Shown here: positions 1 to 64,000 of the stretch, piece after piece
Numbering within the stretch: position 1 is the first letter of the stretch
Layout: every line of letters starts with the position of its first letter
Virus record (IMG/VR): IMGVR_UViG_2806310948_000001
Coordinates: 1-64,000 of that record
From: a virus
Taxonomy: Duplodnaviria > Caudoviricetes
Length of the DNA: 64,000 bases
Direction: 5' to 3' (one strand)
Notes under the pieces: generated by a model
Told to the model about the DNA's origin: nothing
Databases searched by the model: none
Seen by the model: only the letters and a program-made list of their open reading frames with translations
Made by a program: the position numbers and the translations under genes

Positions 1-1257
1 ATGAGCGAAGCAAAACAGTTTGATATTTCAAAGAAGGCTGTAATTGCAGCTTTTCAGGCGGTAAAGGAAAACGCAGGAAGTTACGGGGCAGATGAACAAA
101 CCATAAAAGAGTTTGAGGAGCATCTTAATAACAACCTGTATAAACTATGGAACCGGATGGCATCAGGAAGTTATTTCCCGAAGCCTGTAAGGGCAGTAGC
201 AATACCCAAGAAAAATGGTGGAATCAGAATTTTGGGAATTCCAACAGTAGAAGACAGAATCGCACAAATGGTTGCGAAGATGTACTTTGAACCGCTGGTT
301 GAACCAATGTTTTACAATGACTCATATGGATACCGTCCGAACAAATCTGCAATTCAGGCAGTAGGACAAGCAAGGGAAAGATGTTTTAAAAGAGACTGGG
401 TATTGGAATTAGATATCAAAGGGCTCTTTGATAACATCAAACATGGATATCTGATGTACATGGTTGAGAAACATACGCAAATAAAATGGCTGATACTTTA
501 TATAAAACGTTGGCTTACAGTGCCGTTCATCATGAGTGATGGCTCGGTTGCTGAACGCAGGTCAGGAACACCTCAGGGTGGAGTTATCAGTCCTGTGCTT
601 GCAAATCTATTTCTTCACTATGTATTTGATGACTTTATGACAAAAGCATATCCGAACATCTGGTGGGAAAGATATGCTGATGATGGAGTACTGCACTGCC
701 AATCGTACAAGCAGGCTGCATTTATAAAGCAGAAACTGGAAGAACGTTTTCAGCAGTTTGGATTGGAACTGAATAAAGAAAAGACACGTATTGTCTACTG
801 CAAGGATAACCGAAGGCCACAAAACTATAGTTGTACCCAATTCACTTTTCTGGGATATACGTTCAGACCAAGGCTAAATAAGAATAAAGAAGGAAAGTTC
901 TTTGTAGGCTTTACGCCTGCGGTCAGTGAAAAAGCCAAAACTGCTATGAAACAGAAGATCAGAGAATGGAAGATACAGTTAAAGGCGGATCTCTCATTAA
1001 AAGATATTGGGAACATGATAAACAAAGTAGTGCAAGGATGGATTAACTACTACACACACTATTATAAGTCAGAATTTTATGAGGTGTTGCGTTATATCAA
1101 TCAATGTCTGATTAAATGGGTACGACGAAGTTATAAAAAGAAAAACACGAGAAGCAGAGCCGAGCACTGGCTTGGTGCAGTAGCCAGAAGAGACAGAAAC
1201 TTGTTTGCACACTGGAAATTTGGAATATTACCATCTGTTGGAGAGGGAGCCGTATGA
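1..1257 (+). CDS. ltrA: Group II intron reverse transcriptase/maturase, no endonuclease domain
   Basis: Motifs IPKKNGGIRILGIPTVEDRIAQ, SYGYRPNKSA, DIKGLFDNI, GTPQGGVISPVLAN, RYADD; X/thumb domain; N-terminus resembles RmInt1-type intron-encoded proteins. Confidence 0.96.
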   Translation: MSEAKQFDISKKAVIAAFQAVKENAGSYGADEQTIKEFEEHLNNNLYKLWNRMASGSYFPKPVRAVAIPKKNGGIRILGIPTVEDRIAQMVAKMYFEPLVEPMFYNDSYGYRPNKSAIQAVGQARERCFKRDWVLELDIKGLFDNIKHGYLMYMVEKHTQIKWLILYIKRWLTVPFIMSDGSVAERRSGTPQGGVISPVLANLFLHYVFDDFMTKAYPNIWWERYADDGVLHCQSYKQAAFIKQKLEERFQQFGLELNKEKTRIVYCKDNRRPQNYSCTQFTFLGYTFRPRLNKNKEGKFFVGFTPAVSEKAKTAMKQKIREWKIQLKADLSLKDIGNMINKVVQGWINYYTHYYKSEFYEVLRYINQCLIKWVRRSYKKKNTRSRAEHWLGAVARRDRNLFAHWKFGILPSVGEGAV

Positions 1258-1319
1258 GTCGAGAGGCTCACGTACGGTTCTGATGGGGACTCAAGGGGAG
1301 GTTCCTTGGGTCTACCTAC
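1247..1319 (+). ncRNA. Group II intron domains V-VI (inner intron)
   Basis: GAGCCG...CGGTTC domain V hairpin, then GGGGACTCAAGG...CCTTGGGTCTACCTAC domain VI with bulged A. Confidence 0.93.
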
Positions 1320-1865
1320 TTTGTGGTGACATTCCAATACAAATCAGATGCAGTATGGTTCTATGAACACTTAAAACATAGAATGGGACACTTTGGATTA
1401 AGCCTTGAAGAAGAAAAGAGCAGGCTGATAGAGTTCGGACGATACGCAAAGGAAAGATGCAGTAAAAGTGGAACGAAGCCAGGTACCTTTACTTTCCTAG
1501 GTTTTACACACTACTGTTCCAAAAGCAAGAATGGTAGATTCAGAGTGAAGAGGAAAACCAGTAAGAAGAAGTTTGCGAAGAAATGCAGAGAAATAAATCA
1601 ACTGATGGGACACATGAAAACATGGAAACTGAAAGAGATTACTGCTAAACTCAATCAGATACTGACTGGTTATTACCATTACTATGGAATCACAGACAAT
1701 ACAGAAAGAATAACAGCATTTCGATACCACGTAATGAAAAGTTTATTCTACTGTCTAAATCGGAGGAGTCAAAAGAAAAGCTACAACTGGGTAGAATTTC
1801 TGAATATGATAGATAACAGCTATCCATTGGTAAGACCCCGAATATATGTCAGTGTATATAATTGA
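1320..1865 (+). pseudogene. ltrA: 3' half of the outer intron RT/maturase ORF, interrupted by the inner intron (restorable by splicing)
   Basis: TTT GTG GTG ACA TTC CAA = FVVTFQ, the residues that normally follow YADD; then SRLIEFGR, FTFLGFTHYC and X-domain GYYHYYG. Confidence 0.9.
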
Positions 1866-1891
1866 TAAATGTGAACGATTCGTTTCGCAAA

Positions 1892-1965
1892 GAGCCGGAT
1901 GCGGGAAAGCCGCAAGTCCGGATTCTGTGAGGGGCGTACGACCGCAAGGGGTGCGTCTACTCGAC
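1892..1965 (+). ncRNA. Group II intron domains V-VI (outer intron)
   Basis: 34-nt GAGCCGGATGCGGGAAAGCCGCAAGTCCGGATTC followed by a domain VI ending in AC. Confidence 0.93.
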
Positions 1966-2012
1966 CCATGAAATACCCGGGGATTTATATGAAGGATATT
2001 GATAAAAGTGCT

Positions 2013-2041
2013 TTGTAAGAATCAGGTAGTTTTGGTATAAT
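2013..2041 (+). promoter_or_regulatory. Sigma-A type promoter upstream of vanZ
   Basis: TTGTAA, 17-bp spacer, TGgTATAAT (extended -10). Confidence 0.6.
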
Positions 2042-2221
2042 TCATTGTAAATGAAAATATAACCGAATCAGGTAAGTCCTCTGCGGAGGTTGCAAAAAGC
2101 GATAAGCAGTGGGTGGGAACTTGCTTGTATCAGGAGGATTGTAAGCTCCTTCTGATAAACTGCGAATATCCGATTGACAGGCAGTTAAAATCAGGATTCA
2201 TGAGATGGGGAGAGATAGATA

Positions 2222-2782
2222 GTGGACATTTATCAGATTATTATTACACATAATCGAAGCTGGACGATCAGGGAAATTATTGCTTTTGCAGTGGTTTTCC
2301 TGATGGCCGTTTTTCTGGCAGCAGTATTATTAAGGCTGCATAAAATAGTGATCATTCAGGCAGTCTGTGGACTGTTGCTTCTGACGTTTCTTTCAATTGT
2401 ATTTGGTTCTACTGTTTTTACGAGGACTCCGGGGATCAGGCAGTATCAGCCGGAGGTATTCTGGTCATGGAAGGAAATCCTGGGGATTGGTACATGTGGC
2501 AGACTGGGAAGTACTACGGGAGATGGTTTACTGCAGGAGAATCTGTTGAATATTCTGCTACTTTTTCCGGCAGGGATTTTATTGCCGGGGGTGACAGGCA
2601 GAAAACTGAAATGGTGGATGGGATTGCTTGTGGGAATTGCGGTATCATCTGCTATCGAGATTAGTCAGCTGCTGCTTTGCAGAGGGTTGTTTGAGTTTGA
2701 CGATATTATTCATAATAGTTTGGGATGTATGCTGGGGTCTTTGTTGGGGAATAGGATGTTAAGGTTGGTACATGGAAAGTAA
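2222..2782 (+). CDS. vanZ: VanZ-family membrane protein
   Basis: Hydrophobic helices with NILLLFPAG and IEISQ...GLFEFDDIIHNSLG signatures. Confidence 0.85.
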   Translation: MDIYQIIITHNRSWTIREIIAFAVVFLMAVFLAAVLLRLHKIVIIQAVCGLLLLTFLSIVFGSTVFTRTPGIRQYQPEVFWSWKEILGIGTCGRLGSTTGDGLLQENLLNILLLFPAGILLPGVTGRKLKWWMGLLVGIAVSSAIEISQLLLCRGLFEFDDIIHNSLGCMLGSLLGNRMLRLVHGK

Positions 2783-2880
2783 AGGGCAGGACCAGATGAA
2801 AAACTGACAAGTCATCTTGAATTGCGATTTCAGGAAGGTCACGTTCAAAACTTAACAGTTTTTGTGAAGCATTTTGAAAA

Positions 2881-2910
2881 CCGTCCCTGCTATCAGCAGG
2901 GGCGGCTTTC
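2881..2910 (+). terminator. Intrinsic terminator after vanZ
   Basis: CCGTCCCTGCT-ATC-AGCAGGGGCGG stem followed by T-rich bases. Confidence 0.6.
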
Positions 2911-3171
2911 ATTTGTGCGCCTATTTATTGTTTTCGCTGACATGAAGATAGTTCATAAGCGCAACCTGAAAAATTTTGGAACAATTGACTCCGTTCACAG
3001 CAATGCCTTTTTGACGTAAAATTGTTTATAACAGTAAAAATGTTTAACAAAATCTGTTAAAATGCTATAATGCAGATATGAAAAAGATAATCTTGAGAAA
3101 ATCCATAATGTATGATAAAAGGATTACTATAAACTGGTACTGTGAAAATACGACAGAAGAGGAGTAAAAAG

Positions 3172-3387
3172 ATGTTATATATAGGAAATCACACAAGCTC
3201 ATCCCGGGGCTACCTTGCAATGGGGAAGCAGATGCTGGCAAATGGCGGTAACACATTTGCATTTTTTACCAGAAATCCAAGAGGAGGGAAAGCCAAAGAC
3301 ATTGATCCGCAGGATGTGCAGGCATTTGGGCAGCTGGCAGAGGAGAATCATTTTGGAAAGCTGGTGGCTCATGCGCCTTACACATAG
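3172..3387 (+). pseudogene. nfo: 5' fragment of endonuclease IV, truncated at prophage attL
   Basis: [16 protein letters not shown] and VAHAPYT (N-terminal metal-ligand motif) followed immediately by TAG; good RBS; 71 codons versus about 280 aa for the intact enzyme. Confidence 0.88.
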
Positions 3388-3481
3388 GATTACCCATGCG
3401 TGCGACCAAAAAGGAGAGACACGACTGCATGTACAGGGTTGGATATTTGGGCGACGAATATTTATAGTAGATAATGACGCC

Positions 3482-3515
3482 AAAAAGAGCAACGGATAAT
3501 TCCGCTGCTCTTTTT
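3482..3515. terminator. Bidirectional terminator between the nfo fragment and the integrase
   Basis: AAAAAGAGCAACGGA-TAAT-TCCGCTGCTCTTTTT. Confidence 0.7.
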
Positions 3516-5103
3516 ACGTTCTTGGCAATTTGGGATAAAGGACCAAATCAAAATCATCTAATTTTTTGGTTTTGGACCGTCCGACGGTATGGAGCTTTGT
3601 ATATTCAACCTTTTCCAGAACTTCCTTTAACATATCGTTTTTAGCAGAAGCATTGGGTAATTGCCAATAAATGTCTATTAAGTTTTCCACCTTTGGAATC
3701 AGATTCTTGCGGTTGTTCTCTCTTAATTTTTCGTTATTTATATCTGCAGAAAGTTTAGCGATATTTTTTTCGGACTCTGCGATTTTTTCAGACAGAGATT
3801 TAGAGCGAATAAGGAATGTCTCAGTATCATAGATGCCCTGTTCGAGCAAATCATGAGTTTTATCTAGCTGTTTGGTTAAGGTATTAAGTTCTTTAATTGC
3901 GGCATTATACGCCTGCTCTTTCACAATCAAAAGAGAGTGCATTTCTCTTGGCATATCATCCCATGATAATTTATATTCATTTACCCAATCTCGCAGAGCA
4001 TCTATAATCCTTTTTTCTACTATATAAATATAAGATCCTTTGCATGGACAGCCATATGTGCGGCATTCCACGCCAAAATCTCTCCGGTTAGCATTAGATC
4101 TATAGCGAAGTGGGCGTCCGCAGATTCCACACACAACTACACCTGCAAGAGGGTTTTTTAATTCTTTTTCTATGACAACTGATGGATTTCCTCGACGAAG
4201 AAACAACTCTTGAGCCTGATTAAATATTTCGTCTGATATAATAGCCGGATGAAGACCTTCAACTAATATTTGTTCTTCTTCTGGCGGTATAATACGGGTC
4301 CTTTTTACAGCGCCATCAACAATAATTTTCTTGTCTTTTTTATATCCCCAACGTATTTTTCCGGTATATACTGGATTATGAAGAATCCAGTAGACGCTCC
4401 TGGGGTTCCATGTAGGATTTCCGGTAGGAGAATCTATACTTAGATTGGTTAACCGATGTGCAATAGCATGGGCTCCCAGCTTGCGATAACTTCCGTCCTC
4501 TTGGAGCTGTCCATTCACAAACCAATCGAATATCATTTTCACAATGGGAGTTTCCTTTTCGTTTGGAGAGAGAGTATATCCCTTTCCACTTTCGACATGA
4601 ATACGGTCATAACCGTATGGAGCCTTACTTCCGGTATGCTTGCCCTCTTTAGCAGAAGACATTCTTCCCTGAGTCAGACGCCTGCGAATGGTTTTATACT
4701 CTCTGCGGCTCATAAAAAGACCAAATTCGAAATATTCCTCATCGTATTCGTTATTAGGATCGTAGGTTTTGAGAGGGGTTATAATCTTAGTATTTGAAAA
4801 TTTAAATGCCCTGGAGACAATGCCTTGGTCAATAGTATCTCCTCTGGCAAGACGTTCTATTTCGACAACCAGAACACCATCCCACATCTCGTTTTCAACT
4901 TCTGTCAGAAGATGCTGCACAACAGGACGGGAGGAGATTGTCTCTCCGGATACAACTTCACGGTAGATTTCGGTTACGTCAAGATGCATTCTTTTGGCCA
5001 GATCCAGTAAGATCTTTTCGTGCCTGGCCAACGTTTCCATTTCTCCATTGGCTTCAGCATCAATATCAGCCCTTGATTTTCTTAAATATAAACAATATGG
5101 CAT
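3514..5103 (-). CDS. Large serine recombinase (prophage integrase)
   Basis: YLRKSR catalytic Ser, EIERLARGD, recombinase domain NPVYTG, Zn ribbon CGICG...C...C, coiled coil. Confidence 0.95.
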   Translation of the reverse strand: MPYCLYLRKSRADIDAEANGEMETLARHEKILLDLAKRMHLDVTEIYREVVSGETISSRPVVQHLLTEVENEMWDGVLVVEIERLARGDTIDQGIVSRAFKFSNTKIITPLKTYDPNNEYDEEYFEFGLFMSRREYKTIRRRLTQGRMSSAKEGKHTGSKAPYGYDRIHVESGKGYTLSPNEKETPIVKMIFDWFVNGQLQEDGSYRKLGAHAIAHRLTNLSIDSPTGNPTWNPRSVYWILHNPVYTGKIRWGYKKDKKIIVDGAVKRTRIIPPEEEQILVEGLHPAIISDEIFNQAQELFLRRGNPSVVIEKELKNPLAGVVVCGICGRPLRYRSNANRRDFGVECRTYGCPCKGSYIYIVEKRIIDALRDWVNEYKLSWDDMPREMHSLLIVKEQAYNAAIKELNTLTKQLDKTHDLLEQGIYDTETFLIRSKSLSEKIAESEKNIAKLSADINNEKLRENNRKNLIPKVENLIDIYWQLPNASAKNDMLKEVLEKVEYTKLHTVGRSKTKKLDDFDLVLYPKLPRT

Positions 5104-5131
5104 ATTGCCTCACCTCGATTAGATAATAAAA

Positions 5132-5177
5132 ATGTCAAACGAATCTGTTTGACATAAACCGTATATAGCGATATAAT
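5132..5177 (+). promoter_or_regulatory. Consensus sigma-A promoter for a small RNA, with an overlapping palindrome
   Basis: TTGACA 5149-5154, 17 bp, TATAAT 5172-5177; perfect inverted repeat ATGTCAAAC-N6-GTTTGACAT 5132-5155. Confidence 0.8.
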
Positions 5178-5183
5178 GTACTT

Positions 5184-5280
5184 AACAAGAGAACCGTTGG
5201 CCAGTGTACACCTGACCGCCGGCAGAAGTAATTACTAAAAATAGCGCCTTACTTTTCCAGAGCAGGGGCGCTATTTTTTA
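5184..5280 (+). ncRNA. Putative type I antitoxin RNA (about 95 nt)
   Basis: Consensus promoter, no ORF, ends at a bidirectional terminator overlapping the 3' end of a convergent toxin ORF. Confidence 0.7.
5237..5278. terminator. Bidirectional terminator shared by toxin mRNA and antitoxin RNA
   Basis: AAAAATAGCGCC...GGCGCTATTTTT. Confidence 0.8.
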
Positions 5281-5357
5281 TGCATAATATTAACAACAAG
5301 AGTTACGACTGCACAAAGCATAATTACAAAGGTAAAAAGATCTCCATATGTAACCAT
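5271..5357 (-). CDS. Type I toxin, putative holin-like toxin family (28 aa); not in the ORF track
   Basis: MVTYGDLFTFVIMLCAVVTLVVNIMHKK: one hydrophobic helix plus basic tail, preceded by RBS AAAGGAGG. Confidence 0.85.
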   Translation of the reverse strand: MVTYGDLFTFVIMLCAVVTLVVNIMHKK

Positions 5358-5440
5358 CAGCACCAGCCTCCTTTCACATAAGTGTCCGGCGGCTGACATA
5401 ACACCCCAACGGTTCCCCGGTTAAATACACTATTCTTTTT

Positions 5441-5986
5441 TTATTTTTCTTCCAGCTCCTCCATCATGGCCAGAAAGAGACGTTTTCCTCTTTTAGACAT
5501 CTTGCGGAACTTCAGAATAATATCTTGTTCATCTTCAGAAGCAATGGCACAACTAAACGCAGAATTTCCTATTAAATAATCTATTGAAGTATCAAGGGCT
5601 TTAGAGAGCCTGCCAGCAACATCTATCCCCGGGATAACTGTTCCTGCCATGATACCCTCAAAAGAGTCTTCGGAAATTTCTGATTTAGTAATCAGATCGG
5701 ACTGGTTCAGCTGCAACTGATCCATCCGGTCTTTTATTTTAGCAGAAAGGGTAGGAGCTTCTTTCTGCTCTGTTGTAGAATATTTTTCAGTGGTCCGGCC
5801 CAGAAGATAATCTGCCGGTACGCCAAAATATTTTGCGCATCGATTAACCAGTTCAGTGGATGGTCTGGTGTAACCTCTCTCGATATTCGAGATTACCTGG
5901 CTGGAAACTCCTACAGCTTTTCCGAGTTCAGATTGTCGCAAACCTGATTCAGAACGGAGAGACTTGATTCTTTTACTAATTGTCAC
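5441..5986 (-). CDS. XRE-family regulator with two tandem HTH domains
   Basis: RQSELGKAVGVSSQVISNIERG...DYLLG and a second LNQSDL...IDYLIG unit. Confidence 0.85.
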   Translation of the reverse strand: MTISKRIKSLRSESGLRQSELGKAVGVSSQVISNIERGYTRPSTELVNRCAKYFGVPADYLLGRTTEKYSTTEQKEAPTLSAKIKDRMDQLQLNQSDLITKSEISEDSFEGIMAGTVIPGIDVAGRLSKALDTSIDYLIGNSAFSCAIASEDEQDIILKFRKMSKRGKRLFLAMMEELEEK

Positions 5987-6030
5987 GAATAAAGCACCTC
6001 TTTAATAAAAAAGATTTATAAGTCTTTTGA

Positions 6031-7170
6031 TTAGTTGATAGGCTCATATTTGTATCCGTTTTCAGTTGCTGAGATATTACCAATGGCTTCGGTAATACTT
6101 CCATCCTTATTGATTTTTCCATATGTCCCTAAGTTGGTAAAAGAACCGGCAAAGCAAATTCCTGTACCATCGTCGCATATGATAGAGAACCAGTTATAAC
6201 CACTATCTTTCACTTTGGTGTTGAGAAAATTTGCATAATCCTTTTCGGAAATTTGTTTCAGAGTATCTTTCGGAATAATAATATAAGCTCTCTTACCTAT
6301 AATATCTGTTCCAGTGCCATTATAAACGTCTGCTTTGAATATAGTTGCATTGGCGAGGCGTTGATCAGCCTCTGAGAGTGAGGAAGGAACAGGTGTTGGT
6401 GAAGAGAATGGTGTTGGAACTGGAGAGGGAGTTGGAATAGGTGTACTTGATGCAATCGGTTCTGAATTTGGGAAAATTATATTACCACTTTCATATATAC
6501 AGTCATTACTGGTTCCGTTAGCATAATAAAAAATTCCTTCTCCATCAAGAAGTCCAGTGTCTTTATTTGTTGCGAATGAACCGGTAACGTGCGAACCATC
6601 AGTAAAGAAAAAACTACCATCTCCATTTATTTGACCGTTAGAAAAATTCCCCTCATATCGTTGCCCGTTTTCGTAATATAATGTTCCATATCCTCCGTAA
6701 AGATTATCTTTAAATTCACCAACGTATCTTTCTGTTAAGGTTAATGAGGTACCTTTTCCGGAAGCTATCTCATTATTTAATTCGCCAAAATAAGTACCAG
6801 CACTTGATGACATTAAACATTTATCTCCAGAAAGATAGTCCTTGCTATAAGTGCCAGTCTTAATATCTCCATTATCGAAAAAAGATGTACCTTTTCCTTC
6901 TAAATGTCCATCAATCCACTCGCCTATATAGATCCAAGAGACTCCATCTGTGTTCTGAGTTTTAAATTCTCCGACACCACAAGGTAAACCGTTTTTTATA
7001 CTGCCTGTATACAAACCAGTTCTTTCACCAAAGAAGAAAGGCAAGGAAACCTCATGATTTTCAACATATGAGAAATCAGAGACATTATCTTTAGCATTGA
7101 GCTGGCTAATTGGCAGAACAAAAGTAGCAATAAATGAAAAAAACAAAGCCGATAATATTTTCTTTTTCAT
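6031..7170 (-). CDS. Secreted MORN-repeat protein with a P/T/S-rich linker
   Basis: Signal peptide MKKKILSALFF..., repeats such as YIGEWIDGHLEGKG and RYEGNFSNGQINGDG, PTPSPVPTP linker. Confidence 0.8.
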   Translation of the reverse strand: MKKKILSALFFSFIATFVLPISQLNAKDNVSDFSYVENHEVSLPFFFGERTGLYTGSIKNGLPCGVGEFKTQNTDGVSWIYIGEWIDGHLEGKGTSFFDNGDIKTGTYSKDYLSGDKCLMSSSAGTYFGELNNEIASGKGTSLTLTERYVGEFKDNLYGGYGTLYYENGQRYEGNFSNGQINGDGSFFFTDGSHVTGSFATNKDTGLLDGEGIFYYANGTSNDCIYESGNIIFPNSEPIASSTPIPTPSPVPTPFSSPTPVPSSLSEADQRLANATIFKADVYNGTGTDIIGKRAYIIIPKDTLKQISEKDYANFLNTKVKDSGYNWFSIICDDGTGICFAGSFTNLGTYGKINKDGSITEAIGNISATENGYKYEPIN

Positions 7171-7212
7171 ATTTTTATTTTCCTTTCTTGCTTCGGTACC
7201 ACTCGAAGCTTA

Positions 7213-7803
7213 TTATTTTGCTTGTTTATGAACCATTTTAGTAGGAAGAGCTTCTTCGCGCCTCTGCTCTTTTAACAACTTTTTCATATCGCCGATAATA
7301 ATGTCTCGATTATCCTCATTTAATTCGAGAAATACATTTAAAAATTTTTGAGCAATTTCATCAAGAGGATTACCATAAGTTTGTTCTTCAAATTCTGGAC
7401 CGCCTATAATATATTCATCCGAGACACCATAAAAATCAGCTATTGTATATATGTCAGAACGAAAAAGACTTGAATCGGTATAATAACCAGAAAGAATTTC
7501 TGTTTTTAACAAAGGCTTTAAATCTTCTATATTTTTACGAGAATGAGCAGCTAGTTTGGAAATTCTATTCGAAATATCACGGCATTCGATAAATTGTTTT
7601 GTAGTAGAAGTATCATTACCTAAAAGATAATCTGTTGTAACACCGAATATAGAAGCTATATTTGCCAGAGTATCATTGTTAGGACTAGATACTCCATTTT
7701 CCCAGCTACTAACTGTTTGCTTTATTACCCCCAATTTACTTCCCAATTCTGATTGAGTTAAATGGTTTTGCTTCCGCAATTCCTTAATTCTTTTTCCAAG
7801 CAT
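7213..7803 (-). CDS. cI-like XRE repressor (start corrected to 7803)
   Basis: MLGKRIKELRK...TQSELG...VSSWENG; AGGAGG RBS; divergent from the cro-like gene. Confidence 0.85.
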   Translation of the reverse strand: MLGKRIKELRKQNHLTQSELGSKLGVIKQTVSSWENGVSSPNNDTLANIASIFGVTTDYLLGNDTSTTKQFIECRDISNRISKLAAHSRKNIEDLKPLLKTEILSGYYTDSSLFRSDIYTIADFYGVSDEYIIGGPEFEEQTYGNPLDEIAQKFLNVFLELNEDNRDIIIGDMKKLLKEQRREEALPTKMVHKQAK

Positions 7804-7828
7804 AGTATAACCTCCTGACGAAATTATA

Positions 7829-8182
7829 GTCCAAAAAAAGTGGACATACAATATAAAAAAGAAAAGTCCAAAAATAATTGACAAAAGCATTGACAATCCA
7901 TAAATAATGGATTATTATAAAAATGTCCATAAATATTGGACAGAAAGGAGAGAGATTTTGATGGCAACAACGCTGAATGTATCGCAAAGAGTAAAAGATG
8001 CCCGTTGTGATGCCAATTTAACACAGACAGAACTTGGACGAAAGATAGGAAAGTCCAAGCAATGGGTATCGGAACTTGAACGAGGAAATATTCGTTTGAG
8101 TTATGAAATGGCAGTAGTTATTTCCGAGGTATGCAATAAATCCACCGATTTTTTTTGTACCTAAAGTCCATTTTAAATAGAC
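7829..8182. promoter_or_regulatory. Lysis/lysogeny operator array, five 17-bp palindromes (consensus GTCCA-N7-TGGAC)
   Basis: Copies at 7829-7845, 7866-7882, 7896-7912, 7925-7941 and 8166-8182; interleaved with TTGACA boxes. Confidence 0.8.
7961..8164 (+). CDS. Cro-like XRE regulator
   Basis: LTQTELGRKIGKSKQWVSELERG; RBS AAAGGAG. Confidence 0.85.
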   Translation: MATTLNVSQRVKDARCDANLTQTELGRKIGKSKQWVSELERGNIRLSYEMAVVISEVCNKSTDFFCT

Positions 8183-8218
8183 TTTATATTAATTATATAA
8201 TGTGGAGGAAAAAAATAA

Positions 8219-8698
8219 ATGCCTAAGTTTGCTACAAAAGCGGCCGACAATATGTTTTGTCAGGCACGATACGAGGCGGCAAAGTTCAACGAACGGTTAA
8301 GTAGCCGCGAAGGAGCTGCTGAGGAACTTGGTGTTGACCGGACAAGGCTTGCACGAATAGAACTTGGCAGTGTTACCCCTTATCCAGAGGAAGTGCTTCT
8401 GATGGCGGATATCTATAGAGCCCCTGAATTGAAAGGTAATTATTGCCGGGAAATGTGCCCGCTGGGAAAAGGAATGCCAAAGATCGAGAGTCATCAGGAC
8501 ATTGATAGGATTGCACTCAGGGCGCTGTGCTCATTCCGGAAGATTAACGAAGCCAAAGAACTCCTGTTAGATATTACAGCAGATGGAGTTATTACAGAGG
8601 ATGAAAAGTCAGATTTGGAGAAGATCATAAACACCTTGGATGAGGTTAATGAGGTAACTCAGAACCTGAAAAACTGGATTGAAAAAACATTGAAATGA
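8219..8698 (+). CDS. Phage HTH regulatory protein (CII/XRE-like)
   Basis: SREGAAEELGVDRTRLARIELG HTH; position after cro. Confidence 0.7.
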   Translation: MPKFATKAADNMFCQARYEAAKFNERLSSREGAAEELGVDRTRLARIELGSVTPYPEEVLLMADIYRAPELKGNYCREMCPLGKGMPKIESHQDIDRIALRALCSFRKINEAKELLLDITADGVITEDEKSDLEKIINTLDEVNEVTQNLKNWIEKTLK

Positions 8699-8712
8699 AT
8701 GGAGGTGCAGGC

Positions 8713-8895
8713 ATGGGAATCGTCAAAGATTACAAAATTGGAAATACCAGCATAAAGATAGCTGATGATTATTGCTTATCAAAAACAGATGAAGAAGTAG
8801 AAGAGATCTTGCATCGTATCGCAGTATCTGCATATAGACATTTCAATGCCAAAGCCGAAAACTATGCAGATGAAACAATGATCAACGCAGGTTGA
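8713..8895 (+). CDS. Hypothetical phage protein
   Basis: GGAGG RBS, operon context. Confidence 0.6.
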   Translation: MGIVKDYKIGNTSIKIADDYCLSKTDEEVEEILHRIAVSAYRHFNAKAENYADETMINAG

Positions 8896-8911
8896 TAGAA
8901 AGAGGTGTACA

Positions 8912-9076
8912 TTGCTTACAACGGAAGATGTGAAGAAATATCACGCAACAGTTGAACGGATTTTAAATGCGTTAGATAACAGCCCGGTGCCAATCAGTTG
9001 GCGTAAAATGGACAGATGCGCATTACAGAGCGTTATCGCCAAAGAATTGATCTTAATTGATAAGGAGGCAAGATAA
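8912..9076 (+). CDS. Small hypothetical protein (54 aa, TTG start); not in the ORF track
   Basis: RBS GAGGTG, open frame MLTTEDVKKYHATVERIL...DKEAR, stop overlaps the next ATG. Confidence 0.6.
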   Translation: MLTTEDVKKYHATVERILNALDNSPVPISWRKMDRCALQSVIAKELILIDKEAR

Positions 9077-9432
9077 TGGATGTACGCAAAGTACAAGATA
9101 TGCGAAAGAATGTGGAACATCAGTACATTACAGAAGATTCCAAAACACGGATATATCTGTCCGTGGTGCGAGAATTTAATGAGAAGGAGTATGAAAAATA
9201 TTCCCAAAAAAAGAAAAGAGCGAAAATGAAAAAGAGAATTCGCTTTTTGAAAAGGTTGATGGTTTACATCATTCCTACAGCAATCAGCCTTATCTTTTTC
9301 GGATATCTGAGTGATATGCTTTGCGCAATAAGGGGAAGCGCAGAGCTCGGATCTGAATGGATAGCAATCCCGATCATGTGGGTGTGGATACATGCGCTGG
9401 TCAGATTTGCTGTAGGAGATGATGCATATTAA
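9076..9432 (+). CDS. Hypothetical membrane protein
   Basis: Two C-terminal hydrophobic segments; AAGGAGG RBS. Confidence 0.65.
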   Translation: MDVRKVQDMRKNVEHQYITEDSKTRIYLSVVREFNEKEYEKYSQKKKRAKMKKRIRFLKRLMVYIIPTAISLIFFGYLSDMLCAIRGSAELGSEWIAIPIMWVWIHALVRFAVGDDAY

Positions 9433-9585
9433 AAGCCCCAGATGCTTAAAGGAGATATGAAGTGTAGACGGCACTCATAAGTCCGCATCGGAGGCTTAGG
9501 TCAGAACTTTAAAACTTTGGTTTTGGAGCCCTTGTTTTTAAAGAACACCGTCATTTTATCACAAATTTAGGAGGTAATCAAGTAC

Positions 9586-10725
9586 ATGCAGGAAATTTCA
9601 GGAAGCTTATCAGAGGTTATAAGAGCATACAGTGATCATAATTTGCTTGTCCCTGCGGCAACAGATGTGCAACTGAATCCTTTCTATAAATATCATGTAG
9701 AGGAAGTTGCAGTTGATCTGAGCGAAAATAGTGGCGACATTTTTAAAGTTGGTTCTGTTAAAACTGGAAAAACAGATAGCAAAGGAAATGATATCTGGCA
9801 GGATACATATTCATTATCCAAACCACTTCTTAACAAATTGGCTATGGCAGCTGGTATTCAGTTTAATCCACATCAGACATACGGTAGACGAATTGATAAT
9901 ATCACATATCGAGCTCAGGCACAGGGAGCAATGAGAAAAGCGGATGGGACTTACAGATCGGAAGTCGACCAGAAAGAAATCTGTCTTGAGGATGAAGAAG
10001 ATAAGTATCGTACAGAATTTTCTGATAAGGCGGTTAAGGGGATTACAGACAAGAAAGCGGCAAATGCAGCGGCAGAAATATTTAAAGGAAGCTGGGTTGA
10101 TACGAAAGATAAATGGGGAAAGAAAGTTAAAGCTTATGTTATCGACGAAGCAGATAGAGAACGATATGTTGAACGTTCGGTAAAAGTAAATATGGCTTTA
10201 TTAAAGAAGACATGGGCCGAAAAAGCAATGACAGGAGCAAAACTCAGAGTCATCAGAGCATTGCTTGGGACAAAAGGCTCTTACACAAAGGATGAATTAA
10301 AAAAGAATTTCGCGATTCCAACAGTAATATTCTCTCCGGATTATTCAGATCCACAGGTCCGGCAGGCAATGCTGATGCAGGGTATGAATTCTGTAAACAA
10401 TATGTTCGGAATGCCTCAGATTGAGGTTAAGAATGTAGATTTTGCCACAGATAGCAATATTATCGATGAAGGTGACTTGGACAATCCGGCGTTTACTTCG
10501 GAACTTCCGGATGAAGATATGGGCGAAATTCAACAGGAAGCATTTGCCCAGCCCGAACAGGAAGAGCCGAATGAACCGGATCCGCAACCAGAGGAAGACA
10601 GAACTGCAGATTTTCAGTGCTCCAGATGCGGTACGATCATAAATGAAAAGGTTTATGAGTATTCAATCAATAAATTTGGTGAACCATTGTGTATCAAATG
10701 CCAGAGAGGAGGCGGACGCAGATGA
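9586..10725 (+). CDS. Hypothetical recombination-module protein with acidic linker and C-terminal Zn finger
   Basis: C-terminal CSRCG...LCIKC; located just before the SbcCD-like nuclease. Confidence 0.6.
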   Translation: MQEISGSLSEVIRAYSDHNLLVPAATDVQLNPFYKYHVEEVAVDLSENSGDIFKVGSVKTGKTDSKGNDIWQDTYSLSKPLLNKLAMAAGIQFNPHQTYGRRIDNITYRAQAQGAMRKADGTYRSEVDQKEICLEDEEDKYRTEFSDKAVKGITDKKAANAAAEIFKGSWVDTKDKWGKKVKAYVIDEADRERYVERSVKVNMALLKKTWAEKAMTGAKLRVIRALLGTKGSYTKDELKKNFAIPTVIFSPDYSDPQVRQAMLMQGMNSVNNMFGMPQIEVKNVDFATDSNIIDEGDLDNPAFTSELPDEDMGEIQQEAFAQPEQEEPNEPDPQPEEDRTADFQCSRCGTIINEKVYEYSINKFGEPLCIKCQRGGGRR

Positions 10726-11159
10726 AAATTATTAAAATTTCCACAGAACTTGAAATGACAATACACGATTTTCCGGAAGGAACCATGAGAGAACAAAGCA
10801 AAGCTCTCTACGAACTGATTGGTAATGGATGCGATATTGTTGAACATGTAATGCCGAAGAGACTTTATACAATGTTAAAAATGTCGCCTACACCAACAAG
10901 GACGCCTGGTGAATGTGTATGCATGTTGATCGACGAAGAGGGAAGGCTGAAGCCGAATAGAGCAAACCTGATTGGAAGCTATCTTTACGAATATGACAAG
11001 CATGGATGCCCTATTCTTGGAAACATCCTGTTTATCGGAGAAAAGATGGGGAATAGTGGCATTGATTTCTGTGGGATTAGTGAAGAGAACTTCGATTGTT
11101 TGAAAAAGGGGCTCGTAAATATGTTTCCTGTAATAAAAGTGACGGAGGTAAAAGAATGA
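10722..11159 (+). CDS. DUF3846-like phage protein
   Basis: GCDIVEHV...MLIDEEGRLK...ILGNILFIG pattern. Confidence 0.55.
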   Translation: MKIIKISTELEMTIHDFPEGTMREQSKALYELIGNGCDIVEHVMPKRLYTMLKMSPTPTRTPGECVCMLIDEEGRLKPNRANLIGSYLYEYDKHGCPILGNILFIGEKMGNSGIDFCGISEENFDCLKKGLVNMFPVIKVTEVKE

Positions 11160-14100
11160 AGATTTTACATACAGCTGACTGGCATATTGGCCAGTTTAAA
11201 GGTCCTGTAGTGGACGGGGTAAATCTCCGTTCACAGGATACAGTAAATTGTCTTAATTATATGATTAAGGTTGCAGAAGAAGAGAAACCAGACATTGTTT
11301 GCGTTTCTGGTGATGTTTTCCATCAGGAGCAGATAGGTCCGGTAAGATATTCGGACGAAATGATTGTTGCAACAGACACGATCACAAAATTGGCAGGTGT
11401 TGCGAAAGCAGTAATCGTAATGAGAGGAACGCCGAATCATGATGGAGGTGGACAATTCAGAGTTTTGAGCAAGATGTTTGCAAATACCGGAAATGTACAT
11501 ATAGTAACATCGCCAACTGTACTCCGTACGCCATATGCTGATATAGCCTGCATTCCGGGATTTGATAAGCAGGAGTTCAGATCAAGATTCCCTGGTCTGT
11601 CTGCAGATGAAGAAAATGAAGCATGGACAAGCTATATATCCAGTATGGTAATGGGACTTCGAGCTGAATGCCATAATACACCTATACTGATGGCGCATTA
11701 TACCGTACCTGGTTGCAACATGGAATCCGGCCAGACTTCATTCTTTACAAATTTTGAACCGGTTATTCCGAGAGAAGCATTGGAAGCTGCTGGGTATGAA
11801 GCAGTGCTCCTGGGACACATTCACCGCCCGCAGATACTTAATGGTCTGCATAATGTATTTTACTCCGGGGCTATTAATGCTATGAATTTCAATGATGAAG
11901 GACAGGAGAGAGGTTTCTGGATTCACGAGTTCAGTGATACAGGAAAGCTGACAAAAGGACATAATTGCATCACACCATACAGACGGTTCTATACGATCAC
12001 ATGGGATACAGAAGAAGTGGAAGCTTATATCCGAGAGGGAGTGATGTATCTTCATAGATTGGGATTTCCGGAAGATGTGACAGATAAGATTGTTCGAGTG
12101 CGGTATTCCTGTACATCCGAACAGAAGAAACAGTTAAATATTCCTGCACTGCAGAAAGACCTGTATGAACTGGGGGCCTTTTATGTGTCGGATATTGAGG
12201 CAGAAAATGCTATTGATGTTACGAACAGAGGATTACTCTCAGAGGAAAGCGACCCGACTTTAAATCTCAAGAAGTATCTGGAAGAAAAATGCTTCAAGAA
12301 TCCAGATAAGATCGTAGAACTGGCAGAACCGATTATTGCGGAAGCGATGAAACAGAGTACAACTGCAGAGATACACGGAGTATTCCGACCGATTTCAATA
12401 GCTGTCCGCAATTACAGAAATTATAAAGAAGAAAGATTTGATTTTGCTGATATATCTTTCTGTACGATCAACGGTATAAATGGAGCAGGAAAGAGCAGCT
12501 TATTCATGGATGCGATTGTTGACTGCCTGTTTGAAGAAACTCGAGAGGGAGACAGCAAGGCGTGGATCCGCGGTACAGAAGATGCAAGAAGCGGTTCTAT
12601 AGAATTTGTATTTGACATTGGAGATAAGAGATTCAGGGTCGTACGTACCAGAACTAAGTCAGGAAAACCGACGTTGAACCTATCTCAGTATGAAGAAAAT
12701 GAATGGCGAAACATTTCAAAGGAGCGAATTGCTGATACTCAGGCAGAGATAGAGAAGCTTCTCGGTATGGACAGCATGACATTCCGAAGTTGCGCTTTAA
12801 TCATGCAGGATCAGTACGGATTATTCTTGCAGGCTAAAAAGGACGAACGTATGACAATACTTGCGAAACTGCTTGGTCTTGGAATCTATGGAGTTATGGA
12901 ACTGGATTCAAAAAAGAAACTCTCCGAACAGAGAAAAGAGCTGGCCTCGAAAAAAGAAGCTGTCCGAATCAAAACGGATTTTATCAAATCCAAAGGAGAT
13001 CCGGAATCTGAATTGCAGAAAGCAGAGGAAGATATTCATCAGCTTAATAAAGAGATTGAGGATTTAAGCGATACTCAAGGACAGTTACTGAATAAACATG
13101 CTCAGATTGCAAAAGCAGAGCAGGAGTGCCGCAAAGCTTCGGAAGAATTGGATGATTGTCATAAGAGACGCAGCTCCATTTCAGATGAAATCTCAAGTAA
13201 GACGCAGATTTTAGAAAACTGTAATGTCGCATTGGAATCAGCGAATGAGGTCAGAAAAAAAGCCGCCGAATATAAACAGTTGTCCGAACAGATTATAGAG
13301 CTGGAGAAAGACGTTCTTAATCATGACAACGCAAAAAGAAATCTTGCCGGGTATAATGCTGACATCCAGAATTGCCAGAATATCATAAACGATGCAAAGC
13401 GTCGAAATAACGACATTGCGAATCTTATTGAACAGCTTAAAGCAGAACTTCCGGATAATTTGGAAGAAAAACTGACGGAGTTGGCTCAGGTGAGGACACA
13501 ATGCGAGGAATTACAGGAAAAAAGATATCTGGCTTCTATTGCGGAGCAGGAACTGCAACAGATAAGAGCAACGTATTCTCAGCGTATATCAGAAGCAGAG
13601 AACAGGCGGAAATATCGTTTGGACAGAATTTCCGAGATAAGACAGCAGGAGGAATTTATGAAGAATTCCGGTTGCCCTGATATAGATGGAGCAAGCTGCA
13701 GGTTTCTTGCAAAAGCAATCGATGATGTAAAAAGTTTACCAGAAGAAGCAGACCATCTGGAAAAATGTGAGGAAGAAATAGCAGCATTGAGGATCAAACG
13801 GGACGAAGAAATATCCAAAAAACAGGATGAAATTTGTGTTATCGGATATGATGCTGAAAGATTAGATCTTTTGACAACAAAAGCAAGTGCGCTTGTGAAA
13901 TATGAAAACTTGAAAAAGGATGCCGAGAAAAAGAAACTTGAAATCGCCCGTTTAGAGACAGAAAAGAACACCAACAGTAAAACGATAGGGCAGTATGAAG
14001 AAATCCTCTTAGAGCTCAATATAAAGGCCCAGAAAGCAACTGATATTGTTGATATGTTATCTGATTCCGTTATTAAGTACGATAATGCTGTATGTAAAAG

Positions 14101-14983
14101 AAATTCGGTGGCACATTTTGCAGACCAGGAAAAGGAACTTCCGGTGTATGAAGAGAGAAAGCAGCATATTGATAAGAGACTTACTGAATTATATCAGGAG
14201 CGGAGCAAGGAAGATGCCAACGAACTTGTTTTATACAACAATCTTCGTGAAGCGGAAATAAAACTGGAAGAATTAAGAAAAGATATTGAAGGCAGTGAAG
14301 CTCTTGAAGAAGTTGAGAGAAGATTAAAATTTGCAAAAGAAACTCTGGAAAAAGCGCAGATTCAAAAAGGCGTACTGACACAGAGAGTTGAAGATGTTGA
14401 GGCGATGCGTTCTGAAATAGCTCTTTTGAATAAAGGTATTGCTGTTGCAGCTGAGAAAGCTGATTGCTACGAGGCTTTGAAACAGGCATTTTCACAGGAT
14501 GGCGTTCCGCATCAGATCATCCGAAATATTATTCCTCACATTACTGATACTGCAAACAATATCCTTGGATCTATGACAGGCGGAACTATGGGAGTGGAAT
14601 TTGTGATGGAACGTACCGTCAAAGGTAAAGACGGTGACAGAGCTACACTGGACGTACTGATCAATGAGTACGGAAAGACAACTCTCCCATATGCTTCGAA
14701 ATCCGGAGGGGAAAAGGTAAAGGCTTCACTTGCTATTATCCTTGCATTGTCTGAGATTAAAGCAACGTCCGCAGGTATTCAGCTCGGAATGCTGTTTATA
14801 GACGAACCTCCATTTCTCGACGATGATGGAACTCAGGCCTATGTAGATGCTCTGGAAACAATCAGACAGAGGTATCCAGATGTGAAAATTATGGCAATAA
14901 CCCATGATGATGCTATGAAAGCTCGATTCAATCAGTCTGTAACCGTAATTAAAACAGAAGACGGCTCTAAGGTCATTTACTAA
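11156..14983 (+). CDS. Single-chain SbcD (Mre11-like nuclease) - SbcC (Rad50-like ATPase) fusion
   Basis: HTADWHIG, GDVFH, GTPNHD, LGHIH phosphoesterase motifs; Walker A GINGAGKSS, Q-loop, coiled coil, signature SGGEK, Walker B LFIDEP, ITHD; no stop or frameshift between the halves. Confidence 0.92.
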   Translation: MKILHTADWHIGQFKGPVVDGVNLRSQDTVNCLNYMIKVAEEEKPDIVCVSGDVFHQEQIGPVRYSDEMIVATDTITKLAGVAKAVIVMRGTPNHDGGGQFRVLSKMFANTGNVHIVTSPTVLRTPYADIACIPGFDKQEFRSRFPGLSADEENEAWTSYISSMVMGLRAECHNTPILMAHYTVPGCNMESGQTSFFTNFEPVIPREALEAAGYEAVLLGHIHRPQILNGLHNVFYSGAINAMNFNDEGQERGFWIHEFSDTGKLTKGHNCITPYRRFYTITWDTEEVEAYIREGVMYLHRLGFPEDVTDKIVRVRYSCTSEQKKQLNIPALQKDLYELGAFYVSDIEAENAIDVTNRGLLSEESDPTLNLKKYLEEKCFKNPDKIVELAEPIIAEAMKQSTTAEIHGVFRPISIAVRNYRNYKEERFDFADISFCTINGINGAGKSSLFMDAIVDCLFEETREGDSKAWIRGTEDARSGSIEFVFDIGDKRFRVVRTRTKSGKPTLNLSQYEENEWRNISKERIADTQAEIEKLLGMDSMTFRSCALIMQDQYGLFLQAKKDERMTILAKLLGLGIYGVMELDSKKKLSEQRKELASKKEAVRIKTDFIKSKGDPESELQKAEEDIHQLNKEIEDLSDTQGQLLNKHAQIAKAEQECRKASEELDDCHKRRSSISDEISSKTQILENCNVALESANEVRKKAAEYKQLSEQIIELEKDVLNHDNAKRNLAGYNADIQNCQNIINDAKRRNNDIANLIEQLKAELPDNLEEKLTELAQVRTQCEELQEKRYLASIAEQELQQIRATYSQRISEAENRRKYRLDRISEIRQQEEFMKNSGCPDIDGASCRFLAKAIDDVKSLPEEADHLEKCEEEIAALRIKRDEEISKKQDEICVIGYDAERLDLLTTKASALVKYENLKKDAEKKKLEIARLETEKNTNSKTIGQYEEILLELNIKAQKATDIVDMLSDSVIKYDNAVCKRNSVAHFADQEKELPVYEERKQHIDKRLTELYQERSKEDANELVLYNNLREAEIKLEELRKDIEGSEALEEVERRLKFAKETLEKAQIQKGVLTQRVEDVEAMRSEIALLNKGIAVAAEKADCYEALKQAFSQDGVPHQIIRNIIPHITDTANNILGSMTGGTMGVEFVMERTVKGKDGDRATLDVLINEYGKTTLPYASKSGGEKVKASLAIILALSEIKATSAGIQLGMLFIDEPPFLDDDGTQAYVDALETIRQRYPDVKIMAITHDDAMKARFNQSVTVIKTEDGSKVIY

Positions 14984-14993
14984 GGAGGCGTCT

Positions 14994-15920
14994 ATGGGAA
15001 AAAGATACTATTGGCTTAAGCTGCCGGATGATTTCTTCCGGCAGAAGCCGATCAAAAAACTCCGCAGAATTGCCGGAGGCGATACATACACAATTATCTA
15101 TCTCAAGATGTTGCTGGTATCTCTGAAAAATGAGGGAAAACTCTTCTTTGATGGAGTAGAAGAGAATTTTACAGAAGAGATTGCACTTGAACTTGACGAA
15201 GAAGAGGAAAACGTAAAAGTCACAGTCCAGTTTCTTATGGCTCAGGGACTCCTGCAACTGATAGACGAAAGCGAATATGAGCTTACAGAGTGTTCCAGAA
15301 TGGTGGGATCTGAAAGCGCAAGTGCTGAAAGAATGAGACGTCTTAGAGATAAAAAAACGTCACAATGTGACATTGGTGTGACGCAACAGTTACACCTCAG
15401 TGACGTAGAGAAAGAGATAGAGATAGAGAAAGATAAAGAGATAGAGAATAAATACATTTGCCCGGAGGTGAACTCCGGACAGCCGCAACCGAAGGTGGAG
15501 ATAGAGCCAGTTACGGAGAGCAGGACGAAGGTGGAGATAGAGCCATCCTGTTCAAAGGCTGAGTTGAAGGTAGAGACAGAGCCGGCTCAGGCGGATGTAT
15601 TTATTAAATTGCCGTTGATCAATGGGGATGATTACCTGGTGACAAAAGAATATGTCAAAGAGCTTAAAGAATTATATCCGGCAGTTGATGTTGAACAGGC
15701 ATTGCGTAATATGCGTGGATGGCTTGATTCTAACCCCAGAAACAAAAAGACTCCGAGGGGAATCAAACGATTTATTACAGGTTGGATATCCAGAGAGCAG
15801 GACAAAGCACCTCGCGTGCCGGATAAGCCAAAGCCTGTTTCTCAAAACCGCTTTAATAATTTTCACCAGAGAGATTATGACTTTGCAGAGTATGAAAGGC
15901 AGTTGTTGAAACGTGAATGA
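14994..15920 (+). CDS. Phage replisome organiser / replication initiator
   Basis: YYWLKLPDDFF...IIYLKMLL N-terminal domain; C-terminal YPAVDVEQALRNMRGWL...FITGWISR. Confidence 0.85.
   Translation: MGKRYYWLKLPDDFFRQKPIKKLRRIAGGDTYTIIYLKMLLVSLKNEGKLFFDGVEENFTEEIALELDEEEENVKVTVQFLMAQGLLQLIDESEYELTECSRMVGSESASAERMRRLRDKKTSQCDIGVTQQLHLSDVEKEIEIEKDKEIENKYICPEVNSGQPQPKVEIEPVTESRTKVEIEPSCSKAELKVETEPAQADVFIKLPLINGDDYLVTKEYVKELKELYPAVDVEQALRNMRGWLDSNPRNKKTPRGIKRFITGWISREQDKAPRVPDKPKPVSQNRFNNFHQRDYDFAEYERQLLKRE
15407..15583 (+). repeat. Purine-rich tract and three about 19-bp direct repeats inside the initiator gene (candidate phage origin)
   Basis: GAAGGTGGAGATAGAGCCA at 15491 and 15527, variant at 15566; GAGATA-rich run 15407-15450. 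Confidence 0.55.
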
Positions 15921-16743
15921 AGAAAAGATTACAGGGACCGAAAAAGAGTTTTTGGATGTGTTCAGGCAGCTCTGCATCAGCAGGAGTTCGTGGCAGGTGT
16001 GGGCGGATCTTATGGCGGCAATGGCATGTACACTTGCAAATGCAGTAGATAAGTCATTGCCGAGACATACGGCAAGGGAAAAAGAGTATGCAGAGTGCAT
16101 CAAACGCCTTGGAGGAGTGGAGAAGCCAGCCAAGTGCTTTGCGATTGTAGTTGAAGCACTGGAACGCAATCCAGATCAGGACTTTCTTGGAAAGCTGTAC
16201 ATGAGCCTTGAGTTAGGAAATCACTGGAAAGGGCAGTTTTTTACACCATACAATGTCTGCGAATGTATGGCTGGCATAACAATCAATGACAATATACAGA
16301 CATTGGAAAAACAGGAATGGATATCTGTCAATGATCCGGCATGTGGAGCAGGAGCGACTCTTGTAGCAACGGCAAACATATTCCGCAGAAAAAAGATAAA
16401 TTACCAGACACGGGTTTTGTTCACCGCCAATGACATAGACAGAGTAGTTGCTCAGATGTGTTACATACAGCTTTCACTTCTTGGGTGTGCAGGCTGGGTG
16501 GCTGTTGCAAATACGATATCCAATCCGGTATGCGGAGATCCGCTGATGCCTGACGAAAAACCTGGACAGGAATTTTGGTACACACCGTTTTACTTTCGGG
16601 AAGAATGGTGTAGGAGACGACAGCTCAAGATATTTAGAGAACAGTTTGGCGCATTGGTCGTGCCATTGAGAAAAATAGAAGCTGAAAGGACAACATTTTA
16701 TTTTGATTTCGAGAAAGGAGAATACAAATGTCAGAACAGTTAA
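15913..16743 (+). CDS. N6-adenine DNA methyltransferase-like protein (type I M-like core)
   Basis: GQFFTP and motif I DPACGAG; no canonical NPPY/F seen. Confidence 0.75.
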   Translation: MNEEKITGTEKEFLDVFRQLCISRSSWQVWADLMAAMACTLANAVDKSLPRHTAREKEYAECIKRLGGVEKPAKCFAIVVEALERNPDQDFLGKLYMSLELGNHWKGQFFTPYNVCECMAGITINDNIQTLEKQEWISVNDPACGAGATLVATANIFRRKKINYQTRVLFTANDIDRVVAQMCYIQLSLLGCAGWVAVANTISNPVCGDPLMPDEKPGQEFWYTPFYFREEWCRRRQLKIFREQFGALVVPLRKIEAERTTFYFDFEKGEYKCQNS

Positions 16744-17489
16744 AACAGGAAGTGGACACTGCTGAAATCGACCGTTTAGAGACGGAAACGGACGTGGACA
16801 GTAAAACGATAGGGCAGGACGAAACAGAACTGCTAGAGAGCAAATTAGAGGACGAGAGCGGCAATGAAGTGAAAGCAGAGGATACTGTGTATTTGGGGAA
16901 AGCTTCACTTGCTGAGATTCTTACAGGAATGGCGGATCCAACAGAAGAGGAAATTAGAGCTGCAGAAATTGAGAATGCAAAGCCGGTAAAGCAGAAGGCT
17001 AAAGAAAAACTGGAAGCTGAAAAGAAAAAAGCAACCCAGAAGAATTTTGCTGAGCCGATCATTGCTTATCTGTTGAAAAGATGCGAAGAGGATCAGGGAC
17101 TTGCTGAGGACGTAATGCAGGAGGGCAAGACCTGGAACAAGTGCTTTAACTATATTGTCGAACAGGCCAGAAAGCAGTCGAATGGCAGATCCACTGCAGT
17201 TGAAGACCAGGTTGTATATGAATGGGCAGAGGATTATTACCACAAATATGAAAAACCGGAAACCGCCAAAAAGGAAAAAGACAAAAAGCCTGCGACAACA
17301 AAAAAGACAGAAGCACCAGCTAAAAAAGTTACAGAAATCAAGAAAGACATTCAGGAAACAAAGAATGATTCCAAGGTTTCTGAAAAGCCAGAGAAAAAAG
17401 ATGCTGCTTCCAAGCAGCGGAAAACTGAAAAAACAAGTACAAAAAGCAGCGGCCTGAACGGTCAGATATCACTGTTCGATCTTCTGTAG
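16728..17489 (+). CDS. PcfK-like protein (family that includes AcrIIA9)
   Basis: KTWNKCFNYIVEQARK...AVEDQVVYEWAEDYY; directly upstream of pcfJ; ends QISLFDLL. Confidence 0.75.
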   Translation: MSEQLKQEVDTAEIDRLETETDVDSKTIGQDETELLESKLEDESGNEVKAEDTVYLGKASLAEILTGMADPTEEEIRAAEIENAKPVKQKAKEKLEAEKKKATQKNFAEPIIAYLLKRCEEDQGLAEDVMQEGKTWNKCFNYIVEQARKQSNGRSTAVEDQVVYEWAEDYYHKYEKPETAKKEKDKKPATTKKTEAPAKKVTEIKKDIQETKNDSKVSEKPEKKDAASKQRKTEKTSTKSSGLNGQISLFDLL

Positions 17490-17500
17490 GAGGATGTCAC

Positions 17501-19663
17501 ATGGAAAAGAGAAAATTAGCACAGATTCCAAGAGAAGAAGCCACAGACGAAATGGTCAGGTTTGCTGAAAGAGCTGCGGGCACGCATATTGTTACAACCA
17601 GAGATATAGAAAAAGACCTTTTAATGGTGACATTCTATCCCATTGGCAAATTGAAGAAAGGAGAAAAGGGAGCTCAGTTAAGAACATTTTTCTCCAAGAA
17701 TGATTACATATCACAGGATCTGACTGCCGAAAGAGTGAAATGGCTGACTGCAGCTTTTGATCGGATGGAATGTATTCACCTGTATGAATATCACTGGGAT
17801 AGAGATAAGGGGAACAGATATACCCCGAACATGTTTTTCTGGACGGATGCAGACATTGATCGTATGCGTGGATTTTTCAAAGAATGGAGTACAGAAAAAG
17901 ATGTTAAAGACTGGACAGCTGTGACACGTTTTCAGGACGTGGTCAAACAGCGGCGACTGGATGAAAAACATGCCAAGGAGACAAATCCTATTGACACAGT
18001 CATGGGAACAGTCAAGGAAATTCCGGAAGACTTCAAGAAATGGGTATCGGAAAAAGCGATGTCATTCAGCAGATATCTGGTTTACTCAACAAGATCAAAG
18101 AATGAGGCTCTGGTGCATTGCACTCATTGTAATGGGGAGACACTGGTAGACAGAACGAAAATTCGGTTAAGAAATAACGAGAAGGGGATATGCCCCCTTT
18201 GTGGAAGCCAGGTCACTATCAAGGCCAGGGGACGGATGCCGGCACATATATGGGACAAAAGGATAGTTTCATTCATTGAACCAAGAGAAGAGGGGTTTCT
18301 GTGGCGATATTTCTCGGTCCATAGAGAGGTGAAACAGGATGGAAAAACGAATGACAGTCTGCTTGAAATCGTAAGGACGTTTTACAAATTTGCACCGAAC
18401 GGAACGCCATGCACCAGCAGTTATGAATACAGAGAGTATAAACAGACTGGTATTGTGCGGTGGTGTACAGATGAAGGGTACAGAGAAAGGTCATACTGTG
18501 CCTTATATCCGGGAAACCTGCCGGAAGCATGGAAAGATACTCCAATGAAATATTCAGCACTGGAGATTTTGTCAGAGAATAGACCGAGCGAACAGATACA
18601 TTATGCCAATGCTATTTACAGATATCAGGAGTTTCCACAGCTTGAATGGTTTATAAAAATGGGTCTGTATAAACTGGCCGCGCATCTGATCAATAAGATT
18701 CATGACGGGGCATTTGAATATAATAGCCGGAATGGAATCAGGGGACTCAGAAAAAACGGAAAAACAATATTTGAAATACTCGGGCTCACGAAGGAGAACA
18801 CACGAATTCTGCAGTCTATTGATGGGAACATTGATGAATTGAGGCTATTGCAGGAAGCGCAAAGCTCCGGATACAACCTGAAAGCGGAAGAATTGGAACG
18901 GTTCTATAAACTTTTTGGATGCAATACAACGCTGATACGGAAAGAAAACAGACATTCAACGATTCATAAGATCTGCAGATATATCGAGCGCGAAGGTTCC
19001 GATTATCGAGTAGGAGAGCGTGGAGGGTGTTGGAGATATTCTTATATGCAGTACAAAGAAAGACCGGATATCAGGGAAGAACGTTTGCAGAATTGTGCCA
19101 AGGACTGGTTGGATTATCTGGCTTGGTGTAAAGAACTGAAATATGACCTCACCAATATGTTCTTCTATTTCCCGAAGAATTTCAAAAAAGTTCATGACAG
19201 GATAGCTGCGGAATATCAGGCAGTACAAGATAAAAAGGCCGCAGAAAAGAAACGTCGGGAAGAAGAACGGATAAAGCGAGAGGCTGAGGTCATGAAAAAA
19301 CTTCTGGAGGAAATGCTCAAAGAGAATGCCGGCATAGATAACGCTTTCCTGATAAAAGGAAAAGGATTGATATTGAGAGTGCCAAGAGATGCACAGGAAA
19401 TCAAGAATGAAGGAGCTGCCCTTCACCATTGTGTTGGAACTTACGTTGATCGAGTGGCCAAAGGGCAGACACACATCTTCTTTGTGCGCAGAGTGGAAGA
19501 ACCTGATACACCATATTTCACAATGGAATATAACAAAGGTCGAGTGATCCAGTGCAGGGGCAGTCACAACTGCGAGATGCCGTCATCAGTAAAAACTTTT
19601 GTAGCTGCATTCGAGAAACTGATGAAAGAACGAGAAGAAAAGATAGAAAGGAAGTGCGGGTAA
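17501..19663 (+). CDS. PcfJ domain-containing protein
   Basis: C-terminal EGAALHHCVGTY...FFVRR...PYFTME...IQCRG; Zn ribbon CTHC...CPLC. Confidence 0.88.
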   Translation: MEKRKLAQIPREEATDEMVRFAERAAGTHIVTTRDIEKDLLMVTFYPIGKLKKGEKGAQLRTFFSKNDYISQDLTAERVKWLTAAFDRMECIHLYEYHWDRDKGNRYTPNMFFWTDADIDRMRGFFKEWSTEKDVKDWTAVTRFQDVVKQRRLDEKHAKETNPIDTVMGTVKEIPEDFKKWVSEKAMSFSRYLVYSTRSKNEALVHCTHCNGETLVDRTKIRLRNNEKGICPLCGSQVTIKARGRMPAHIWDKRIVSFIEPREEGFLWRYFSVHREVKQDGKTNDSLLEIVRTFYKFAPNGTPCTSSYEYREYKQTGIVRWCTDEGYRERSYCALYPGNLPEAWKDTPMKYSALEILSENRPSEQIHYANAIYRYQEFPQLEWFIKMGLYKLAAHLINKIHDGAFEYNSRNGIRGLRKNGKTIFEILGLTKENTRILQSIDGNIDELRLLQEAQSSGYNLKAEELERFYKLFGCNTTLIRKENRHSTIHKICRYIEREGSDYRVGERGGCWRYSYMQYKERPDIREERLQNCAKDWLDYLAWCKELKYDLTNMFFYFPKNFKKVHDRIAAEYQAVQDKKAAEKKRREEERIKREAEVMKKLLEEMLKENAGIDNAFLIKGKGLILRVPRDAQEIKNEGAALHHCVGTYVDRVAKGQTHIFFVRRVEEPDTPYFTMEYNKGRVIQCRGSHNCEMPSSVKTFVAAFEKLMKEREEKIERKCG

Positions 19664-19857
19664 TGGCTAAGCAGATCATAAGGAGCATTCGTAAAGGCTC
19701 GGTACAGTGGAATGAAGAAGACAGACTGCAGATGGTTTCAATGCTGGCGAAAGCAGGATATGCGGTTCAGATCGTAAGAAAAGAGATTCCAAGCAGTGAA
19801 ACTAGAAAGACAACGCAGTATGAATATGTGATCGAATATGGAGAGAGGGTGGAGTAA
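19663..19857 (+). CDS. Hypothetical phage protein
   Basis: Translationally coupled small ORF. Confidence 0.6.
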   Translation: MAKQIIRSIRKGSVQWNEEDRLQMVSMLAKAGYAVQIVRKEIPSSETRKTTQYEYVIEYGERVE

Positions 19858-20081
19858 TGATCGCTATGAAACCTGTATCAAAAACAGGAATTGTTATTCG
19901 ATACAATTTCGTGAAGTTGGAACATGAATACCATTATTGCCCGGTTTGCGGTGGTGCGTTGAATGCTGGACCAGATTACTACCCTGATTTTTGTGAGAAG
20001 TGCGGACAGGCACTTGATTTTTCCGGAACAGAATGGAAAGAAGATAGACAGATCGGGTTCGTAGAGCCAGAAGCCGTGTAA
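19857..20081 (+). CDS. Zn-ribbon hypothetical protein
   Basis: CPVCG...FCEKCGQALD. Confidence 0.7.
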   Translation: MIAMKPVSKTGIVIRYNFVKLEHEYHYCPVCGGALNAGPDYYPDFCEKCGQALDFSGTEWKEDRQIGFVEPEAV

Positions 20082-20094
20082 GAAAGGAGATAGA

Positions 20095-20367
20095 ATGACT
20101 AAGAAAAGTTGTAGAAGAACAATGGATGAAAATAAAATCCACGAGAAAGCAGTAAAAATGAGAAAAAAGACAGATGAACAGCTGGTTCATTATGTGGAAG
20201 ACAGAGTGGAGAAAGCCAGAAGTGAAGGATTCAACGAAGGCAAGGCTTTAGCTAAAAATACAGCAAAGGAGTTTATTGTATTGCTTCAGCAGAATAAGAT
20301 TCCGGGAATCGGAGCAGTAACGATCAATAAACTGGTGAAAGTGGCAGGTGAGCATGGATACTTATAA
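20095..20367 (+). CDS. Hypothetical phage protein
   Basis: AAGGAG RBS, operon context. Confidence 0.65.
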   Translation: MTKKSCRRTMDENKIHEKAVKMRKKTDEQLVHYVEDRVEKARSEGFNEGKALAKNTAKEFIVLLQQNKIPGIGAVTINKLVKVAGEHGYL

Positions 20368-20905
20368 TCGTTCAATCAGAGGGCTTAAAAGCAGATCAAA
20401 CGGCGAATATTTTGAAAGAATGATTATTGCAGCTTCCCGGTTCTATGAGGACCGGGGGATAGCTGTTATAGATAAAACCCCTGAAGCTTTTAAAGTGATC
20501 AAGCCGTATAACAGAGACAGAGGCCAGTTCATATGTTGTTTTACACAACAGGCTCAACCGGATTTTAAAGGTGCCCTGATGGACTCTACAATGGTTCTGT
20601 TTGATGCGAAACATACAGATAAAGGCCAGATCAGTCGGAATGTTGTGACAGAAGAGCAGGAGGAATGCTTTGAACGTTACATGAAGATGGGGGCCATGTG
20701 CTTCTTGGTAATATCCCTCGAATTCGAGGAGTTTTACAGAGTTCCATGGATCGTATTCAGAGACATGAAAAAAATCTACGGACATAAGTATATGAATCGT
20801 GAGGAACTGGCGCCTTATAGAGTTAAATATAACAACGGAGTTGTGAAATATCTGGACGGGATAACACTCCGGGAAAGGAACGAAGATGAAAGTACAGAAG
20901 TATGA
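20354..20905 (+). CDS. recU: RecU-family Holliday junction resolvase
   Basis: GEYFE, KTPE, PDFKG...LFDAKHT motifs. Confidence 0.85.
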   Translation: MDTYNRSIRGLKSRSNGEYFERMIIAASRFYEDRGIAVIDKTPEAFKVIKPYNRDRGQFICCFTQQAQPDFKGALMDSTMVLFDAKHTDKGQISRNVVTEEQEECFERYMKMGAMCFLVISLEFEEFYRVPWIVFRDMKKIYGHKYMNREELAPYRVKYNNGVVKYLDGITLRERNEDESTEV

Positions 20906-21950
20906 GATTTCCAGAACTATTGATAAATTGAAAAGCATTGTGCAGAAGAACGACCAGTTTCCAGCATTAGGAGGCGTTCTGGTAAAAGACGGGTATTTAA
21001 CCGCATCAAATACAGAAATGACCATGCAGCTCAAATTAGAGGCCTCTAAAGGCAGTTATTTCATCATTCCTATGAAAGCCTTTGATGTAATTAAAAATCT
21101 TCCGGACGGAGAAGTAGATATTGATACAGAGGGCGAAAACATTGTCGTGATCAAGACAAAGGCAATAAAAAATAAATATCAGAGTTATCCCCCGGAAGAT
21201 TTCAGCTTTGATATTACGGAAAATCCGGATGCTTCGGGAGTTGTAATCAATGGCAAAAGTTTGATGGAGGCAATCGGCCATGTTATTTATGCAGCTGCAG
21301 ACAGTAGCTCCTCAACACAAATGATGGGAGTGTATTTTGAAGGCGGAGAGAACAAGATTAAGCTGGTAGCACTTGACGGACATGTCGTAGCAGTTGATTC
21401 GATACCGACTGACGGTACCGCAGATATGAAGCTGATAGTGCCTAAAACAGTGGCAAAGAAGCTTGTGTCAATGGGAATTATTGATGATGTTGCTGTTACA
21501 TATACAAAAAATAGAGCGGTATTCAAATCAAAAGAATATACCATTTACACGAGGTTAATAGAGGGTAAGTATTTTGATTACAATAGATTTTTCATGGCGG
21601 GAAAGATGAAAACTTATGTTTCCAGACTGGAATTAGTTGCGGCAATGACCAGAGCAAAGATGTGTACGGAAGAAAAGAAACCTGCAGTCTTCGAAATGAA
21701 CGAAGATCAGTTAAATATTCGCATTGCCGACAGACTTACGGATTATCAGGAAGAGATGAAGCTTCAGGATCCGCTTCCTGAACCATTGAAAATTGGCTTC
21801 GATTCGAAGCTGGTTCTTGAAACACTGAAAGCATTCACTTGTGAAAATATAGCTATGAATTTTTCAGGGCCTAAGATGCCGGCAGTTGTTGAAGCGGAAG
21901 ACAGTGACATGAAAGCTATCGTGCTTCCAGTAATGATAAGAGAGGAATAA
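20886..21950 (+). CDS. dnaN: Phage-encoded DNA polymerase III beta sliding clamp homolog
   Basis: 354 aa; LVALDGH, RLIEGKYFDY, IGFDSKLVLE, C-terminal IVLPV. Confidence 0.88.
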   Translation: MKVQKYEISRTIDKLKSIVQKNDQFPALGGVLVKDGYLTASNTEMTMQLKLEASKGSYFIIPMKAFDVIKNLPDGEVDIDTEGENIVVIKTKAIKNKYQSYPPEDFSFDITENPDASGVVINGKSLMEAIGHVIYAAADSSSSTQMMGVYFEGGENKIKLVALDGHVVAVDSIPTDGTADMKLIVPKTVAKKLVSMGIIDDVAVTYTKNRAVFKSKEYTIYTRLIEGKYFDYNRFFMAGKMKTYVSRLELVAAMTRAKMCTEEKKPAVFEMNEDQLNIRIADRLTDYQEEMKLQDPLPEPLKIGFDSKLVLETLKAFTCENIAMNFSGPKMPAVVEAEDSDMKAIVLPVMIREE

Positions 21951-21955
21951 AAACT

Positions 21956-22159
21956 ATGATTGAGATCTTGGATATGAAAGATGTAAAAGATGCAACACCA
22001 GAAGAACTGGAAGAGCTTCGTCGGAAAGGATTCCTTCCGAAAGCCAGATCCAAAAGAATTTCTGGGAAACCACTTACTCCATATGAAAGAACCAGAGCAC
22101 AGGTGGCTGCTACCGGGAATAGATGGGCAATGGAGAACTTCTACGCCACACACAGCTGA
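21956..22159 (+). CDS. Hypothetical phage protein
   Basis: Operon context. Confidence 0.6.
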   Translation: MIEILDMKDVKDATPEELEELRRKGFLPKARSKRISGKPLTPYERTRAQVAATGNRWAMENFYATHS

Positions 22160-22172
22160 AAGGTGATGCATT

Positions 22173-22424
22173 ATGGCGAATTTATATAATTTGTGCAGAA
22201 AGGACGGGACAGTGATGGAATACTCCATCACTGCATCCGACATAGCAAAGCGAATTGGATGCGATCGACAGGATATCTATTCTTCGGCAAGCTATGGGCT
22301 CCTGATCAAGAAAGAGTATTATGTAGAAATTACAGACCGTCCGTTGAGCTGGAAGAAAGATATTGATCTGCTGACAGAATATGATAATGTTCGGAAAAAG
22401 TTTCTTAGGAGGTGCGGAAAGTGA
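22173..22424 (+). CDS. Hypothetical phage protein
   Basis: Operon context. Confidence 0.6.
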   Translation: MANLYNLCRKDGTVMEYSITASDIAKRIGCDRQDIYSSASYGLLIKKEYYVEITDRPLSWKKDIDLLTEYDNVRKKFLRRCGK

Positions 22425-22645
22425 AAATATATAAAGCAGTGCATGAGAGAGAAAACAAGTGCAAGGAACTTCACAAGGAGATGAATCTGAATGTGGGGCC
22501 GACTCGTTTGGTTCAACCGGATTTCTATTTACTGGTTGATGTTGATGATATCCAGAGACAGATGAATGCTTTGGAAAATGAGGTTCACCGTATAAAAAGA
22601 GCAGAAGTGAGAAGGAGATGGCGTTATGGAAGAAAAAAATATTAA
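22412..22645 (+). CDS. Hypothetical phage protein
   Basis: Operon context; start uncertain. Confidence 0.5.
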   Translation: MRKVKIYKAVHERENKCKELHKEMNLNVGPTRLVQPDFYLLVDVDDIQRQMNALENEVHRIKRAEVRRRWRYGRKKY

Positions 22646-23072
22646 GATAACAATTAATGTTGAATGCTCGGAAAAATCTAGTGTAAAAAAAGAACAGATT
22701 GCTGGATATCTGCTGAGAGCTATTGCGGGAGTAACTGCAAACAATAAATGCCTTATTACAAATTATGTATGTGAAATAAATGAGAAAAATGATGATAAGT
22801 TACAGGAGAAATATATTACAGGAAAACCTAAACTTACAAAAGACGAAAAGAGTTTCCTTGACGGACTGGATCCTTCGTGGAGTTACATGCTGAGAAATGG
22901 AAAAGGGCAACTATATCTTGCCAGAAAAGTTGAGTCTATGTACGGAAGTAACTTCAAATATTTGTATTTAGAGGGCATAACAAATGCAAAGTTTGATTTT
23001 GTTGAAGCAGAAGGCGAAAGTTGGTTTATTGACGATTTGAGAAAATTGGAGGTAAAAGATGAGGCTGATTGA
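22626..23072 (+). CDS. Hypothetical phage protein
   Basis: Operon context, AGGAG RBS. Confidence 0.6.
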   Translation: MEEKNIKITINVECSEKSSVKKEQIAGYLLRAIAGVTANNKCLITNYVCEINEKNDDKLQEKYITGKPKLTKDEKSFLDGLDPSWSYMLRNGKGQLYLARKVESMYGSNFKYLYLEGITNAKFDFVEAEGESWFIDDLRKLEVKDEAD

Positions 23073-23364
23073 TGCAGATAAATTGATATTACATTTAAAC
23101 GATTATGCCCTGCAAGAATCTCCAAGCGATGTAGAGTCTGCTGGGGACAGAAAAGTTTCAAGGGCAGTATATAAAGCAATAACGGATTGTATTAGAGCTG
23201 TGGACGAGCAGCCGACAGCTTTTGATTTGGACAAGGTTGTGGAGCAGTTGAAAACAAAAAAGACAAGAACTGCTGCATTACAGAAAGCATCGGAGTATTT
23301 CGAGGGTGAAACTGATGCGTTTGAAGTTGCAATCAAAATCGTGAAAGGCGGTGGAGTTGAATGA
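23059..23364 (+). CDS. Hypothetical phage protein (MRLIDAD family)
   Basis: MRLIDADKL...QPTAFDLDKVVEQL pattern, common in Firmicute phage early regions. Confidence 0.7.
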   Translation: MRLIDADKLILHLNDYALQESPSDVESAGDRKVSRAVYKAITDCIRAVDEQPTAFDLDKVVEQLKTKKTRTAALQKASEYFEGETDAFEVAIKIVKGGGVE

Positions 23365-23645
23365 AATATCCGGAAGAAATGTATATTGATAGTCAGATAT
23401 TTGCAGGTGATATGGATGGTTCGGAATCAAATCTGACAGAAAAAGTCGTAAAAATAAGGAATTCTCGTTTATGCTGCGTATGTGAAAAACAGGTACCTAA
23501 AGGCGAAAGAATGTTGAATCAAAAAGCAATAGTAGAAGGACAAGGTTGGCGCAGTTGCTATATCTGCTTACCATGTGTTGAAAATTGGTTAGAAGAATCA
23601 GGACAAGTAGAGGATGGTGGAGTTAATGAGAGAAATTCTTTTTAA
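23361..23645 (+). CDS. Zn-binding hypothetical protein
   Basis: CCVC...YICLPC. Confidence 0.6.
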   Translation: MKYPEEMYIDSQIFAGDMDGSESNLTEKVVKIRNSRLCCVCEKQVPKGERMLNQKAIVEGQGWRSCYICLPCVENWLEESGQVEDGGVNERNSF

Positions 23646-24108
23646 GGGAAAGAAAAAAGATAACGGTGAATGGATAGAGGGATACCTGATGGATGGTGGA
23701 ATGCCGGGAGAAAAGCGAATATTCATAGGGAAATTGGTAATAGGCAAATGGACCGTTATGGCGGATGAATTTGACGAAGTTGATCCGGATACAATATGCG
23801 AGTACACAGGATTAACAGATAAGAACGGCAAGAAAATCTGGGAGAATGATATTTTGATGTGTCATGGAAATTCAGAAGACCTTGTAAAAACGGTATTTGG
23901 AGAATTTGGTGTAAGAAATATTGAAACCGGGTCCATAGTAGATAAAGTTGTCGGATGGCATTATGAGATTATTCCGACAGACACAATCAGCAGATGTGAA
24001 CCATTCTGCTATTCAATGCCACTGACCAAAGATTATATCGACAGGTGCGAAATGGAAGTAGTTGGAAGCATTTTTGACAATCCAGAATTAGTGCAAGGAA
24101 GCTTATGA
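23626..24108 (+). CDS. YopX-family protein
   Basis: MREILFKGK, CEYTGLTDKNGKKIWENDIL, EVVGSIFDNPEL. Confidence 0.88.
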   Translation: MREILFKGKKKDNGEWIEGYLMDGGMPGEKRIFIGKLVIGKWTVMADEFDEVDPDTICEYTGLTDKNGKKIWENDILMCHGNSEDLVKTVFGEFGVRNIETGSIVDKVVGWHYEIIPTDTISRCEPFCYSMPLTKDYIDRCEMEVVGSIFDNPELVQGSL

Positions 24109-24350
24109 GCCGAGATGATTATGCTTTTCACTGCGCAGGATGCCGTTGTAATCATTGTGCAAACAATGTGGAAACAGGAGATAACTGTGCAGGGGAAGCG
24201 ATAAAAGCCTGCTTCGTCTGTGACGAATGTAATTGGTATGATGGGAACTTTAAAAATAGAGATATGACATGTAGGCAGTGCGAAGATTATATTGTAACAA
24301 ATCAACATGCTGAGCATTTAAGAAAAAGGATAAAGGTGATAAAAAGATGA
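24105..24350 (+). CDS. Cys-rich hypothetical protein
   Basis: CAGCRCNHC...CFVCDEC...CRQC. Confidence 0.6.
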   Translation: MSRDDYAFHCAGCRCNHCANNVETGDNCAGEAIKACFVCDECNWYDGNFKNRDMTCRQCEDYIVTNQHAEHLRKRIKVIKR

Positions 24351-24682
24351 AAAAACAGTGGAATTATGTTGAAAAAGACGGAAACCCGAAAAAGGCAGGG
24401 CTGTACTGGGTGACGCTTATTTATCCAGAGAGAAAAGATGGTAAAAAGACAGGAAAATTTATGGCTGAGGTTGATACCAGATATTTCGCAGATTTGGACA
24501 AAGAGCCAGATTTAAGAGGCTTGACCATGGACGGAGAACCAGATAGCGGTTTCGCATGGACAGAAGAATGCGGAAGTATTTCAGGAGAAAGAGTGCATGC
24601 TTGGATGCCTATGGAAGATATTAGAATTGCTGAGTTGCCGGAGGGAGTTGAAAACCGAAATTTTGAATCTATGGAGGTATAA
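24347..24682 (+). CDS. DUF551-like hypothetical protein
   Basis: W...PKKAGLYWVT...VHAWMP pattern. Confidence 0.55.
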   Translation: MKKQWNYVEKDGNPKKAGLYWVTLIYPERKDGKKTGKFMAEVDTRYFADLDKEPDLRGLTMDGEPDSGFAWTEECGSISGERVHAWMPMEDIRIAELPEGVENRNFESMEV

Positions 24683-24684
24683 GC

Positions 24685-25236
24685 GTGACAAGAGCAGAAA
24701 CAACCAAGTTCCTTGGACAGTTGCTTATAAGTACCCGGTTTAACGGCGCTGGGAAGCACTGGGCCAGCGAGGTAAGTATTGATCCGTGGGGAAGAGACGC
24801 GAAAAGAGTTGATTACATGCAGTTTTCACCAGCTGACCAGTGCTCTATATCCGGGATAGAAAAAGGCATATTTACATGTTATGAGGTAAAAAGCTGCAAA
24901 GAGGATGTTTATAGTGGGAACGGTCTCAACTTCCTGGGTGAGAAAAACTATATTGTAACCACTATGGAGTGTTACAAGGATATTTTACCGGACTTTCGGA
25001 GTGGGAAACTTGCTAAGCATATGCGTGATCAGTTTCCGGAATCCTCCAATTATTTTGGAGTGATGGTTGCAATACCATACTGGGCAGAAATTACAGATGA
25101 ATTCGAGAATCCTACACCGATAGATGGAAACACAGAGAGGAGTTGGAAGCTGGCGGCTATTTTATCATGCAGGCAGGGACCAAGAAAGAGATCTATGTCG
25201 GAATTATTATTTTGTATGTTGCGGAGCGGTCATTAA
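24685..25236 (+). CDS. Putative PD-(D/E)XK-fold protein
   Basis: E...RVDYM...YEVKSCKEDVYSG motif spacing. Confidence 0.5.
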   Translation: MTRAETTKFLGQLLISTRFNGAGKHWASEVSIDPWGRDAKRVDYMQFSPADQCSISGIEKGIFTCYEVKSCKEDVYSGNGLNFLGEKNYIVTTMECYKDILPDFRSGKLAKHMRDQFPESSNYFGVMVAIPYWAEITDEFENPTPIDGNTERSWKLAAILSCRQGPRKRSMSELLFCMLRSGH

Positions 25237-25248
25237 GGAGGATGAAAA

Positions 25249-25563
25249 ATGAAAAAATTTAAAGAAAAACGCATGGCAAGTTATGTGTTCAGAAGCAATG
25301 AACTGATTCAGGAAGGCAAAACAAAAGAAGCTGCAGAGCTAATTGGAAAAGGCTTAGGTTATTATAGTTCAAACATTATTCATGCCATTACGCCTTATGC
25401 AACCGCGGATGCAGGACTTATATCTACTGTTTTATGTCATTTAGCATCAGAAATCGAAGAAAAGAATTCTGGGGCAAAAGAAATGCGAGAATGGGCAGAA
25501 ACTCATGTCGAAAAGCCGGAACTCAAAGAGATAAAGAGAATTAAGAAACCTAATTGTAAATAA
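25249..25563 (+). CDS. Hypothetical phage protein
   Basis: AAGGAGG RBS. Confidence 0.6.
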   Translation: MKKFKEKRMASYVFRSNELIQEGKTKEAAELIGKGLGYYSSNIIHAITPYATADAGLISTVLCHLASEIEEKNSGAKEMREWAETHVEKPELKEIKRIKKPNCK

Positions 25564-25638
25564 GAAAAATATTCGATTGGAGTGAAAAGATGTTTGATAT
25601 CGAAAAGGCAAGAGAAAAAAAGGAGAGGAGTAAAATAA

Positions 25639-25992
25639 ATGAAGGAAGTTATATTTTACTTATGTGGAATCTTTAGCTGTATGATCGTATGGTTTTTATG
25701 GGCTGTTATAGCTTCTAAAAAGGCCAAGGAAGCTCCTTTGAAGGAGTATGCAAGGATTCATACTGATATCGAAAAAGCTATCAGAGAGAATGAAGAACAG
25801 ATTGTGATAGCTAAAAAATATCAGGTGGTTGAAGATCAGGTGATTGACCAGATGATTCTTCAATGGAAGATAGAGTACCTGCAGAGCCAGAGAGCATGGC
25901 TGTTTACATTACTTGGCGGAAAGATGGAGGATTCGTATGTACAGCAAATGTCAGAAATGCGGAAGGAAACTGACGGATCCGGAAAGCATTGA
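25639..25992 (+). CDS. Hypothetical protein with N-terminal transmembrane helix
   Basis: Hydrophobic N-terminus, RBS. Confidence 0.6.
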   Translation: MKEVIFYLCGIFSCMIVWFLWAVIASKKAKEAPLKEYARIHTDIEKAIRENEEQIVIAKKYQVVEDQVIDQMILQWKIEYLQSQRAWLFTLLGGKMEDSYVQQMSEMRKETDGSGKH

Positions 25993-26137
25993 GAGAGGAT
26001 ATGGACCAGAATGCTGGGGAAGTATCTTGCCTCATTATTCTATTGAACAGGAGGAACCGGAAGAATCTATTCCAGGCCAAATGACTATAGAAGATTTCTT
26101 GGGAGGTTTAAAAAATGGAGAAAAGGATATGTCCTGA
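25937..26137 (+). CDS. DUF6011-like Zn-ribbon protein
   Basis: CQKCGRKLTDPESIERGYGPECW. Confidence 0.75.
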   Translation: MYSKCQKCGRKLTDPESIERGYGPECWGSILPHYSIEQEEPEESIPGQMTIEDFLGGLKNGEKDMS

Positions 26138-26324
26138 ATGTGGGAAAGAGTATAGTTCTCACCCGGCATTATCAAGAAAAGATAACAAAACAATGATATG
26201 TCCTAAATGCGGGATGATGGAAGCACTTGATGCAGTGCGAGATTTCTACGCTCCGGGAATGACAGATCAGCAATGGAAGCAATATAAAGAGGGGTACATG
26301 CTTAAATACATAAAGGAGAATTGA
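26115..26324 (+). CDS. Zn-ribbon hypothetical protein
   Basis: CPECG...ALSRKDNKTMICPKC. Confidence 0.65.
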   Translation: MEKRICPECGKEYSSHPALSRKDNKTMICPKCGMMEALDAVRDFYAPGMTDQQWKQYKEGYMLKYIKEN

Positions 26325-26325
26325 T

Positions 26326-26556
26326 ATGGATAAAAGTTTATATAATGCAAGCGGATGTAAGGATAGAACAGCACATGATGCGATCTGTGCAGCGGATAGA
26401 ACCCGAACATTAGTGTACAGGGCAAGCAGGACAAAAAAGGATGAGGAAGCAGAACTGTTTGTGAAGATGGTAAAAAGACTTGCAAAAGGATTTGGGTTCA
26501 AACTCTGTGACAGAATCAAATTCGAGGATCCTGAGACTGGAAAGAAATATGTGTGA
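26326..26556 (+). CDS. Hypothetical phage protein
   Basis: NASGCKDRTAHDAI pattern. Confidence 0.6.
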   Translation: MDKSLYNASGCKDRTAHDAICAADRTRTLVYRASRTKKDEEAELFVKMVKRLAKGFGFKLCDRIKFEDPETGKKYV

Positions 26557-27137
26557 GGTATGGCATGGATACAGAGAAAAAAGTACAATTCGTAGCACTG
26601 ACAAAAGAGGAAATTGATGCAATGATTCAGCAGGCTGCTCTTGCCGGAGCACAGGTTGCGTCTGATGCAATGATGGTAGGGCAGAGAAAAAGCGAGAAGG
26701 AGAAGATTGATCGTCGTTTGCATAACACTGATTTGCTCCTTAGAAATTACAGAACTTTAAAGGCGAGCTACGAAAATGCCGTCTACAAGTCCAAGGAAGG
26801 GGAGGTTACAGAGGTACTGGAAGACATCATGACCATGAAAGATGATAAGGTCATAGTAGAGAGCATCAAAACTTCGGCCAAAAGAACCGCTATCATGGTA
26901 CAGCATATTGACAAAATGCTTGATGTATACCGTATCTATTGTAGCAAATTATCGGAAAAAGATAAGAGACGCTATAAGATTATTAAAGCCCTTTACATAT
27001 CAAAGACGCCAATGACAATTGCAGAAATTTCAAAAAAATTTTCGGTCAGCAAGGTCACTGTATATGAAGATATCAAAATTGCGAAAGAGCGTTTATCTTC
27101 GCTGTTTTTCGGGATTGACGGACTGAGATTTTTTTGA
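26553..27137 (+). CDS. Late transcription regulator (ArpU/RinA-like position, C-terminal HTH)
   Basis: MTIAEISKKFSVSKVTVYEDIK HTH; last early gene before the late promoter. Confidence 0.75.
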   Translation: MRYGMDTEKKVQFVALTKEEIDAMIQQAALAGAQVASDAMMVGQRKSEKEKIDRRLHNTDLLLRNYRTLKASYENAVYKSKEGEVTEVLEDIMTMKDDKVIVESIKTSAKRTAIMVQHIDKMLDVYRIYCSKLSEKDKRRYKIIKALYISKTPMTIAEISKKFSVSKVTVYEDIKIAKERLSSLFFGIDGLRFF

Positions 27138-27171
27138 AAAATAGAAAATATCGAAAAGCGTTAACTTAACA

Positions 27172-27200
27172 TTGACTTAATAACGAAAATGGTGTATGAT
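27172..27200 (+). promoter_or_regulatory. Candidate late promoter
   Basis: TTGACT, 17 bp, TATGAT; TTAAC-type repeats overlapping the -35. Confidence 0.6.
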
Positions 27201-27229
27201 AATCGGGTAAAATTTTATCATGAGCCATG

Positions 27230-27260
27230 AGCCATCAGAGTGAAATCTGGTGGCTTTTTT
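27230..27260 (+). terminator. Intrinsic terminator just downstream of the late promoter
   Basis: AGCCATCAGA-GTGAAA-TCTGGTGGCT plus T run. Confidence 0.75.
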
Positions 27261-27335
27261 AATGTAAACCTTTGGACGGGAGGGATATAAATGTAAAGGT
27301 AAAATGCTCCTTTAGAAAAATAAAGGAGATTATAC

Positions 27336-28715
27336 ATGAATGGAATAATCATACTGTTTGTTTATGCAGTAATCATGATACTGGCGACAGTGACCATGAC
27401 TAAAAAAGAAAAAAATGTAGTAAATTTTTGTGTTGGAAGCCGGTCTGAGAACTGGATCCTGTCCGCACTGAGTATTGCGGCGACGTGGATCTGGGCGCCG
27501 GCTTTGTTTGTTTCAACAGAAAAAGCATATTCGGCCGGATGGATTGGGCTTTTCTGGTTCTTAGTGCCAAATGCTTTATGCTTGGTGATATTTATTCCGT
27601 TTGCAAAGAGAATCCGGAAAGAAATGCCAGAGGGAATGACGCTTTCAGGTTACATGAAAGAGAAATACAGTTCTGATGGGGTAAAAAGAGTTTATCTTTT
27701 TCAGCTGATCGGACTGTCCATGCTGTCAACAGGTGTTCAGCTTCTTGCAGGAAGCCAGATCCTGAGTGCAGTTACAGGAATTTCATTTAGAACCATGACG
27801 ATCCTACTTGCCATTATTGCAATTTCGTACTCTTTGTTTTCTGGAATCAAAGCATCCATGCTGACCGATGCAATTCAAATGGTATTCATGCTTATAGCTT
27901 GTAGCCTATTTGTTATATTTGGATTGCGAAACACGGGCGCAGAGAGCATTTTACAGGGCATTAACGGCATATCTGGAGACTATGCAAAGCTATTCAGTGG
28001 AAAAGGAATGGAGATATTTCTTTCGTTTGGACTTCCGACAACTATCGGACTTATATCGGGACCATTTGGTGATCAGAGTTTCTGGCAGAGAGCCTTTGCC
28101 GTGAAGAAAGAGAAGCTGGGAAGAGCGTTTCTTCTTGGAGCGGTTCTTTTTGCGGTGGTTCCGCTGTCAATGGGAATCCTCGGACTAATGGGAGCAGGTA
28201 CAGGATATCAAGCACAGGACCTTGGAACCATTAATTTCGAGCTAATCCGGCATTTCTTTCCATCATGGGCGGTACTTCCATTTCTTTTTATGATTATTTC
28301 CGGATTGCTTTCTACGGTGGATAGTAATCTATGCGCTGTTTCTTCACTGACGACAGATCTGTCAGGCGGAAAGGATATCAGAAAAACCAGAACAGCAATG
28401 GTAGTTTTACTGGCAGCAGGAATCCTGATTGCAAATATACCGGGAATAACAGTTACGCACCTGTTTCTGTTCTATGGGACATTGAGAGCATCCACACTGT
28501 TACCAACAGTACTGACACTGAAAGGAGTTCGCCTGACATCTGGAGGAATAATCGCAGGAGTGATTACTTCATTGGCAGTAGGGCTTCCTGTATTCGCCTA
28601 CGGCAGCATCCTGAACAGTGGACCATATAAAACAATGGGAAGCCTCTTAACTGTCTTGTTAAGCGGTTTAGTGACCCTGATAGCAACCAGAACGGAGGCA
28701 GGACATGCTCGGTAG
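27336..28715 (+). CDS. Sodium:solute symporter family transporter
   Basis: About 12-13 hydrophobic helices; SIAATWIWAPAL, MLTDAIQ, DQSFWQRAFA, LLSTVDSNL. Confidence 0.88.
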   Translation: MNGIIILFVYAVIMILATVTMTKKEKNVVNFCVGSRSENWILSALSIAATWIWAPALFVSTEKAYSAGWIGLFWFLVPNALCLVIFIPFAKRIRKEMPEGMTLSGYMKEKYSSDGVKRVYLFQLIGLSMLSTGVQLLAGSQILSAVTGISFRTMTILLAIIAISYSLFSGIKASMLTDAIQMVFMLIACSLFVIFGLRNTGAESILQGINGISGDYAKLFSGKGMEIFLSFGLPTTIGLISGPFGDQSFWQRAFAVKKEKLGRAFLLGAVLFAVVPLSMGILGLMGAGTGYQAQDLGTINFELIRHFFPSWAVLPFLFMIISGLLSTVDSNLCAVSSLTTDLSGGKDIRKTRTAMVVLLAAGILIANIPGITVTHLFLFYGTLRASTLLPTVLTLKGVRLTSGGIIAGVITSLAVGLPVFAYGSILNSGPYKTMGSLLTVLLSGLVTLIATRTEAGHAR

Positions 28716-29481
28716 AAAACAGTCGATTCGAAATGAACAGCAATGGCAGGAAGCTATTGATCATATCGAAGAGACTGTATCGAAAAAAGAATTGGACCAG
28801 CTGATAAAAGTGACGGTCAAAACTATCAAAGAAAAATGTAAGGGTAAGAAAGTTGCTTACGCATGGAGCGCGGGCAAAGATTCGCTTGTGCTTGGAGAGA
28901 TATGTGAAAGAGCGGGCATTGATCAGAGCGTTCTGGTGAGATGCAATCTGGAATATCCGGCATTTATCGAATGGATTGATCAGAACAAACCTTCAGGATT
29001 GGAAATTATCAATACTGGTCAGGACTTGGAATGGCTCAGAAAGCATCCAGACATGCTGTTCCCGGATAAAAGCAACAAAGCGGCACAGTGGTTCCATATC
29101 GTACAGCACAGGGGACAAGCACGATATTATAAAGAGCATCAGTTAGAAATACTCCTGCTCGGACGCAGAAAGGCAGACGGCAATTATGTTGGAAAAGATA
29201 ATATCTACACTAATTCAGCCGGAATCACCAGATACAGCCCTCTTGCAGAGTGGAGGCACGAAGATATCCTTGCATACATTCACTATTATGACGTAAAGCT
29301 CCCGCCCATATATGACTGGGAGAAAGGATATTTATGCGGTACACATCCATGGCCTGCCAGACAGTACATGGAGACAGAACAGCAGGGATGGAAAGAAGTT
29401 TACGACATTGATAAGACCATAGTTGAAAATGCGGCACAGCATTTCGATGGAGCCAGAGAATTTTTAAAAGCTATCAAATAG
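28705..29481 (+). CDS. PAPS-reductase-like PP-loop (adenine nucleotide alpha-hydrolase) protein
   Basis: AWSAGKDS PP-loop, LLGRRKADG, RYSPLAEW. Confidence 0.85.
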   Translation: MLGRKQSIRNEQQWQEAIDHIEETVSKKELDQLIKVTVKTIKEKCKGKKVAYAWSAGKDSLVLGEICERAGIDQSVLVRCNLEYPAFIEWIDQNKPSGLEIINTGQDLEWLRKHPDMLFPDKSNKAAQWFHIVQHRGQARYYKEHQLEILLLGRRKADGNYVGKDNIYTNSAGITRYSPLAEWRHEDILAYIHYYDVKLPPIYDWEKGYLCGTHPWPARQYMETEQQGWKEVYDIDKTIVENAAQHFDGAREFLKAIK

Positions 29482-29530
29482 CCGGTTGCAGCCGGAAGCC
29501 ATTGCCCTTCAGAAATGGAGGACAAGCAAG

Positions 29531-30184
29531 ATGAAAGTAACAATCAAAAAATTGAGTGTTCTGAAGCATCCTGAGAAAAATGTCAGGATTCATTCAGAAC
29601 AGCAGATCAGGGAACTGAAGAGATCACTTGAAAAGTTTGGTCAGACACGAGCACTGGTCATTGATGAAAACAATATCATTCTGATTGGTAACGGTTTGTA
29701 TGAAGCTATGGTGAGTCTTGGCTATCAGGAAGCAACTGTATATGTAAAAGCAGGGCTTTCTGAGAACGATAAAAAGAAACTCATGATAGCTGATAATAAG
29801 ACCTATGCTCTTGGAATCGACAATCTGGAAACCCTGAATGAGTTCCTTGAGGAACTGCAGGGGGATCTGGATATCCCTGGATATGATGAAGAAATTTTAC
29901 AGCAGATGGTCGCTGATGCGGATGAAGTTACCGAAAAACTCTCTGAGTATGGAACTTTAGATGATTCCGAAATCCAGAAGATTAAAGAAGCAAATGAAAA
30001 GAGAGAACAGAAAGCCGCAGTGGATACACAATCAGCTGATAATGGAGAGAGTAGCCCGGAAAAGCCGAACCCGCAGAACGAACAGCCAGCAGAAGAGCAG
30101 AATGCCACTGAAACCGAACCAGAGATCACAGAGACCAGAAGGTTTGTTGTCTGCCCTAAATGCGGTGAGAGAATATGGCTGTAA
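29531..30184 (+). CDS. ParB N-terminal-domain protein with C-terminal CPKCG
   Basis: HPEKNVRIH...SLEKFGQ...IIDENNIILIGNG...IADNK. Confidence 0.85.
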   Translation: MKVTIKKLSVLKHPEKNVRIHSEQQIRELKRSLEKFGQTRALVIDENNIILIGNGLYEAMVSLGYQEATVYVKAGLSENDKKKLMIADNKTYALGIDNLETLNEFLEELQGDLDIPGYDEEILQQMVADADEVTEKLSEYGTLDDSEIQKIKEANEKREQKAAVDTQSADNGESSPEKPNPQNEQPAEEQNATETEPEITETRRFVVCPKCGERIWL

Positions 30185-31314
30185 AACGCTGCGAATCAAA
30201 CATTGATGTTGTGAAGGCTGCGGAAATCCGAATAAAAAATGTATTTGGAAATGGTCTGCCAGTGTTCTTTTCTTTCAGTGGGGGAAAGGACAGCTTGTGC
30301 TTGGCACAGTTAATGGTAAACCTAGCCAACCGTGGCGAGATTAACATGAAACAGCTTACCGTGCAATTCATAGATGAAGAAGCAATATTTCCTTGCATGG
30401 AAGAAATGACAAAGAAATGGCGCAGAATCTTTATGATGATGGGAGCTAAATTTGAATGGTATTGTGTAGAAGTAAAACATTACAATTGCTTTAACGAGCT
30501 GTCGAATGACGAGACATTTATTTGCTGGGATTCAACAAAGCAGGATGTGTGGGTACGACAGCCTCCTTCTTTTGCAATAAGGAGTCATAAACTGTTAAGA
30601 CCGAGGATTGATGCTTATCAGGATTTCCTGCCGCGAACTACTGTATCAGGTATTACGATGGTCGGAATCCGTACAGCGGAATCCGTGCAGCGTCTTCAGA
30701 ATATTGCGTCTATGACAAAAGCCGGAAACAGAATGACATCCAAGAAGCAGGTATTTCCAATCTACGACTGGACTGATAATGATGTATGGCTTTTCTTACT
30801 GAGGAACTATGTAGATATCCCGGAGATATATCTGTTTCTCTGGCAGTCAGGATCCAGTAAACGTCAGATGCGGGTATCGCAGTTTTTTTCTGTTGATACA
30901 GCCAGAAGCCTTGTGAAGATGAATGAGTATTATCCAGATCTTATGGAGAGGGTCATTCGGAGAGAGCCGAACGCATATCTGGCCGCCCTGTACTGGGATA
31001 GCGAGATGTTTGGCAGAAGTTCCAGAAAGCGGAAAGAATCTGAACAGGGACAGGAGCAGAAAGATTACAAACAGGAATTGATAAATCTGTTTGATCATAT
31101 GGAAATTTTTGATACTCCGCATAAACGGCATGTAGCAGAGAGATACCGTAATTTCTTTATTGCAGTATCTGCTATTGCAACACCGGAGGACTGCAAACAT
31201 ATTTACGAGGGTCTGATATCTGGTGATCCTAAGATGCGGACGTTCAGGGCACTGTATCAGAGAATATATGGACGGTATATCAATAACGCAAAGAAGGAGA
31301 GAAAACATGGATAG
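30175..31314 (+). CDS. PAPS-reductase-like protein, IbrA/YbdN-like
   Basis: SFSGGKDS, VGIRTAESVQR, FPIYDWTDNDVW. Confidence 0.85.
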   Translation: MAVKRCESNIDVVKAAEIRIKNVFGNGLPVFFSFSGGKDSLCLAQLMVNLANRGEINMKQLTVQFIDEEAIFPCMEEMTKKWRRIFMMMGAKFEWYCVEVKHYNCFNELSNDETFICWDSTKQDVWVRQPPSFAIRSHKLLRPRIDAYQDFLPRTTVSGITMVGIRTAESVQRLQNIASMTKAGNRMTSKKQVFPIYDWTDNDVWLFLLRNYVDIPEIYLFLWQSGSSKRQMRVSQFFSVDTARSLVKMNEYYPDLMERVIRREPNAYLAALYWDSEMFGRSSRKRKESEQGQEQKDYKQELINLFDHMEIFDTPHKRHVAERYRNFFIAVSAIATPEDCKHIYEGLISGDPKMRTFRALYQRIYGRYINNAKKERKHG

Positions 31315-31828
31315 TAAGTTAACAGCGCCGCTGTCCACGTTGCGTTGGGTGGACAGAAATTTATTAAAGCCGAATGACTATAACCCGAACAAAGTTTCGA
31401 AAGAGAACTTGAAACTGCTTATTCAGTCTATTCTTACGAACGGATGGACACTTCCGATAGTAGTCCGACCGGATATGACGATCATTGATGGCTTTCATAG
31501 ATGGACAGTTGCAGGAATGGAGCCTTTGCTTTCAAAACTGGATGGCAAGGTTCCTATAGTTATTGTGGAGCATAAAGAGCATTCAGAAGATATTTACGGT
31601 ACCGTTACTCATAACAGGGCAAGAGGTACGCATTTGTTGGAACCTATGAAGAAAATCGTAAAAGAACTCATGGATGAAGGCAAAACTGTAGAAGAAATCG
31701 GTAAACAGCTTGGAATGAGACCGGAAGAAATCTTCCGATTGTCTGATTTTTCAAAAGAAGACTTCTTGAAGATGATGACAAAAGGGGTGACGGGCTATTC
31801 AAAAGCTGAATTTATCACAAAAATTTAA
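31307..31828 (+). CDS. ParB/Srx-like protein, IbrB/YbdM-like
   Basis: PNDYNPN, NGWTLPIVV, IIDGFHR, TVTHNRARG. Confidence 0.88.
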   Translation: MDSKLTAPLSTLRWVDRNLLKPNDYNPNKVSKENLKLLIQSILTNGWTLPIVVRPDMTIIDGFHRWTVAGMEPLLSKLDGKVPIVIVEHKEHSEDIYGTVTHNRARGTHLLEPMKKIVKELMDEGKTVEEIGKQLGMRPEEIFRLSDFSKEDFLKMMTKGVTGYSKAEFITKI

Positions 31829-31859
31829 CGATGTTCTATTGCACATAGAACAAAAAGCG

Positions 31860-31887
31860 GGGAGAGGGAGTACAACCTCTCCCTTTT
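31860..31887 (+). terminator. Hairpin plus T4 between the cassette and terS
   Basis: GGGAGAGG-N8-CCTCTCCC-TTTT. Confidence 0.55.
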
Positions 31888-31927
31888 GCATATGCCGAAA
31901 TAAGATGATGGAAGGGAGGGGTGTCCA

Positions 31928-32728
31928 TTGGCAAGGGCAAGAAGTCCCAACAGCATTGAAGCTGAGGAAATGTATAAGAGAGGGATGAAACTTGTTGACA
32001 TTGCCAAGAAGTTGGATGTTCCTGCCAGTACAGTTCGACGCTGGAAATCAACCCAGAATTGGGATGGAGATACAAAAAAGAAAAAAAGCGAACGCTCGCC
32101 AAAGAAAAAAGCGAACGCTCGGCATAAAGGCGGACAGCTTGGAAACAAAAATGCTGTAGGAAACAAAGGCGGTCCCCTAAAGCCGGGAGATAAGATCGCA
32201 GAGAAACACGGGGCGTATTCTTCTGTCTATTGGGACGTCCTTGATGAGTCTGAAAAAGATATGATCGAAGATATCCCGATGGATGAAGAAATGCTCCTGA
32301 TCGAACAGATTCAGCTCTTTGCCGTGAGGGAAAGACGAATCATGGCGGCAATCAATAAATACCGGAATATGAATGGAGAAGTATCTTTGTTCGGCTTCAC
32401 CAGAACTGAAGACAAGCGAGCTTTCAAATCGGATGAAGATAAACAGCTCTATGAAGAACGCATTGAAGAAAAGGTTGCTTCTGGAGATCGTCTTCCGGGT
32501 AACACATATAACATGATGACAAATATGGAAAACAAGGATAATATGATCGCCAGACTTGAAAAAGAGCTGTCAACTGTGCAGTCGAAGAAGACCAAAGCCA
32601 TTGAGGCACTTGCGAAGCTGAGACTGGAGAAGCAGAAGATTGCCGGAGAAAGCAAGGGCAATGAGGTTGTTCGTGCATGGGCTGAAGCTGTAGTGAAAGC
32701 AAGGAGGGAAGAGAAACATGATGGATGA
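31928..32728 (+). CDS. terS: Terminase small subunit
   Basis: N-terminal HTH (LVDIAKKLDVPASTVRRWK), GGQLGNKNAVGN, KHG; precedes terL. Confidence 0.85.
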   Translation: MARARSPNSIEAEEMYKRGMKLVDIAKKLDVPASTVRRWKSTQNWDGDTKKKKSERSPKKKANARHKGGQLGNKNAVGNKGGPLKPGDKIAEKHGAYSSVYWDVLDESEKDMIEDIPMDEEMLLIEQIQLFAVRERRIMAAINKYRNMNGEVSLFGFTRTEDKRAFKSDEDKQLYEERIEEKVASGDRLPGNTYNMMTNMENKDNMIARLEKELSTVQSKKTKAIEALAKLRLEKQKIAGESKGNEVVRAWAEAVVKARREEKHDG

Positions 32729-34187
32729 TACGGCGTTCTCTGAGTTCCTTGACGAAAGCATTCCCTTGTGGCGTGATGATCCAGTCATGTTTTTTCGGGA
32801 AGTTCTGAATTTCGAACCAGATGAATGGCAGGCACAAGCAGCTAGAGACTTGGCTGCAAACCCAAAGGTAAGCATTAAATCCGGACAGGGTGTTGGAAAG
32901 ACTGGTCTTGAGGCAGCGGTGTTCCTGTGGTTCGTTACCTGTTTTCCGCACCCAAGAATCGTTGCGACAGCACCAACCAAACAGCAGTTGCACGATGTCC
33001 TCTGGTCTGAGATTTCCAAGTGGATGAGCAAGTCCGAACTGCTCTCTATACTTCTAAAATGGACAAAGACATATGTTTATATGGTTGGAGAGGAAAAGCG
33101 TTGGTTTGGTGTTGCCAGGACTGCTACAAAGCCAGAGAATATGCAAGGTTTCCATGAAGATAACATGCTTTTTATCGTTGATGAAGCTTCCGGTGTTGCG
33201 GATCCAATCATGGAGGCTATCCTTGGTACCTTATCTGGAGCAAACAATAAACTTCTTCTGTGCGGAAACCCAACGAAGACATCTGGAACCTTTTATGATT
33301 CCCATACAAGAGACAGGGCATTGTACAAATGCCATACGGTTTCTTCTATGGACAGCACCAGAACAAATAAAGAGAACATAGATTCTCTTGTTCGAAAATA
33401 CGGATGGGATTCTAACGTGGTCCGTGTTCGTGTCAGGGGCGAGTTCCCGAACCAGGAGGACGACGTATTTATTCCGCTGAGCATTATTGAACAATGTAGC
33501 AGCAGGCTTTTAGAACTGGATGATACAGATGGAATGCAGTTTGTATCATTGGGGGTGGATGTGGCCCGTTTCGGAGATGATGAAACGATCATATATCGTA
33601 ATTATCATGGTCATTGCAAAATAGTCCGGAACAGGCGAGGACAGAACCTGATGGCCACTGTAGGGGATATCGTACAGGAATTCAAGAAGATATACAGAGA
33701 ACATCTAGCGTATGAAGGCAAGGTATATGTGCAGATTGATGATACAGGACTTGGAGGAGGCGTCACTGACCGACTAAAGGAAGTCCGGAAAGAACAAAAG
33801 CTGTACAAGATGCAAGTTATCCCGATAAATGCCGCTGAAAAGATTGAGACTGATACGGCAGCAGGTAAAGACGCAGCTGAAAGGTACAATAACCTGACTA
33901 CCGCTATGTGGGCCAGTATGCGAGATCTCCTTGATAACAAACAGATTGTTATTGAAGACGATGAGCAGACAATTGGTCAGCTTTCTTCCAGAAAATACAC
34001 CATGGCCAGTAATGGAAAGCTTGAGATTGAACCAAAAAAGGAAATGAAGAAAAGAGGACTTGATTCTCCTGACCGGGCAGATGCTCTTGCGTTGGCATTA
34101 TATCTCGGAAAGATTAAGAAGCATACCGGTAGTGCACCAAGTGTTGGCACGATGAAGAAATTGTCAAAAGATAATTATTGGGGCTGA
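32718..34187 (+). CDS. terL: Terminase large subunit
   Basis: Walker A SGQGVGKT, Walker B FIVDEA, GNP motif III, nuclease GVDVARFGDD and SPDRADA. Confidence 0.95.
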   Translation: MMDDTAFSEFLDESIPLWRDDPVMFFREVLNFEPDEWQAQAARDLAANPKVSIKSGQGVGKTGLEAAVFLWFVTCFPHPRIVATAPTKQQLHDVLWSEISKWMSKSELLSILLKWTKTYVYMVGEEKRWFGVARTATKPENMQGFHEDNMLFIVDEASGVADPIMEAILGTLSGANNKLLLCGNPTKTSGTFYDSHTRDRALYKCHTVSSMDSTRTNKENIDSLVRKYGWDSNVVRVRVRGEFPNQEDDVFIPLSIIEQCSSRLLELDDTDGMQFVSLGVDVARFGDDETIIYRNYHGHCKIVRNRRGQNLMATVGDIVQEFKKIYREHLAYEGKVYVQIDDTGLGGGVTDRLKEVRKEQKLYKMQVIPINAAEKIETDTAAGKDAAERYNNLTTAMWASMRDLLDNKQIVIEDDEQTIGQLSSRKYTMASNGKLEIEPKKEMKKRGLDSPDRADALALALYLGKIKKHTGSAPSVGTMKKLSKDNYWG

Positions 34188-34204
34188 TATAGCCAGAAAG
34201 AGAG

Positions 34205-35581
34205 GTGATGAAGATGAAAGAGTATGGACGGATTGGACAGAAACGCTGGGAAGGCGTGTTTAATGAAGAGTTTCTTCCTGAGCTGTCTGGAATAAGAGGC
34301 ATAAAGACATATCGTGAAATGTTGGATAATGACGATACGATTGGAGCGATAATGTTTGCTATTAAGATGCTGATTCGCCAGGTTAAATGGCATGTTGAGC
34401 CGGGTGGCGATAGTGCAAAGGATCGAGAGGCAGCAGAATTTGTAGAATCGTGTATGGACGATATGCAGAATACATGGACTGACACCATCTCAGAGATTTT
34501 ATCATTCCTCGCATATGGTTGGAGCTTCCATGAAATTGTCTACAAGCGCAGGATGGGAAAAACAAAAAATCGAAAAACATCAAGTAAATATTCGGATGGA
34601 CTGATTGGATGGCAGAAGATTCCGCCCAGAGCGCAGGATACGTTGTACAGATGGGAATATGACGATAAAGACAACTTGATCGGAATGACTCAGCAACCTC
34701 CGCCGGATTATGGATTGCTTACCATCCCGATCAGCAAAGCAATGTTGTTCAGAACAGAGAGCATAAAAGACAATCCTGAGGGACGAAGCATTCTGAGAAA
34801 CGCCTATCGGTCATGGTACTTCAAGCGCCGCATACAGGAAATCGAGGCAATTGGAATCGAAAGAGACCTTGCCGGACTTCCGGTGTTGCACGCACCAGAT
34901 GGTGTAGACATATGGGACGATAAAGACCCTGAGTTGGTATCTATTAATGCAGCACTTACATCCATGGTCAAGAACATCCGCAGAAACGAATATGAAGGGC
35001 TTGTTCTTCCAGCTGGATATGAAGCTGAACTCCTGAGCACTGGTGGAACCAGACAGTTTGACACGAATGCCATTATCAACAGATATGATGCAAAGATCGC
35101 GCAGACTGTTATGGCGGATTTCATCATGCTGGGGCATGAGCAGACAGGAAGCTTTGCGCTGAGTGAAGATAAAACAGAACTGTTCGCAGTTGCTCTTGGG
35201 GCGTTCTTGGATGTCATATGTGAAACATTCAATAATCAGGGCATTCCATCCCTGATCGATATGAATGGCGCTCATTTTGATGCAATAACAGATTATCCAC
35301 AGCTTGCACATGGCGATGTGGACAAGAGAGATATCACGAAGCTGTCTACATTCCTGAAAGACATGGTTGGAGTTGGAATCCTTATCCCAGATGAAGACCT
35401 TGAGGATTATGTAAGAGAAGTTGCCAACCTGCCGGAGAGAACGCTGTCAGATGATCCTAGAAATAAGGATGAACAGCGGGAAGCACAGAGAAGGTCGCCG
35501 GAAAAAGAAGGCAAAACATCAGAAGTTGAGCCTGAGGAAAATCAGGAAATCGAAGAAGCGAAGAAACGGTTAGGCAGGTGA
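34205..35581 (+). CDS. Portal protein (DUF935/Mu gp29-like)
   Basis: Size and position; GRSILRNAY, IGIERDLAGLP. Confidence 0.85.
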   Translation: MMKMKEYGRIGQKRWEGVFNEEFLPELSGIRGIKTYREMLDNDDTIGAIMFAIKMLIRQVKWHVEPGGDSAKDREAAEFVESCMDDMQNTWTDTISEILSFLAYGWSFHEIVYKRRMGKTKNRKTSSKYSDGLIGWQKIPPRAQDTLYRWEYDDKDNLIGMTQQPPPDYGLLTIPISKAMLFRTESIKDNPEGRSILRNAYRSWYFKRRIQEIEAIGIERDLAGLPVLHAPDGVDIWDDKDPELVSINAALTSMVKNIRRNEYEGLVLPAGYEAELLSTGGTRQFDTNAIINRYDAKIAQTVMADFIMLGHEQTGSFALSEDKTELFAVALGAFLDVICETFNNQGIPSLIDMNGAHFDAITDYPQLAHGDVDKRDITKLSTFLKDMVGVGILIPDEDLEDYVREVANLPERTLSDDPRNKDEQREAQRRSPEKEGKTSEVEPEENQEIEEAKKRLGR

Positions 35582-35585
35582 ACAT

Positions 35586-36524
35586 ATGCTGAAGATGCGG
35601 GCAAGGTCTCGAATGATTAAAAAAAGCGTAGAATCACAGAAGGTTCTTGAAGCCCTTGATAATTATCTTGAGAGTAACCTGGAAGAGCCGATGAAATGGC
35701 TTGTAAGGTTCTGGAAAGATCAGGCAGCGGTAATGTTATACAAAGACCTTAGAGAAATCGTGATAGGAGAAGCGGATCCACAGAGCCTGTTCGACCAATG
35801 GTTCTCTGATTATTCCGTTTTTCTTTCCTCGAAAATGACAGCATCATGGGAAAGTGCTTATTTTGCAGCATGGAATTCAACAGCTGAATTTGTTGCTCTG
35901 GAAGAAAAGGTTAGTTCAGAAATCTATGTGAGAGATTGGATTATAAATCGAACGGGTAATTTGATTACGAATGTCTGTAGTGATCAGGTGAATGCAGTCC
36001 GCTATTTGATTGCAGAAGCTCAATCATTAGGTATGAGCAGTGATGAAACTGCTCGATATATCCGGCCAACGGTTGGCTTGACGGAGAGGCAGGCAGCAGC
36101 GAATCTGAGGCATTATAACAGTGTGAAGACTCAGTTGAGAGCAGATCATCCACGCATGAAAGAAGAATCTATTGAGAGAAAGGCCAGAACAGCGGCTGCG
36201 AAGTATGCTGAACGACAACAGCGATATAGAGCTGAAACGATTGCCAGGACAGAAATTGCACAGGCATACAATGCGGGAGCAGATGCTTTCATCAGAGAAG
36301 CCATGCGGCATGATTTGATGCCGGAAATGAAGAAAGAATGGTCAACTGCTCTGGATGGGAGAGTGTGCAAAGAGTGCCAAGCTCTTGAGGGCGTACAGAT
36401 TAGTATGGATGATAGTTTTGAGACACAGTCAGGAAGAAGGAATGTAACAGTATTATTGCCGCCATTGCATCCTCGGTGCAAATGTGCGGTCAAATATGTG
36501 GAGGCAACATATGAAATCGTTTAA
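35586..36524 (+). CDS. Minor head protein (Mu gpF/SPP1 gp7-like)
   Basis: IARTE, KEWSTALDGRVCKEC, PPLHPRCKC. Confidence 0.88.
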   Translation: MLKMRARSRMIKKSVESQKVLEALDNYLESNLEEPMKWLVRFWKDQAAVMLYKDLREIVIGEADPQSLFDQWFSDYSVFLSSKMTASWESAYFAAWNSTAEFVALEEKVSSEIYVRDWIINRTGNLITNVCSDQVNAVRYLIAEAQSLGMSSDETARYIRPTVGLTERQAAANLRHYNSVKTQLRADHPRMKEESIERKARTAAAKYAERQQRYRAETIARTEIAQAYNAGADAFIREAMRHDLMPEMKKEWSTALDGRVCKECQALEGVQISMDDSFETQSGRRNVTVLLPPLHPRCKCAVKYVEATYEIV

Positions 36525-36987
36525 TGAAATCATGAAGATAAGAGATGAACCGGAATCGAAAGACATACCGGTTGAAAAAAGAAAATTTCAGATCAAGAAA
36601 TCCGATGATGAAAAAATGCAGGCGTTCGGATGGGCCAATATTTCGATTACCGCAGATGGAGAAGTGCTGGAAGACCTGCAGCATGACATCATCGAACCAG
36701 AGGAACTGGAGCAGGCGGCGTACAAATTTGTTGATCTTTACCGGGAAGGTGGAGAGATGCATATAAGAGGCGGCGTTGCCAGACTGATTGAAAGTGCAGT
36801 ATTTACAAAAGAAAAGATGGAAGCTATGGGTATTCCAGAGGGAACACTTCCAACGGGATGGTGGATCGGTTTTCAGGTAACAGATGCCGATGTATGGGAA
36901 AAGGTTAAAGATGGAACATACTCCATGTTTTCTATAGAGGGAGAAGCAAAGAGAGTAGAAGTGGAAGATGAAGAATCTGATCAATAG
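36511..36987 (+). CDS. XkdF-like putative prohead protease domain protein
   Basis: AFGWA...DLQHD...GEMH...WWIGF...YSMFSIEG. Confidence 0.8.
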   Translation: MKSFNEIMKIRDEPESKDIPVEKRKFQIKKSDDEKMQAFGWANISITADGEVLEDLQHDIIEPEELEQAAYKFVDLYREGGEMHIRGGVARLIESAVFTKEKMEAMGIPEGTLPTGWWIGFQVTDADVWEKVKDGTYSMFSIEGEAKRVEVEDEESDQ

Positions 36988-37008
36988 GCACCGGAAACGG
37001 TGCTTTTT
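36987..37008 (+). terminator. Short hairpin plus T run after the XkdF-like gene
   Basis: GCACC-GGAAAC-GGTGC-TTTTTT. Confidence 0.45.
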
Positions 37009-37037
37009 TGATAAATAAAGCGAAAGGAGGGAATAAC

Positions 37038-38252
37038 TTGGCGACAAAACTTGAAGATCTGCATATAAAGAAAGTTGATTTTGTGGACCAGGGAGCTAAC
37101 CAGATGGCAAATATTAAGATAAAGAAAAGCAAGGACGGGGAAGAAATTCCGAATCCGGAGATAGGTCTTTTCAAACGATTTGTGAACTGGATTACGGGTG
37201 AATTGAGTAAGCCAGGCTCAGAAATTACGAAATCAGCAACAACATTCAATGAACAGATCAATGCTGTCAGCATGGATGCGATCAGAGATGAAATCTGGTC
37301 CACTTGCTATGCACTGCAGAACTCATTGAATTCTATCTTGTGTGATGCAGAGATGGACAGCTCTGCGAAACAGGCTGCAATGGAAACAAGCACAGAACAG
37401 TTTGCAGAAGCTATGAAAGGGTATATCCCGAACTGGGCTTCTGGCACAGCGACGAATATCAGAAAGAATCTGACTACACCAGATGAAACAGATCTTCAGA
37501 TGGTTATGAAAGCACATAAGAATCTGACAGATATTATTGAAAAATCAAACGAAGATAATGAGAAAGGGGAATTGGAAGACATGCTTAAAATCAACAAGTC
37601 TAAAATGACCGCAGAAGAAAGGGCTGCTTATGAAGAGCTGATCAAGAAATATGCAGTAGAAACAGAAGAACAGACAGAAGAACCGGTTGGAAAGAGCGCA
37701 CCTAAAGTGGAGGATCCGGATATTGTAGATGATTCCGAAGTTACGAAAACTCAGAAGTCAGTAACACCGCCGCCAGCAGCACCTACAACAGAGACAAGTG
37801 CAGACACCGGAGATGATATCTACAAAGGATTACATCCTGCTGTAAGAGCAAGATTAGAGGCTCTGGAAAAGAGAGCGGCAGAAGCAGAAGAAAGAGAGCT
37901 TCTTGATGTCGCAAAGAAATATGAGATTGTCGGAGAAAAGCCGGAAGAATTAGTGAAAACTCTGAAGTCTTTAAAGGATGCAGGCGGAACCGCATACAAT
38001 GATATGATTAGCGTTCTGGACAGAAGCGTTGCTATGGTTGAGCAGTCTGGCGTATTTAGCGAAATTGGGAAGTCCTTCTCAGGCAATCCTGTAGCATCTA
38101 TTAAGAAGTCTGCAGCAGAAAGTAAGATCGATACTATTGCAAAGGGATATATGGAAAAAGACTCTGCTCTGACATATAATGCAGCTCTTGCAAAAGCGTG
38201 GGAGGATCATCCAGAACTCTTGGATGAATATGAAGCAGAAGCGGGTTATTGA
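37038..38252 (+). CDS. Head scaffold-like protein
   Basis: KVDFVDQGAN N-terminus, coiled/low-complexity body, position before capsid genes. Confidence 0.6.
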   Translation: MATKLEDLHIKKVDFVDQGANQMANIKIKKSKDGEEIPNPEIGLFKRFVNWITGELSKPGSEITKSATTFNEQINAVSMDAIRDEIWSTCYALQNSLNSILCDAEMDSSAKQAAMETSTEQFAEAMKGYIPNWASGTATNIRKNLTTPDETDLQMVMKAHKNLTDIIEKSNEDNEKGELEDMLKINKSKMTAEERAAYEELIKKYAVETEEQTEEPVGKSAPKVEDPDIVDDSEVTKTQKSVTPPPAAPTTETSADTGDDIYKGLHPAVRARLEALEKRAAEAEERELLDVAKKYEIVGEKPEELVKTLKSLKDAGGTAYNDMISVLDRSVAMVEQSGVFSEIGKSFSGNPVASIKKSAAESKIDTIAKGYMEKDSALTYNAALAKAWEDHPELLDEYEAEAGY

Positions 38253-38269
38253 GAAAGGAGTGAAGAAAG

Positions 38270-38698
38270 ATGGGTACAAACTTTAACGGAACAATGATCA
38301 ACCAGTCTGTGACTATCGCAGAAAAGGCAGGAGCTGATATTGCAGATGTCCGCAATCTTATTCTGAAATATGATGAAGATGGAAATGTAGTGATCGCCGC
38401 AAACGGAACAGCACCCCTGCTCGGCTTATCTATTATCGAAGGTGGCTACAACGATATTTCTGGTGCTGAATCAGGAAAAGTAAAGAAAGGTGATGATCTT
38501 GAAATCCAGATCAAGGACATTGGCTATGCAATTGCGTCTGCGGAAATCAAAAAAGGACAGGAAGTCACAGCCGCCACAGGTGGAAAGGCAGCAGTAGCTA
38601 AAGCGGGAGAGTACGTGATTGGTGTTGCCCTCAATTCTGTGTCTGCCGGAGGATACAGCAGAATCCAGATTGCAAAATATCAGAAAGCAAAAGCGTAA
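38270..38698 (+). CDS. Capsid decoration/cement protein (DUF2190-like)
   Basis: Gly/Ala-rich 142 aa, G.AL..A..G motif, precedes the major capsid gene. Confidence 0.65.
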   Translation: MGTNFNGTMINQSVTIAEKAGADIADVRNLILKYDEDGNVVIAANGTAPLLGLSIIEGGYNDISGAESGKVKKGDDLEIQIKDIGYAIASAEIKKGQEVTAATGGKAAVAKAGEYVIGVALNSVSAGGYSRIQIAKYQKAKA

Positions 38699-38713
38699 AG
38701 GAGGAATGTAAAC

Positions 38714-39739
38714 ATGAGAAATACAACAGCGGGAATTAAGGCTGAAATCGCAAAAGGCGTGTTCAGACCTCACACAGCACTTACTAACATGGCACTGGCT
38801 TATTACCAGAATGCCAGCAATTATTTCGCAAAAGCTCTTTTTCCAACCTGCCCGGTAGGTCTTTCTTCTGACAATTACTACATTTTCAGCAGAGAAGATC
38901 TCCTGAGAGATAACTGGCAGAGAAAACCGGCATATGGCAAAGTTGACCCGACAACAATTGGCGAAAGCACTGACAACTATGTCTGCAAAGTAGATCAGAT
39001 GATTATGGGTATCGACCAGATTCGCCAGACCGACCTTTCCAGACGTCAGGGCCCATCTATCATTCAGCCTAAGCAGCAGCGCACTAGAACAATTGCAGAA
39101 CAGGCAAACATCCATCAGGACCGTTTATTTGCCGCAAGCTATTTCAAAGAAGGAGCATGGAAGAACGAACTTGAGGGTGTTGATAACACCACTCCAAGCA
39201 CGAACCAGTTCATTAAGTTCAGCAATGCAAATTCCGACCCTATTGCATTTATCGATAAAGAGAAGACTGACATGAACCAGCAGACAGGCCGTATGCCAAA
39301 TCGCCTTGGCCTCGGTATCAATGTATTTAATGCCTTGAAGGTGCACCCAGGCATTCTCGAAAGGGTTAAGTACGGTGGAAGCACTGCAAATCCGGCATCT
39401 GTAACAGAGAATGTGCTTGCACAGCTGTTTGGCGTTGAAAAGATTGTGGTGCTTAAATCTATTATGAACAGTGCAAGCATGGGCGCAGATGAAGATATGC
39501 AGTATATCGGAGATCCGAACGCATTTCTACTGGCTTATGCAACTAACACACCGAGTATCGATGAACCGTCTGCAGGTTATATCTTCACATGGGATATGCT
39601 CGGCAATGGACAGATGCTTCCGATCCTGAACTATCTTGGAGAGAATGGCACACATACTGAGTACATTGAAGGCCTTATGGCGACAGATATGAAGAAGACA
39701 TCTGACGATCTTGCAAGATTTTATAAAGCTGCAGTTTAA
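38714..39739 (+). CDS. Major capsid protein
   Basis: 341 aa, position, LTNMALAY...LFPTCPV, RMPNRLGLG. Confidence 0.8.
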   Translation: MRNTTAGIKAEIAKGVFRPHTALTNMALAYYQNASNYFAKALFPTCPVGLSSDNYYIFSREDLLRDNWQRKPAYGKVDPTTIGESTDNYVCKVDQMIMGIDQIRQTDLSRRQGPSIIQPKQQRTRTIAEQANIHQDRLFAASYFKEGAWKNELEGVDNTTPSTNQFIKFSNANSDPIAFIDKEKTDMNQQTGRMPNRLGLGINVFNALKVHPGILERVKYGGSTANPASVTENVLAQLFGVEKIVVLKSIMNSASMGADEDMQYIGDPNAFLLAYATNTPSIDEPSAGYIFTWDMLGNGQMLPILNYLGENGTHTEYIEGLMATDMKKTSDDLARFYKAAV

Positions 39740-39749
39740 GGAGGAACCT

Positions 39750-40184
39750 ATGAAACTTGTTGCAAACAAGCCATGCAATCTGAATGGAAAGAAGTATTTC
39801 ATCGGTGAAGAAGTCCCGGTTGAAGAAGTGGTTGATTACGCCAGTTTGGTAAAGATGGGACTGTTATCAGTGATTCATGACGCTGTTCCGGCGGATAATC
39901 TTGAAGAATGTGTTGCTATGGTGGGAGAGGTAAGCTTTACCGTTCCAATTGTCAAAGGTCACGAGACGATTGATTTGGACGTTACAGAGCCTCAGATGCA
40001 GGATGCAGTAAAAACTATGCAGATGAATGCAGATGCTGCTATAGCTCATATTAGAGGGGATGTAGAGGATAATATAACCCTTATTGTAATTAACGCACTT
40101 GATTCAAGAAAAACTGTAAAAGAAGCAGCTGAATCAAAGGCAAAAGCTCTTATTGAGCAGGAAGAAAGTACAGGTGATGCCTGA
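39750..40184 (+). CDS. Head-tail joining region protein
   Basis: Position after the capsid gene; C-terminal RKTV..A motif. Confidence 0.55.
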   Translation: MKLVANKPCNLNGKKYFIGEEVPVEEVVDYASLVKMGLLSVIHDAVPADNLEECVAMVGEVSFTVPIVKGHETIDLDVTEPQMQDAVKTMQMNADAAIAHIRGDVEDNITLIVINALDSRKTVKEAAESKAKALIEQEESTGDA

Positions 40185-40618
40185 TGGCAGGAACTTATAC
40201 ATATGAACCTGCCATGATCACATCGTATGGAAAAGACCGAATGAGGTTTGAACTTGGAGATGTGATGGTAGATGGAAGAGAGAGAACTTGTGCATTGTCA
40301 GACGAGGAATACATTGTTTTATGCGATGATGTTCAGTCTGCGAAAGATTGGAAACGGGCAAAATTAAAGTGCCTTGAAAGCATATTTCGCAGATTTTCTT
40401 TTGAACCTGATACAACGGTTGGCCCTACATCATTCAAATTTGGTGATAGGGCTAAATTGTGGCAGGAAGAGTATGAGGCGTTAAGGAAAGAGCTTCGTCT
40501 TGCTTCAGTATCTCCTTCGGCGATTCTGATGAATGCGGGAGATATGAGCAAACAGCCACCACCGTATTTTTATAACGGAATGATGAGCCATGAAGAGAGC
40601 GAGGGTGATGATATATGA
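40184..40618 (+). CDS. Head-tail adaptor
   Basis: DRMRFELGD...LSDEEY pattern and position. Confidence 0.6.
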   Translation: MAGTYTYEPAMITSYGKDRMRFELGDVMVDGRERTCALSDEEYIVLCDDVQSAKDWKRAKLKCLESIFRRFSFEPDTTVGPTSFKFGDRAKLWQEEYEALRKELRLASVSPSAILMNAGDMSKQPPPYFYNGMMSHEESEGDDI

Positions 40619-40977
40619 TAAGCCCATTTGGCCTGATGTATCTAAGGCCAGGAAGCTTATGGACGGATTTTGTGGTAAGACGAAAGAGCATTCGCAACAT
40701 ACTCGGACATCCTGTGTCAGATTTTGAAGCGAAAGGCGAGATATCAGGAATACTTGCTGAAGCATCTACACATGAATCTGAAAGGATGAAACACAGGTGG
40801 GATCAGGAACAACATTCTTTAACCCACACTCTTGTTATCCGGGATTCTGCAGATGTAAAGCAGGGAGACTATTTGACTACTGCGGGCAGAACCTTTCTCG
40901 TTCTTTTATCTGAGGATCCCGGAAACCTTGGAGCAACTGGCTTAATATATCTCGAAGAAAGGAATGATCTGAAATGA
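40615..40977 (+). CDS. Head closure/stopper protein
   Basis: Position and size. Confidence 0.55.
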   Translation: MISPFGLMYLRPGSLWTDFVVRRKSIRNILGHPVSDFEAKGEISGILAEASTHESERMKHRWDQEQHSLTHTLVIRDSADVKQGDYLTTAGRTFLVLLSEDPGNLGATGLIYLEERNDLK

Positions 40978-41333
40978 CGCCTGCCGAAGCAGCAGAAGCA
41001 GTAAAAGTTCAAGTTCAAACAGACAAGGAACGGATAGAGCAGCAGGTGATCGCAAGATATCCAAGGGCTTCAAATGCCCTTAGAAATGCTGCATTATCTG
41101 TACTGGCAAATCCAAGCCCGTCAGCTCCGGGCAGTCCACCGGGTGTTCGGAGCGGCAATTTAAGACGAAACTGGAATATGAGTGGCGGTGCGGTATGCAT
41201 TACGTCAGGCATGGGATACGCTGGTTATCTGGAACATGGTACCAGCAAGATGGCAGCTCGTCCTTTTGTAGACAAGATACAGCAGACTGCATTGCCGAAT
41301 ATCATGGCTATATTTGCAGAGATAGGAGGCTGA
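40974..41333 (+). CDS. HK97 gp10-like neck protein
   Basis: SGNLRRNW...YAGYLEHGTSKMAARPF. Confidence 0.8.
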   Translation: MTPAEAAEAVKVQVQTDKERIEQQVIARYPRASNALRNAALSVLANPSPSAPGSPPGVRSGNLRRNWNMSGGAVCITSGMGYAGYLEHGTSKMAARPFVDKIQQTALPNIMAIFAEIGG

Positions 41334-41334
41334 C

Positions 41335-41619
41335 ATGCTGATTAATCATATTGAACGAATAGAATTCGATATGGACGAAGTACGCAGAGGAACACTCATA
41401 TATGCAAAGCACAGAACATGGAAAGAAGGAATGCCTGGCATTGTTTATCATGTTTCTGAGGAACGGATAACAGTCATGTTCCCGAATGAGAAGACAAACA
41501 CCCAAAATCATTTCTTCATACCTGTTTCAGAAGTTTATAAAAATGAGTGGGAAATAAGATATTCAAGCGATGGCCTTCGTACAGTTCAGGAATACAGGGA
41601 GGCTGCGAATGAATCTTAG
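41335..41619 (+). CDS. Hypothetical phage protein
   Basis: Operon context. Confidence 0.6.
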   Translation: MLINHIERIEFDMDEVRRGTLIYAKHRTWKEGMPGIVYHVSEERITVMFPNEKTNTQNHFFIPVSEVYKNEWEIRYSSDGLRTVQEYREAANES

Positions 41620-42478
41620 TGAACTGATTTTTAAACGTCTTTCTGCAGACGAAAATTTGCAGACAATGCTTGCTACATATGCCGGAGCACCTGCAATTTT
41701 TGATTCTGAGTTTCCGGCAGACCAGCAGGAAGGATGGGAAGGAGCCACGCAGTATCCGAGGATATGCTACCGTATTGATATGCAGGTCAATCAGGAACGA
41801 TCATCGGCGGGAACCTTGTATGTTGCAATGTATACGGATAAAACCAGCACAATAATCGAAGATATTGAAACAGCTGTGAAGCACTGCCTTCAGGACGTAC
41901 TGATGAAGCCGGCAGGAGAAGCACCGTTTTGCGTGGCATGGGCGCGTACAGAATCATATGCGATTGAGGGAAAAGAGGTGTGGTGCAAAGAAATGGCATT
42001 TGACATCCTCGAATACTCAGAGCAATTCAGCACGGATCCTGATCCGGTTCTTGCGGTAGCTGCGTATATCAAAAAGATATTTCCAGAAACAATTGTGCTT
42101 GGCATAGACAATGTTGGAGATTTTGTCGAAACCTCTAAAACGCCAGTGTTCTATTGTAGGTTGGCACATTTAGCGCATACAACAGGGCATTGCATGAATA
42201 CGATTTCATGGTTTATAGGGAAAATCGCAGTACATCTGATTTATCCGGGAGCTGGCACAAGGTTAAAGACACTTGCATCTATCAATCAGAAGGTAGCCAT
42301 AGATGAGGAGATAATCATGCTGGATGACTCCCCTATGACTATTCAGGGATTAGAACTGAATAATAAGTCAGATTACCTCAGAGAGGGACAGCTGACTATA
42401 ACTGGTAAATATGGATGTCTCAGATGCAGTGTGAAAAAACATAATATTGCAAGAATAGGCATGGAATTCACAAATTGA
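41609..42478 (+). CDS. Tail terminator-like protein
   Basis: Position before the sheath gene. Confidence 0.5.
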   Translation: MNLSELIFKRLSADENLQTMLATYAGAPAIFDSEFPADQQEGWEGATQYPRICYRIDMQVNQERSSAGTLYVAMYTDKTSTIIEDIETAVKHCLQDVLMKPAGEAPFCVAWARTESYAIEGKEVWCKEMAFDILEYSEQFSTDPDPVLAVAAYIKKIFPETIVLGIDNVGDFVETSKTPVFYCRLAHLAHTTGHCMNTISWFIGKIAVHLIYPGAGTRLKTLASINQKVAIDEEIIMLDDSPMTIQGLELNNKSDYLREGQLTITGKYGCLRCSVKKHNIARIGMEFTN

Positions 42479-42489
42479 AAGGAGAAGCA

Positions 42490-42714
42490 ATGGCAGAAAC
42501 AAAGAAAACAAATGCTCCGGAAGAAACAAAAGAAGTTCTTCCGGCAGAGAAAGAAACGGAATATGGGGTAGATGAGCTGATTGCCGCACGCGATCAGCTT
42601 TTTTCTTGCCCTGATTGCGCGATGGTGGCACTGAAACTGTCAAAAAAGAAAAGCATGACTGTTTCAGAAGCCGAGAAGCTTGTCGAAGAATTTATGAAGA
42701 AGGAGGTCAAATAA
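42490..42714 (+). CDS. Small tail-associated protein
   Basis: Position, coupled to the sheath start. Confidence 0.55.
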   Translation: MAETKKTNAPEETKEVLPAEKETEYGVDELIAARDQLFSCPDCAMVALKLSKKKSMTVSEAEKLVEEFMKKEVK

Positions 42715-44123
42715 TGGCGGAATATTTCCAGATTCCTGAAGTAGGTACAAAAGTTCGACCAGGAAGTTATTTCAACGTAGATAAGAATGGTGACGATGAT
42801 TCTTTCGGGGCAATTGACGGAGTTGTTGTAGCTGTGTTTAAAGCAACGTTTGGACCAGTAGATAAAGTAACAGTCTTAGAGAGAGGAGACGATTACACAA
42901 CAATCTACGGAGATGGATTAACGACTGACCTGATTCGTGAAGTTCTGTATGGTGGTGCAAAGAAAGTTATTTGCTGTCGCCTTAATGGAACGGGCGGAGC
43001 TGTGGCGAGCGTAAGTCTTACAGCTGCAACTGGAAAAGTTAAGATCACAGCAAAACATCCAGGAGAGATGCCATTTTCTGTAACTATTAGAAACCGCTTA
43101 ACTGACAAAGACAGGAAAGAATGCATTATCTATACAGGAACTACTGAATTTGAAAAAGTATATTTTTCAGCAGGCGATAATGAAGCTGCAAGTCTTGTAA
43201 GTGCTTTTGCAAATTCAAAGAATTTCACGGCTAATCTTGAAGAATCTGCAAAAGGAATCATGACTAATGTGAATCAGACAGCGTTTACGGGAGGAAAGAA
43301 TCCTACAGTAGCAACTGCCAATTATTCAGCTGCTTTTTCACAGGCAGAAAAATATTTCTTCAATACAATTTGTGTTGATACAGAAGATACAGCAGTACAT
43401 GCGCTGTTACAGGCATTTCTGGACAGAATTTATGAAACCAGTCAGTTTGGGATTGGAGTTGTTGCAGAGAAAGATAACAAAGATTTAGACGAAAGAATGA
43501 ATGCGGCAGCAGGATTTGATGGTGAGAATATAGTTTATGTTCTCAATCCAAAAGTCTTTATCAATGAGGGAACTCTGGATGGATATCAGACTGCCGGCTT
43601 GATTGCTGGACTTATTGCAGCAACTCCTGCAAATCAGGCAGTGACTCATATGGTGATTACTCGATATGTAGATCTTGCAGAACCGCTTACAAATACTCAG
43701 ATTATAAAAGCGGAACTGAAGGGATGCTTGGTCCTTAGTAAGTCTACAGAAGATGAGGTATGGATTGATGCTGGAATCAATACACTGATCAATCTTCCAG
43801 ATAACAAAGATAAAGGTTGGAAGAAAATCCGCCGTGTAAGAACAAGATATGAGTTATTGTACAGAGCAAATGCCCAGTCCGACGCTTTAGTTGGAAAAGT
43901 CGATCCTGATAAAAATGGAAAAGCCACTATTATTGGAAAAATTCAGGGAATTATCAATGCCATGATCAAAGAAAAAAAATTAACAGCAGGAACAGTAACT
44001 GAGAGCACGACTTATATTGCAGACGCAGATAACTGTTATTTTGACCTTGATATCATTGATAAGGATTCTGCGGAACATATTTACTCATTCTATAAGTTTA
44101 GATTCAGTACCAATGCAGAGTAA
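42714..44123 (+). CDS. Tail sheath protein (XkdK-like)
   Basis: RPGSYFN, FGPV, GINTL, WKKIRRVR. Confidence 0.9.
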   Translation: MAEYFQIPEVGTKVRPGSYFNVDKNGDDDSFGAIDGVVVAVFKATFGPVDKVTVLERGDDYTTIYGDGLTTDLIREVLYGGAKKVICCRLNGTGGAVASVSLTAATGKVKITAKHPGEMPFSVTIRNRLTDKDRKECIIYTGTTEFEKVYFSAGDNEAASLVSAFANSKNFTANLEESAKGIMTNVNQTAFTGGKNPTVATANYSAAFSQAEKYFFNTICVDTEDTAVHALLQAFLDRIYETSQFGIGVVAEKDNKDLDERMNAAAGFDGENIVYVLNPKVFINEGTLDGYQTAGLIAGLIAATPANQAVTHMVITRYVDLAEPLTNTQIIKAELKGCLVLSKSTEDEVWIDAGINTLINLPDNKDKGWKKIRRVRTRYELLYRANAQSDALVGKVDPDKNGKATIIGKIQGIINAMIKEKKLTAGTVTESTTYIADADNCYFDLDIIDKDSAEHIYSFYKFRFSTNAE

Positions 44124-44137
44124 AGGAGGAAAGGTGA

Positions 44138-44593
44138 ATGTTAAATACAAGTGCTGCAACAGACGCGAGACATAGTCGTTCAGGTAAAGATGCCATGCTT
44201 TACAATGCAGATGGGGTTCCGTTTGCGCAGGTAAGCAGTTTTCAGTCGAAAACATCTTTTAATAATACCAAATATCAGCCATTAGGACAGAACAGAGAAC
44301 TGGAAACAAACAATACTATTGGAGTCACGATTACAATTTCGGAGATCGTTGTTCTGGATGGCGAATTATTCAACAATGTTGTTAGTGCGGTAAATAAAGG
44401 AGAAAGCCCGGTTATGACTTTAGATGGAGTTATTGAAGGGCGTAATGGCTCCCAGGAACGCATTACATATCGTGAATGTATCTTTAGCGGCGACCAGGAT
44501 CTGCAGAATGTAAGTACAGGAGATACATTATCAAGATCTTATAATCTGCACTGCAACGGGGAAGTAGAACCCCGTTCATCACTGACAATTTGA
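44138..44593 (+). CDS. Tail tube protein (XkdM-like)
   Basis: Follows the sheath gene; 151 aa; ERITYREC. Confidence 0.85.
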   Translation: MLNTSAATDARHSRSGKDAMLYNADGVPFAQVSSFQSKTSFNNTKYQPLGQNRELETNNTIGVTITISEIVVLDGELFNNVVSAVNKGESPVMTLDGVIEGRNGSQERITYRECIFSGDQDLQNVSTGDTLSRSYNLHCNGEVEPRSSLTI

Positions 44594-44607
44594 TATCTGG
44601 TCAACAC

Positions 44608-44638
44608 AAGGGTGGCTAAAACTGGCCACCCTTATTTT
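44608..44638 (+). terminator. Intrinsic terminator after the tube gene
   Basis: AAGGGTGGC-N8-GCCACCCTT-ATTTTT. Confidence 0.75.
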
Positions 44639-44660
44639 TATAAACGGAGGAAAATAATAC

Positions 44661-45215
44661 ATGGCAAGAACTGCAAATATCGAAAATGAAGAACCAAGAA
44701 CAACTGAAATTGATATGACAGAAGCTGAGGCAGATGAAGTATTAAAAGCTGATATGGCGGCAAATGAGGCGGGTTATCTGGCGGGTCTTTTGGATGCGGC
44801 AGAAAATGCGGAAGAAGAGACAAAGAAAATTGAGATTGTCCGTAATGGGAAGCTTTATTTTGTCTTCTCTATTCACGCATTAGCAGATGAAACCCTGTAT
44901 GAAATTCGTAAGAAATATACTAAGTATGCGAAAAATAAGAGAACTGGCACAAAGGTAGCTGAAGGAGTAGACAACGCGAAACTCCGTAGTTCTATGATTT
45001 ACAATGCGACAATCGCAGAAGATCAGGAAAAACTGTGGAACAACAAACAGGTTCAGGAAGCATTAAGACGGAGAGGAAAACACATTATTAATGCCCTGGA
45101 TGTTATTGATGCAGTACTGCTTCCGGGAGAAAAAGAGAACGTATTAGCTGTTCTGGACGAGCTTTCAGGCTACGATACAGAAGAAACAAAGGTTGAAACA
45201 GCAAAAAACTTATAA
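44661..45215 (+). CDS. Tail assembly chaperone (XkdN-like, gpG analog)
   Basis: Position before the tape measure gene; slippery A AAA AAC at the 3' end. Confidence 0.85.
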   Translation: MARTANIENEEPRTTEIDMTEAEADEVLKADMAANEAGYLAGLLDAAENAEEETKKIEIVRNGKLYFVFSIHALADETLYEIRKKYTKYAKNKRTGTKVAEGVDNAKLRSSMIYNATIAEDQEKLWNNKQVQEALRRRGKHIINALDVIDAVLLPGEKENVLAVLDELSGYDTEETKVETAKNL

Positions 45216-45373
45216 GGTCCGGCTACAAATCAGCCCTGTTGCACTGGATTTTCCAGAGACAGGGCATAAGGCCGGATGAGGTAATGGCCTTGCCCGTAGG
45301 GGTCAGAGCCTTTCTTTTTGCCTCTACAGAGGTATGGATTGAAGAAAATATCAAGAAAAATGAAAAGAGGTGA
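45203..45373 (+). other. Programmed -1 frameshift site and gpT-like extension
   Basis: Heptamer A AAA AAC at 45203-45209; -1 frame open KLIRSGYKSALLHWIFQRQGIRPDEV...NEKR to TGA 45373. Confidence 0.85.
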
Positions 45374-45378
45374 GATGC

Positions 45379-48300
45379 TTGGCAGAAACGATAAGGATAG
45401 AGATTCCTGTTAATGTAGTCGATAATACCGGTTCCGGAACGTCGAGTGTGACCAGGAATCTCACTGCAATGGAAAGAGCGTTCGAGAGAGCGGATAGGGC
45501 GGCACAACGATTCCAGCGTAGATCAGGCGTAGCGGCTGAGATAGAAATAGGAGCAGACGATAGCGCCACCCCGGTTCTTTCAGCTGTTGAAAATGCTACG
45601 GAGCAGATAGACGGAGAGACGGCACAAGTTGAAGTTGCGGCAGATGATTCTGCTACGCAGACGGTCAATGCTGCTTCGGATGCTGTAGAAAATTTTGACG
45701 GTACTTCCGGAGATGCAGAAATAGGAGCAGACGATAGCGCCACCCCGGTAGTATCCGCCGCTTCTGATGCGGTGGAGAATTTTGATGGAATGAGCGGGGA
45801 TGCCGAGATTGGAGCTTCTGATGAAGCTACACCAGTTATCCGGGCCGCACAGGATGCAGCAGAATCATGGGGAGGAAGCGTGTTTAATGCTACCATTGGT
45901 GTCATAGATGCGGCAACCGCTCCTATTTCTGCGCTTGCAAGTGCAGCAAAAAATCCGGTTGTGCAAGGGGCATCGTTGATCGGTGCCAGTTTCGGTGTGG
46001 CAGAATCGGTTAATTCCTTCCAGGACTTCGAAGCTATGATGTCCCAGGTGAAAGCTATTTCTGGTGCAACAGGACAGGCATTCGATAATCTGACCGCAAA
46101 AGCACAGGAGATGGGCGCAACGACCAAGTTTACGGCTACAGAATCAGCTGAGGCGTTTAATTACATGGCTATGGCAGGATGGAAGCCGCAACAGATGATA
46201 GATGGTATATCCGGTATTATGAGCCTTGCAGCAGCATCTGGAGAAGACCTTGGTACGACTTCCGATATTGTGACAGATGCGCTGACAGCTTTCGGATTAC
46301 AGGCGGGTGATGCAGGGCATTTTGCTGATGTTCTTGCTCAGGCGAGCGCCAATGCAAACACAAATGTGTCAATGCTTGGAGAATCGTTTAAATATGTCGC
46401 TCCTGTTGCTGGCGCTATGAATTACAGCGTTGAAGATACATCTCTTGCGCTTGGTTTAATGGCAAATGCAAGTATTAAAGGTAGCATGGCCGGTACCGCA
46501 CTTAAAACATCTTTGGCAAATATGGCGGCACCTACAGACAGCATGGCAGCAGCTATGGATAAATACGGAATCAGTCTTACGGATTCTGAGGGAAATATGA
46601 AATCCCTTCGAGGAGTAATAGATAATCTTCGAGGAAGCTTGGGTGGACTTTCTGAGACTGAGCAGACAGCAGCAGCTTCAACCATTTTCGGAAAAGAGGC
46701 CATGGCCGGCATGTTAGCAATCATCAACGCCAGTGAAGAGGATTACAACAAGCTGAGCACAGCAATTGGCAATTCAAAAGATGCGGCAGAGGGAATGGCT
46801 GATACGATGCTGGACAACCTTAAGGGTTCCTTTACATTAATGCAGAGCGCCATCGAAGGTACGGAGAATGCCTTTGGAAAACGGTTGTCTCCGTATTTAA
46901 GAGGAATTGCAGGTGGAATTACCGATATGATGCCTGAGATAACGAATGGAATCAATGCGGTTATGGATGTGGCAGATGATAAGATTGCAGGCGTAAAACG
47001 CAAGATCACTGACATGACCAGTTCTGATGAGTGGAAGAATGCGGATCTGTTTGGAAAGATAGACATAGCATGGGATTCAATAATCGCAAAGCCGTTCGGA
47101 AATTGGGTTTCTGGAGATGGCGCGCAATTAATCTCCAGTGGGCTTGGCACATTATTTTCAAGCGCAGCGGCTATTCTTCCGGGAGGTGAAAAAGCAGGAC
47201 TAACATCGTGGTTAAGTGCAGGAGTTCTAGCGAAAGGAGCGGTGGCGATCGCACAAAAAGGGAAAAGTGTAGTGGAAACCCTATCCCCTATCGGAGATGC
47301 TATCAGTAATATTACAGAAGCTGCCGGAAGCGCAAACGATGTGATGGATTTCGCAAGTAATCTGGGTTCAATGATTCCTGTGGGAGCAAAAGTTGGACTT
47401 GCGGCAGCGGGAATTACAGCTGCGATTATAGGAATCAAACTTGCAATCGACAAGTATAACCAGACTCAGCTTGAGAATAGTTTGGAGGAACATTTTGGGA
47501 AGATTAAATTATCTGCAGACGAAGTCAAAGATGTGGCGGCAGGAATACTGAATCAGAAGTACCTTACCAATGTCGAACTGGCACTAAATGAAGTACAGAA
47601 TGCCGACAATCTGAGAGCTGAAGCACAGAAAGCTTTAGAGTCAAATGATGTCCTTGAGTTCAAGAGCAGAGTTGGAATCACTTTGACAGCTGATGAACAG
47701 CAGGAATATACGGATAATATTAATACTTTTGTTGAAAGTAAGATATCTGAACTGGAGAGCCGTACATTTGCGGCTCATATTCACGTTCAGACATATCTTG
47801 GAGGGACAGAAGATGGACAGACATTAGCCCAGAACATAAAGGAATGGGCTAGAGCGGACAATTTGGAATTATCCGATTTATCCAACCAGCTGTCACAAAA
47901 AGTCTCAGAAGCCCTGAAAGACGGCATCATTGATGTGAATGAAGAAGAAGCTATTAGTGCATTGCAGGAGAAGATGAATAACATTACTGCCCGCTGGAAA
48001 GAAGCCGAAGCACAAGCGCAGTGGGACTGGATTAACCAGAAATACGGACATATGAGTGCTGCTGACCTGGAAAGCGGTTCGTTCACAGATTTGATGGATG
48101 AAATGCGAAGTCAGCGTGAGACCGCAATGGAAAGTGTTCAGGCGGATGTTACTCAGTGGTATTCAGAATTGAATGCCATGGAAGCTGCCGGAAGAATTAC
48201 TCACGCACAGAATCAGAGTTATCAGGAGCAGACAGGGTGGTATGTAAGAGGACAGCAAGGCTCCGAATTAGCCAAGAGCCTTGAACTTGGAAGTAATACC

Positions 48301-50127
48301 CTGAATGATACATATGGTGAGAAGATTACTGGAAACATCCAGACGCTTACAGAAACTGCGCAGAATGCCTTGAAGAGTGCGGAAACCAGCTTACAGAGCG
48401 GAGCTTATGGTACGATTGCAAGCACCTTTGATAATATGTTTACGTCTATGGATAATGGAAAAGGCTTCCTGGGAATTGGTGCAAATGCCGATCAGAGAGC
48501 GCTAAATGAATTGTATCAGTCGATGGCTCCGGATGTTAGTCAGATGGGAAGCCTGATTGACCAGTACAGAGAAGCAGGGCAGGCAGTGCCACAAAGCCTT
48601 ATGGATGGGTACAAGGAAGCAATCGAAGTTGGTGCAGCGGCAGGTGACGTTGATGCGGCTTGGCAGAATTACGCAAACCAGATTCTCGAATCTGGAAGCG
48701 AAGAAATGAAGAGCGTTTTGACGGATCCGAATAATCCGATGTACGAAAGTGTACGAGAACAGCTGCCTGATGAGCTTAGAACTGCAATTGACAGGGCTAC
48801 AGCAGAAACGACGACAGATGAAATAACGCTTGAAGGGCTGAGAGCTGCTGTCGATGGAGATGTGGATATTGATAAAGATTCCTGGGTATCGGCTATGAAC
48901 GAAAAACTTGGAGATCTTGCAACTACTGAAGAAGTTACGGCAGAAGGCGCAAAAATCAAGATTGAAGCTGGCGACTGTCTCTGGGATATCGGAAATGCTC
49001 TTGGCGTTGACTGGCATAAGATCGCAGAAGAAAACGGCATTGAAGAACCGTACATTATTCATCCTGGAGATGAGATTACGATTTCAATGGATACCTTGAA
49101 GGCAGAAGTGAATGGTGATGCCGCACAAGCTGCAATAAGTGACGCTATGTCTGCGTTAACAACTGAGGGAGCAGAGTTTTCTGTTACTGCCGAAGGAGTT
49201 AAGGTGGACTTATCAAACGTTGAGGTTGATTCAGAATCAGCTACAGCGCAAATTGAGGCAGCCCTTGGCATGGAATCCGGTACGCTTGCGGCGAATGACA
49301 TAACTGTAACGTCTGGGGCAACGGTAACGATTCCACAGGAATTAGTAAATGTTGATACTTCCGGTATTCAGAGTGCGACAGAATCGCAGACTGAAACAGA
49401 ACCGGTTGAGACAGATACAACTGCAAACGTTAATATCACTGATGCGACCACAGATGCGTCCGGAGCAAAAGAGCAAGCACAGTCAGAGGTTGAAAGTACA
49501 TTCTCTGAATCTATGCCAGCAGACGGACATACAGATGTAACTCTCGATCAGACCAATAATGCAGCAGAAGTATATTCTGAAGTTGCAGGAGAAGTACAGT
49601 CTACCTTCTCTAATCCGATTCCTGCATCATGCACCGTTAATGTAACTCTTAACTGGCATATAACAAATCCATCTGCCGGAATTACAACATCTGGAAGCGG
49701 TTCATCCGTTACAGCTACTATTGCAGGTAATGCAGAGGGAAGCATCGTTACCGGACCGTTATTATCCTGGGTAGGTGAAGATGGTCCAGAAGCTATTATT
49801 CCTCTTGGCTCAAAACGTCGTGACAGGGGTATGGATCTGTGGTTACAGGCAGGACGAGCGTTGGGCGTAAAAGAATATGCAGAAGGTGGAATGGTTGGAG
49901 ATGTTCCACTGTCAGGAGACTCCTCGGATTCTCCTTCCGGAAACTCTGGCAGTAATGGCGATAAAGGTCAGATTGTTGTCAATATGAACCCTGTCTTCAA
50001 CATTAATGGAGAAGGTGGCAATGACACGGTCAATTCCATCAAAGAGAAGCTTAAAGAATTAATCAATGAGATGTCTGGAGAACTGGCATCAAGATTACTC
50101 GAATCATACGCAAATATGCCGACGTAG
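45379..50127 (+). CDS. Tail tape measure protein with internal LysM domain
   Basis: TP901-type core (MSQVKAISGAT, EAFNYMAMAGW, LGTTSDIVTD); LysM at about 48952-49083; C-terminal GEDGPEAIIPL. Confidence 0.93.
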   Translation: MAETIRIEIPVNVVDNTGSGTSSVTRNLTAMERAFERADRAAQRFQRRSGVAAEIEIGADDSATPVLSAVENATEQIDGETAQVEVAADDSATQTVNAASDAVENFDGTSGDAEIGADDSATPVVSAASDAVENFDGMSGDAEIGASDEATPVIRAAQDAAESWGGSVFNATIGVIDAATAPISALASAAKNPVVQGASLIGASFGVAESVNSFQDFEAMMSQVKAISGATGQAFDNLTAKAQEMGATTKFTATESAEAFNYMAMAGWKPQQMIDGISGIMSLAAASGEDLGTTSDIVTDALTAFGLQAGDAGHFADVLAQASANANTNVSMLGESFKYVAPVAGAMNYSVEDTSLALGLMANASIKGSMAGTALKTSLANMAAPTDSMAAAMDKYGISLTDSEGNMKSLRGVIDNLRGSLGGLSETEQTAAASTIFGKEAMAGMLAIINASEEDYNKLSTAIGNSKDAAEGMADTMLDNLKGSFTLMQSAIEGTENAFGKRLSPYLRGIAGGITDMMPEITNGINAVMDVADDKIAGVKRKITDMTSSDEWKNADLFGKIDIAWDSIIAKPFGNWVSGDGAQLISSGLGTLFSSAAAILPGGEKAGLTSWLSAGVLAKGAVAIAQKGKSVVETLSPIGDAISNITEAAGSANDVMDFASNLGSMIPVGAKVGLAAAGITAAIIGIKLAIDKYNQTQLENSLEEHFGKIKLSADEVKDVAAGILNQKYLTNVELALNEVQNADNLRAEAQKALESNDVLEFKSRVGITLTADEQQEYTDNINTFVESKISELESRTFAAHIHVQTYLGGTEDGQTLAQNIKEWARADNLELSDLSNQLSQKVSEALKDGIIDVNEEEAISALQEKMNNITARWKEAEAQAQWDWINQKYGHMSAADLESGSFTDLMDEMRSQRETAMESVQADVTQWYSELNAMEAAGRITHAQNQSYQEQTGWYVRGQQGSELAKSLELGSNTLNDTYGEKITGNIQTLTETAQNALKSAETSLQSGAYGTIASTFDNMFTSMDNGKGFLGIGANADQRALNELYQSMAPDVSQMGSLIDQYREAGQAVPQSLMDGYKEAIEVGAAAGDVDAAWQNYANQILESGSEEMKSVLTDPNNPMYESVREQLPDELRTAIDRATAETTTDEITLEGLRAAVDGDVDIDKDSWVSAMNEKLGDLATTEEVTAEGAKIKIEAGDCLWDIGNALGVDWHKIAEENGIEEPYIIHPGDEITISMDTLKAEVNGDAAQAAISDAMSALTTEGAEFSVTAEGVKVDLSNVEVDSESATAQIEAALGMESGTLAANDITVTSGATVTIPQELVNVDTSGIQSATESQTETEPVETDTTANVNITDATTDASGAKEQAQSEVESTFSESMPADGHTDVTLDQTNNAAEVYSEVAGEVQSTFSNPIPASCTVNVTLNWHITNPSAGITTSGSGSSVTATIAGNAEGSIVTGPLLSWVGEDGPEAIIPLGSKRRDRGMDLWLQAGRALGVKEYAEGGMVGDVPLSGDSSDSPSGNSGSNGDKGQIVVNMNPVFNINGEGGNDTVNSIKEKLKELINEMSGELASRLLESYANMPT

Positions 50128-50141
50128 AAAGGAGAGAGGGC

Positions 50142-50843
50142 ATGGAAATATATTTAAAAGAGGCGGCAAATAAGCAATCCTGTCTTCGCTTTCCTTCTCT
50201 CCCAGACAAGGAGATTACTGTTAAGGGAAATTCAAAATACCAGAAGTACGATCTGATAAAAAAAGGAACCTTTGCATTTCCGGCTGGTCCAGATATCAGA
50301 TCATATGAATGGGATGGATACCTCTGGGGAAGAGCCAGAAAAAAGATGTCCACCATACATACGAAGTGGCTGGATCCGAAATCTGTTATAAAGAAGCTGG
50401 AAAACTGGCGAGATAAGGGAACGGTTCTGAACCTTATCATTTCTGCCGGCGGCGGCATCAATGTTGATGTGACGATTAATAGCTTTGAATATAAGAAATT
50501 TGGCGGGAAAGGAGATTACTTTTATAGCATTTCCTTTTATCGTTATCGTCCGCTTAAAATCCAGACCACAAAGGACCTTGGCATTGATAAGAAGAAAAAG
50601 AAGACGACAGCCCGAACGAACCTGAAAAAGAGTTCAACAGATAAGAAAAAACAGACATACACCATTAAAACTGGTGACTGCCTGTGGAATATCGCAAAGA
50701 AATTTTACGGATCAGGAGCAGATTGGAAAAAGATTTATGATGCAAATAAGACAGCGATAGAAAAGGCTGCGAAAAAATACGGGCATAAGGATAGCAACCA
50801 AGGGGACTGGATATTCCCTGGCACTATCCTTACGATACCGTAA
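50142..50843 (+). CDS. XkdP-like LysM tail protein
   Basis: YTIKTGDCLWNIAKKFYG...IFPGTILTIP. Confidence 0.88.
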   Translation: MEIYLKEAANKQSCLRFPSLPDKEITVKGNSKYQKYDLIKKGTFAFPAGPDIRSYEWDGYLWGRARKKMSTIHTKWLDPKSVIKKLENWRDKGTVLNLIISAGGGINVDVTINSFEYKKFGGKGDYFYSISFYRYRPLKIQTTKDLGIDKKKKKTTARTNLKKSSTDKKKQTYTIKTGDCLWNIAKKFYGSGADWKKIYDANKTAIEKAAKKYGHKDSNQGDWIFPGTILTIP

Positions 50844-50853
50844 AGGAGGAATC

Positions 50854-52096
50854 ATGGTTGATCCGCTGAAATATTCTTATTATTTAGTCCTCGTGACTGA
50901 AAAAAAGAAGAAATATGACATAACAAATTTTGTCGAAGATTTGGGATGGGAAGAACTGGAAAATGAACTTGCGGCCAGATTGTCGTGCACTGTAAAGAAT
51001 GATAAGACCACAAAAGGCAGGATTTCCAGTTTGTCTAAACCAGGATGTTATTTGTACTTGTATTATCGGTACAAGACTGGAACTGCACAGGAAGCTATGC
51101 GTGGCCGGATTGTAGAATGGAATCCATCTGCAAAGTCAACCATTAAAGCTGAAGGCCTATGATAACCTGTATGATTTGCAGGAGTCGGAAGACTGTGTAT
51201 ATTATTCTTCCGGAGCAAGAACCAAGCAGGTTATACAGGATTATTTCAAGAAATGGGGTATACCAATTGGCAAATATGCCGGGCCTGATGTGACTCATGG
51301 AGTTATCAAAGAAGATAAAAAGAAGCTTGGAACGATGGTTAAGGATATTCTGGACGAAGCAAAGAAAAAGGGTGGAGGCTATTCGGTAATCCGCTCTGTA
51401 AAGGGCAAGGCCCAGATTCTGGCGATTGGCAGCAACAAGAACATCTATCATTTTGCTGAGACAGAAAATCTAATAAGTGTTTCTCATAAGATCAGCACTT
51501 CGGGAATGGTTACACGAGTAAAGATTCTCGGAGAAGCAGACGATGATAAGCGTAGGCCAGTAGAAGCTACGGTTGATGGTCAAACAAAGTACGGCATCCG
51601 CCAGAAGATCCTTACCAGAGGCAAGGATGACAGCTTAGATGAGGCGAAGAAAGAGGCAAAAGAAGTTCTTGAGGATGATGGAAAACCCAAGCAGGAAATC
51701 AAAGTGGTTGCTGTTGATCTTCCTATTATCCGAAAGGGAGATATTATTCATTTGAAAATGTCTACCGGATCTGGATATTATTGGGTAACGGCTATTACAC
51801 ATGATTGCGACAAAATGGAAATGACTATGACCTTGAAGAAAACTAAACTGAAATCTTCGCCCTCGAAAAAGGATAACAAGAAAAAGGATGGAGATTACAG
51901 CATCGGAGATACAGTCAACTTCCATGGCGGTTATCATTATGTTTCTTCGGATGCAACATCAGGATACAAGGTAAGCGCCGGAAAGGCGACTATAACACAC
52001 AGTAATCCGGGCAGTGCTCATCCATGGTGCTTGGAAAATGTTAACTGGGCTGAGACCCATGTATGCGGCTGGGTAGACGAAGGCTCGTTTGATTAG
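50854..52096 (+). pseudogene. XkdQ-like baseplate hub gene split by a frameshift near 51135
   Basis: Frame 1 reads WNPSAK; the +1 frame is open from 51116 and reads SQPLKLKAYDNLYDLQESED into the 51176 ORF, which has only a TTG start and no RBS. Confidence 0.75.
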
Positions 52097-52104
52097 GAGG
52101 ACAT

Positions 52105-52449
52105 ATGGCATATGACAGTAATGACGGTGTCGCACGATTAGCTGCGGTATTAGATGCAAGAATGAAGGATCACGCAGATAAGCCGCTCTGCCTTGATTTT
52201 GCAGAGATTCAGGCAGACGGCAGCCTGCTCTCGAATACATTTCCGATTCCGCATAATGATTACAGAGTTTGCAGGCAGCTGACAATTGGAAAAACAGGAG
52301 ATGCATTTTGCGATGTCCGGGCAGATGAACATTCTGGAAAAGCATATCTTCCGGAATCTATGCGGCAGTTGCAGGCCGGAGACAGAGTGTTGATTGCGTG
52401 GGTGCAAGACACTGCTGTTGTGATCGACATTATAACCAGACCGGTATAG
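52105..52449 (+). CDS. XkdR-like baseplate spike region protein
   Basis: LQAGDRVLIAW; position. Confidence 0.7.
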   Translation: MAYDSNDGVARLAAVLDARMKDHADKPLCLDFAEIQADGSLLSNTFPIPHNDYRVCRQLTIGKTGDAFCDVRADEHSGKAYLPESMRQLQAGDRVLIAWVQDTAVVIDIITRPV

Positions 52450-52470
52450 GAGGACATATTAGGAGGACAT

Positions 52471-52923
52471 ATGGCAGACAATAACTTATATCCGGTGGTG
52501 GATATACCGGAATATGAGGAAGAAAATGAAGAATATGATACAGAGTACAAGCCATCTGTGGCGTGGGACTTAGAGAAAGGAGATTTCGTTTGTGAATCTC
52601 CTTTTTGTATGCTTAAAAGCGAAGGGCTCGAAGCGTACAAGATATGGTGCGTGAAGGCCGTATCAACAGAAAGATATAGTTGCCTCGGGTACGACGATGA
52701 CATCGGTGCAGAGATGGAAGATGCCATGAAGGAAGAAGATGACACAGCTGTGGAACTGGCAATTGAACGTACCATAGAAGAGGCTCTGATGGTAAATCCA
52801 AGGACTGAATCCGTAGAGGACTTTGAGTTCTCATGGGAACCATCTGTGGTTTATGTGAAATTTACAGTGTACGCAATACACTGGGAGAAATTCGATTTAG
52901 AAGTAACATTGAAAAGGAGATGA
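52471..52923 (+). CDS. XkdS-like (DUF2634, gp25-like) baseplate protein
   Basis: AVSTERY...IGAE...IEEALMVNPRTESVEDF. Confidence 0.85.
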   Translation: MADNNLYPVVDIPEYEEENEEYDTEYKPSVAWDLEKGDFVCESPFCMLKSEGLEAYKIWCVKAVSTERYSCLGYDDDIGAEMEDAMKEEDDTAVELAIERTIEEALMVNPRTESVEDFEFSWEPSVVYVKFTVYAIHWEKFDLEVTLKRR

Positions 52924-52927
52924 GAAT

Positions 52928-54058
52928 TTGACAGAAGAATTTGTAACTCCAGAATTTATAGATAACAGCGATCCTGATACAATCCAGTCCCGGATGATGA
53001 ATAATCTGCCAGTTGATATATCTGATATGCCGGCAGACTTTCCATATGATTTTACCATGCCGACTGCAATCGAGATCTCCAGACTGATACAGTACAACCT
53101 TACCCGAACATTGATGCTTATGTTTCCACTTTGGGCCTGGGGTGAATGGCTTGATCTGCATGGAGTATCTGCAAAGGTAACACGAAAGCAGGCAAGCAGA
53201 GCTTCCGGCCATGTGACCGTCACAGGCATCGCTGGAACGATTATCGAGGAAGGGACGGTATTTTGCACAGAAGGTACGACAGATGTCGAATCTGTTGAAT
53301 TTGCGACGACTGAGGAAGCAACTATACCAGAGCAGGGAACGGTTGACATACCTGTTGCGTCTGTTTTAACGGGAGCTACCTATAATGTTACAAGAAATAC
53401 TGTGACATTGCAGAAGCAGCCCAACGAGAATATCACTTCCGTAACAAATGAGAACCCTATCAGAGGTGGTACAGATGAAGAAGACGACGATACATACCGG
53501 GAGAGAATCCTTGAGAAACTGCGGTCAGCGGAGGTGAGCTTTGTTGGCTGTGATGCAGACTATGTCAGATGGGCGAAGGAAGTGTCCGGTGTGGGTTCAG
53601 CTGTCGTAGAACCGGAATGGAAAGGACCTGGAACTGTAAAAGTTGTAGTTGCGGATCCGGATGGCAGCGCGGTTGGCGAAGAAACTCTGAAAGCTGTCGA
53701 GAATTATATCGTATCTCCGAAGGACAGATTGAAGAGGCTGGCTCCGATCGGAGCTTCCGTAACTATATCCACTGTACAGGATATGACGATGAAGTACAGA
53801 GCAGTGATTGAACTTGAGAGCAATTACAGCGTTGACAATGTGAAGGAAGCATTCTTGTCGGCGTTGAAAACCTATTACAGAACTGCGAAGGACAATGAAG
53901 AAATCAGATATACAGTTGTATCGGCATTGTTGTCAAATACGGCTGGCGTAATTGATTTTTCTGGCTTAAAGATTAATTCAGGCACAGATAACATAGCTGT
54001 TGCGGCAGATTATTATCCGGTAACAACACTGAGTGACCTTGATTTTACGGAGGGATAA
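52928..54058 (+). CDS. Baseplate J / XkdT-like protein
   Basis: GEWLDLHG, GGTDEEDDDTYRER, DYVRWAKEVSGV, WKGPGTVKV. Confidence 0.92.
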   Translation: MTEEFVTPEFIDNSDPDTIQSRMMNNLPVDISDMPADFPYDFTMPTAIEISRLIQYNLTRTLMLMFPLWAWGEWLDLHGVSAKVTRKQASRASGHVTVTGIAGTIIEEGTVFCTEGTTDVESVEFATTEEATIPEQGTVDIPVASVLTGATYNVTRNTVTLQKQPNENITSVTNENPIRGGTDEEDDDTYRERILEKLRSAEVSFVGCDADYVRWAKEVSGVGSAVVEPEWKGPGTVKVVVADPDGSAVGEETLKAVENYIVSPKDRLKRLAPIGASVTISTVQDMTMKYRAVIELESNYSVDNVKEAFLSALKTYYRTAKDNEEIRYTVVSALLSNTAGVIDFSGLKINSGTDNIAVAADYYPVTTLSDLDFTEG

Positions 54059-54060
54059 AG

Positions 54061-54819
54061 ATGCATATAGATAATATTGATCTGGAACATTTTCCTACGA
54101 ATGAGGTTGCTCAGAGGCTCCTGACGTATGTGACAAGAGGCTGGTACGATAAATCGTATGTTGGAAAATGGATATACGAGGTTATCGGACTGGAGTTGGA
54201 GACTGCAAGCAGGAGGATTGACGAAGCACAGAAGCAGGCGTTTCCGGAAACAGCTGCATGGGGAATGTATCTTCACGAGTTTATGTATGGAATACCTATC
54301 GACAGAACAAAAGACATTGATGATCGCCGAAAAGCAGTCGTGAATCGACGCGATAGGACGACCAGATCGTCCATTACGCCTTATAGGCTCGAGAACATTA
54401 TACAGACCGTATTTGGGCTTTCTGCGAGCGTCTCGGAGCAGGTAGAGAAGTATGTGTTTGGTATCGACCTGTTGATCGGAGCAGATTATCCGATATATTC
54501 CGTCGATGTTTTGCTGGAATATATCCGAAAAATAAAACCATCCCATCTGTCAATGCAGGCTCGATATGTTATTGAAGCCGCAATATGCAGTGAGAGGGAA
54601 AGAGTTCTATTCCCAGCGTTAGACATAGGAATGCAGCATGTCTGGACAGAAAGATTTTCTGTACCATCGGTTGAAGTTAAATGTGAAATAACAGAAAAAC
54701 TTCCGGTTGGAATGACCGGGAATGTTATGATCTACAAGAATCTCAATCAGTGGAATGGAGAGTACAAATGGGATGGAACGATAAAATTTGATACAGAAGT
54801 AACAACGGAGGAATTGTGA
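54061..54819 (+). CDS. XkdU/YmfQ-like (DUF2313) baseplate protein
   Basis: FPETAAWG, IRKIKPSHL. Confidence 0.8.
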   Translation: MHIDNIDLEHFPTNEVAQRLLTYVTRGWYDKSYVGKWIYEVIGLELETASRRIDEAQKQAFPETAAWGMYLHEFMYGIPIDRTKDIDDRRKAVVNRRDRTTRSSITPYRLENIIQTVFGLSASVSEQVEKYVFGIDLLIGADYPIYSVDVLLEYIRKIKPSHLSMQARYVIEAAICSERERVLFPALDIGMQHVWTERFSVPSVEVKCEITEKLPVGMTGNVMIYKNLNQWNGEYKWDGTIKFDTEVTTEEL

Positions 54820-55190
54820 TGGAAGGAAAGGTAACAGTAGTAGGAAGGACGAAAATCCTGAGAGCCAGAGCCGGAGAGATCACTCTGCCTAAGATTGTAG
54901 GATTTGCGTTTGGAAGTGGCGGCTCGAATGGTTCAACAGTTCTTAGTCCGGGAGAAACATTGAAAAATGAATTTCTTCGAAAAGCGGTAGATGGACATAC
55001 GCTTAAAACCAATGAAAACAAGTGCGAATATTATTGCACATTAAATGGATCTGAAGCCAACGGAAAGAGCATAAGTGAAATCGGATTGTATGACTCTGAA
55101 GGAGACATCATCATGATTGCTAATTTTCTTCCAAAAGGTAAAGATTCGAATGTATCAATGAGATTTGAAATTGATGATGTTTTACAGTAA
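54816..55190 (+). CDS. Phage tail-collar fibre protein
   Basis: ISEIGLYDSEGD; position after the baseplate. Confidence 0.75.
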   Translation: MMEGKVTVVGRTKILRARAGEITLPKIVGFAFGSGGSNGSTVLSPGETLKNEFLRKAVDGHTLKTNENKCEYYCTLNGSEANGKSISEIGLYDSEGDIIMIANFLPKGKDSNVSMRFEIDDVLQ

Positions 55191-55204
55191 GGAGATGATT
55201 ATAT

Positions 55205-55807
55205 ATGGCGAACGTGGTTATCCCGGAGAATCCGGAGTTCAATGAAGCTTTGAGAATCATCGAGACAGAGGATCTGGTTCATGCGAATGTAGTAAATCCT
55301 ATGTTTAGGACATTACTGCTTAATACTATATATCTCGAACGACGGGTAGCAAAGATGATCGAACGGATTGACACACTTGCGATTGACAATACCTATGGAG
55401 GACCAGAGCTGTCGGCGGATGCAAATATCGTAGATGCAAGCGCGCAGTTCAGCGTTATCAGGAAAACGTCGTCGACAGCATCAGTACAGACACTGTTTCA
55501 AAAAGCAATCGATAGTCTCAGAAAAGGACTCTATAGCTTGTTGATTAGAGTGAAAGTGAACTCAAATTCAAATAACGGCGGGCTAATCGAATTAAATGTA
55601 ACGTCTGGCGGAGCGATATTGGAAACCAGAACTATTACTGCAAATATGTTTGAAAGAGCAGGAGTTTATCAGACGTTTGGACTTAATGTTGAATTGAATG
55701 ATACGGTTACTATTACTGCGAGATTGCTGAAAAATAGCGCAAATATAACGGTGTCCGTTGATTATGTCATGCTTCAGCCGGCTCAGACAGCAATCACGAG
55801 TTTGTAG
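55205..55807 (+). CDS. Short tail-fibre-like protein with beta-rich C-terminal domain
   Basis: DLVHANVVN...LLNTIYL fibre-type N-terminus; beta-strand-rich C-terminus. Confidence 0.55.
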   Translation: MANVVIPENPEFNEALRIIETEDLVHANVVNPMFRTLLLNTIYLERRVAKMIERIDTLAIDNTYGGPELSADANIVDASAQFSVIRKTSSTASVQTLFQKAIDSLRKGLYSLLIRVKVNSNSNNGGLIELNVTSGGAILETRTITANMFERAGVYQTFGLNVELNDTVTITARLLKNSANITVSVDYVMLQPAQTAITSL

Positions 55808-55818
55808 GCGGTGGCTAT

Positions 55819-56349
55819 ATGATATCAGCAGAGAGACTTGTAGAATTGCGGGCAAAAGTAAAAAAAGAAATGGCAAGGAGAAGCTGTGTGGAGCATGGTT
55901 CAAGCGCTTCAATGAATAAATTTGCTGCAAATTATGATTATAATGTTGTTCCGGTCACTGGGGGAGACATTACAGATGAACATATACAAAAGGTTATTGA
56001 TCCGCTGCTTAATGTAGCGGATTTTTTGCAGAATAACAGCCTGCAACAGAGTCATAGTGGAGCAGATGTGATCGTCGATCAGGCGGAGAAATTTGTTGAT
56101 ACCCTTGCAAAAATAGATAAGCAGGCAAGTGATAGTGGGTGCAGAGGACTCTGTACGGGGTTATGTGTAGGTTCTTGCACATCTGGCTGTCAGGGATGCA
56201 CTGGGTGTACTGGTGGTTGCGATACCACTTGCGCAAAGAGTTGTTCAGATGGCTGTTCTACATCCTGCGGTGGTTGTTCAGATGGCTGTTTTTCTGGATG
56301 CACACATACCTGTGGTTCCGGATGTACAACCGGCGCGATGACTACATAA
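55819..56349 (+). CDS. Cys-repeat protein A (N-terminal domain plus 17-Cys CXXX tail); candidate radical SAM substrate
   Basis: GCRGLCTGLCVGSCTSGCQGCTGC...; adjacent to the radical SAM gene. Confidence 0.8.
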   Translation: MISAERLVELRAKVKKEMARRSCVEHGSSASMNKFAANYDYNVVPVTGGDITDEHIQKVIDPLLNVADFLQNNSLQQSHSGADVIVDQAEKFVDTLAKIDKQASDSGCRGLCTGLCVGSCTSGCQGCTGCTGGCDTTCAKSCSDGCSTSCGGCSDGCFSGCTHTCGSGCTTGAMTT

Positions 56350-56367
56350 TGAGAGGAGGTGATATCT

Positions 56368-57156
56368 ATGGCGTGTTCAAAAGGATGTGGAACGAGTTGT
56401 GCAACGAGCTGTAAGTCCACAGCGTCTGGCAACTGCGGCGGATGCGGGACTTCTTGTTCACGAAATTGCAGTACGATATGCTCAGGTACCTGCTCTGGTA
56501 CTTGTAACAAAACATGCACAAAGCAGTGCAATCATAATTGTTCGGATGAATGCACTGGATGTCAACGGACATGCGCAGATGATTGCGAGGCAGGATGCAA
56601 AACGGATTGCCTTCAGACCTGCACAGCGAATTGTTCAGACACTTGCGCAGACTGCACAGGTGGATGTGGAAACAGTTGCTTTGCGACATGCGCTGATGAC
56701 TGCACAGGTGGATGCAAAGGCGGTTGCAACACGACATGCACAGCGAATTGTATGAACGACTGCAATACCTGGTGCGAAGGAGGATGTTATTCTTCATGCA
56801 CATGGACTTGCGAAGGATGCAGTAATACTTGCACTGGTACCTGCTCCGGTACCTGTTCTGGTACCTGTTCTGGTACCTGTTCTGGTACTTGTCAGGGTTG
56901 TGATAATAAGTGCACAGCTTCCTGTGCTCAGTCTTGTACTGGTTGTAGCGGCTGTTCGGGTTGTGGAAATTCCTGTGGTTCCGGATGCACAGATAGCTGC
57001 ATGGGAACCTGCAAAAGCAATTGTTCTGGAGGCTGCGGAACCAGCTGCGGAGGATGCTCTACATCCTGTGCATCAAGCTGTCAGAGTGATTGTGGCGGGA
57101 CCTGCAGGAATCAGTGCTACGGACAGGCGACTACACCGATATATTCATTTAATTAG
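56368..57156 (+). CDS. Cys-repeat protein B (about 64 Cys in 262 aa, CXXX/CXX periodicity); candidate radical SAM substrate
   Basis: GAGGAGG RBS; continuous C-x3-C repeats rich in S/G/T. Confidence 0.85.
   Translation: MACSKGCGTSCATSCKSTASGNCGGCGTSCSRNCSTICSGTCSGTCNKTCTKQCNHNCSDECTGCQRTCADDCEAGCKTDCLQTCTANCSDTCADCTGGCGNSCFATCADDCTGGCKGGCNTTCTANCMNDCNTWCEGGCYSSCTWTCEGCSNTCTGTCSGTCSGTCSGTCSGTCQGCDNKCTASCAQSCTGCSGCSGCGNSCGSGCTDSCMGTCKSNCSGGCGTSCGGCSTSCASSCQSDCGGTCRNQCYGQATTPIYSFN
56836..56892 (+). repeat. 12-bp in-frame tandem repeat (encodes CSGT)
   Basis: GGTACCTGTTCT three times exactly (56848-56883) plus two degenerate flanking units. Confidence 0.9.
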
Positions 57157-57165
57157 GAGGAAAAA

Positions 57166-57495
57166 ATGAGAACAGTAATTATTAAAGTAGACAGCAAAGA
57201 GGCAGAGTACATCGAAAGACTGGACTACGAAAGGGGATTTACTAAAGATGTCCTGCAGAGAATCATCGAATCACATATGGAAGACCCAGATGTAATCAAT
57301 AGCCCGGCATTTAAGGCTTATCAGAAACAGGGAGCGGAATTGGATGCACAGTTCAGCATGGCAGTAGCAGAGCTTGAGAAAAAATATATTCCGGAGATTC
57401 TTAAACATCACAAGACCAAATGGAATCTTGAGTACAAGACAGGAGAACTGAAAGTAGACATTCTGTGCAATTGTGAAATTGAGGGAATCAAATGA
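57166..57495 (+). CDS. Accessory protein of the CXXX-repeat modification system
   Basis: 109 aa between substrate and rSAM; ends KY...WNLEYKTGELKV, resembling CXXX-system accessory proteins (from memory). Confidence 0.6.
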   Translation: MRTVIIKVDSKEAEYIERLDYERGFTKDVLQRIIESHMEDPDVINSPAFKAYQKQGAELDAQFSMAVAELEKKYIPEILKHHKTKWNLEYKTGELKVDILCNCEIEGIK

Positions 57496-58805
57496 AAAGA
57501 ACAGAACAATATTCCGAAAGGCTGAGCAGATTATATCCTGAGCTGCACGAACCGGTAGGGACAGAAAAGATTCTGACTCAGACCGTTACATTTCAGGTCA
57601 CTGATGACTGCAATCTGGCATGCAAGTATTGTTACCAGACACATAAGGGCAAAAAGAAGATGTCGTTTGAAACAGCGAAGAAAATGGTTGATCTTTTACT
57701 GTCTGGAAATAAGGGTGTGGGCGATTACATAAATCCTCAAAAAAGCCCTGGGCTTATCATTGATTTTATTGGTGGGGAACCCCTGCTGGAGATTGAATTA
57801 ATTGACCAGATCTGCAGCTACACGATTAACAGGATGATCGAATTAAACCATCCGTGGCTGACGAGAACGATGTTTTCCATATGTTCGAATGGAGTGTGCT
57901 ACTTCGAACCGGAAGTACAGAGAGTTTTACAGAAATGGAATCAGCGCCTGTCTTTTTCTGTGACTGTTGACGGAAATAAAGAACTTCACGATTCCTGCCG
58001 GGTATTTCCGGATGGGCAGCCATCTTATGATCTGGCAATTTCAGCGGCGAAAGATTGGGTAAACAAAGGTGGATATATGGGTAGCAAGGTTACGATAGCT
58101 CCTGCAAATGTGATGCATGTGTACGATGCAATTACGCACATGATCAATCTTGGATATAACGAGATCAATGCAAACTGCGTCTACGAAGAAGGATGGCAGA
58201 TGATCCATGCAACGGTTTTTTATGACCAGCTGAAGAAGCTTGCAGACTATATCTTGGAACACAATCTTGATATGGAGAATGATTATTACATTTCACTGTT
58301 CGAGGAAAACTTCTTTCACCCGAAGCAGCCTGACGACCTTGAAAACTGGTGCGGTGGAAATGGCGTAATGCTTGCTGTTGATCCAGATGGAATTATCTAT
58401 CCATGTCTGAGATATATGGAAAGCTCTCTGGCGGGGCAGCAGGAACCATATAGTATAGGAGATGTGGATACAGGAATCTGCCAGACGGAATGCGACAGAT
58501 GCCGCGTAGAATGCTTGAAGAAAATTGACAGGAGAACACAGAGCACAGACGAGTGCTTTAACTGTCCTGTCGCAGAAGGCTGTAGTTGGTGTACTGCATA
58601 CAACTATCAGGTGTTCGGTACACCGGATGCAAGAGCAACTTATATTTGCGATATGCACAAAGCACGTGCGCTGGGAAATATTTATTTCTGGAATCACTAT
58701 TATGAGAAAAATAATATCGACAAGCATATGGAGAATCATGTACCGGAAGAATGGGCACTTAACATTATCAGCAAACCTGAATGGGATATGCTGTGCAGTT
58801 TATAA
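57492..58805 (+). CDS. Radical SAM/SPASM peptide maturase, CXXX-repeat target type
   Basis: CNLACKYC (CxxxCxxC), DFIGGEP, SPASM WCGG...DGIIYPC...CFNC...GCSWC...C. Confidence 0.92.
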   Translation: MKRTEQYSERLSRLYPELHEPVGTEKILTQTVTFQVTDDCNLACKYCYQTHKGKKKMSFETAKKMVDLLLSGNKGVGDYINPQKSPGLIIDFIGGEPLLEIELIDQICSYTINRMIELNHPWLTRTMFSICSNGVCYFEPEVQRVLQKWNQRLSFSVTVDGNKELHDSCRVFPDGQPSYDLAISAAKDWVNKGGYMGSKVTIAPANVMHVYDAITHMINLGYNEINANCVYEEGWQMIHATVFYDQLKKLADYILEHNLDMENDYYISLFEENFFHPKQPDDLENWCGGNGVMLAVDPDGIIYPCLRYMESSLAGQQEPYSIGDVDTGICQTECDRCRVECLKKIDRRTQSTDECFNCPVAEGCSWCTAYNYQVFGTPDARATYICDMHKARALGNIYFWNHYYEKNNIDKHMENHVPEEWALNIISKPEWDMLCSL

Positions 58806-58875
58806 CGATTTTCGATATTAAATAACAAAAAGCGATAATATCGGAAAAATGTGGTAAAAAAGAGAGGTGTTTTAA

Positions 58876-59598
58876 ATGATAAAACAAGAAGTTATCTTTA
58901 ATGTCAAAAACCTCAAGATTTCAAAAACGGAGAATATTTTCGCAACAGAAGGCATCAAAAATGTGTTTACGGCAGTATTTCAGTTTCATTCTACGGATTG
59001 GGATGGGCTGGCAAAAACAGCTGTGTTTGAAAACGCAGAAGGAACGAAAGAGCCAAAGCTGTTAGAAGAAGACAGATGTGATATCCCGGATAGCTTTTTT
59101 AAGACTTCCGGGGTTTGCTATGTTTCTGTAATGGCAGGAAACTTCATGGTAACAAATAAAGTTGCCATTATCGTAGTCAATGCCGGCTATACTTCTGGCG
59201 ATACCGTAGCGGAAGCTAAGAACTACTTTGAACAGATTCTCAGATATTTTGACGCAACAAATATGAATGTCCAGAAATACGGAAAGCTGGCTGAGAGATT
59301 CGCTGTCGGATTGGCAGAAGATCCGGAGAGCCTTATGGATAACGCAAAATATTATGCACATCAGGCAGAACAGGCGGTAATGGGAATCCCTGGACAGGTG
59401 GAAGATGCGAAGAATGATATCGATGCTTATGTAAAAGAAAAGGAAGCTGATCTGAAAGGCGAGGATGGAAATGTGTGCTTTGTCGAGTTTCGCATTGAGC
59501 CACCTTGCTTGTATATGCGGAATAATCCGGATGAAACAGACATAGAGTTCCGACTAAACGGTTCAAAATTGGAATACAAATGGAGGGAAAGAGGTTAA
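58876..59598 (+). CDS. BppU-like upper baseplate/fibre adaptor protein
   Basis: FQFHSTDWDGLAKTAVF...CDIP pattern. Confidence 0.55.
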   Translation: MIKQEVIFNVKNLKISKTENIFATEGIKNVFTAVFQFHSTDWDGLAKTAVFENAEGTKEPKLLEEDRCDIPDSFFKTSGVCYVSVMAGNFMVTNKVAIIVVNAGYTSGDTVAEAKNYFEQILRYFDATNMNVQKYGKLAERFAVGLAEDPESLMDNAKYYAHQAEQAVMGIPGQVEDAKNDIDAYVKEKEADLKGEDGNVCFVEFRIEPPCLYMRNNPDETDIEFRLNGSKLEYKWRERG

Positions 59599-61881
59599 AT
59601 GGCAAATAGATCAACGGGCAGTGGCCAGTGGACTGACATGGGGAACGTTACACCAAATCCTCGTGGAAGTTATTCTGACGCTGAAACATATAAGTATTTA
59701 GATATGGTGTCATATGGTGGCGGTTCATATCTCTGCTTGCAGGATGATACAATTGGTGTGCGCCCATCTCCTGGTGAAAGTACAGACAGATGGTTCTGTT
59801 CTTCGGTGCCAGGAGAAGCAACCCCAGATTTCAAAAACTTAGTGACAGAAACTAAAGAAGCGGCCAGGACAGCAAAAGAAAAAGCATCTGAGGCGGAGAC
59901 AAGTGCAAAGGCTTCAGAAATAAGTGCACAGGCGGCTTCGAACTCAGCCGGAGCAGCAGCAGCTTCGGCCAGAGATGCGGAGAATGCAAAAGATGTTGTT
60001 GCCGGATACAAAAATGCGGCTGAAAAGGCTGCATCATCCGCTGCTACATCTGAGAAAAATGTAAATGATAAAATTGCTGGACTGGACAATACGTTTTCTG
60101 AAAAGACAACGAGTGCAATAGAAACCATAAACAAATCCGTAGATACAAAAGCGGAGGAGATAAAAAATGAAATAACTGCAACAAAAAATTCTATGGTGGA
60201 TGCGTCTCAGAAAGCTATAAACGACACAATCGATGCGAGAAAAACTGAGATCAATAATACAGGTGCATCTGAAATTAAAAATGTACAGGCTGAATCAGCA
60301 ACACAGACACAGGGGATTAAAAGCGTAGCAGCTGAGCAGCTGGCAGCTATTAATGCAGCTGGTGGCACTTTAGAGAGTGCAATTGAGCGCTACTATGCTA
60401 TGCGCCGTACGAGAGAAATCTATACGGTAGAAGACCTTGATCCGGATGTTACACAGGCCTGCACGGTAAATCGTTTAGATGCTCTGTCTGGTCTTACCTG
60501 CACACCGTCCACAAATACGACAGCTGGAGAAGACCAAATTGGAACTCTCGAAGCATTCCGCCCGATTGAAGTGAACTGGATCCTCGATGATGATGGAAAC
60601 CAGAAAATTACTGCAATTGAAGGAATGCCGGGATATAAGACGACAGGAAAAGTCAATCGTGGAATCATGAACATGGGACTTTATTACAAAAAAGAGCGAA
60701 ATGCAGAAGATAATGGTTGGCTACATCATTGGTCCATGCTTCCTCGAAAAGAAGAAGGATATGTTCCGATGAAAGAATGTGTTCGTCCAGACAATACGGT
60801 GCAGGGATGGATGCTCCATCCTAAAGGAGCGGCAGTGGATATTGATGGTGTTCCATATGTAACCAACGGAAAACCAGTCAGAAACAAACCTTCGTATGCA
60901 AATTTTGCATATGCACGAAAACAGGGGCCGGCATACTGCTTTGAAACAGATGTGGATGCTGCATGGGTTCTGGCGTTGACAATGATTAAGTACGGAACAA
61001 AGGACCTGCAGGCCTATATGAGAGGATGCACATCTTACAGTTATCAGTATAATGTTGCGGTTGCTGAAGAGAATACAAAGAGAGTAATTCTCACAAAAGA
61101 TCAGGCGAATGATTTTGTTGTTGGTTCATTTGTTAGTGTTGGAAATCCAGGTTCAAATACGAACTATGATCGATATTATGCTTACATGCATAATATCGTT
61201 GATAGCGTAAAAATCACGGCGATTGAAGCTGTGGATGAAACACATAGTGCATTGGTACTGGATGTTGCAGTACCTTTTACGACGGAAACAAGTTACAAGG
61301 TAAGTACAATGCATTGGGAGACAGGATCCACTGATTCCGTACAGGGTTACGATGGAAGCCCAGTATCCAATACAGATGGAAAGAATATCTGCAAGATTAA
61401 TGGCATCGAGATTCTTCCGGGTGGATATTCTGTGTCCGGAAACTCTATGCATATTGTTTCAACAGATGCAGATGGCAATACAGTCGATAAGTATTATCGA
61501 ACCAATAATGCTAAGTTACTGACGACCAATTTAGATACGATCATAAGTACCTATGAAGAAGTGGGTATCTTACCGGAGGCATACGATGCATGGAAGTATG
61601 TAAAAGGACAGCTTGTGGACTTTGGTAAAGGGACAATGATTCCGACTGAATGGGGAGGAGGCGATAAGGCTTGGTGGGCTGATGCTTGGTATTGCGGTGG
61701 AAAACCTGCGGCTGGAACAAGAACAGGCCGGGAGCTCCTCCGGCGCGGCGGTCTGAACGCTGGCGGCGTGAACGGCCCGTCGTGCGTGGGTGGCCTCAAT
61801 GGCCTGGCGGATGCCTGGTGGGGCATCCTCGCGACCCTTTCTCCTAACGCCGTACGGGGTGAATGGCAGGCGGCAGCCTGA
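59599..61881 (+). CDS. Tail fibre / receptor-binding protein, DGR target
   Basis: Ala-rich coiled stalk; C-terminal domain carries the variable repeat (RGG...G..GPSC...WW.ILA, C-type lectin-fold-like end). Confidence 0.85.
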   Translation: MANRSTGSGQWTDMGNVTPNPRGSYSDAETYKYLDMVSYGGGSYLCLQDDTIGVRPSPGESTDRWFCSSVPGEATPDFKNLVTETKEAARTAKEKASEAETSAKASEISAQAASNSAGAAAASARDAENAKDVVAGYKNAAEKAASSAATSEKNVNDKIAGLDNTFSEKTTSAIETINKSVDTKAEEIKNEITATKNSMVDASQKAINDTIDARKTEINNTGASEIKNVQAESATQTQGIKSVAAEQLAAINAAGGTLESAIERYYAMRRTREIYTVEDLDPDVTQACTVNRLDALSGLTCTPSTNTTAGEDQIGTLEAFRPIEVNWILDDDGNQKITAIEGMPGYKTTGKVNRGIMNMGLYYKKERNAEDNGWLHHWSMLPRKEEGYVPMKECVRPDNTVQGWMLHPKGAAVDIDGVPYVTNGKPVRNKPSYANFAYARKQGPAYCFETDVDAAWVLALTMIKYGTKDLQAYMRGCTSYSYQYNVAVAEENTKRVILTKDQANDFVVGSFVSVGNPGSNTNYDRYYAYMHNIVDSVKITAIEAVDETHSALVLDVAVPFTTETSYKVSTMHWETGSTDSVQGYDGSPVSNTDGKNICKINGIEILPGGYSVSGNSMHIVSTDADGNTVDKYYRTNNAKLLTTNLDTIISTYEEVGILPEAYDAWKYVKGQLVDFGKGTMIPTEWGGGDKAWWADAWYCGGKPAAGTRTGRELLRRGGLNAGGVNGPSCVGGLNGLADAWWGILATLSPNAVRGEWQAAA
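61728..61842 (+). repeat. DGR variable repeat (VR)
   Basis: 115-bp ungapped match to TR; all 15 differences are at TR adenines. Confidence 0.97.
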
Positions 61882-61883
61882 CA

Positions 61884-61899
61884 GAGGGGCTGTCCCCTC
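61884..61899 (+). other. DGR target-recognition hairpin downstream of VR
   Basis: GAGGGG-CTGT-CCCCTC just after the target stop codon. Confidence 0.7.
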
Positions 61900-61961
61900 C
61901 AATGGCTATAAATGATTTTAAAGTAACTATGAAATAGAATATTTTTAAGGACTTATGAGGT

Positions 61962-62076
61962 CCGGGAGCTCCTCCGGCGCGGCAATCTGAACAATGGCGG
62001 CATGAACGGCCCGTCGTGCGTGAATGGCAACAATGGCCTGACGAATGCCTGGTGGAACATCCTCGCGACAATTTCT
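61962..62076 (+). ncRNA. DGR template repeat (TR)
   Basis: Intergenic copy with 25 adenines including 9 AAY codons in the target frame; upstream of the RT. Confidence 0.97.
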
Positions 62077-62285
62077 GTGTATAAAAAATTTGATACTCGA
62101 CCTCATAAGCCGGCTGAAGAAGCCTATACTTGGGAATACCCGAAATACGTGATAAAAGGCCATTCCTTTCTCATGAAGTAGATTGATATCTGCAGAGTGG
62201 GAAGGGGAGACTGGCAGGTGCGCTGTCAGCCGGGACTAGTAGACAACCGAAAGTCCCTGAATCACACAGAAAGGAAAATGCCTTT

Positions 62286-63563
62286 ATGAAGAAATGCTGC
62301 AAGAATGTAAATATTTTAGCAGATGATTTTATTGAAGATTCAATTTATGAAGCACTTGACGAAAAATGGAAACGGTCAGATGTGGCAAAGTATCTGCATG
62401 GTCGCACAAGCTCAATGAGTTTGCAGGCTATGAAACGATTGCTTCGGAACACAGACGAAAGAGATCTCATGGTATCTGGTCTGGTCCATACAGTTGCAGA
62501 AAGCCTGCGCTATGAAATCCAGAACCGGTGTTTGAAAGTAGAACCTATTCAATACAGTTGGAGACAAGATGGGGTCAATGGAAAAATCCGAGAAATCGGT
62601 GTAGAAAGCGTAAAACAGCTGATTTTGGATGAAATAGCCAGTGAAGGTTTGGATGAACTCTGGAGGCGAAAGCTGGGATACCATCAGTACGCAAGCATTA
62701 AGGGAAAAGGACAGCTCGGCGGAAAGAAAGCAATAGAGCACCAGATCCGGAAGAAATACAGCATGTCTCGGTACGCTTGGAAAGGTGACGTAAAAAAGTG
62801 CTATCCATCTGTAGATACCCGCAAGCTAAAAAGAATGCTGGAACATGATGTAAAAAATGAAGTCCTGCTATATCTTGTATATTTCTTAATAGGAACCTAC
62901 AAGCAGGGACTTAATATAGGATCAGGATTATCCCAGTTTCTCTGTAATTACTATCTTGCGAAAGCTTATGTGTATGTTCTTGGCTTACATAAAGTCAGGA
63001 AACACCGTGATGGAGCTACCGAAAGCAAAAGACTTGTATATTTTTGTATCATGTATATGGATGATATTTTGCTCATAGGAGCCCGGGAAGCTGATGTAAA
63101 GAGGGCGGCTCGGGCGTTGGAAAAGTATCTGTTGAAAGAGTACGGACTCACAATAAAACCGGATGCAGACCTATTCCCAATTGATTATCGCATCAAAACC
63201 GGAAATAAATATGAGAATTACAGAGAAAAGGATAAGGCAGAAAGGCGCGGTAAGCCGATTGATATGATGGGTTATGTAATTTATAGGGAACATACAGAAA
63301 TCCGTAATAAGATCTTTCTACGGGCAAGGAAAGCATATTCCGTTGCATGGTACTGTATGAAAAATAAAAAGGAAATCCCGTTACATACCGCCTATAAATG
63401 TACAAGTTATTACGGTTGGTTTAAGCATACCGATTCCAAATATGTCAAAGACAAATATAATATTGATGCTGTTTGCGCAGCTGCAAAAAGGAGGATCAGC
63501 AAACATGCAAAAAGCGAAATATATGGAACGTCAGCCAGAAGTGCGCTGGCAGCCTGTCAATAA
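62286..63563 (+). CDS. DGR reverse transcriptase
   Basis: SIKGKG, GDVKKCYPS, GLNIGSGLSQFLCNYYL, YMDD, DMMGY; adjacent to TR. Confidence 0.93.
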   Translation: MKKCCKNVNILADDFIEDSIYEALDEKWKRSDVAKYLHGRTSSMSLQAMKRLLRNTDERDLMVSGLVHTVAESLRYEIQNRCLKVEPIQYSWRQDGVNGKIREIGVESVKQLILDEIASEGLDELWRRKLGYHQYASIKGKGQLGGKKAIEHQIRKKYSMSRYAWKGDVKKCYPSVDTRKLKRMLEHDVKNEVLLYLVYFLIGTYKQGLNIGSGLSQFLCNYYLAKAYVYVLGLHKVRKHRDGATESKRLVYFCIMYMDDILLIGAREADVKRAARALEKYLLKEYGLTIKPDADLFPIDYRIKTGNKYENYREKDKAERRGKPIDMMGYVIYREHTEIRNKIFLRARKAYSVAWYCMKNKKEIPLHTAYKCTSYYGWFKHTDSKYVKDKYNIDAVCAAAKRRISKHAKSEIYGTSARSALAACQ

Positions 63564-63849
63564 TGGCATGGTAGATGTCACGCTGTGCCTGAATGAGCAG
63601 AAAGTGACAATTGAACAGGGACAGATGGAAGACTCTGCAAAGCAGATGATGTATGAATATGATTATCACCAGTTCAGGGAGTCTGCAGATAAGATCAATG
63701 AAGAAACGGTAAGAGCGTCCCCTGCGAAGTATATGTCATATGTGCCGGAAGTCGAAAAGAGCTTGGAAGAGCAATTTGAAGAATTGAAAGCATCAAACGA
63801 AATGCTTACAGGATGCGTTCTTGAGATGTCAGAACTGGTATATCAGTAA
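63505..63849 (+). CDS. Hypothetical tail-associated protein
   Basis: AGGAGG RBS at about 63489; overlaps the RT 3' end by 59 nt; C-terminal LTGCVLEMSELVY. Confidence 0.7.
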   Translation: MQKAKYMERQPEVRWQPVNNGMVDVTLCLNEQKVTIEQGQMEDSAKQMMYEYDYHQFRESADKINEETVRASPAKYMSYVPEVEKSLEEQFEELKASNEMLTGCVLEMSELVYQ

Positions 63850-64000
63850 TGATGAGACTGTTGAGTAACTTTATTATATTATTACAGAATGATGGAGGAA
63901 AAGAAATGATGGCAATGTTATGGGCACAGCAGATTATGCTTGGAAAGAAAACTTATGCAGAGGTACCGAGACTTCTGAAAGCAAAGGTAAAAGAAATCCT
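63849..64000 (+). CDS. CD1375/XkdX-like small phage protein (partial at window edge)
   Basis: MAMLWAQQIMLGKKTYAEVPRLLKAKVKEIL. Confidence 0.7.
   Translation, partial: MMRLLSNFIILLQNDGGKEMMAMLWAQQIMLGKKTYAEVPRLLKAKVKEI

Follow-up and report, generated by a model that had tools for sequence, protein, structure and literature searches.

A transporter, PP-loop, and ParB-like gene cassette ahead of the terminase genes of a Blautia prophage

A Blautia prophage carries five plus-strand genes (positions 27336-31828 of the window, the whole 64,000-nt stretch of viral DNA that was analyzed) between a late promoter/terminator leader and the terminase small subunit gene terS. In order, by ORF calls, they encode an SSS-family transporter, a PP-loop protein (PP1), a degenerate ParB-N-like protein (ParB1), a second PP-loop enzyme of the IbrA type (PP2), and a ParB-like protein of the IbrB type (ParB2). 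This arrangement is far beyond chance, since it is repeated across hundreds of contigs and genomes, including hundreds of gut phages, and the importer is an obligatory companion of ParB1-IbrA-IbrB. Tentatively, and with slightly less than even confidence, we propose that this importer-fed PP-loop/ParB cassette marks phage DNA before packaging, protecting it from host restriction. If this is true, phage DNA would probably carry, from before packaging, a compound imported from outside the cell. The observation made in the original prediction is confirmed, and its interpretation is partly supported. We found no description of the five-gene cassette in the literature searched.

Cassette layout and flanking signals

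The five genes predicted between the late promoter and terS are all present as open reading frames on the plus strand at the coordinates in Table 1. Neighboring genes overlap by 8-11 nt, apart from PP1 and ParB1, which the ORF calls place 4 nt apart, and the likely start of ParB2 (31307) overlaps the PP2 stop (31314). The best explanation is that they form a single translationally coupled, late-expressed cassette that is part of the packaging operon, in which a Mu-type portal gene comes after TerL. The upstream HTH protein is probably the late-gene activator; in other Firmicute phages, namely, Enterococcus phage EFC-1, FP_Brigit, and phiCDKH02, its homologues occupy the place directly upstream of TerS, and that of phiCDKH02 is annotated "sigma factor-like HTH." The promoter and leader terminator resemble a Q-type antitermination layout, and the leader matched no Rfam family. 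Among nine loci compared, whose flanking genes are 38-99% identical, the promoter TTGAC and a downstream GTAAAAT are invariant, as is the CTCC of the hairpin that pairs with the ribosome-binding site, and the GGAG of the site itself is nearly so. Diverged loci have a leader hairpin of another sequence, with a T-run, in the same position, and in several of them a hairpin with a T-run also occupies the cassette/terS junction.

Table 1. Features of the cassette and its surroundings (window coordinates)
Feature	Position	Strand	Basis
HTH protein, phrog_1558	26553..27137	+	HTH_11 E 8e-9; phrog_1558 E 7e-54
Sigma-70-like late promoter, TTGACT-17-TATGAT	27172..27200	+	10/12 matches
Terminator-like hairpin and T-run in leader	27229..27256	+	inverted repeat + T-run
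Hairpin, CTCCTT paired with AAGGAG ribosome-binding site of transporter gene	27307..27328	+	inverted repeat (listed on - strand)
SSS-family transporter, 459 aa	27336..28715	+	Pfam SSF (PF00474) 64.4 bits, cut-off 22.8; phrog_20720 E 2.7e-224
PP1, PAPS-reductase-fold PP-loop ATP pyrophosphatase, 258 aa	28705..29481	+	PAPS_reduct E 4e-13
ParB1, degenerate ParB-N-like protein	29486..30184, likely start ATG 29531	+	phrog_620 "ParB-like" E 7e-48
PP2, IbrA/YbdN-type PP-loop enzyme, 379 aa	30175..31314	+	PAPS_reduct; phrog_2302 E 5e-100
ParB2, IbrB/YbdM-type ParB/Srx	ORF 31223-31828, likely start ATG 31307	+	Pfam ParB_N 26.9 bits, cut-off 26.3; phrog_2159 E 4e-73
Palindrome TGTTCTAT-N5-ATAGAACA	31832-31852	.	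between ParB2 and terS
GC-rich terminator-like hairpin	31860-31883	.	between cassette and terS
Terminase small subunit TerS	31928-32728	+	context
Terminase large subunit TerL	32718-34187	+	context

Gene-neighborhood co-occurrence had been set in advance as a test of the original prediction, and the symporter co-segregates with its neighbors. Among species representatives of Clostridia, an SSS gene accompanies ParB1-PP2-ParB2 in 72 of 72 genomes; it lies at most 4.5 kb upstream of PP2 in 71 of them, and in the remaining genome an insertion in PP1 separates it further from PP2. In nearly all sufficiently long contigs, ParB1-PP2-ParB2 comes after the SSS gene, including those whose transporter is a relative with as little as 46% identity. 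FP_Taranis, a Faecalibacterium phage available in culture, belongs to a second phage clade in which all contigs (72/72) have a membrane protein of 333 aa in the transporter position; hhalign identifies it as a homologue of the SSS core (probability 91.7%, E 7.6e-7). PP1 is a frequent yet dispensable accessory, and 7 of the 72 Clostridia genome loci lack it, as do most of those in the short-transporter clade; its sole match in GenBank phage records is one unannotated faecal scaffold. The five-gene set is upheld as a conserved unit to which the importer is integral, with many loci doing without PP1. Purifying selection acts on all five genes (dN/dS 0.03-0.13; 0.07-0.13 for the transporter), and ParB2 is the most conserved component, with 60-80% identity in loci where PP2 reaches only 41-50%. 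IbrA/IbrB pairs have a much wider distribution than the importer. PP2 has matches in 223 GenBank phage records, and no transporter was annotated with the distant pairs that were examined there, which argues that IbrA/IbrB chemistry does not by itself call for an imported substrate and weighs against the importer-fed reading.

The encoded proteins

By profile and modeled fold, the transporter is a solute:sodium symporter family member whose nearest relatives are DUR3, which transports urea, and CHT1, which transports choline. Its family profile matches DUR3 (E 2e-30) and CHT (1e-23) among PDB sequences, and its AF2 model (pLDDT 89.3, pTM 0.88) has a LeuT-type fold with a TM of about 0.8 to DUR3 (22-23% identity by Foldseek), CHT1, NIS, SiaT, and SGLT. 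The match to TIGR00813 (111 bits) is under the cut-off of 184, and equivalog identity as PanF (79.6 versus 328) or PutP (52.1 versus 515.5) was rejected with NCBIfam. Although DUR3 and CHT1 are its best sequence and fold matches, identity to them is only 17-23%, and the phage protein, at 459 aa, is without the DUR3 C-terminal domain. One locus (L351) encodes a transporter with an extra C-terminal part comprising a signal-like segment and a beta-rich end. Beside a distant transporter relative, an unrelated protein of 655 aa carries the PP-loop motif SGGxDS.

Within the transporter, S326 and T327 are invariant and lie in "GLLSTVDSNL"; by comparison with PutP/vSGLT motifs, they may be the Ser/Thr pair of the Na2 site, on the helix equivalent to PutP TM8/9. 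In DUR3, which is proton-coupled, the urea-binding residues of the Arabidopsis protein AtDUR3 are W93, W95, T98, Y117, Q124, N305, Y315, and W338 (PMC11840088). Pocket mapping shows that the TM1 W-x-W is kept (W93 and W95 as W51 and W53), and P342 is also conserved, whereas T98, Y117, Q124, N305, Y315, and W338 are replaced by A56, F75, C82, L239, F249, and F272, at positions that are invariant or nearly so within the phage family. A urea pocket was rejected, as apolar residues stand where DUR3 has hydrogen-bonding urea-site residues. The amine-like solute of the original prediction is nevertheless compatible with a DUR3/CHT1-like transporter whose modeled pocket is aromatic and non-hydrogen-bonding, and the substrate may be a cationic amine or another apolar/planar solute. 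This does not transfer to the short-transporter clade, because the second Trp and the F272 equivalent are missing there.

Both PP-loop proteins lack the ECGLH tail and Cys cluster of assimilatory PAPS/APS reductases, as had been noted from the sequence. PP1 has the PP-loop WSAGKDS, and its orthologue alignment conserves WSxGKD, G-R--DGN, and Y-P---W-H; no Cys is invariant among orthologues, and its "LCGTH" is not conserved. PP2 has an SGGKDS motif, a helical C-terminal domain, and a single invariant Cys, C97, in the family alignment. Its IbrA-like label stands, with 26% identity to E. coli YbdN over 350 aa (BLASTP, E 1e-24, the alignment extending to residue 326), and the C-terminal Pfam domain DUF3440 was not detected at E <= 0.01. 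Foldseek searches with the PP2 model (pLDDT 75.7) returned generic PP-loop folds, namely, NcsA, FAD synthase, PAPS reductase, TtuA, TilS, and LarE, and there are weak matches to DndC (E 1e-7) and BrxP (E 1e-6). CysH identity was rejected for both proteins (no ECGLH; NF002537 24.9 versus a cut-off of 154, TIGR02057 22.2 versus 254), with all CysH, APS-reductase, and CysD NCBIfam scores far under their cut-offs. DndC identity was rejected for PP2, which has one invariant Cys and scores 20.9 bits against the TIGR03183 cut-off of 290.4. Judged from these comparisons, the cassette chemistry is that of neither CysH nor DndC.

The claim of two ParB-like genes stands fully for ParB2, which contains the box II DGxHR motif as IIDGFHRW, as well as NDYNPN, THNRARG, and a C-terminal HTH-like segment, and is 41% identical to E. 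coli YbdM (E 2e-33), as its IbrB-like label implied. It stands less well for ParB1, which has GNGL where the GxxR arginine is expected and matches ParB-like PHROG families only, without a Pfam match. ParB1 also has an acidic linker and, near its C terminus, the conserved motif CPxCGxxIWL, and it matches the N termini of phrog_498 "DNA methyltransferase" (E 5e-28) and MTase_II (E 7e-12); it is probably an adaptor. The ParB-N part of these phage DNA methyltransferases (phrog_498; MTase_II) matches both ParB1 and ParB2.

A possible DNA mark and the competing readings

We infer that the transporter acts in import rather than sensing, that the PP-loop chemistry is adenylation, that DNA is the target of the cassette, and that its benefit is anti-restriction. 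Late in infection, the DUR3/CHT1-like symporter would import a small solute from the gut lumen, and PP1 and/or PP2 would activate a substrate, either the solute or a nucleic-acid position, by adenylation with ATP. ParB2, as an IbrB-type ParB/Srx-HTH protein, and the putative adaptor ParB1 would steer this chemistry to phage DNA just before packaging, and the mark on packaged DNA would shield the phage from host restriction. A link to DNA is suggested by the methyltransferase matches of ParB1 and ParB2, the weak DndC and BrxP matches of PP2, the HTH-like segment of ParB2, the enzyme in the equivalent slot of FP_Brigit, and the distant IbrA/IbrB pairs beside terminase or portal genes. PP-loop substitution at base carbonyls would alter base pairing, which makes it difficult to propose a plausible product in DNA. 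The provirus has no thymidylate-synthase-like gene as a source of a 5-hydroxymethyl-pyrimidine handle. The one functional result known to us for the family is that E. coli IbrAB is reported to activate prophage eib gene expression, which points to regulation and counts against a DNA mark. The known range of the two folds also counts against it, since some ParB/Srx proteins are small-molecule kinases and some PAPS-reductase-fold proteins, e.g., FAD synthase, are adenylyltransferases.

A regulatory role, in which IbrA and IbrB coactivate late or prophage genes and the transporter imports or senses a metabolite that tunes late transcription or packaging timing, is unlikely. It agrees with the family annotation "co-activator of prophage gene expression," with the position of the cassette directly 3' of an activator gene, late promoter, and terminator, and with the HTH-like segment of ParB2, and ParB-fold proteins such as DndB can be NTP-dependent transcription regulators (PMC12704722). 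However, a dedicated late activator gene is already present upstream, a regulator made from the operon's own first genes would come too late to start that operon, and the strong purifying selection on two ATP-pyrophosphatases whose PP-loops are intact suggests that they act catalytically on a substrate and not as regulators.

Rather improbable, in our estimate, is a small-molecule pathway in which the importer, a ParB/Srx-fold kinase, and PAPS-reductase-fold adenylyltransferases turn an imported precursor into a nucleotide-linked metabolite or cofactor that aids replication or counters depletion-type defense, leaving DNA unmodified. The ParB-CTPase fold, which includes ATP-binding SerK and sulfiredoxin, is a nucleotide-binding module for enzymatic activity (PMC12704722), FAD synthase/FMN adenylyltransferase is among the nearest solved relatives of PP2, some homologues are called "adenylyltransferase" in SEA-PHAGES records, and the distant transporter relative has its SGGxDS neighbor. 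Against this pathway stand the placement of the cassette in the packaging operon, the resemblance of ParB-N to DNA methyltransferase N termini, the HTH-like segment of ParB2, the DNA-modification enzyme in the equivalent slot of FP_Brigit, and the lack of an annotated importer in the distant IbrA/IbrB pairs examined.

Quite improbable, in our view, is a role in tRNA modification, with the PP-loop enzymes coupling an imported amine to a base in the way that TilS couples lysine, so as to adjust late translation or escape anticodon nucleases. The tRNA-modifying enzymes NcsA, TtuA, and TilS are the best fold matches of PP2, and a TilS structure containing ATP, magnesium, and L-lysine (2e89) sets a precedent for amine and PP-loop chemistry on nucleic-acid bases, but the fold matches are weak and fold-generic (E about 1e-4, TM about 0.3), no RNA-binding domain (THUMP, PUA, or TilS C-terminal domain) was detected, and the partners are of the ParB type. 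Auxiliary sulfur metabolism, the usual virome annotation, in which "cysH" genes raise host assimilatory sulfate reduction, would fit the PAPS_reduct matches and the handling of viral "cysH" as a sulfur AMG in a study that also noted a DUF3440 clade (10.1101/2021.01.05.425418), but it is hardly credible given the NCBIfam scores, the missing ECGLH motif, the lack of an invariant Cys in PP1, and the association with ParB-like proteins and a DUR3/CHT1-like transporter rather than with sulfate-uptake or cys genes.

Relation to known systems

Among the closest known systems is E. coli IbrA/IbrB (K-12 paralogues YbdN/YbdM), whose genes are homologous to PP2 and ParB2, have the same order and overlap, and share SGGKDS, NDYNPN, DGFHR, and HNRARG with them; unlike in that family, DUF3440 goes undetected in PP2. 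The searched literature gives no function for IbrA/IbrB. Phage pairs of this kind (annotated IbrA/IbrB or "PAPS reductase + ParB-like protein") often adjoin terminase or portal genes, as do the distant pairs of Pipefish and FCL-2. DndB/DndC and the type 4 BREX protein BrxP also combine a PAPS-reductase-fold PP-loop enzyme with a ParB-superfamily partner in a DNA-modification context. We know of no importer in Dnd or BREX systems. Unlike Dnd, the cassette contains none of DndA, DndD, and DndE, and PP2 is without the cysteines that in DndC coordinate a 4Fe-4S center or form a Cys dyad (PMC10853773).

In line with what had been noted, ParB-N partners accompany DNA-modifying enzymes ahead of terS in a related phage. 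In this phage, FP_Brigit, a Dam-like plus phage-GNAT protein lies with a ParB-N protein between TerS and the homologue of the upstream HTH protein (HTH194), which by analogy supports a DNA-modification reading of the cassette. FP_Brigit and the ParB-N-fused methyltransferases share with our prophage both the position between the late activator and terS and the ParB-N-type partner; there, the enzyme is a SAM- or acyl-CoA-dependent transferase, whereas here, it is a PP-loop ATP pyrophosphatase whose substrate appears to originate outside the cell. The IbrA/IbrB pair was known before; in this cassette, it gains a dedicated importer, another ParB-N protein that is degenerate, and, usually, another PP-loop enzyme.

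Co-segregation of the transporter with its neighbors

The five plus-strand open reading frames that the original prediction placed at 27336-31828 are all present, and adjacent genes either overlap by 8 to 11 nt or are separated by a 4-nt gap. Downstream lie TerS, TerL, and then a Mu-type portal. The parent record is an IMG/VR provirus of 72 kb, complete by the CheckV rating. The genomes that match it most closely are from Blautia and Lachnospiraceae; one of them, a Blautia wexlerae MAG, has a PP2 that is 92% identical. Megablast against GenBank phages gave no matches.

Features of the five-gene cassette and its flanks (window coordinates)
Feature	Position	Strand	Description
HTH protein	26553-27137	+	Upstream of cassette; homologues immediately 5' of terS in other Firmicute phages
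Late-operon leader	27138-27335		198 nt; promoter, GTAAAAT, terminator hairpin, RBS hairpin, in that order
SSS (sodium:solute-symporter-family transporter)	27336-28715	+	459 aa; Pfam SSF 64.4 bits; phrog_20720 E 2.7e-224
PP1 (PP-loop enzyme)	28705-29481	+	258 aa; PAPS_reduct; PP-loop WSAGKDS
ParB1 (ParB-like)	29486-30184 (probable start ATG 29531)	+	232 aa by ORF call; phrog_620 'ParB-like' E 7e-48
PP2 (PP-loop enzyme, IbrA/YbdN type)	30175-31314	+	379 aa; PAPS_reduct; phrog_2302 E 5e-100; SGGKDS motif
ParB2 (ParB-like, IbrB/YbdM type)	ORF from 31223, probable start 31307, end 31828	+	ParB_N barely over cut-off; phrog_2159 E 4e-73
Palindrome and terminator-like hairpin	31832-31883		TGTTCTAT-N5-ATAGAACA; between ParB2 and terS

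The original prediction, in which the importer supplies a small molecule that the PP-loop enzymes attach to phage DNA, staked itself on co-segregation of the symporter with the other genes, and a gene-neighborhood census found that the symporter stays with the cassette. A search seeded with the transporter found relatives encoded on 114 stretches of IMG/VR viral contigs. Among the 80 loci fetched, ParB1, PP2, and ParB2 still come next wherever the contig reaches, at transporter identities down to 46%, and the terminase and activator on its flanks diverge or are replaced. A PP2 search of bacterial genomes, one per species, matched 228 stretches, and all 80 loci kept are from Clostridia. Cultured strains among these matches, as candidate lysogens, are Acetatifactor muris DSM 23669, Parablautia intestinalis D8-82, and Lachnospiraceae bacterium A4. 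The transporter lies at most 4.5 kb from PP2 in 71 of the 72 genome loci with sufficient upstream sequence; it is also present in the 72nd, Eubacterium plexicaudatum ASF492 (L264), where PP1 is interrupted by an insertion of ~3.3 kb. The full five-gene set occurs in 64 of these 72 loci, and PP1 is absent from 7. Three loci had seemed to have no transporter: L264, with its split PP1, and L177 and L098, which are 5'-truncated cassettes. Such truncated cassettes are the only loci without any membrane gene. Together with these genome stretches, more than 500 IMG/VR contigs match the importer-linked version, which is very common among phages that infect Clostridia of the human and animal gut. The importer is an integral part of the system.

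A distant PP2 clade has no SSS match by BLAST, yet a 333-amino-acid polytopic membrane protein occupies the same place in 72 of 72 contigs. By profile-profile comparison it is homologous to the SSS core, though shorter (probability 91.7%, E 7.6e-7). Among the loci sampled, SSS and this short homologue were the only importer types. This short-transporter clade takes in the cultured Faecalibacterium phage FP_Taranis, in which the order is a RinA-like activator, a 'transporter membrane protein', a 'nuclease' (equivalent to ParB1), IbrA, IbrB, TerS, and TerL.

All five cassette genes are under purifying selection (dN/dS 0.03-0.13) of a strength like that on the terminase. One relative (L003, IMGVR_UViG_3300045988_103440, 4470-8959) has a recombination break within the cassette: its SSS and PP1 share 90-92% identity with those of the window (dS 0.46-0.81), while ParB1, PP2, and ParB2 are 100% identical (dS <0.02). 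To judge from this comparison, SSS and PP1 can be separated from ParB1-PP2-ParB2 by recombination.

Several variant loci were also seen. The insertion in the ASF492 locus (AQFT02000001.1, 888-5245) carries 457-aa and 268-aa open reading frames and is possibly an insertion sequence. In this cultured strain from the mouse gut, PP1 is naturally disrupted. In a deletion variant (L035 / L343, IMGVR_UViG_3300028969_000023), PP1, ParB1, and PP2 are all lost, and the transporter and a short ParB2 remnant lie immediately 5' of terS. The transporter of L351 (152-2440), which precedes PP1-like, ParB_N, and PAPS_reduct genes, is fused to a C-terminal part of ~290 aa. This part has a coiled stretch and a signal-like hydrophobic segment and ends in a beta-rich portion, and it may have been added for the periplasm or outer membrane of a diderm host. 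At L222 (366-3803), a distant member of the transporter subfamily (P0155, 247 bits) precedes a 655-aa protein of a different family with a WSGGIDST PP-loop motif, which may be a second, independent pairing of importer and PP-loop protein. Two short-transporter loci (L135, 914-1654; L138, 6580-7401) encode an additional protein of 246-273 aa, which has a DxD-like motif and is similar to phrog_854 'glucosyltransferase' (E 9e-13). In Actinoplanes phage phiAsp2, its relatives are part of a glycosyltransferase/methyltransferase cluster that adjoins a head or tail gene. As a sign of DNA glycosylation this gene is ambiguous, since the phiAsp2 relatives could act on virion proteins.

Gene families and expression signals

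E. coli K-12 carries the paralogues YbdN and YbdM, which PP2 and ParB2 match with E values of 1e-24 and 2e-33, and on these scores each truly belongs to its family, IbrA/YbdN for PP2 and IbrB/YbdM for ParB2. Pfam DUF3440 was looked for in PP2 and not detected. 'PAPS reductase + ParB-like' pairs of the IbrA/IbrB type are matched in 223 GenBank phage records. ParB2 is the best-conserved cassette component, with the motifs NDYNPN, IIDGFHRW, and THNRARG and an HTH-like segment at its C terminus. ParB1, which has no Pfam matches, carries GNGL in place of the GxxR arginine, an acidic linker, and a conserved C-terminal CPxCGxxIWL, and it looks like a noncatalytic adaptor. PP1 and ParB1 were considered as recent duplicates of PP2 and ParB2, an idea that we rejected because the similarity is confined to the PP-loop. 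No solved structures close to PP1, PP2, ParB1, or ParB2 were found, and the predicted model of PP2 (pLDDT 75.7) retrieves generic PP-loop folds only, namely, NcsA, FAD synthase, PAPS reductase, TtuA, TilS, and LarE.

The leader has a strong promoter (TTGACT-17-TATGAT), and the GTAAAAT just 3' of its -10 element is invariant across loci. The terminator hairpin keeps its position in diverged loci with a different sequence, and in the last hairpin CTCCTT pairs with the ribosome-binding site of the transporter gene, the first gene, and sequesters it. This layout resembles a Q-type antitermination unit to which translational control has been added. A riboswitch, which would have named the ligand, was rejected: no Rfam family matches (best E 0.63), and the leader instead looks like a promoter-terminator antitermination unit. 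A hairpin with a T-run recurs between ParB2 and terS in diverged loci, and the palindrome there could be a candidate binding site for ParB2 or TerS. With the promoter-terminator leader ahead of it and a second terminator-like hairpin before terS, the cassette is the first unit of the late operon, and it is probably read by antitermination. One homologue of the upstream HTH protein is annotated 'sigma factor-like'.

Phage DNA as a candidate target

The evidence that DNA is the target of the cassette is circumstantial but consistent. Both ParB1 and ParB2 have matches to phage DNA methyltransferases, in the ParB-N part of those enzymes, and PP2 has weak matches to DndC and BrxP, the two enzymes of the PAPS-reductase fold that are connected with DNA modification. 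In Faecalibacterium phage FP_Brigit, the same slot, from the activator homologue to TerS, holds a Dam-like plus phage-GNAT protein and then a ParB-N protein. The row before terS in this phage (L348, 1-4483) runs consecutively through methionine adenosyltransferase, the HTH activator homologue, the Dam-like/GNAT-like protein, and ParB-N, and it looks like a self-supplied slot for SAM-dependent DNA modification. Mycobacterium phage Pipefish and Flavobacterium phage FCL-2 have distant IbrA/IbrB pairs that adjoin terminase or portal genes. Together, these observations lead us to favor a sequence in which the symporter would import a small solute late in infection, the PP-loop enzymes would carry out an ATP-dependent activation, and the ParB proteins would guide the action onto concatemeric phage DNA ahead of packaging, with a protective role as the result. 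We hold this whole sequence tentatively, at a little short of an even chance. That it is the first phage nucleic-acid modification to depend on its own importer, with a DUR3/CHT1-like symporter bringing in possibly a cationic amine that IbrA chemistry, under ParB/Srx guidance, places onto DNA, is possible and on the doubtful side.

The cassette could instead act in regulation; the only phenotype known for IbrAB is activation of prophage eib genes, which counts against DNA modification. It could also be a small-molecule or cofactor pathway. Modification of tRNA is a further alternative. Other points also count against the favored sequence: no importer is annotated beside the distant IbrA/IbrB pairs that were examined, PP-loop substitution at base carbonyls would change base pairing, and neither a thymidylate-synthase-like gene nor an N6/N4 methyltransferase was found in the provirus. 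Sulfur metabolism is the sole alternative that we set aside with confidence: as originally predicted, PP1 and PP2 are not assimilatory PAPS/APS reductases, the CysH and APS-reductase models falling far under their cut-offs, as do those of CysD and DndC. Invariant cysteines number none in PP1 and one in PP2. By these scores, the two enzymes are neither sulfate-assimilation enzymes nor DndC.

Among the papers searched, none gave an account of the cassette or a functional or biochemical study of IbrA/IbrB (YbdN/YbdM). That the transporter is obligatory and dedicated implies a substrate from outside the cell, one that feeding or uptake experiments could find, and this offers a handle on IbrA/IbrB chemistry. 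If importer-fed DNA modification is the true reading, it would reveal the biochemistry of this family and reclassify much of the 'cysH' signal of gut viromes; virome studies have tallied IbrA-type genes as the sulfur-metabolism gene cysH (10.1101/2021.01.05.425418). If the product does mark DNA, phage DNA modification would gain a new class, with a bearing on restriction evasion, on artifacts in gut-virome sequencing, and on how diet or lumen chemistry relates to phage fitness.

The transporter pocket compared with DUR3

The neighbors of distant transporter relatives gave no clue to the substrate, their contexts being mixed (hydantoinase/NMT1; sulfatases/TrmB; mobile element), and the ESM Atlas supplied only the automatic label 'pantothenate permease'. 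The transporter model is a confident one (pLDDT 89.3, pTM 0.88). By fold and sequence alike, its top solved neighbors are DUR3, a urea transporter of plants (profile E 2e-30), and CHT1, a choline transporter (1e-23), with vSGLT (1e-13) and SMVT well behind. The urea site of AtDUR3 comprises W93, W95, T98, Y117, Q124, N305, Y315, and W338 (PMC11840088), and we mapped these residues through a HMMER alignment at ~22% identity, with numbering that agrees with that report. The phage residues at the mapped positions vary little or not at all within the phage family. In the short homologue, the second Trp and a counterpart of F272 are missing, and what follows applies to full-length SSS. Like DUR3, the phage transporter keeps the first two tryptophans, as W51 and W53; unlike DUR3, it has A56, F75, C82, L239, F249, and F272 in place of T98, Y117, Q124, N305, Y315, and W338. 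With the tryptophans kept and the polar residues replaced, the pocket is predicted to be aromatic and to have lost its hydrogen-bonding side chains. On an alignment of this identity, urea is an unlikely substrate, and a cationic amine, or an apolar or planar solute, would fit the phage pocket better.

Follow-up and report, generated by a model that had tools for sequence, protein, structure and literature searches.

The locus described here raises the question of what a radical SAM enzyme and two cysteine-rich proteins do inside the tail-fibre genes of a phage. The window, that is, the whole stretch of DNA that was analysed, comprises 64,000 nucleotides (positions 1 to 64,000 of the IMG/VR record IMGVR_UViG_2806310948_000001). 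It comes from a prophage carried by Blautia wexlerae, an anaerobe of the gut. ORF calling in the window placed four tightly coupled genes, A-B-C-D, on the plus strand at positions 55819-58805. A (55819-56349) encodes 176 amino acids, with a helical N-terminal domain (hereafter N-domain) followed by a CXXX tail of 17 cysteines; B (56368-57156) encodes 262 amino acids, 64 of them cysteine; C (57166-57495) encodes a putative accessory protein of 109 amino acids; and D (57492-58805), whose start overlaps the end of C by 4 nucleotides, encodes a predicted radical SAM/SPASM maturase of 437 amino acids. An earlier note on this DNA had given gaps of 11, 18, 9 and -4 nucleotides for the four coupled genes, which were confirmed from the ORF coordinates.

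A and B share a common frame, and the possibility that they form a single gene broken by a stop or read through was considered. It was rejected because the double stop TAA TGA ends A, and B has its own ATG and its own strong Shine-Dalgarno sequence, GAGGAGG, which was read in the spacer between both genes (56350-56367, plus strand) 8 nucleotides before the ATG at 56368. For the same reason we took B as the 262-residue ATG form, an alternative GTG start being present at 56359. Neither A nor B has a hydrophobic N-terminus. Promoter-like and terminator-like sites were not above the frequency found in shuffled sequence, and none of them brackets the cassette; these counts spoke against a moron-like independent transcription.

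Protein D matched TIGR04115, the radical SAM peptide maturase of the CXXX-repeat target family, with 652.2 bits (cut-off 350) over the whole model (residues 29-399 of D against model positions 1-359) and with 652.6 bits in the genome-level search. It also matched phrog_1802 (E 2.6e-89). The radical SAM motif CNLACKYC lies at residues 40-47, and its cysteines C40, C44 and C47 were invariant across 12 homologues of 44-81% identity, as were C287, C305, C355, C358, C364, C367 and C386, seven downstream cysteines whose arrangement in the sequence fits a full SPASM motif. The former assignment of D as a CxxxCxxC plus SPASM radical SAM enzyme was thus borne out by the conserved cysteines and by the TIGR04115 score. 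The cysteine-every-fourth target expected beside an enzyme of this family is represented by A and B, directly upstream of D, and such a target adjoins the TIGR04115 enzyme in most of 84 dereplicated loci. Among 399 evenly drawn genomes of the class to which the host belongs, only two contained a TIGR04115 member above the cut-off, one of them being the host genome itself. The next-best NCBIfam scores of D were those of PapB (175 bits), the SCIFF maturase (106 bits), QhpD (106 bits) and CcpM (99 bits), all of them SPASM enzymes that form cysteine thioethers.

A contains 18 cysteines, one in the N-domain and 17 in the tail, which begins GCRGLCTGLC. In B, which has no N-domain, cysteine makes up 24% of the residues (64 of 262), and CXXX/CXX repeats span from residue 3 to 12 residues before the C-terminal end. 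Counting therefore upheld the 17 cysteines previously reported for the C-terminal tail of A and the about 64 reported for B. In both proteins the distance from one cysteine to the next is 4 in 81-84% of the intervals and 3 in 14-19%, a regularity that chance cannot produce. T, S, G, N or D precede the cysteine in 88% of the CxxxC units of B, and there is no histidine. B scored 32.4 bits against TIGR04114 / PF27846, the cysteine-rich CXXX-repeat target (cut-off 20), and A, though the same repeat is present, stayed just below it with 19.6 bits; B also matched phrog_6085 (E 9e-17). The composition of the repeats in A and B matches that of bacterial precursor peptides. AlphaFold2 (AF2) gave no confident structure for the cysteine region of A (pLDDT below 50 for residues 115-176).

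Protein C gave no match at E<=1 to TIGR04116, the CXXX repeat peptide modification system protein (cut-off 50 bits); the partner proteins of the four bacterial clusters tested (L150, L152, L156 and L161) scored 61-101 bits. Iterative HMM searches nevertheless tied C to the TIGR04116 proteins of bacterial clusters, and hhalign comparison of the two groups of proteins gave a probability of 97.7% and an E value of 1.6e-12 over 91 columns. On these profile alignments C is a remote TIGR04116 homologue that has diverged beyond the model. Of the three families which the earlier note had named, two were therefore recovered, TIGR04115 by D (652 bits) and TIGR04114 by B (32 bits), and the one for C was not matched directly. 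In the AF2 model of C (pLDDT 96.6) a sheet of three strands is covered by a long hairpin of helices, a fold without specific match in the PDB; Foldseek and VIA-align returned generic coiled-coil matches only (Z up to 7.5). A PqqD-like RRE, which was considered as an identity for C, found no support against this predicted hairpin-on-small-sheet fold.

The bacterial CXXX-repeat system has been defined bioinformatically and comprises the TIGR04115 maturase, the TIGR04119 domain, the associated protein TIGR04116 and the targets TIGR04114/04117/04118. In our literature search we found no paper describing this system or a phage cassette of this type, and the accession TIGR04115 appeared once, in an unrelated pig-microbiome paper. 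The bacterial system and the phage cassette have in common the rSAM/SPASM family (652 bits), a cysteine-every-fourth target of like composition and, beside the enzyme, a homologous partner protein of ~100 residues. In the bacterial clusters that we compared (L146, L149-L152, L154, L156-L159 and L161), and only there, the enzyme is ~720 residues long and has TIGR04119 fused to it (as seen in L150, whose 723-residue enzyme scored 268 bits against this domain), the precursors measure 54-92 residues, and an ABC exporter and a subtilisin protease resembling QhpE are encoded. These clusters make up one clade of the tree together with the short-enzyme loci L153 and L160 (SH-aLRT 100).

The phage form, in contrast, sits in tail or late modules, and none of the bacterial features (TIGR04119 domain, protease, exporter, short precursors) occurs in it. 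D ends 51 residues past its last SPASM cysteine, and the ~210-residue CXXX repeat peptide maturase domain described by TIGR04119 is missing from it. This domain was also absent as a separate gene among ten candidates, since neither the 200-residue protein upstream of the cassette in the window nor nine cassette-flanking proteins of 166-219 residues from other loci matched it at E<=1. ORFs and PHROG and Pfam annotation of the window revealed no protease, exporter or immunity gene in the flanks of the cassette, as had been noticed before, and this absence is a real contrast with the bacterial clusters. A and B, of 176 and 262 residues, likewise depart from the usual pattern of a RiPP cluster, with its short leader precursor, protease and export or immunity genes; the observation that these substrates are far longer than RiPP precursors holds when they are set against the 54-92 residues of the bacterial ones. 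Judged by sequence, the cassette represents the phage version of a bacterial CXXX-repeat system that is catalogued yet unstudied.

Upstream of the cassette lie the baseplate genes phrog_6 and phrog_1160, a tail-collar fibre gene (54816-55190, plus strand; phrog_1780, E 6.8e-24) and the gene for the 200-residue protein (55205-55807, plus strand), which ends 11 nucleotides before A and has no PHROG, Pfam or NCBIfam match. The block 54816-55807 keeps its order with A-D in the close relatives L002-L023. Downstream, a 240-residue protein (58876-59598, plus strand) belongs to phrog_16164; the label "BppU-like" that it had been given was not confirmed, as it matched only PHROG families of unknown function and had no Pfam match. 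The presence of a gene targeted by a diversity-generating retroelement (DGR), also proposed earlier, is supported by a variable region at 61728-61842 and a template region at 61962-62076, all mismatches between them falling at adenines of the template; the variable region forms the C-terminus of a 760-residue protein encoded on the plus strand and ending at 61881.

Besides 90 IMG/VR contigs, many Bacillota genomes carry the A-B-C-D set, or a form of it in which A and B are fused, at identities of D as low as 38-44%. Neighbourhoods were tallied by PHROG family, and in these tallies the neighbours at 72 dereplicated phage-type loci were mostly tail-fibre or baseplate genes on one side and mostly endolysins on the other. 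For the two nearest genes upstream (65 dereplicated phage-type loci) the named PHROGs that occurred most often were those of tail fibres, baseplates and tail collars; for the genes downstream (63 such loci) they were those of endolysin and amidase. The synteny survey that the earlier note had suggested thus located the homologous cassettes in phage late or tail regions, and not in bacterial biosynthetic clusters. The note had named homologues lying mostly outside tail modules as the result that would speak against its reading, which is not what was found, because the homologous cassettes occupy those late or tail regions.

The substrates of the phage-type loci range from 140 to 650 residues with up to 145 cysteines, and most of them carry a conserved domain of ~65 residues. 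In some relatives the repeats are fused to adhesin-like domains. At locus L059, whose D is 67% identical to the one described here, the CXXX repeats are fused to two PF12810 glycine-rich domains (E 5e-90), and in protein P0079 the N-domain is joined to an insert of ~200 residues and 68 cysteines, the insert having a weak match to CBM_4_9 besides those to PHROGs of the tail and of host-range adsorption (E 2.5e-14). No close homologue in cultured phages was found among 50,697 phage records, in which the best matches were uncultured faecal contigs with 38% identity; the cultured phages had only distant rSAM relatives (24-26% identity), in jumbo phages of Erwinia, Salmonella and Cronobacter.

The conserved, helical N-domain of A has its core at about residues 2-68 (~65 residues) and is folded to about residue 110, with four main helices in the AF2 model of residues 1-110 (pLDDT about 66-95 per 10-residue block, mostly 83-95). 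It is kept in 59 of the 84 dereplicated loci and occurs in 580 sequence-cluster representatives worldwide. When the best 150 matches to it were considered, 104 of the 116 that were at least 125 residues long were CXXX-repeat proteins, and the domain lay at either end of the protein. A fold search with Foldseek returned nothing at E<=0.001, and the Z scores from VIA-align, 6.8 at most, were at the background level of helical bundles, so a known tail domain was discarded as its identity. Four of the VIA-align rows were TssK/IglD helical domains, a weak lead only. The earlier note had suggested that this domain could dock A on the tail. Such a role now appears weakened, because the domain is nearly confined to CXXX-repeat proteins, is found at either end of them and resembles no known tail domain above background; as judged by analogy, a maturase recognition handle such as that of CrpA/CrpC (PMC13692751) seems equally plausible as docking.

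Among characterised systems, the best-scoring family for D after TIGR04115 is PapB, the freyrasin ranthipeptide maturase, a SPASM enzyme that forms repeated cysteine thioether links in the repeat-containing substrate PapA (PMC12373016). D does not belong to this family (175.4 bits against NF047865, cut-off 340). In PapA, six CXXXD motifs supply acidic acceptors, and an RRE binds the leader (PMC12373016); A and B, in contrast, have cysteine at position +4 and few acidic residues, and an RRE is absent from D. The CXXXD acceptor pattern of PapB misfits a ladder with cysteine at +4, so the exact chemistry of D may differ. By sequence, the closest solved structure is CteB, the SCIFF thioether maturase acting on CteA (PDB 5WGG/5WHY; E 1.2e-18), which has the same rSAM plus double-cluster SPASM architecture as D. 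CteB carries an N-terminal RRE of about 90 residues and uses a six-cysteine peptide of ~50 residues, whereas D begins about 25 residues before the core; the RRE has no counterpart in D, since D26-392 aligns to CteB 93-441.

QhpD, from the QhpD/QhpC/QhpE maturation of quinohemoprotein amine dehydrogenase, is another SPASM enzyme, which places cysteine thioethers within a protein subunit, but D scored only 106 bits against TIGR03906 (cut-off 453) and both the substrate and the biological setting of QhpD are unrelated. In the bacterial CXXX clusters the protease resembles QhpE. CrpC of Methanococcus voltae is a SPASM enzyme that installs ranthionine thioethers on the whole of the cysteine-rich repeat protein CrpA (PMC13692751). 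CrpA has an N-terminal recognition domain, to which the N-domain of A may correspond, and is accompanied by a second paralogous substrate-like protein, with no protease or exporter known (PMC13692751). CrpC, however, represents another rSAM family (D scored 60.9 bits on TIGR04463, cut-off 525), and the CrpC/CrpA system is archaeal and chromosomal, includes an RRE and has 17-residue units with CXXQ/D (PMC13692751), whereas the one described here is phage-borne.

In our best reading the locus would be the phage type of a maturation cassette for CXXX repeats, expressed together with the genes of the tail, in which D would act on the cysteine ladders of A and B. From its nearest characterised relatives we infer that D most likely forms many non-reducible links from cysteine sulphur to carbon, that is, thioethers of the ranthionine or sactionine type, to neighbouring Thr, Ser, Asn or Asp; this is suggested because the next-best families of D all form cysteine thioethers and its closest structure is that of CteB, and stapling of a whole protein because CrpC/CrpA sets a precedent for ranthionine links on an entire protein (PMC13692751). 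We further infer that C would be a substrate-handling partner needed by the RRE-less D and that the product would be located in the virion. The N-domain of A would be a system-specific handle, either for recognition by C or D or for assembly. The product would be neither cleaved nor exported, would be retained in the cell until lysis, and would then be a tail-fibre or baseplate-associated component of the virion, perhaps a stiff rod or tip, suited to the anoxic gut by its resistance to proteases and reduction. The virion is favoured because of the tail and lysis neighbourhood, the adhesin-like fusions and the lack of a protease, an exporter and own transcription signals. Thioether stapling of a tail-associated protein, argued from homology and synteny, has in our estimate an even chance of being right. 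The absence of an N-domain from B was counted against it, as it bears on how B would be recognized and attached. In a fuller version, to which we give somewhat less than even weight, phages of strictly anaerobic gut Bacillota would introduce dozens of thioether staples, by means of a radical SAM enzyme, into a cysteine-ladder protein of the tail fibre or baseplate, replacing disulfides that are unfit for a reducing habitat; in this phage an adaptor (A) and a pure ladder (B) would share the role of substrate and assemble together.

In many phages, non-structural accessory genes are also found where the tail module ends and the lysis genes follow. The product could be active outside the virion, as a large RiPP-like protein released at lysis or kept in the cell, with, for example, an antibacterial, signalling or superinfection-related role and with the N-domain of A being merely leader-like. 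The homologous bacterial cluster does have all that marks a secreted RiPP, with its short precursors, its protease and its ABC exporter, the near-restriction of the N-domain to CXXX proteins, at either end, is what is expected of a maturase handle and not of a general virion adaptor, and a leader-like N-terminal domain on a protein substrate is documented for CrpA (PMC13692751). We still regard this as unlikely, given that protease, exporter and signal sequence are all absent from the phage form, that its substrates reach 650 residues with 145 cysteines, that some are fused to adhesin or tail-type domains, and that the cassette keeps a constant position within the late operon, between the fibre genes and those for lysis, without transcription signals of its own.

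Metallation had been named as an option in the earlier note, and the ladders might bind metals or iron-sulphur clusters, as a metallothionein-like protein or a cluster-carrying wire; D would then perform, for example, a cysteine oxidation of the sulfatase-maturase type, or the ladder would be a cofactor scaffold. A cysteine content of 24% and an even spacing are typical features of metal-binding proteins, D weakly matches the anaerobic sulfatase maturase (48 bits), and metals are suspected in the biological role of CrpA (PMC13692751). This seems improbable to us, however, as the strong relatives of D are all peptide thioether synthases, the position before the cysteine is dominated by T, S, N, D and G with no histidine, and a dedicated partner protein of the substrate type, C, is retained. 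Least probable, at a low level indeed, is that A and B are assembly factors or chaperones of the neighbouring fibres, cross-linked in the cell and then discarded. Assembly genes usually adjoin the fibre genes that they serve, and the cassette sits between fibre genes, but we found no similarity to known fibre chaperones, a radical SAM enzyme seems costly for a discarded helper, and the fusions of the repeats to adhesin-like domains suggest that they travel with the functional protein.

A non-structural product would be a RiPP-like protein of unusual size encoded by a phage, likewise unstudied. If the thioether stapling of a tail-associated protein is correct, radical-SAM, RiPP-type chemistry would act on a protein of a virus particle, for which our literature search yielded no example, and it would provide a chemical explanation for the integrity of tail appendages in the reducing, protease-rich gut. 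It would also give a first function to the uncharacterised TIGR04115 family and make natural enzymes available for introducing tens of thioether links into long proteins. The cassette being widespread (580 clusters for the N-domain and 90 viral contigs for the enzyme), a result obtained with one lysogen would inform on many gut phages.

The cassette comprises four tightly coupled genes on the + strand at 55819-58805, and ORF calls recovered all four that the earlier note had described: A (55819-56349, 176 aa), B (ATG at 56368, 262 aa, with GAGGAGG ahead of the start), C (57166-57495, 109 aa) and D (57492-58805, 437 aa). Despite their common frame, reading A and B as one gene was rejected, since A is closed by TAA TGA and a separate ribosome-binding site precedes B; they are therefore two genes. 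A contains 18 cysteines, 17 of them within its final 70 residues, and B has 64 in 262 residues, in agreement with the counts made previously from the sequence (17 in the tail of A, about 64 in B). Cys-Cys spacing in both proteins was 4 for 81-84% of the intervals and 3 for most of the remaining ones, and 88% of the CxxxC units of B have T, S, G, N or D directly ahead of the Cys. No hydrophobic stretch could be read at either N-terminus. Around the cassette, sites resembling promoters or terminators occurred no more often than in shuffled sequence. The provirus record containing the window spans 72 kb in IMG/VR, and the same locus is found in a Blautia wexlerae genome with 99% identity.

HMM searches against the families proposed in the earlier note bore out two of the assignments: D belongs to TIGR04115, the radical SAM maturase family with a CXXX-repeat target (652 bits; cut-off 350), and B to TIGR04114, the target family (32 bits; cut-off 20). 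A scored 19.6 bits in the latter, and C had no direct match to TIGR04116, the partner protein family, or to any other family in searches including NCBIfam, Pfam and PHROG. The CxxxCxxC motif is present in D, as are seven SPASM cysteines, all invariant, and its scores fell far under the cut-offs of PapB (175 bits), SCIFF maturase (106), QhpD (106), CcpM (99) and TIGR04463/CrpC (61). The closest solved structure is CteB, which has an N-terminal RRE, whereas D has no space for one, since its residue 26 pairs with CteB residue 93.

The partner protein was linked to its bacterial counterparts by remote homology. Iterative HMM searches among the neighbours of D homologues connected C to partner proteins of bacterial clusters, of which the four tested scored 61-101 bits against TIGR04116, and when profiles built from 50 phage C proteins and from 10 bacterial TIGR04116 proteins were aligned, the probability was 97.7% (E 1.6e-12, 91 columns). 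In the predicted fold of C (pLDDT 96.6), a three-stranded sheet carries a long helical hairpin; it had no specific match in the PDB. Because D lacks an RRE, C would be the natural candidate for substrate handling. In one phage-type group (L074, L097, L120-L122, L125, L129), a gene of ~166-190 aa, absent from the window, lies between the Cys protein and the C homologue; none of the products tested matched Pfam, PHROG or NCBIfam.

As the earlier note had claimed, A has an N-terminal domain outside the Cys repeats: AF2 modelled residues 1-110 as four main helices (block pLDDT about 66-95, mostly 83-95), leaving the Cys tail unresolved, and relatives conserve the domain. Fold searches with it returned background-level matches only. 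This domain accompanies the Cys-repeat protein in 59 of 84 dereplicated loci, and has a core of ~65 residues with the motif LKAxVKAEMxRR...GS...Y.G..YDF...P..G..I..EH..K...PL, after which come a variable linker and an entry motif, S.C...CTGLC, that is also conserved. It is N-terminal in most loci and C-terminal in five, where the Cys-repeat gene lies downstream of the enzyme gene. A search of 1.84 billion representatives with its profile matched 580 clusters. Among the 150 best, 104 combine the domain with six or more CxxxC units, 34 are fragments shorter than 125 aa and the remaining 12 are other cases, several resembling wrong-frame calls over repeat DNA. On this evidence, the domain is specific to the CXXX system. 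The split between A, adaptor-like and with a short ladder, and B, which lacks the domain and has a long ladder, is found again in about eight lineages (L062, L083, L085, L098, L100, L103 and close relatives of the window); of the nearest outgroups, L057 has a single fused protein (381 aa) and L059 a B-like ladder joined to other domains.

We compared 80 viral loci with 80 from species-representative genomes, dereplicated at 85% D identity to the 84 loci. Eleven (L146, L149, L150, L151, L152, L154, L156-L159, L161) have a ~720-aa enzyme (711-728 aa), and in a quick tree these long enzymes and the short ones of L153 and L160 form one clade (SH-aLRT 100). In L150 (7435-12744), the enzyme was shown to fuse TIGR04115 to a TIGR04119 maturase domain (268 bits), and alongside it lie genes for a Cys-repeat peptide of 92 aa, a TIGR04116 protein, an ABC exporter and a QhpE-like subtilisin protease; judged by size and position, the other long-enzyme loci have comparable small partner genes, genes of ~580 aa and Cys-repeat peptides of 54-92 aa. 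In these bacterial clusters the system takes its classical, RiPP-like form. The remaining loci, window included, have a ~440-aa enzyme, with no TIGR04119 in D or in ten neighbouring proteins tested. In contrast to the 54-92-aa precursors, protease and exporter of the bacterial form, phage-form substrates have 140-650 aa and 11-145 Cys, and their neighbour tallies hold tail and lysis families. The largest substrate noted (L119:5177-7129; 650 aa, 145 Cys) is from a MAG labelled Tenericutes/Mycoplasmatota. A viral contig (L070:2834-9244) has five consecutive Cys-repeat genes (388, 333, 968, 100 and 271 aa; up to 104 Cys) and, downstream of them, encodes a 653-aa enzyme. The extension of this enzyme differs from the TIGR04119 type of bacteria, and the tree placed the enzyme in the phage group.

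The synteny survey suggested by the earlier note located the phage form mostly between tail or baseplate genes upstream and endolysin or amidase genes downstream. The two nearest non-Cys neighbours of at least 150 aa were compared with PHROGs (65 / 63 phage-type loci with usable flanks). Counted as families rather than loci, 7 of the 25 commonest upstream were unnamed and all named ones were tail fibre, baseplate, tail collar, tail, minor tail or virion structural protein; downstream, 21 of 25 were endolysin or amidase and one was tail fibre. Close relatives share the order baseplate, tail collar, 200-aa gene, A, B, C, D, 240-aa gene, DGR target. The 200-aa protein (55205-55807), encoded directly upstream of A and kept with the cassette in these relatives, had no match in PHROGs, Pfam or NCBIfam and is a possible partner of A. 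The window contains a complete diversity-generating retroelement (VR 61728-61842, TR 61962-62076, RT 62286-63563), whose 115-nt VR and TR have mismatches confined to TR adenines; VR is the C-terminus of a 760-aa protein (59599-61881) three genes downstream of the cassette.

Ladders are also fused to other modules in a few relatives, all outside the window. L059, the nearest outgroup phage (D 67% identical), encodes an 834-aa protein (6703-9204) in which two glycine-rich PF12810 domains of the ALK/LTK type (E 5e-90) are linked to ~200 aa of CXXX repeats; no gene with the N-terminal domain of A was found at this locus. In P0079, that domain precedes a ~200-aa insert and a 68-Cys ladder, and for the insert there were matches to families of phage tail and host-range-adsorption proteins (phrog_5499, E 2.5e-14; phrog_1330, E 7.8e-12) and a weak one to CBM_4_9 (21 bits, under the gathering score). 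From such fusions, the ladder seems to be carried along with modules for surface binding. P0038 and P0074 have additional, unassigned N-terminal regions.

The sizeable relatives of D all make Cys-S-to-carbon thioethers, and by analogy D would form thioethers on the Cys ladders; CrpC, of a related class, makes such links on an entire protein that bears a recognition domain at its N-terminus (PMC13692751). The CXXXD rule of PapB (PMC12373016) cannot hold literally for A and B because position +4 is Cys, and the acceptors would be T, S, N or D residues inside or past the next ladder unit. That the ladders instead bind metal or undergo other chemistry appears rather improbable. A place in the virion is inferred from the position of the genes, signals of co-transcription, missing export functions and the fusions, and a stapled tail-associated protein has about an even chance of being correct. 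A large, non-structural RiPP-like protein, for which homology to the bacterial clusters speaks and against which the missing protease and exporter and the place between tail and lysis genes count, we consider unlikely. A role of A and B as an assembly helper, also compatible with a place beside tail genes, seems very improbable.

The enzyme family and its target repeat were already catalogued, and our literature search found no paper characterising either, and none on the phage version. New here are the explicit contrast of the phage form with the bacterial clade, the remote link between C and TIGR04116, the substrate domain, apparently exclusive to the system globally as far as the best 150 of 580 clusters were inspected, and the A/B split in the lineage of the window. 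Cultured jumbo phages of Erwinia, Salmonella and Cronobacter have one or two adjacent radical SAM genes with ~24-26% identity to D; Erwinia phage vB_EamM_Huxley (L162, NC_031127.1 133315-144496) has two, near endolysin, tail assembly chaperone and virion structural proteins. Such phages could be culturable models of a related system.
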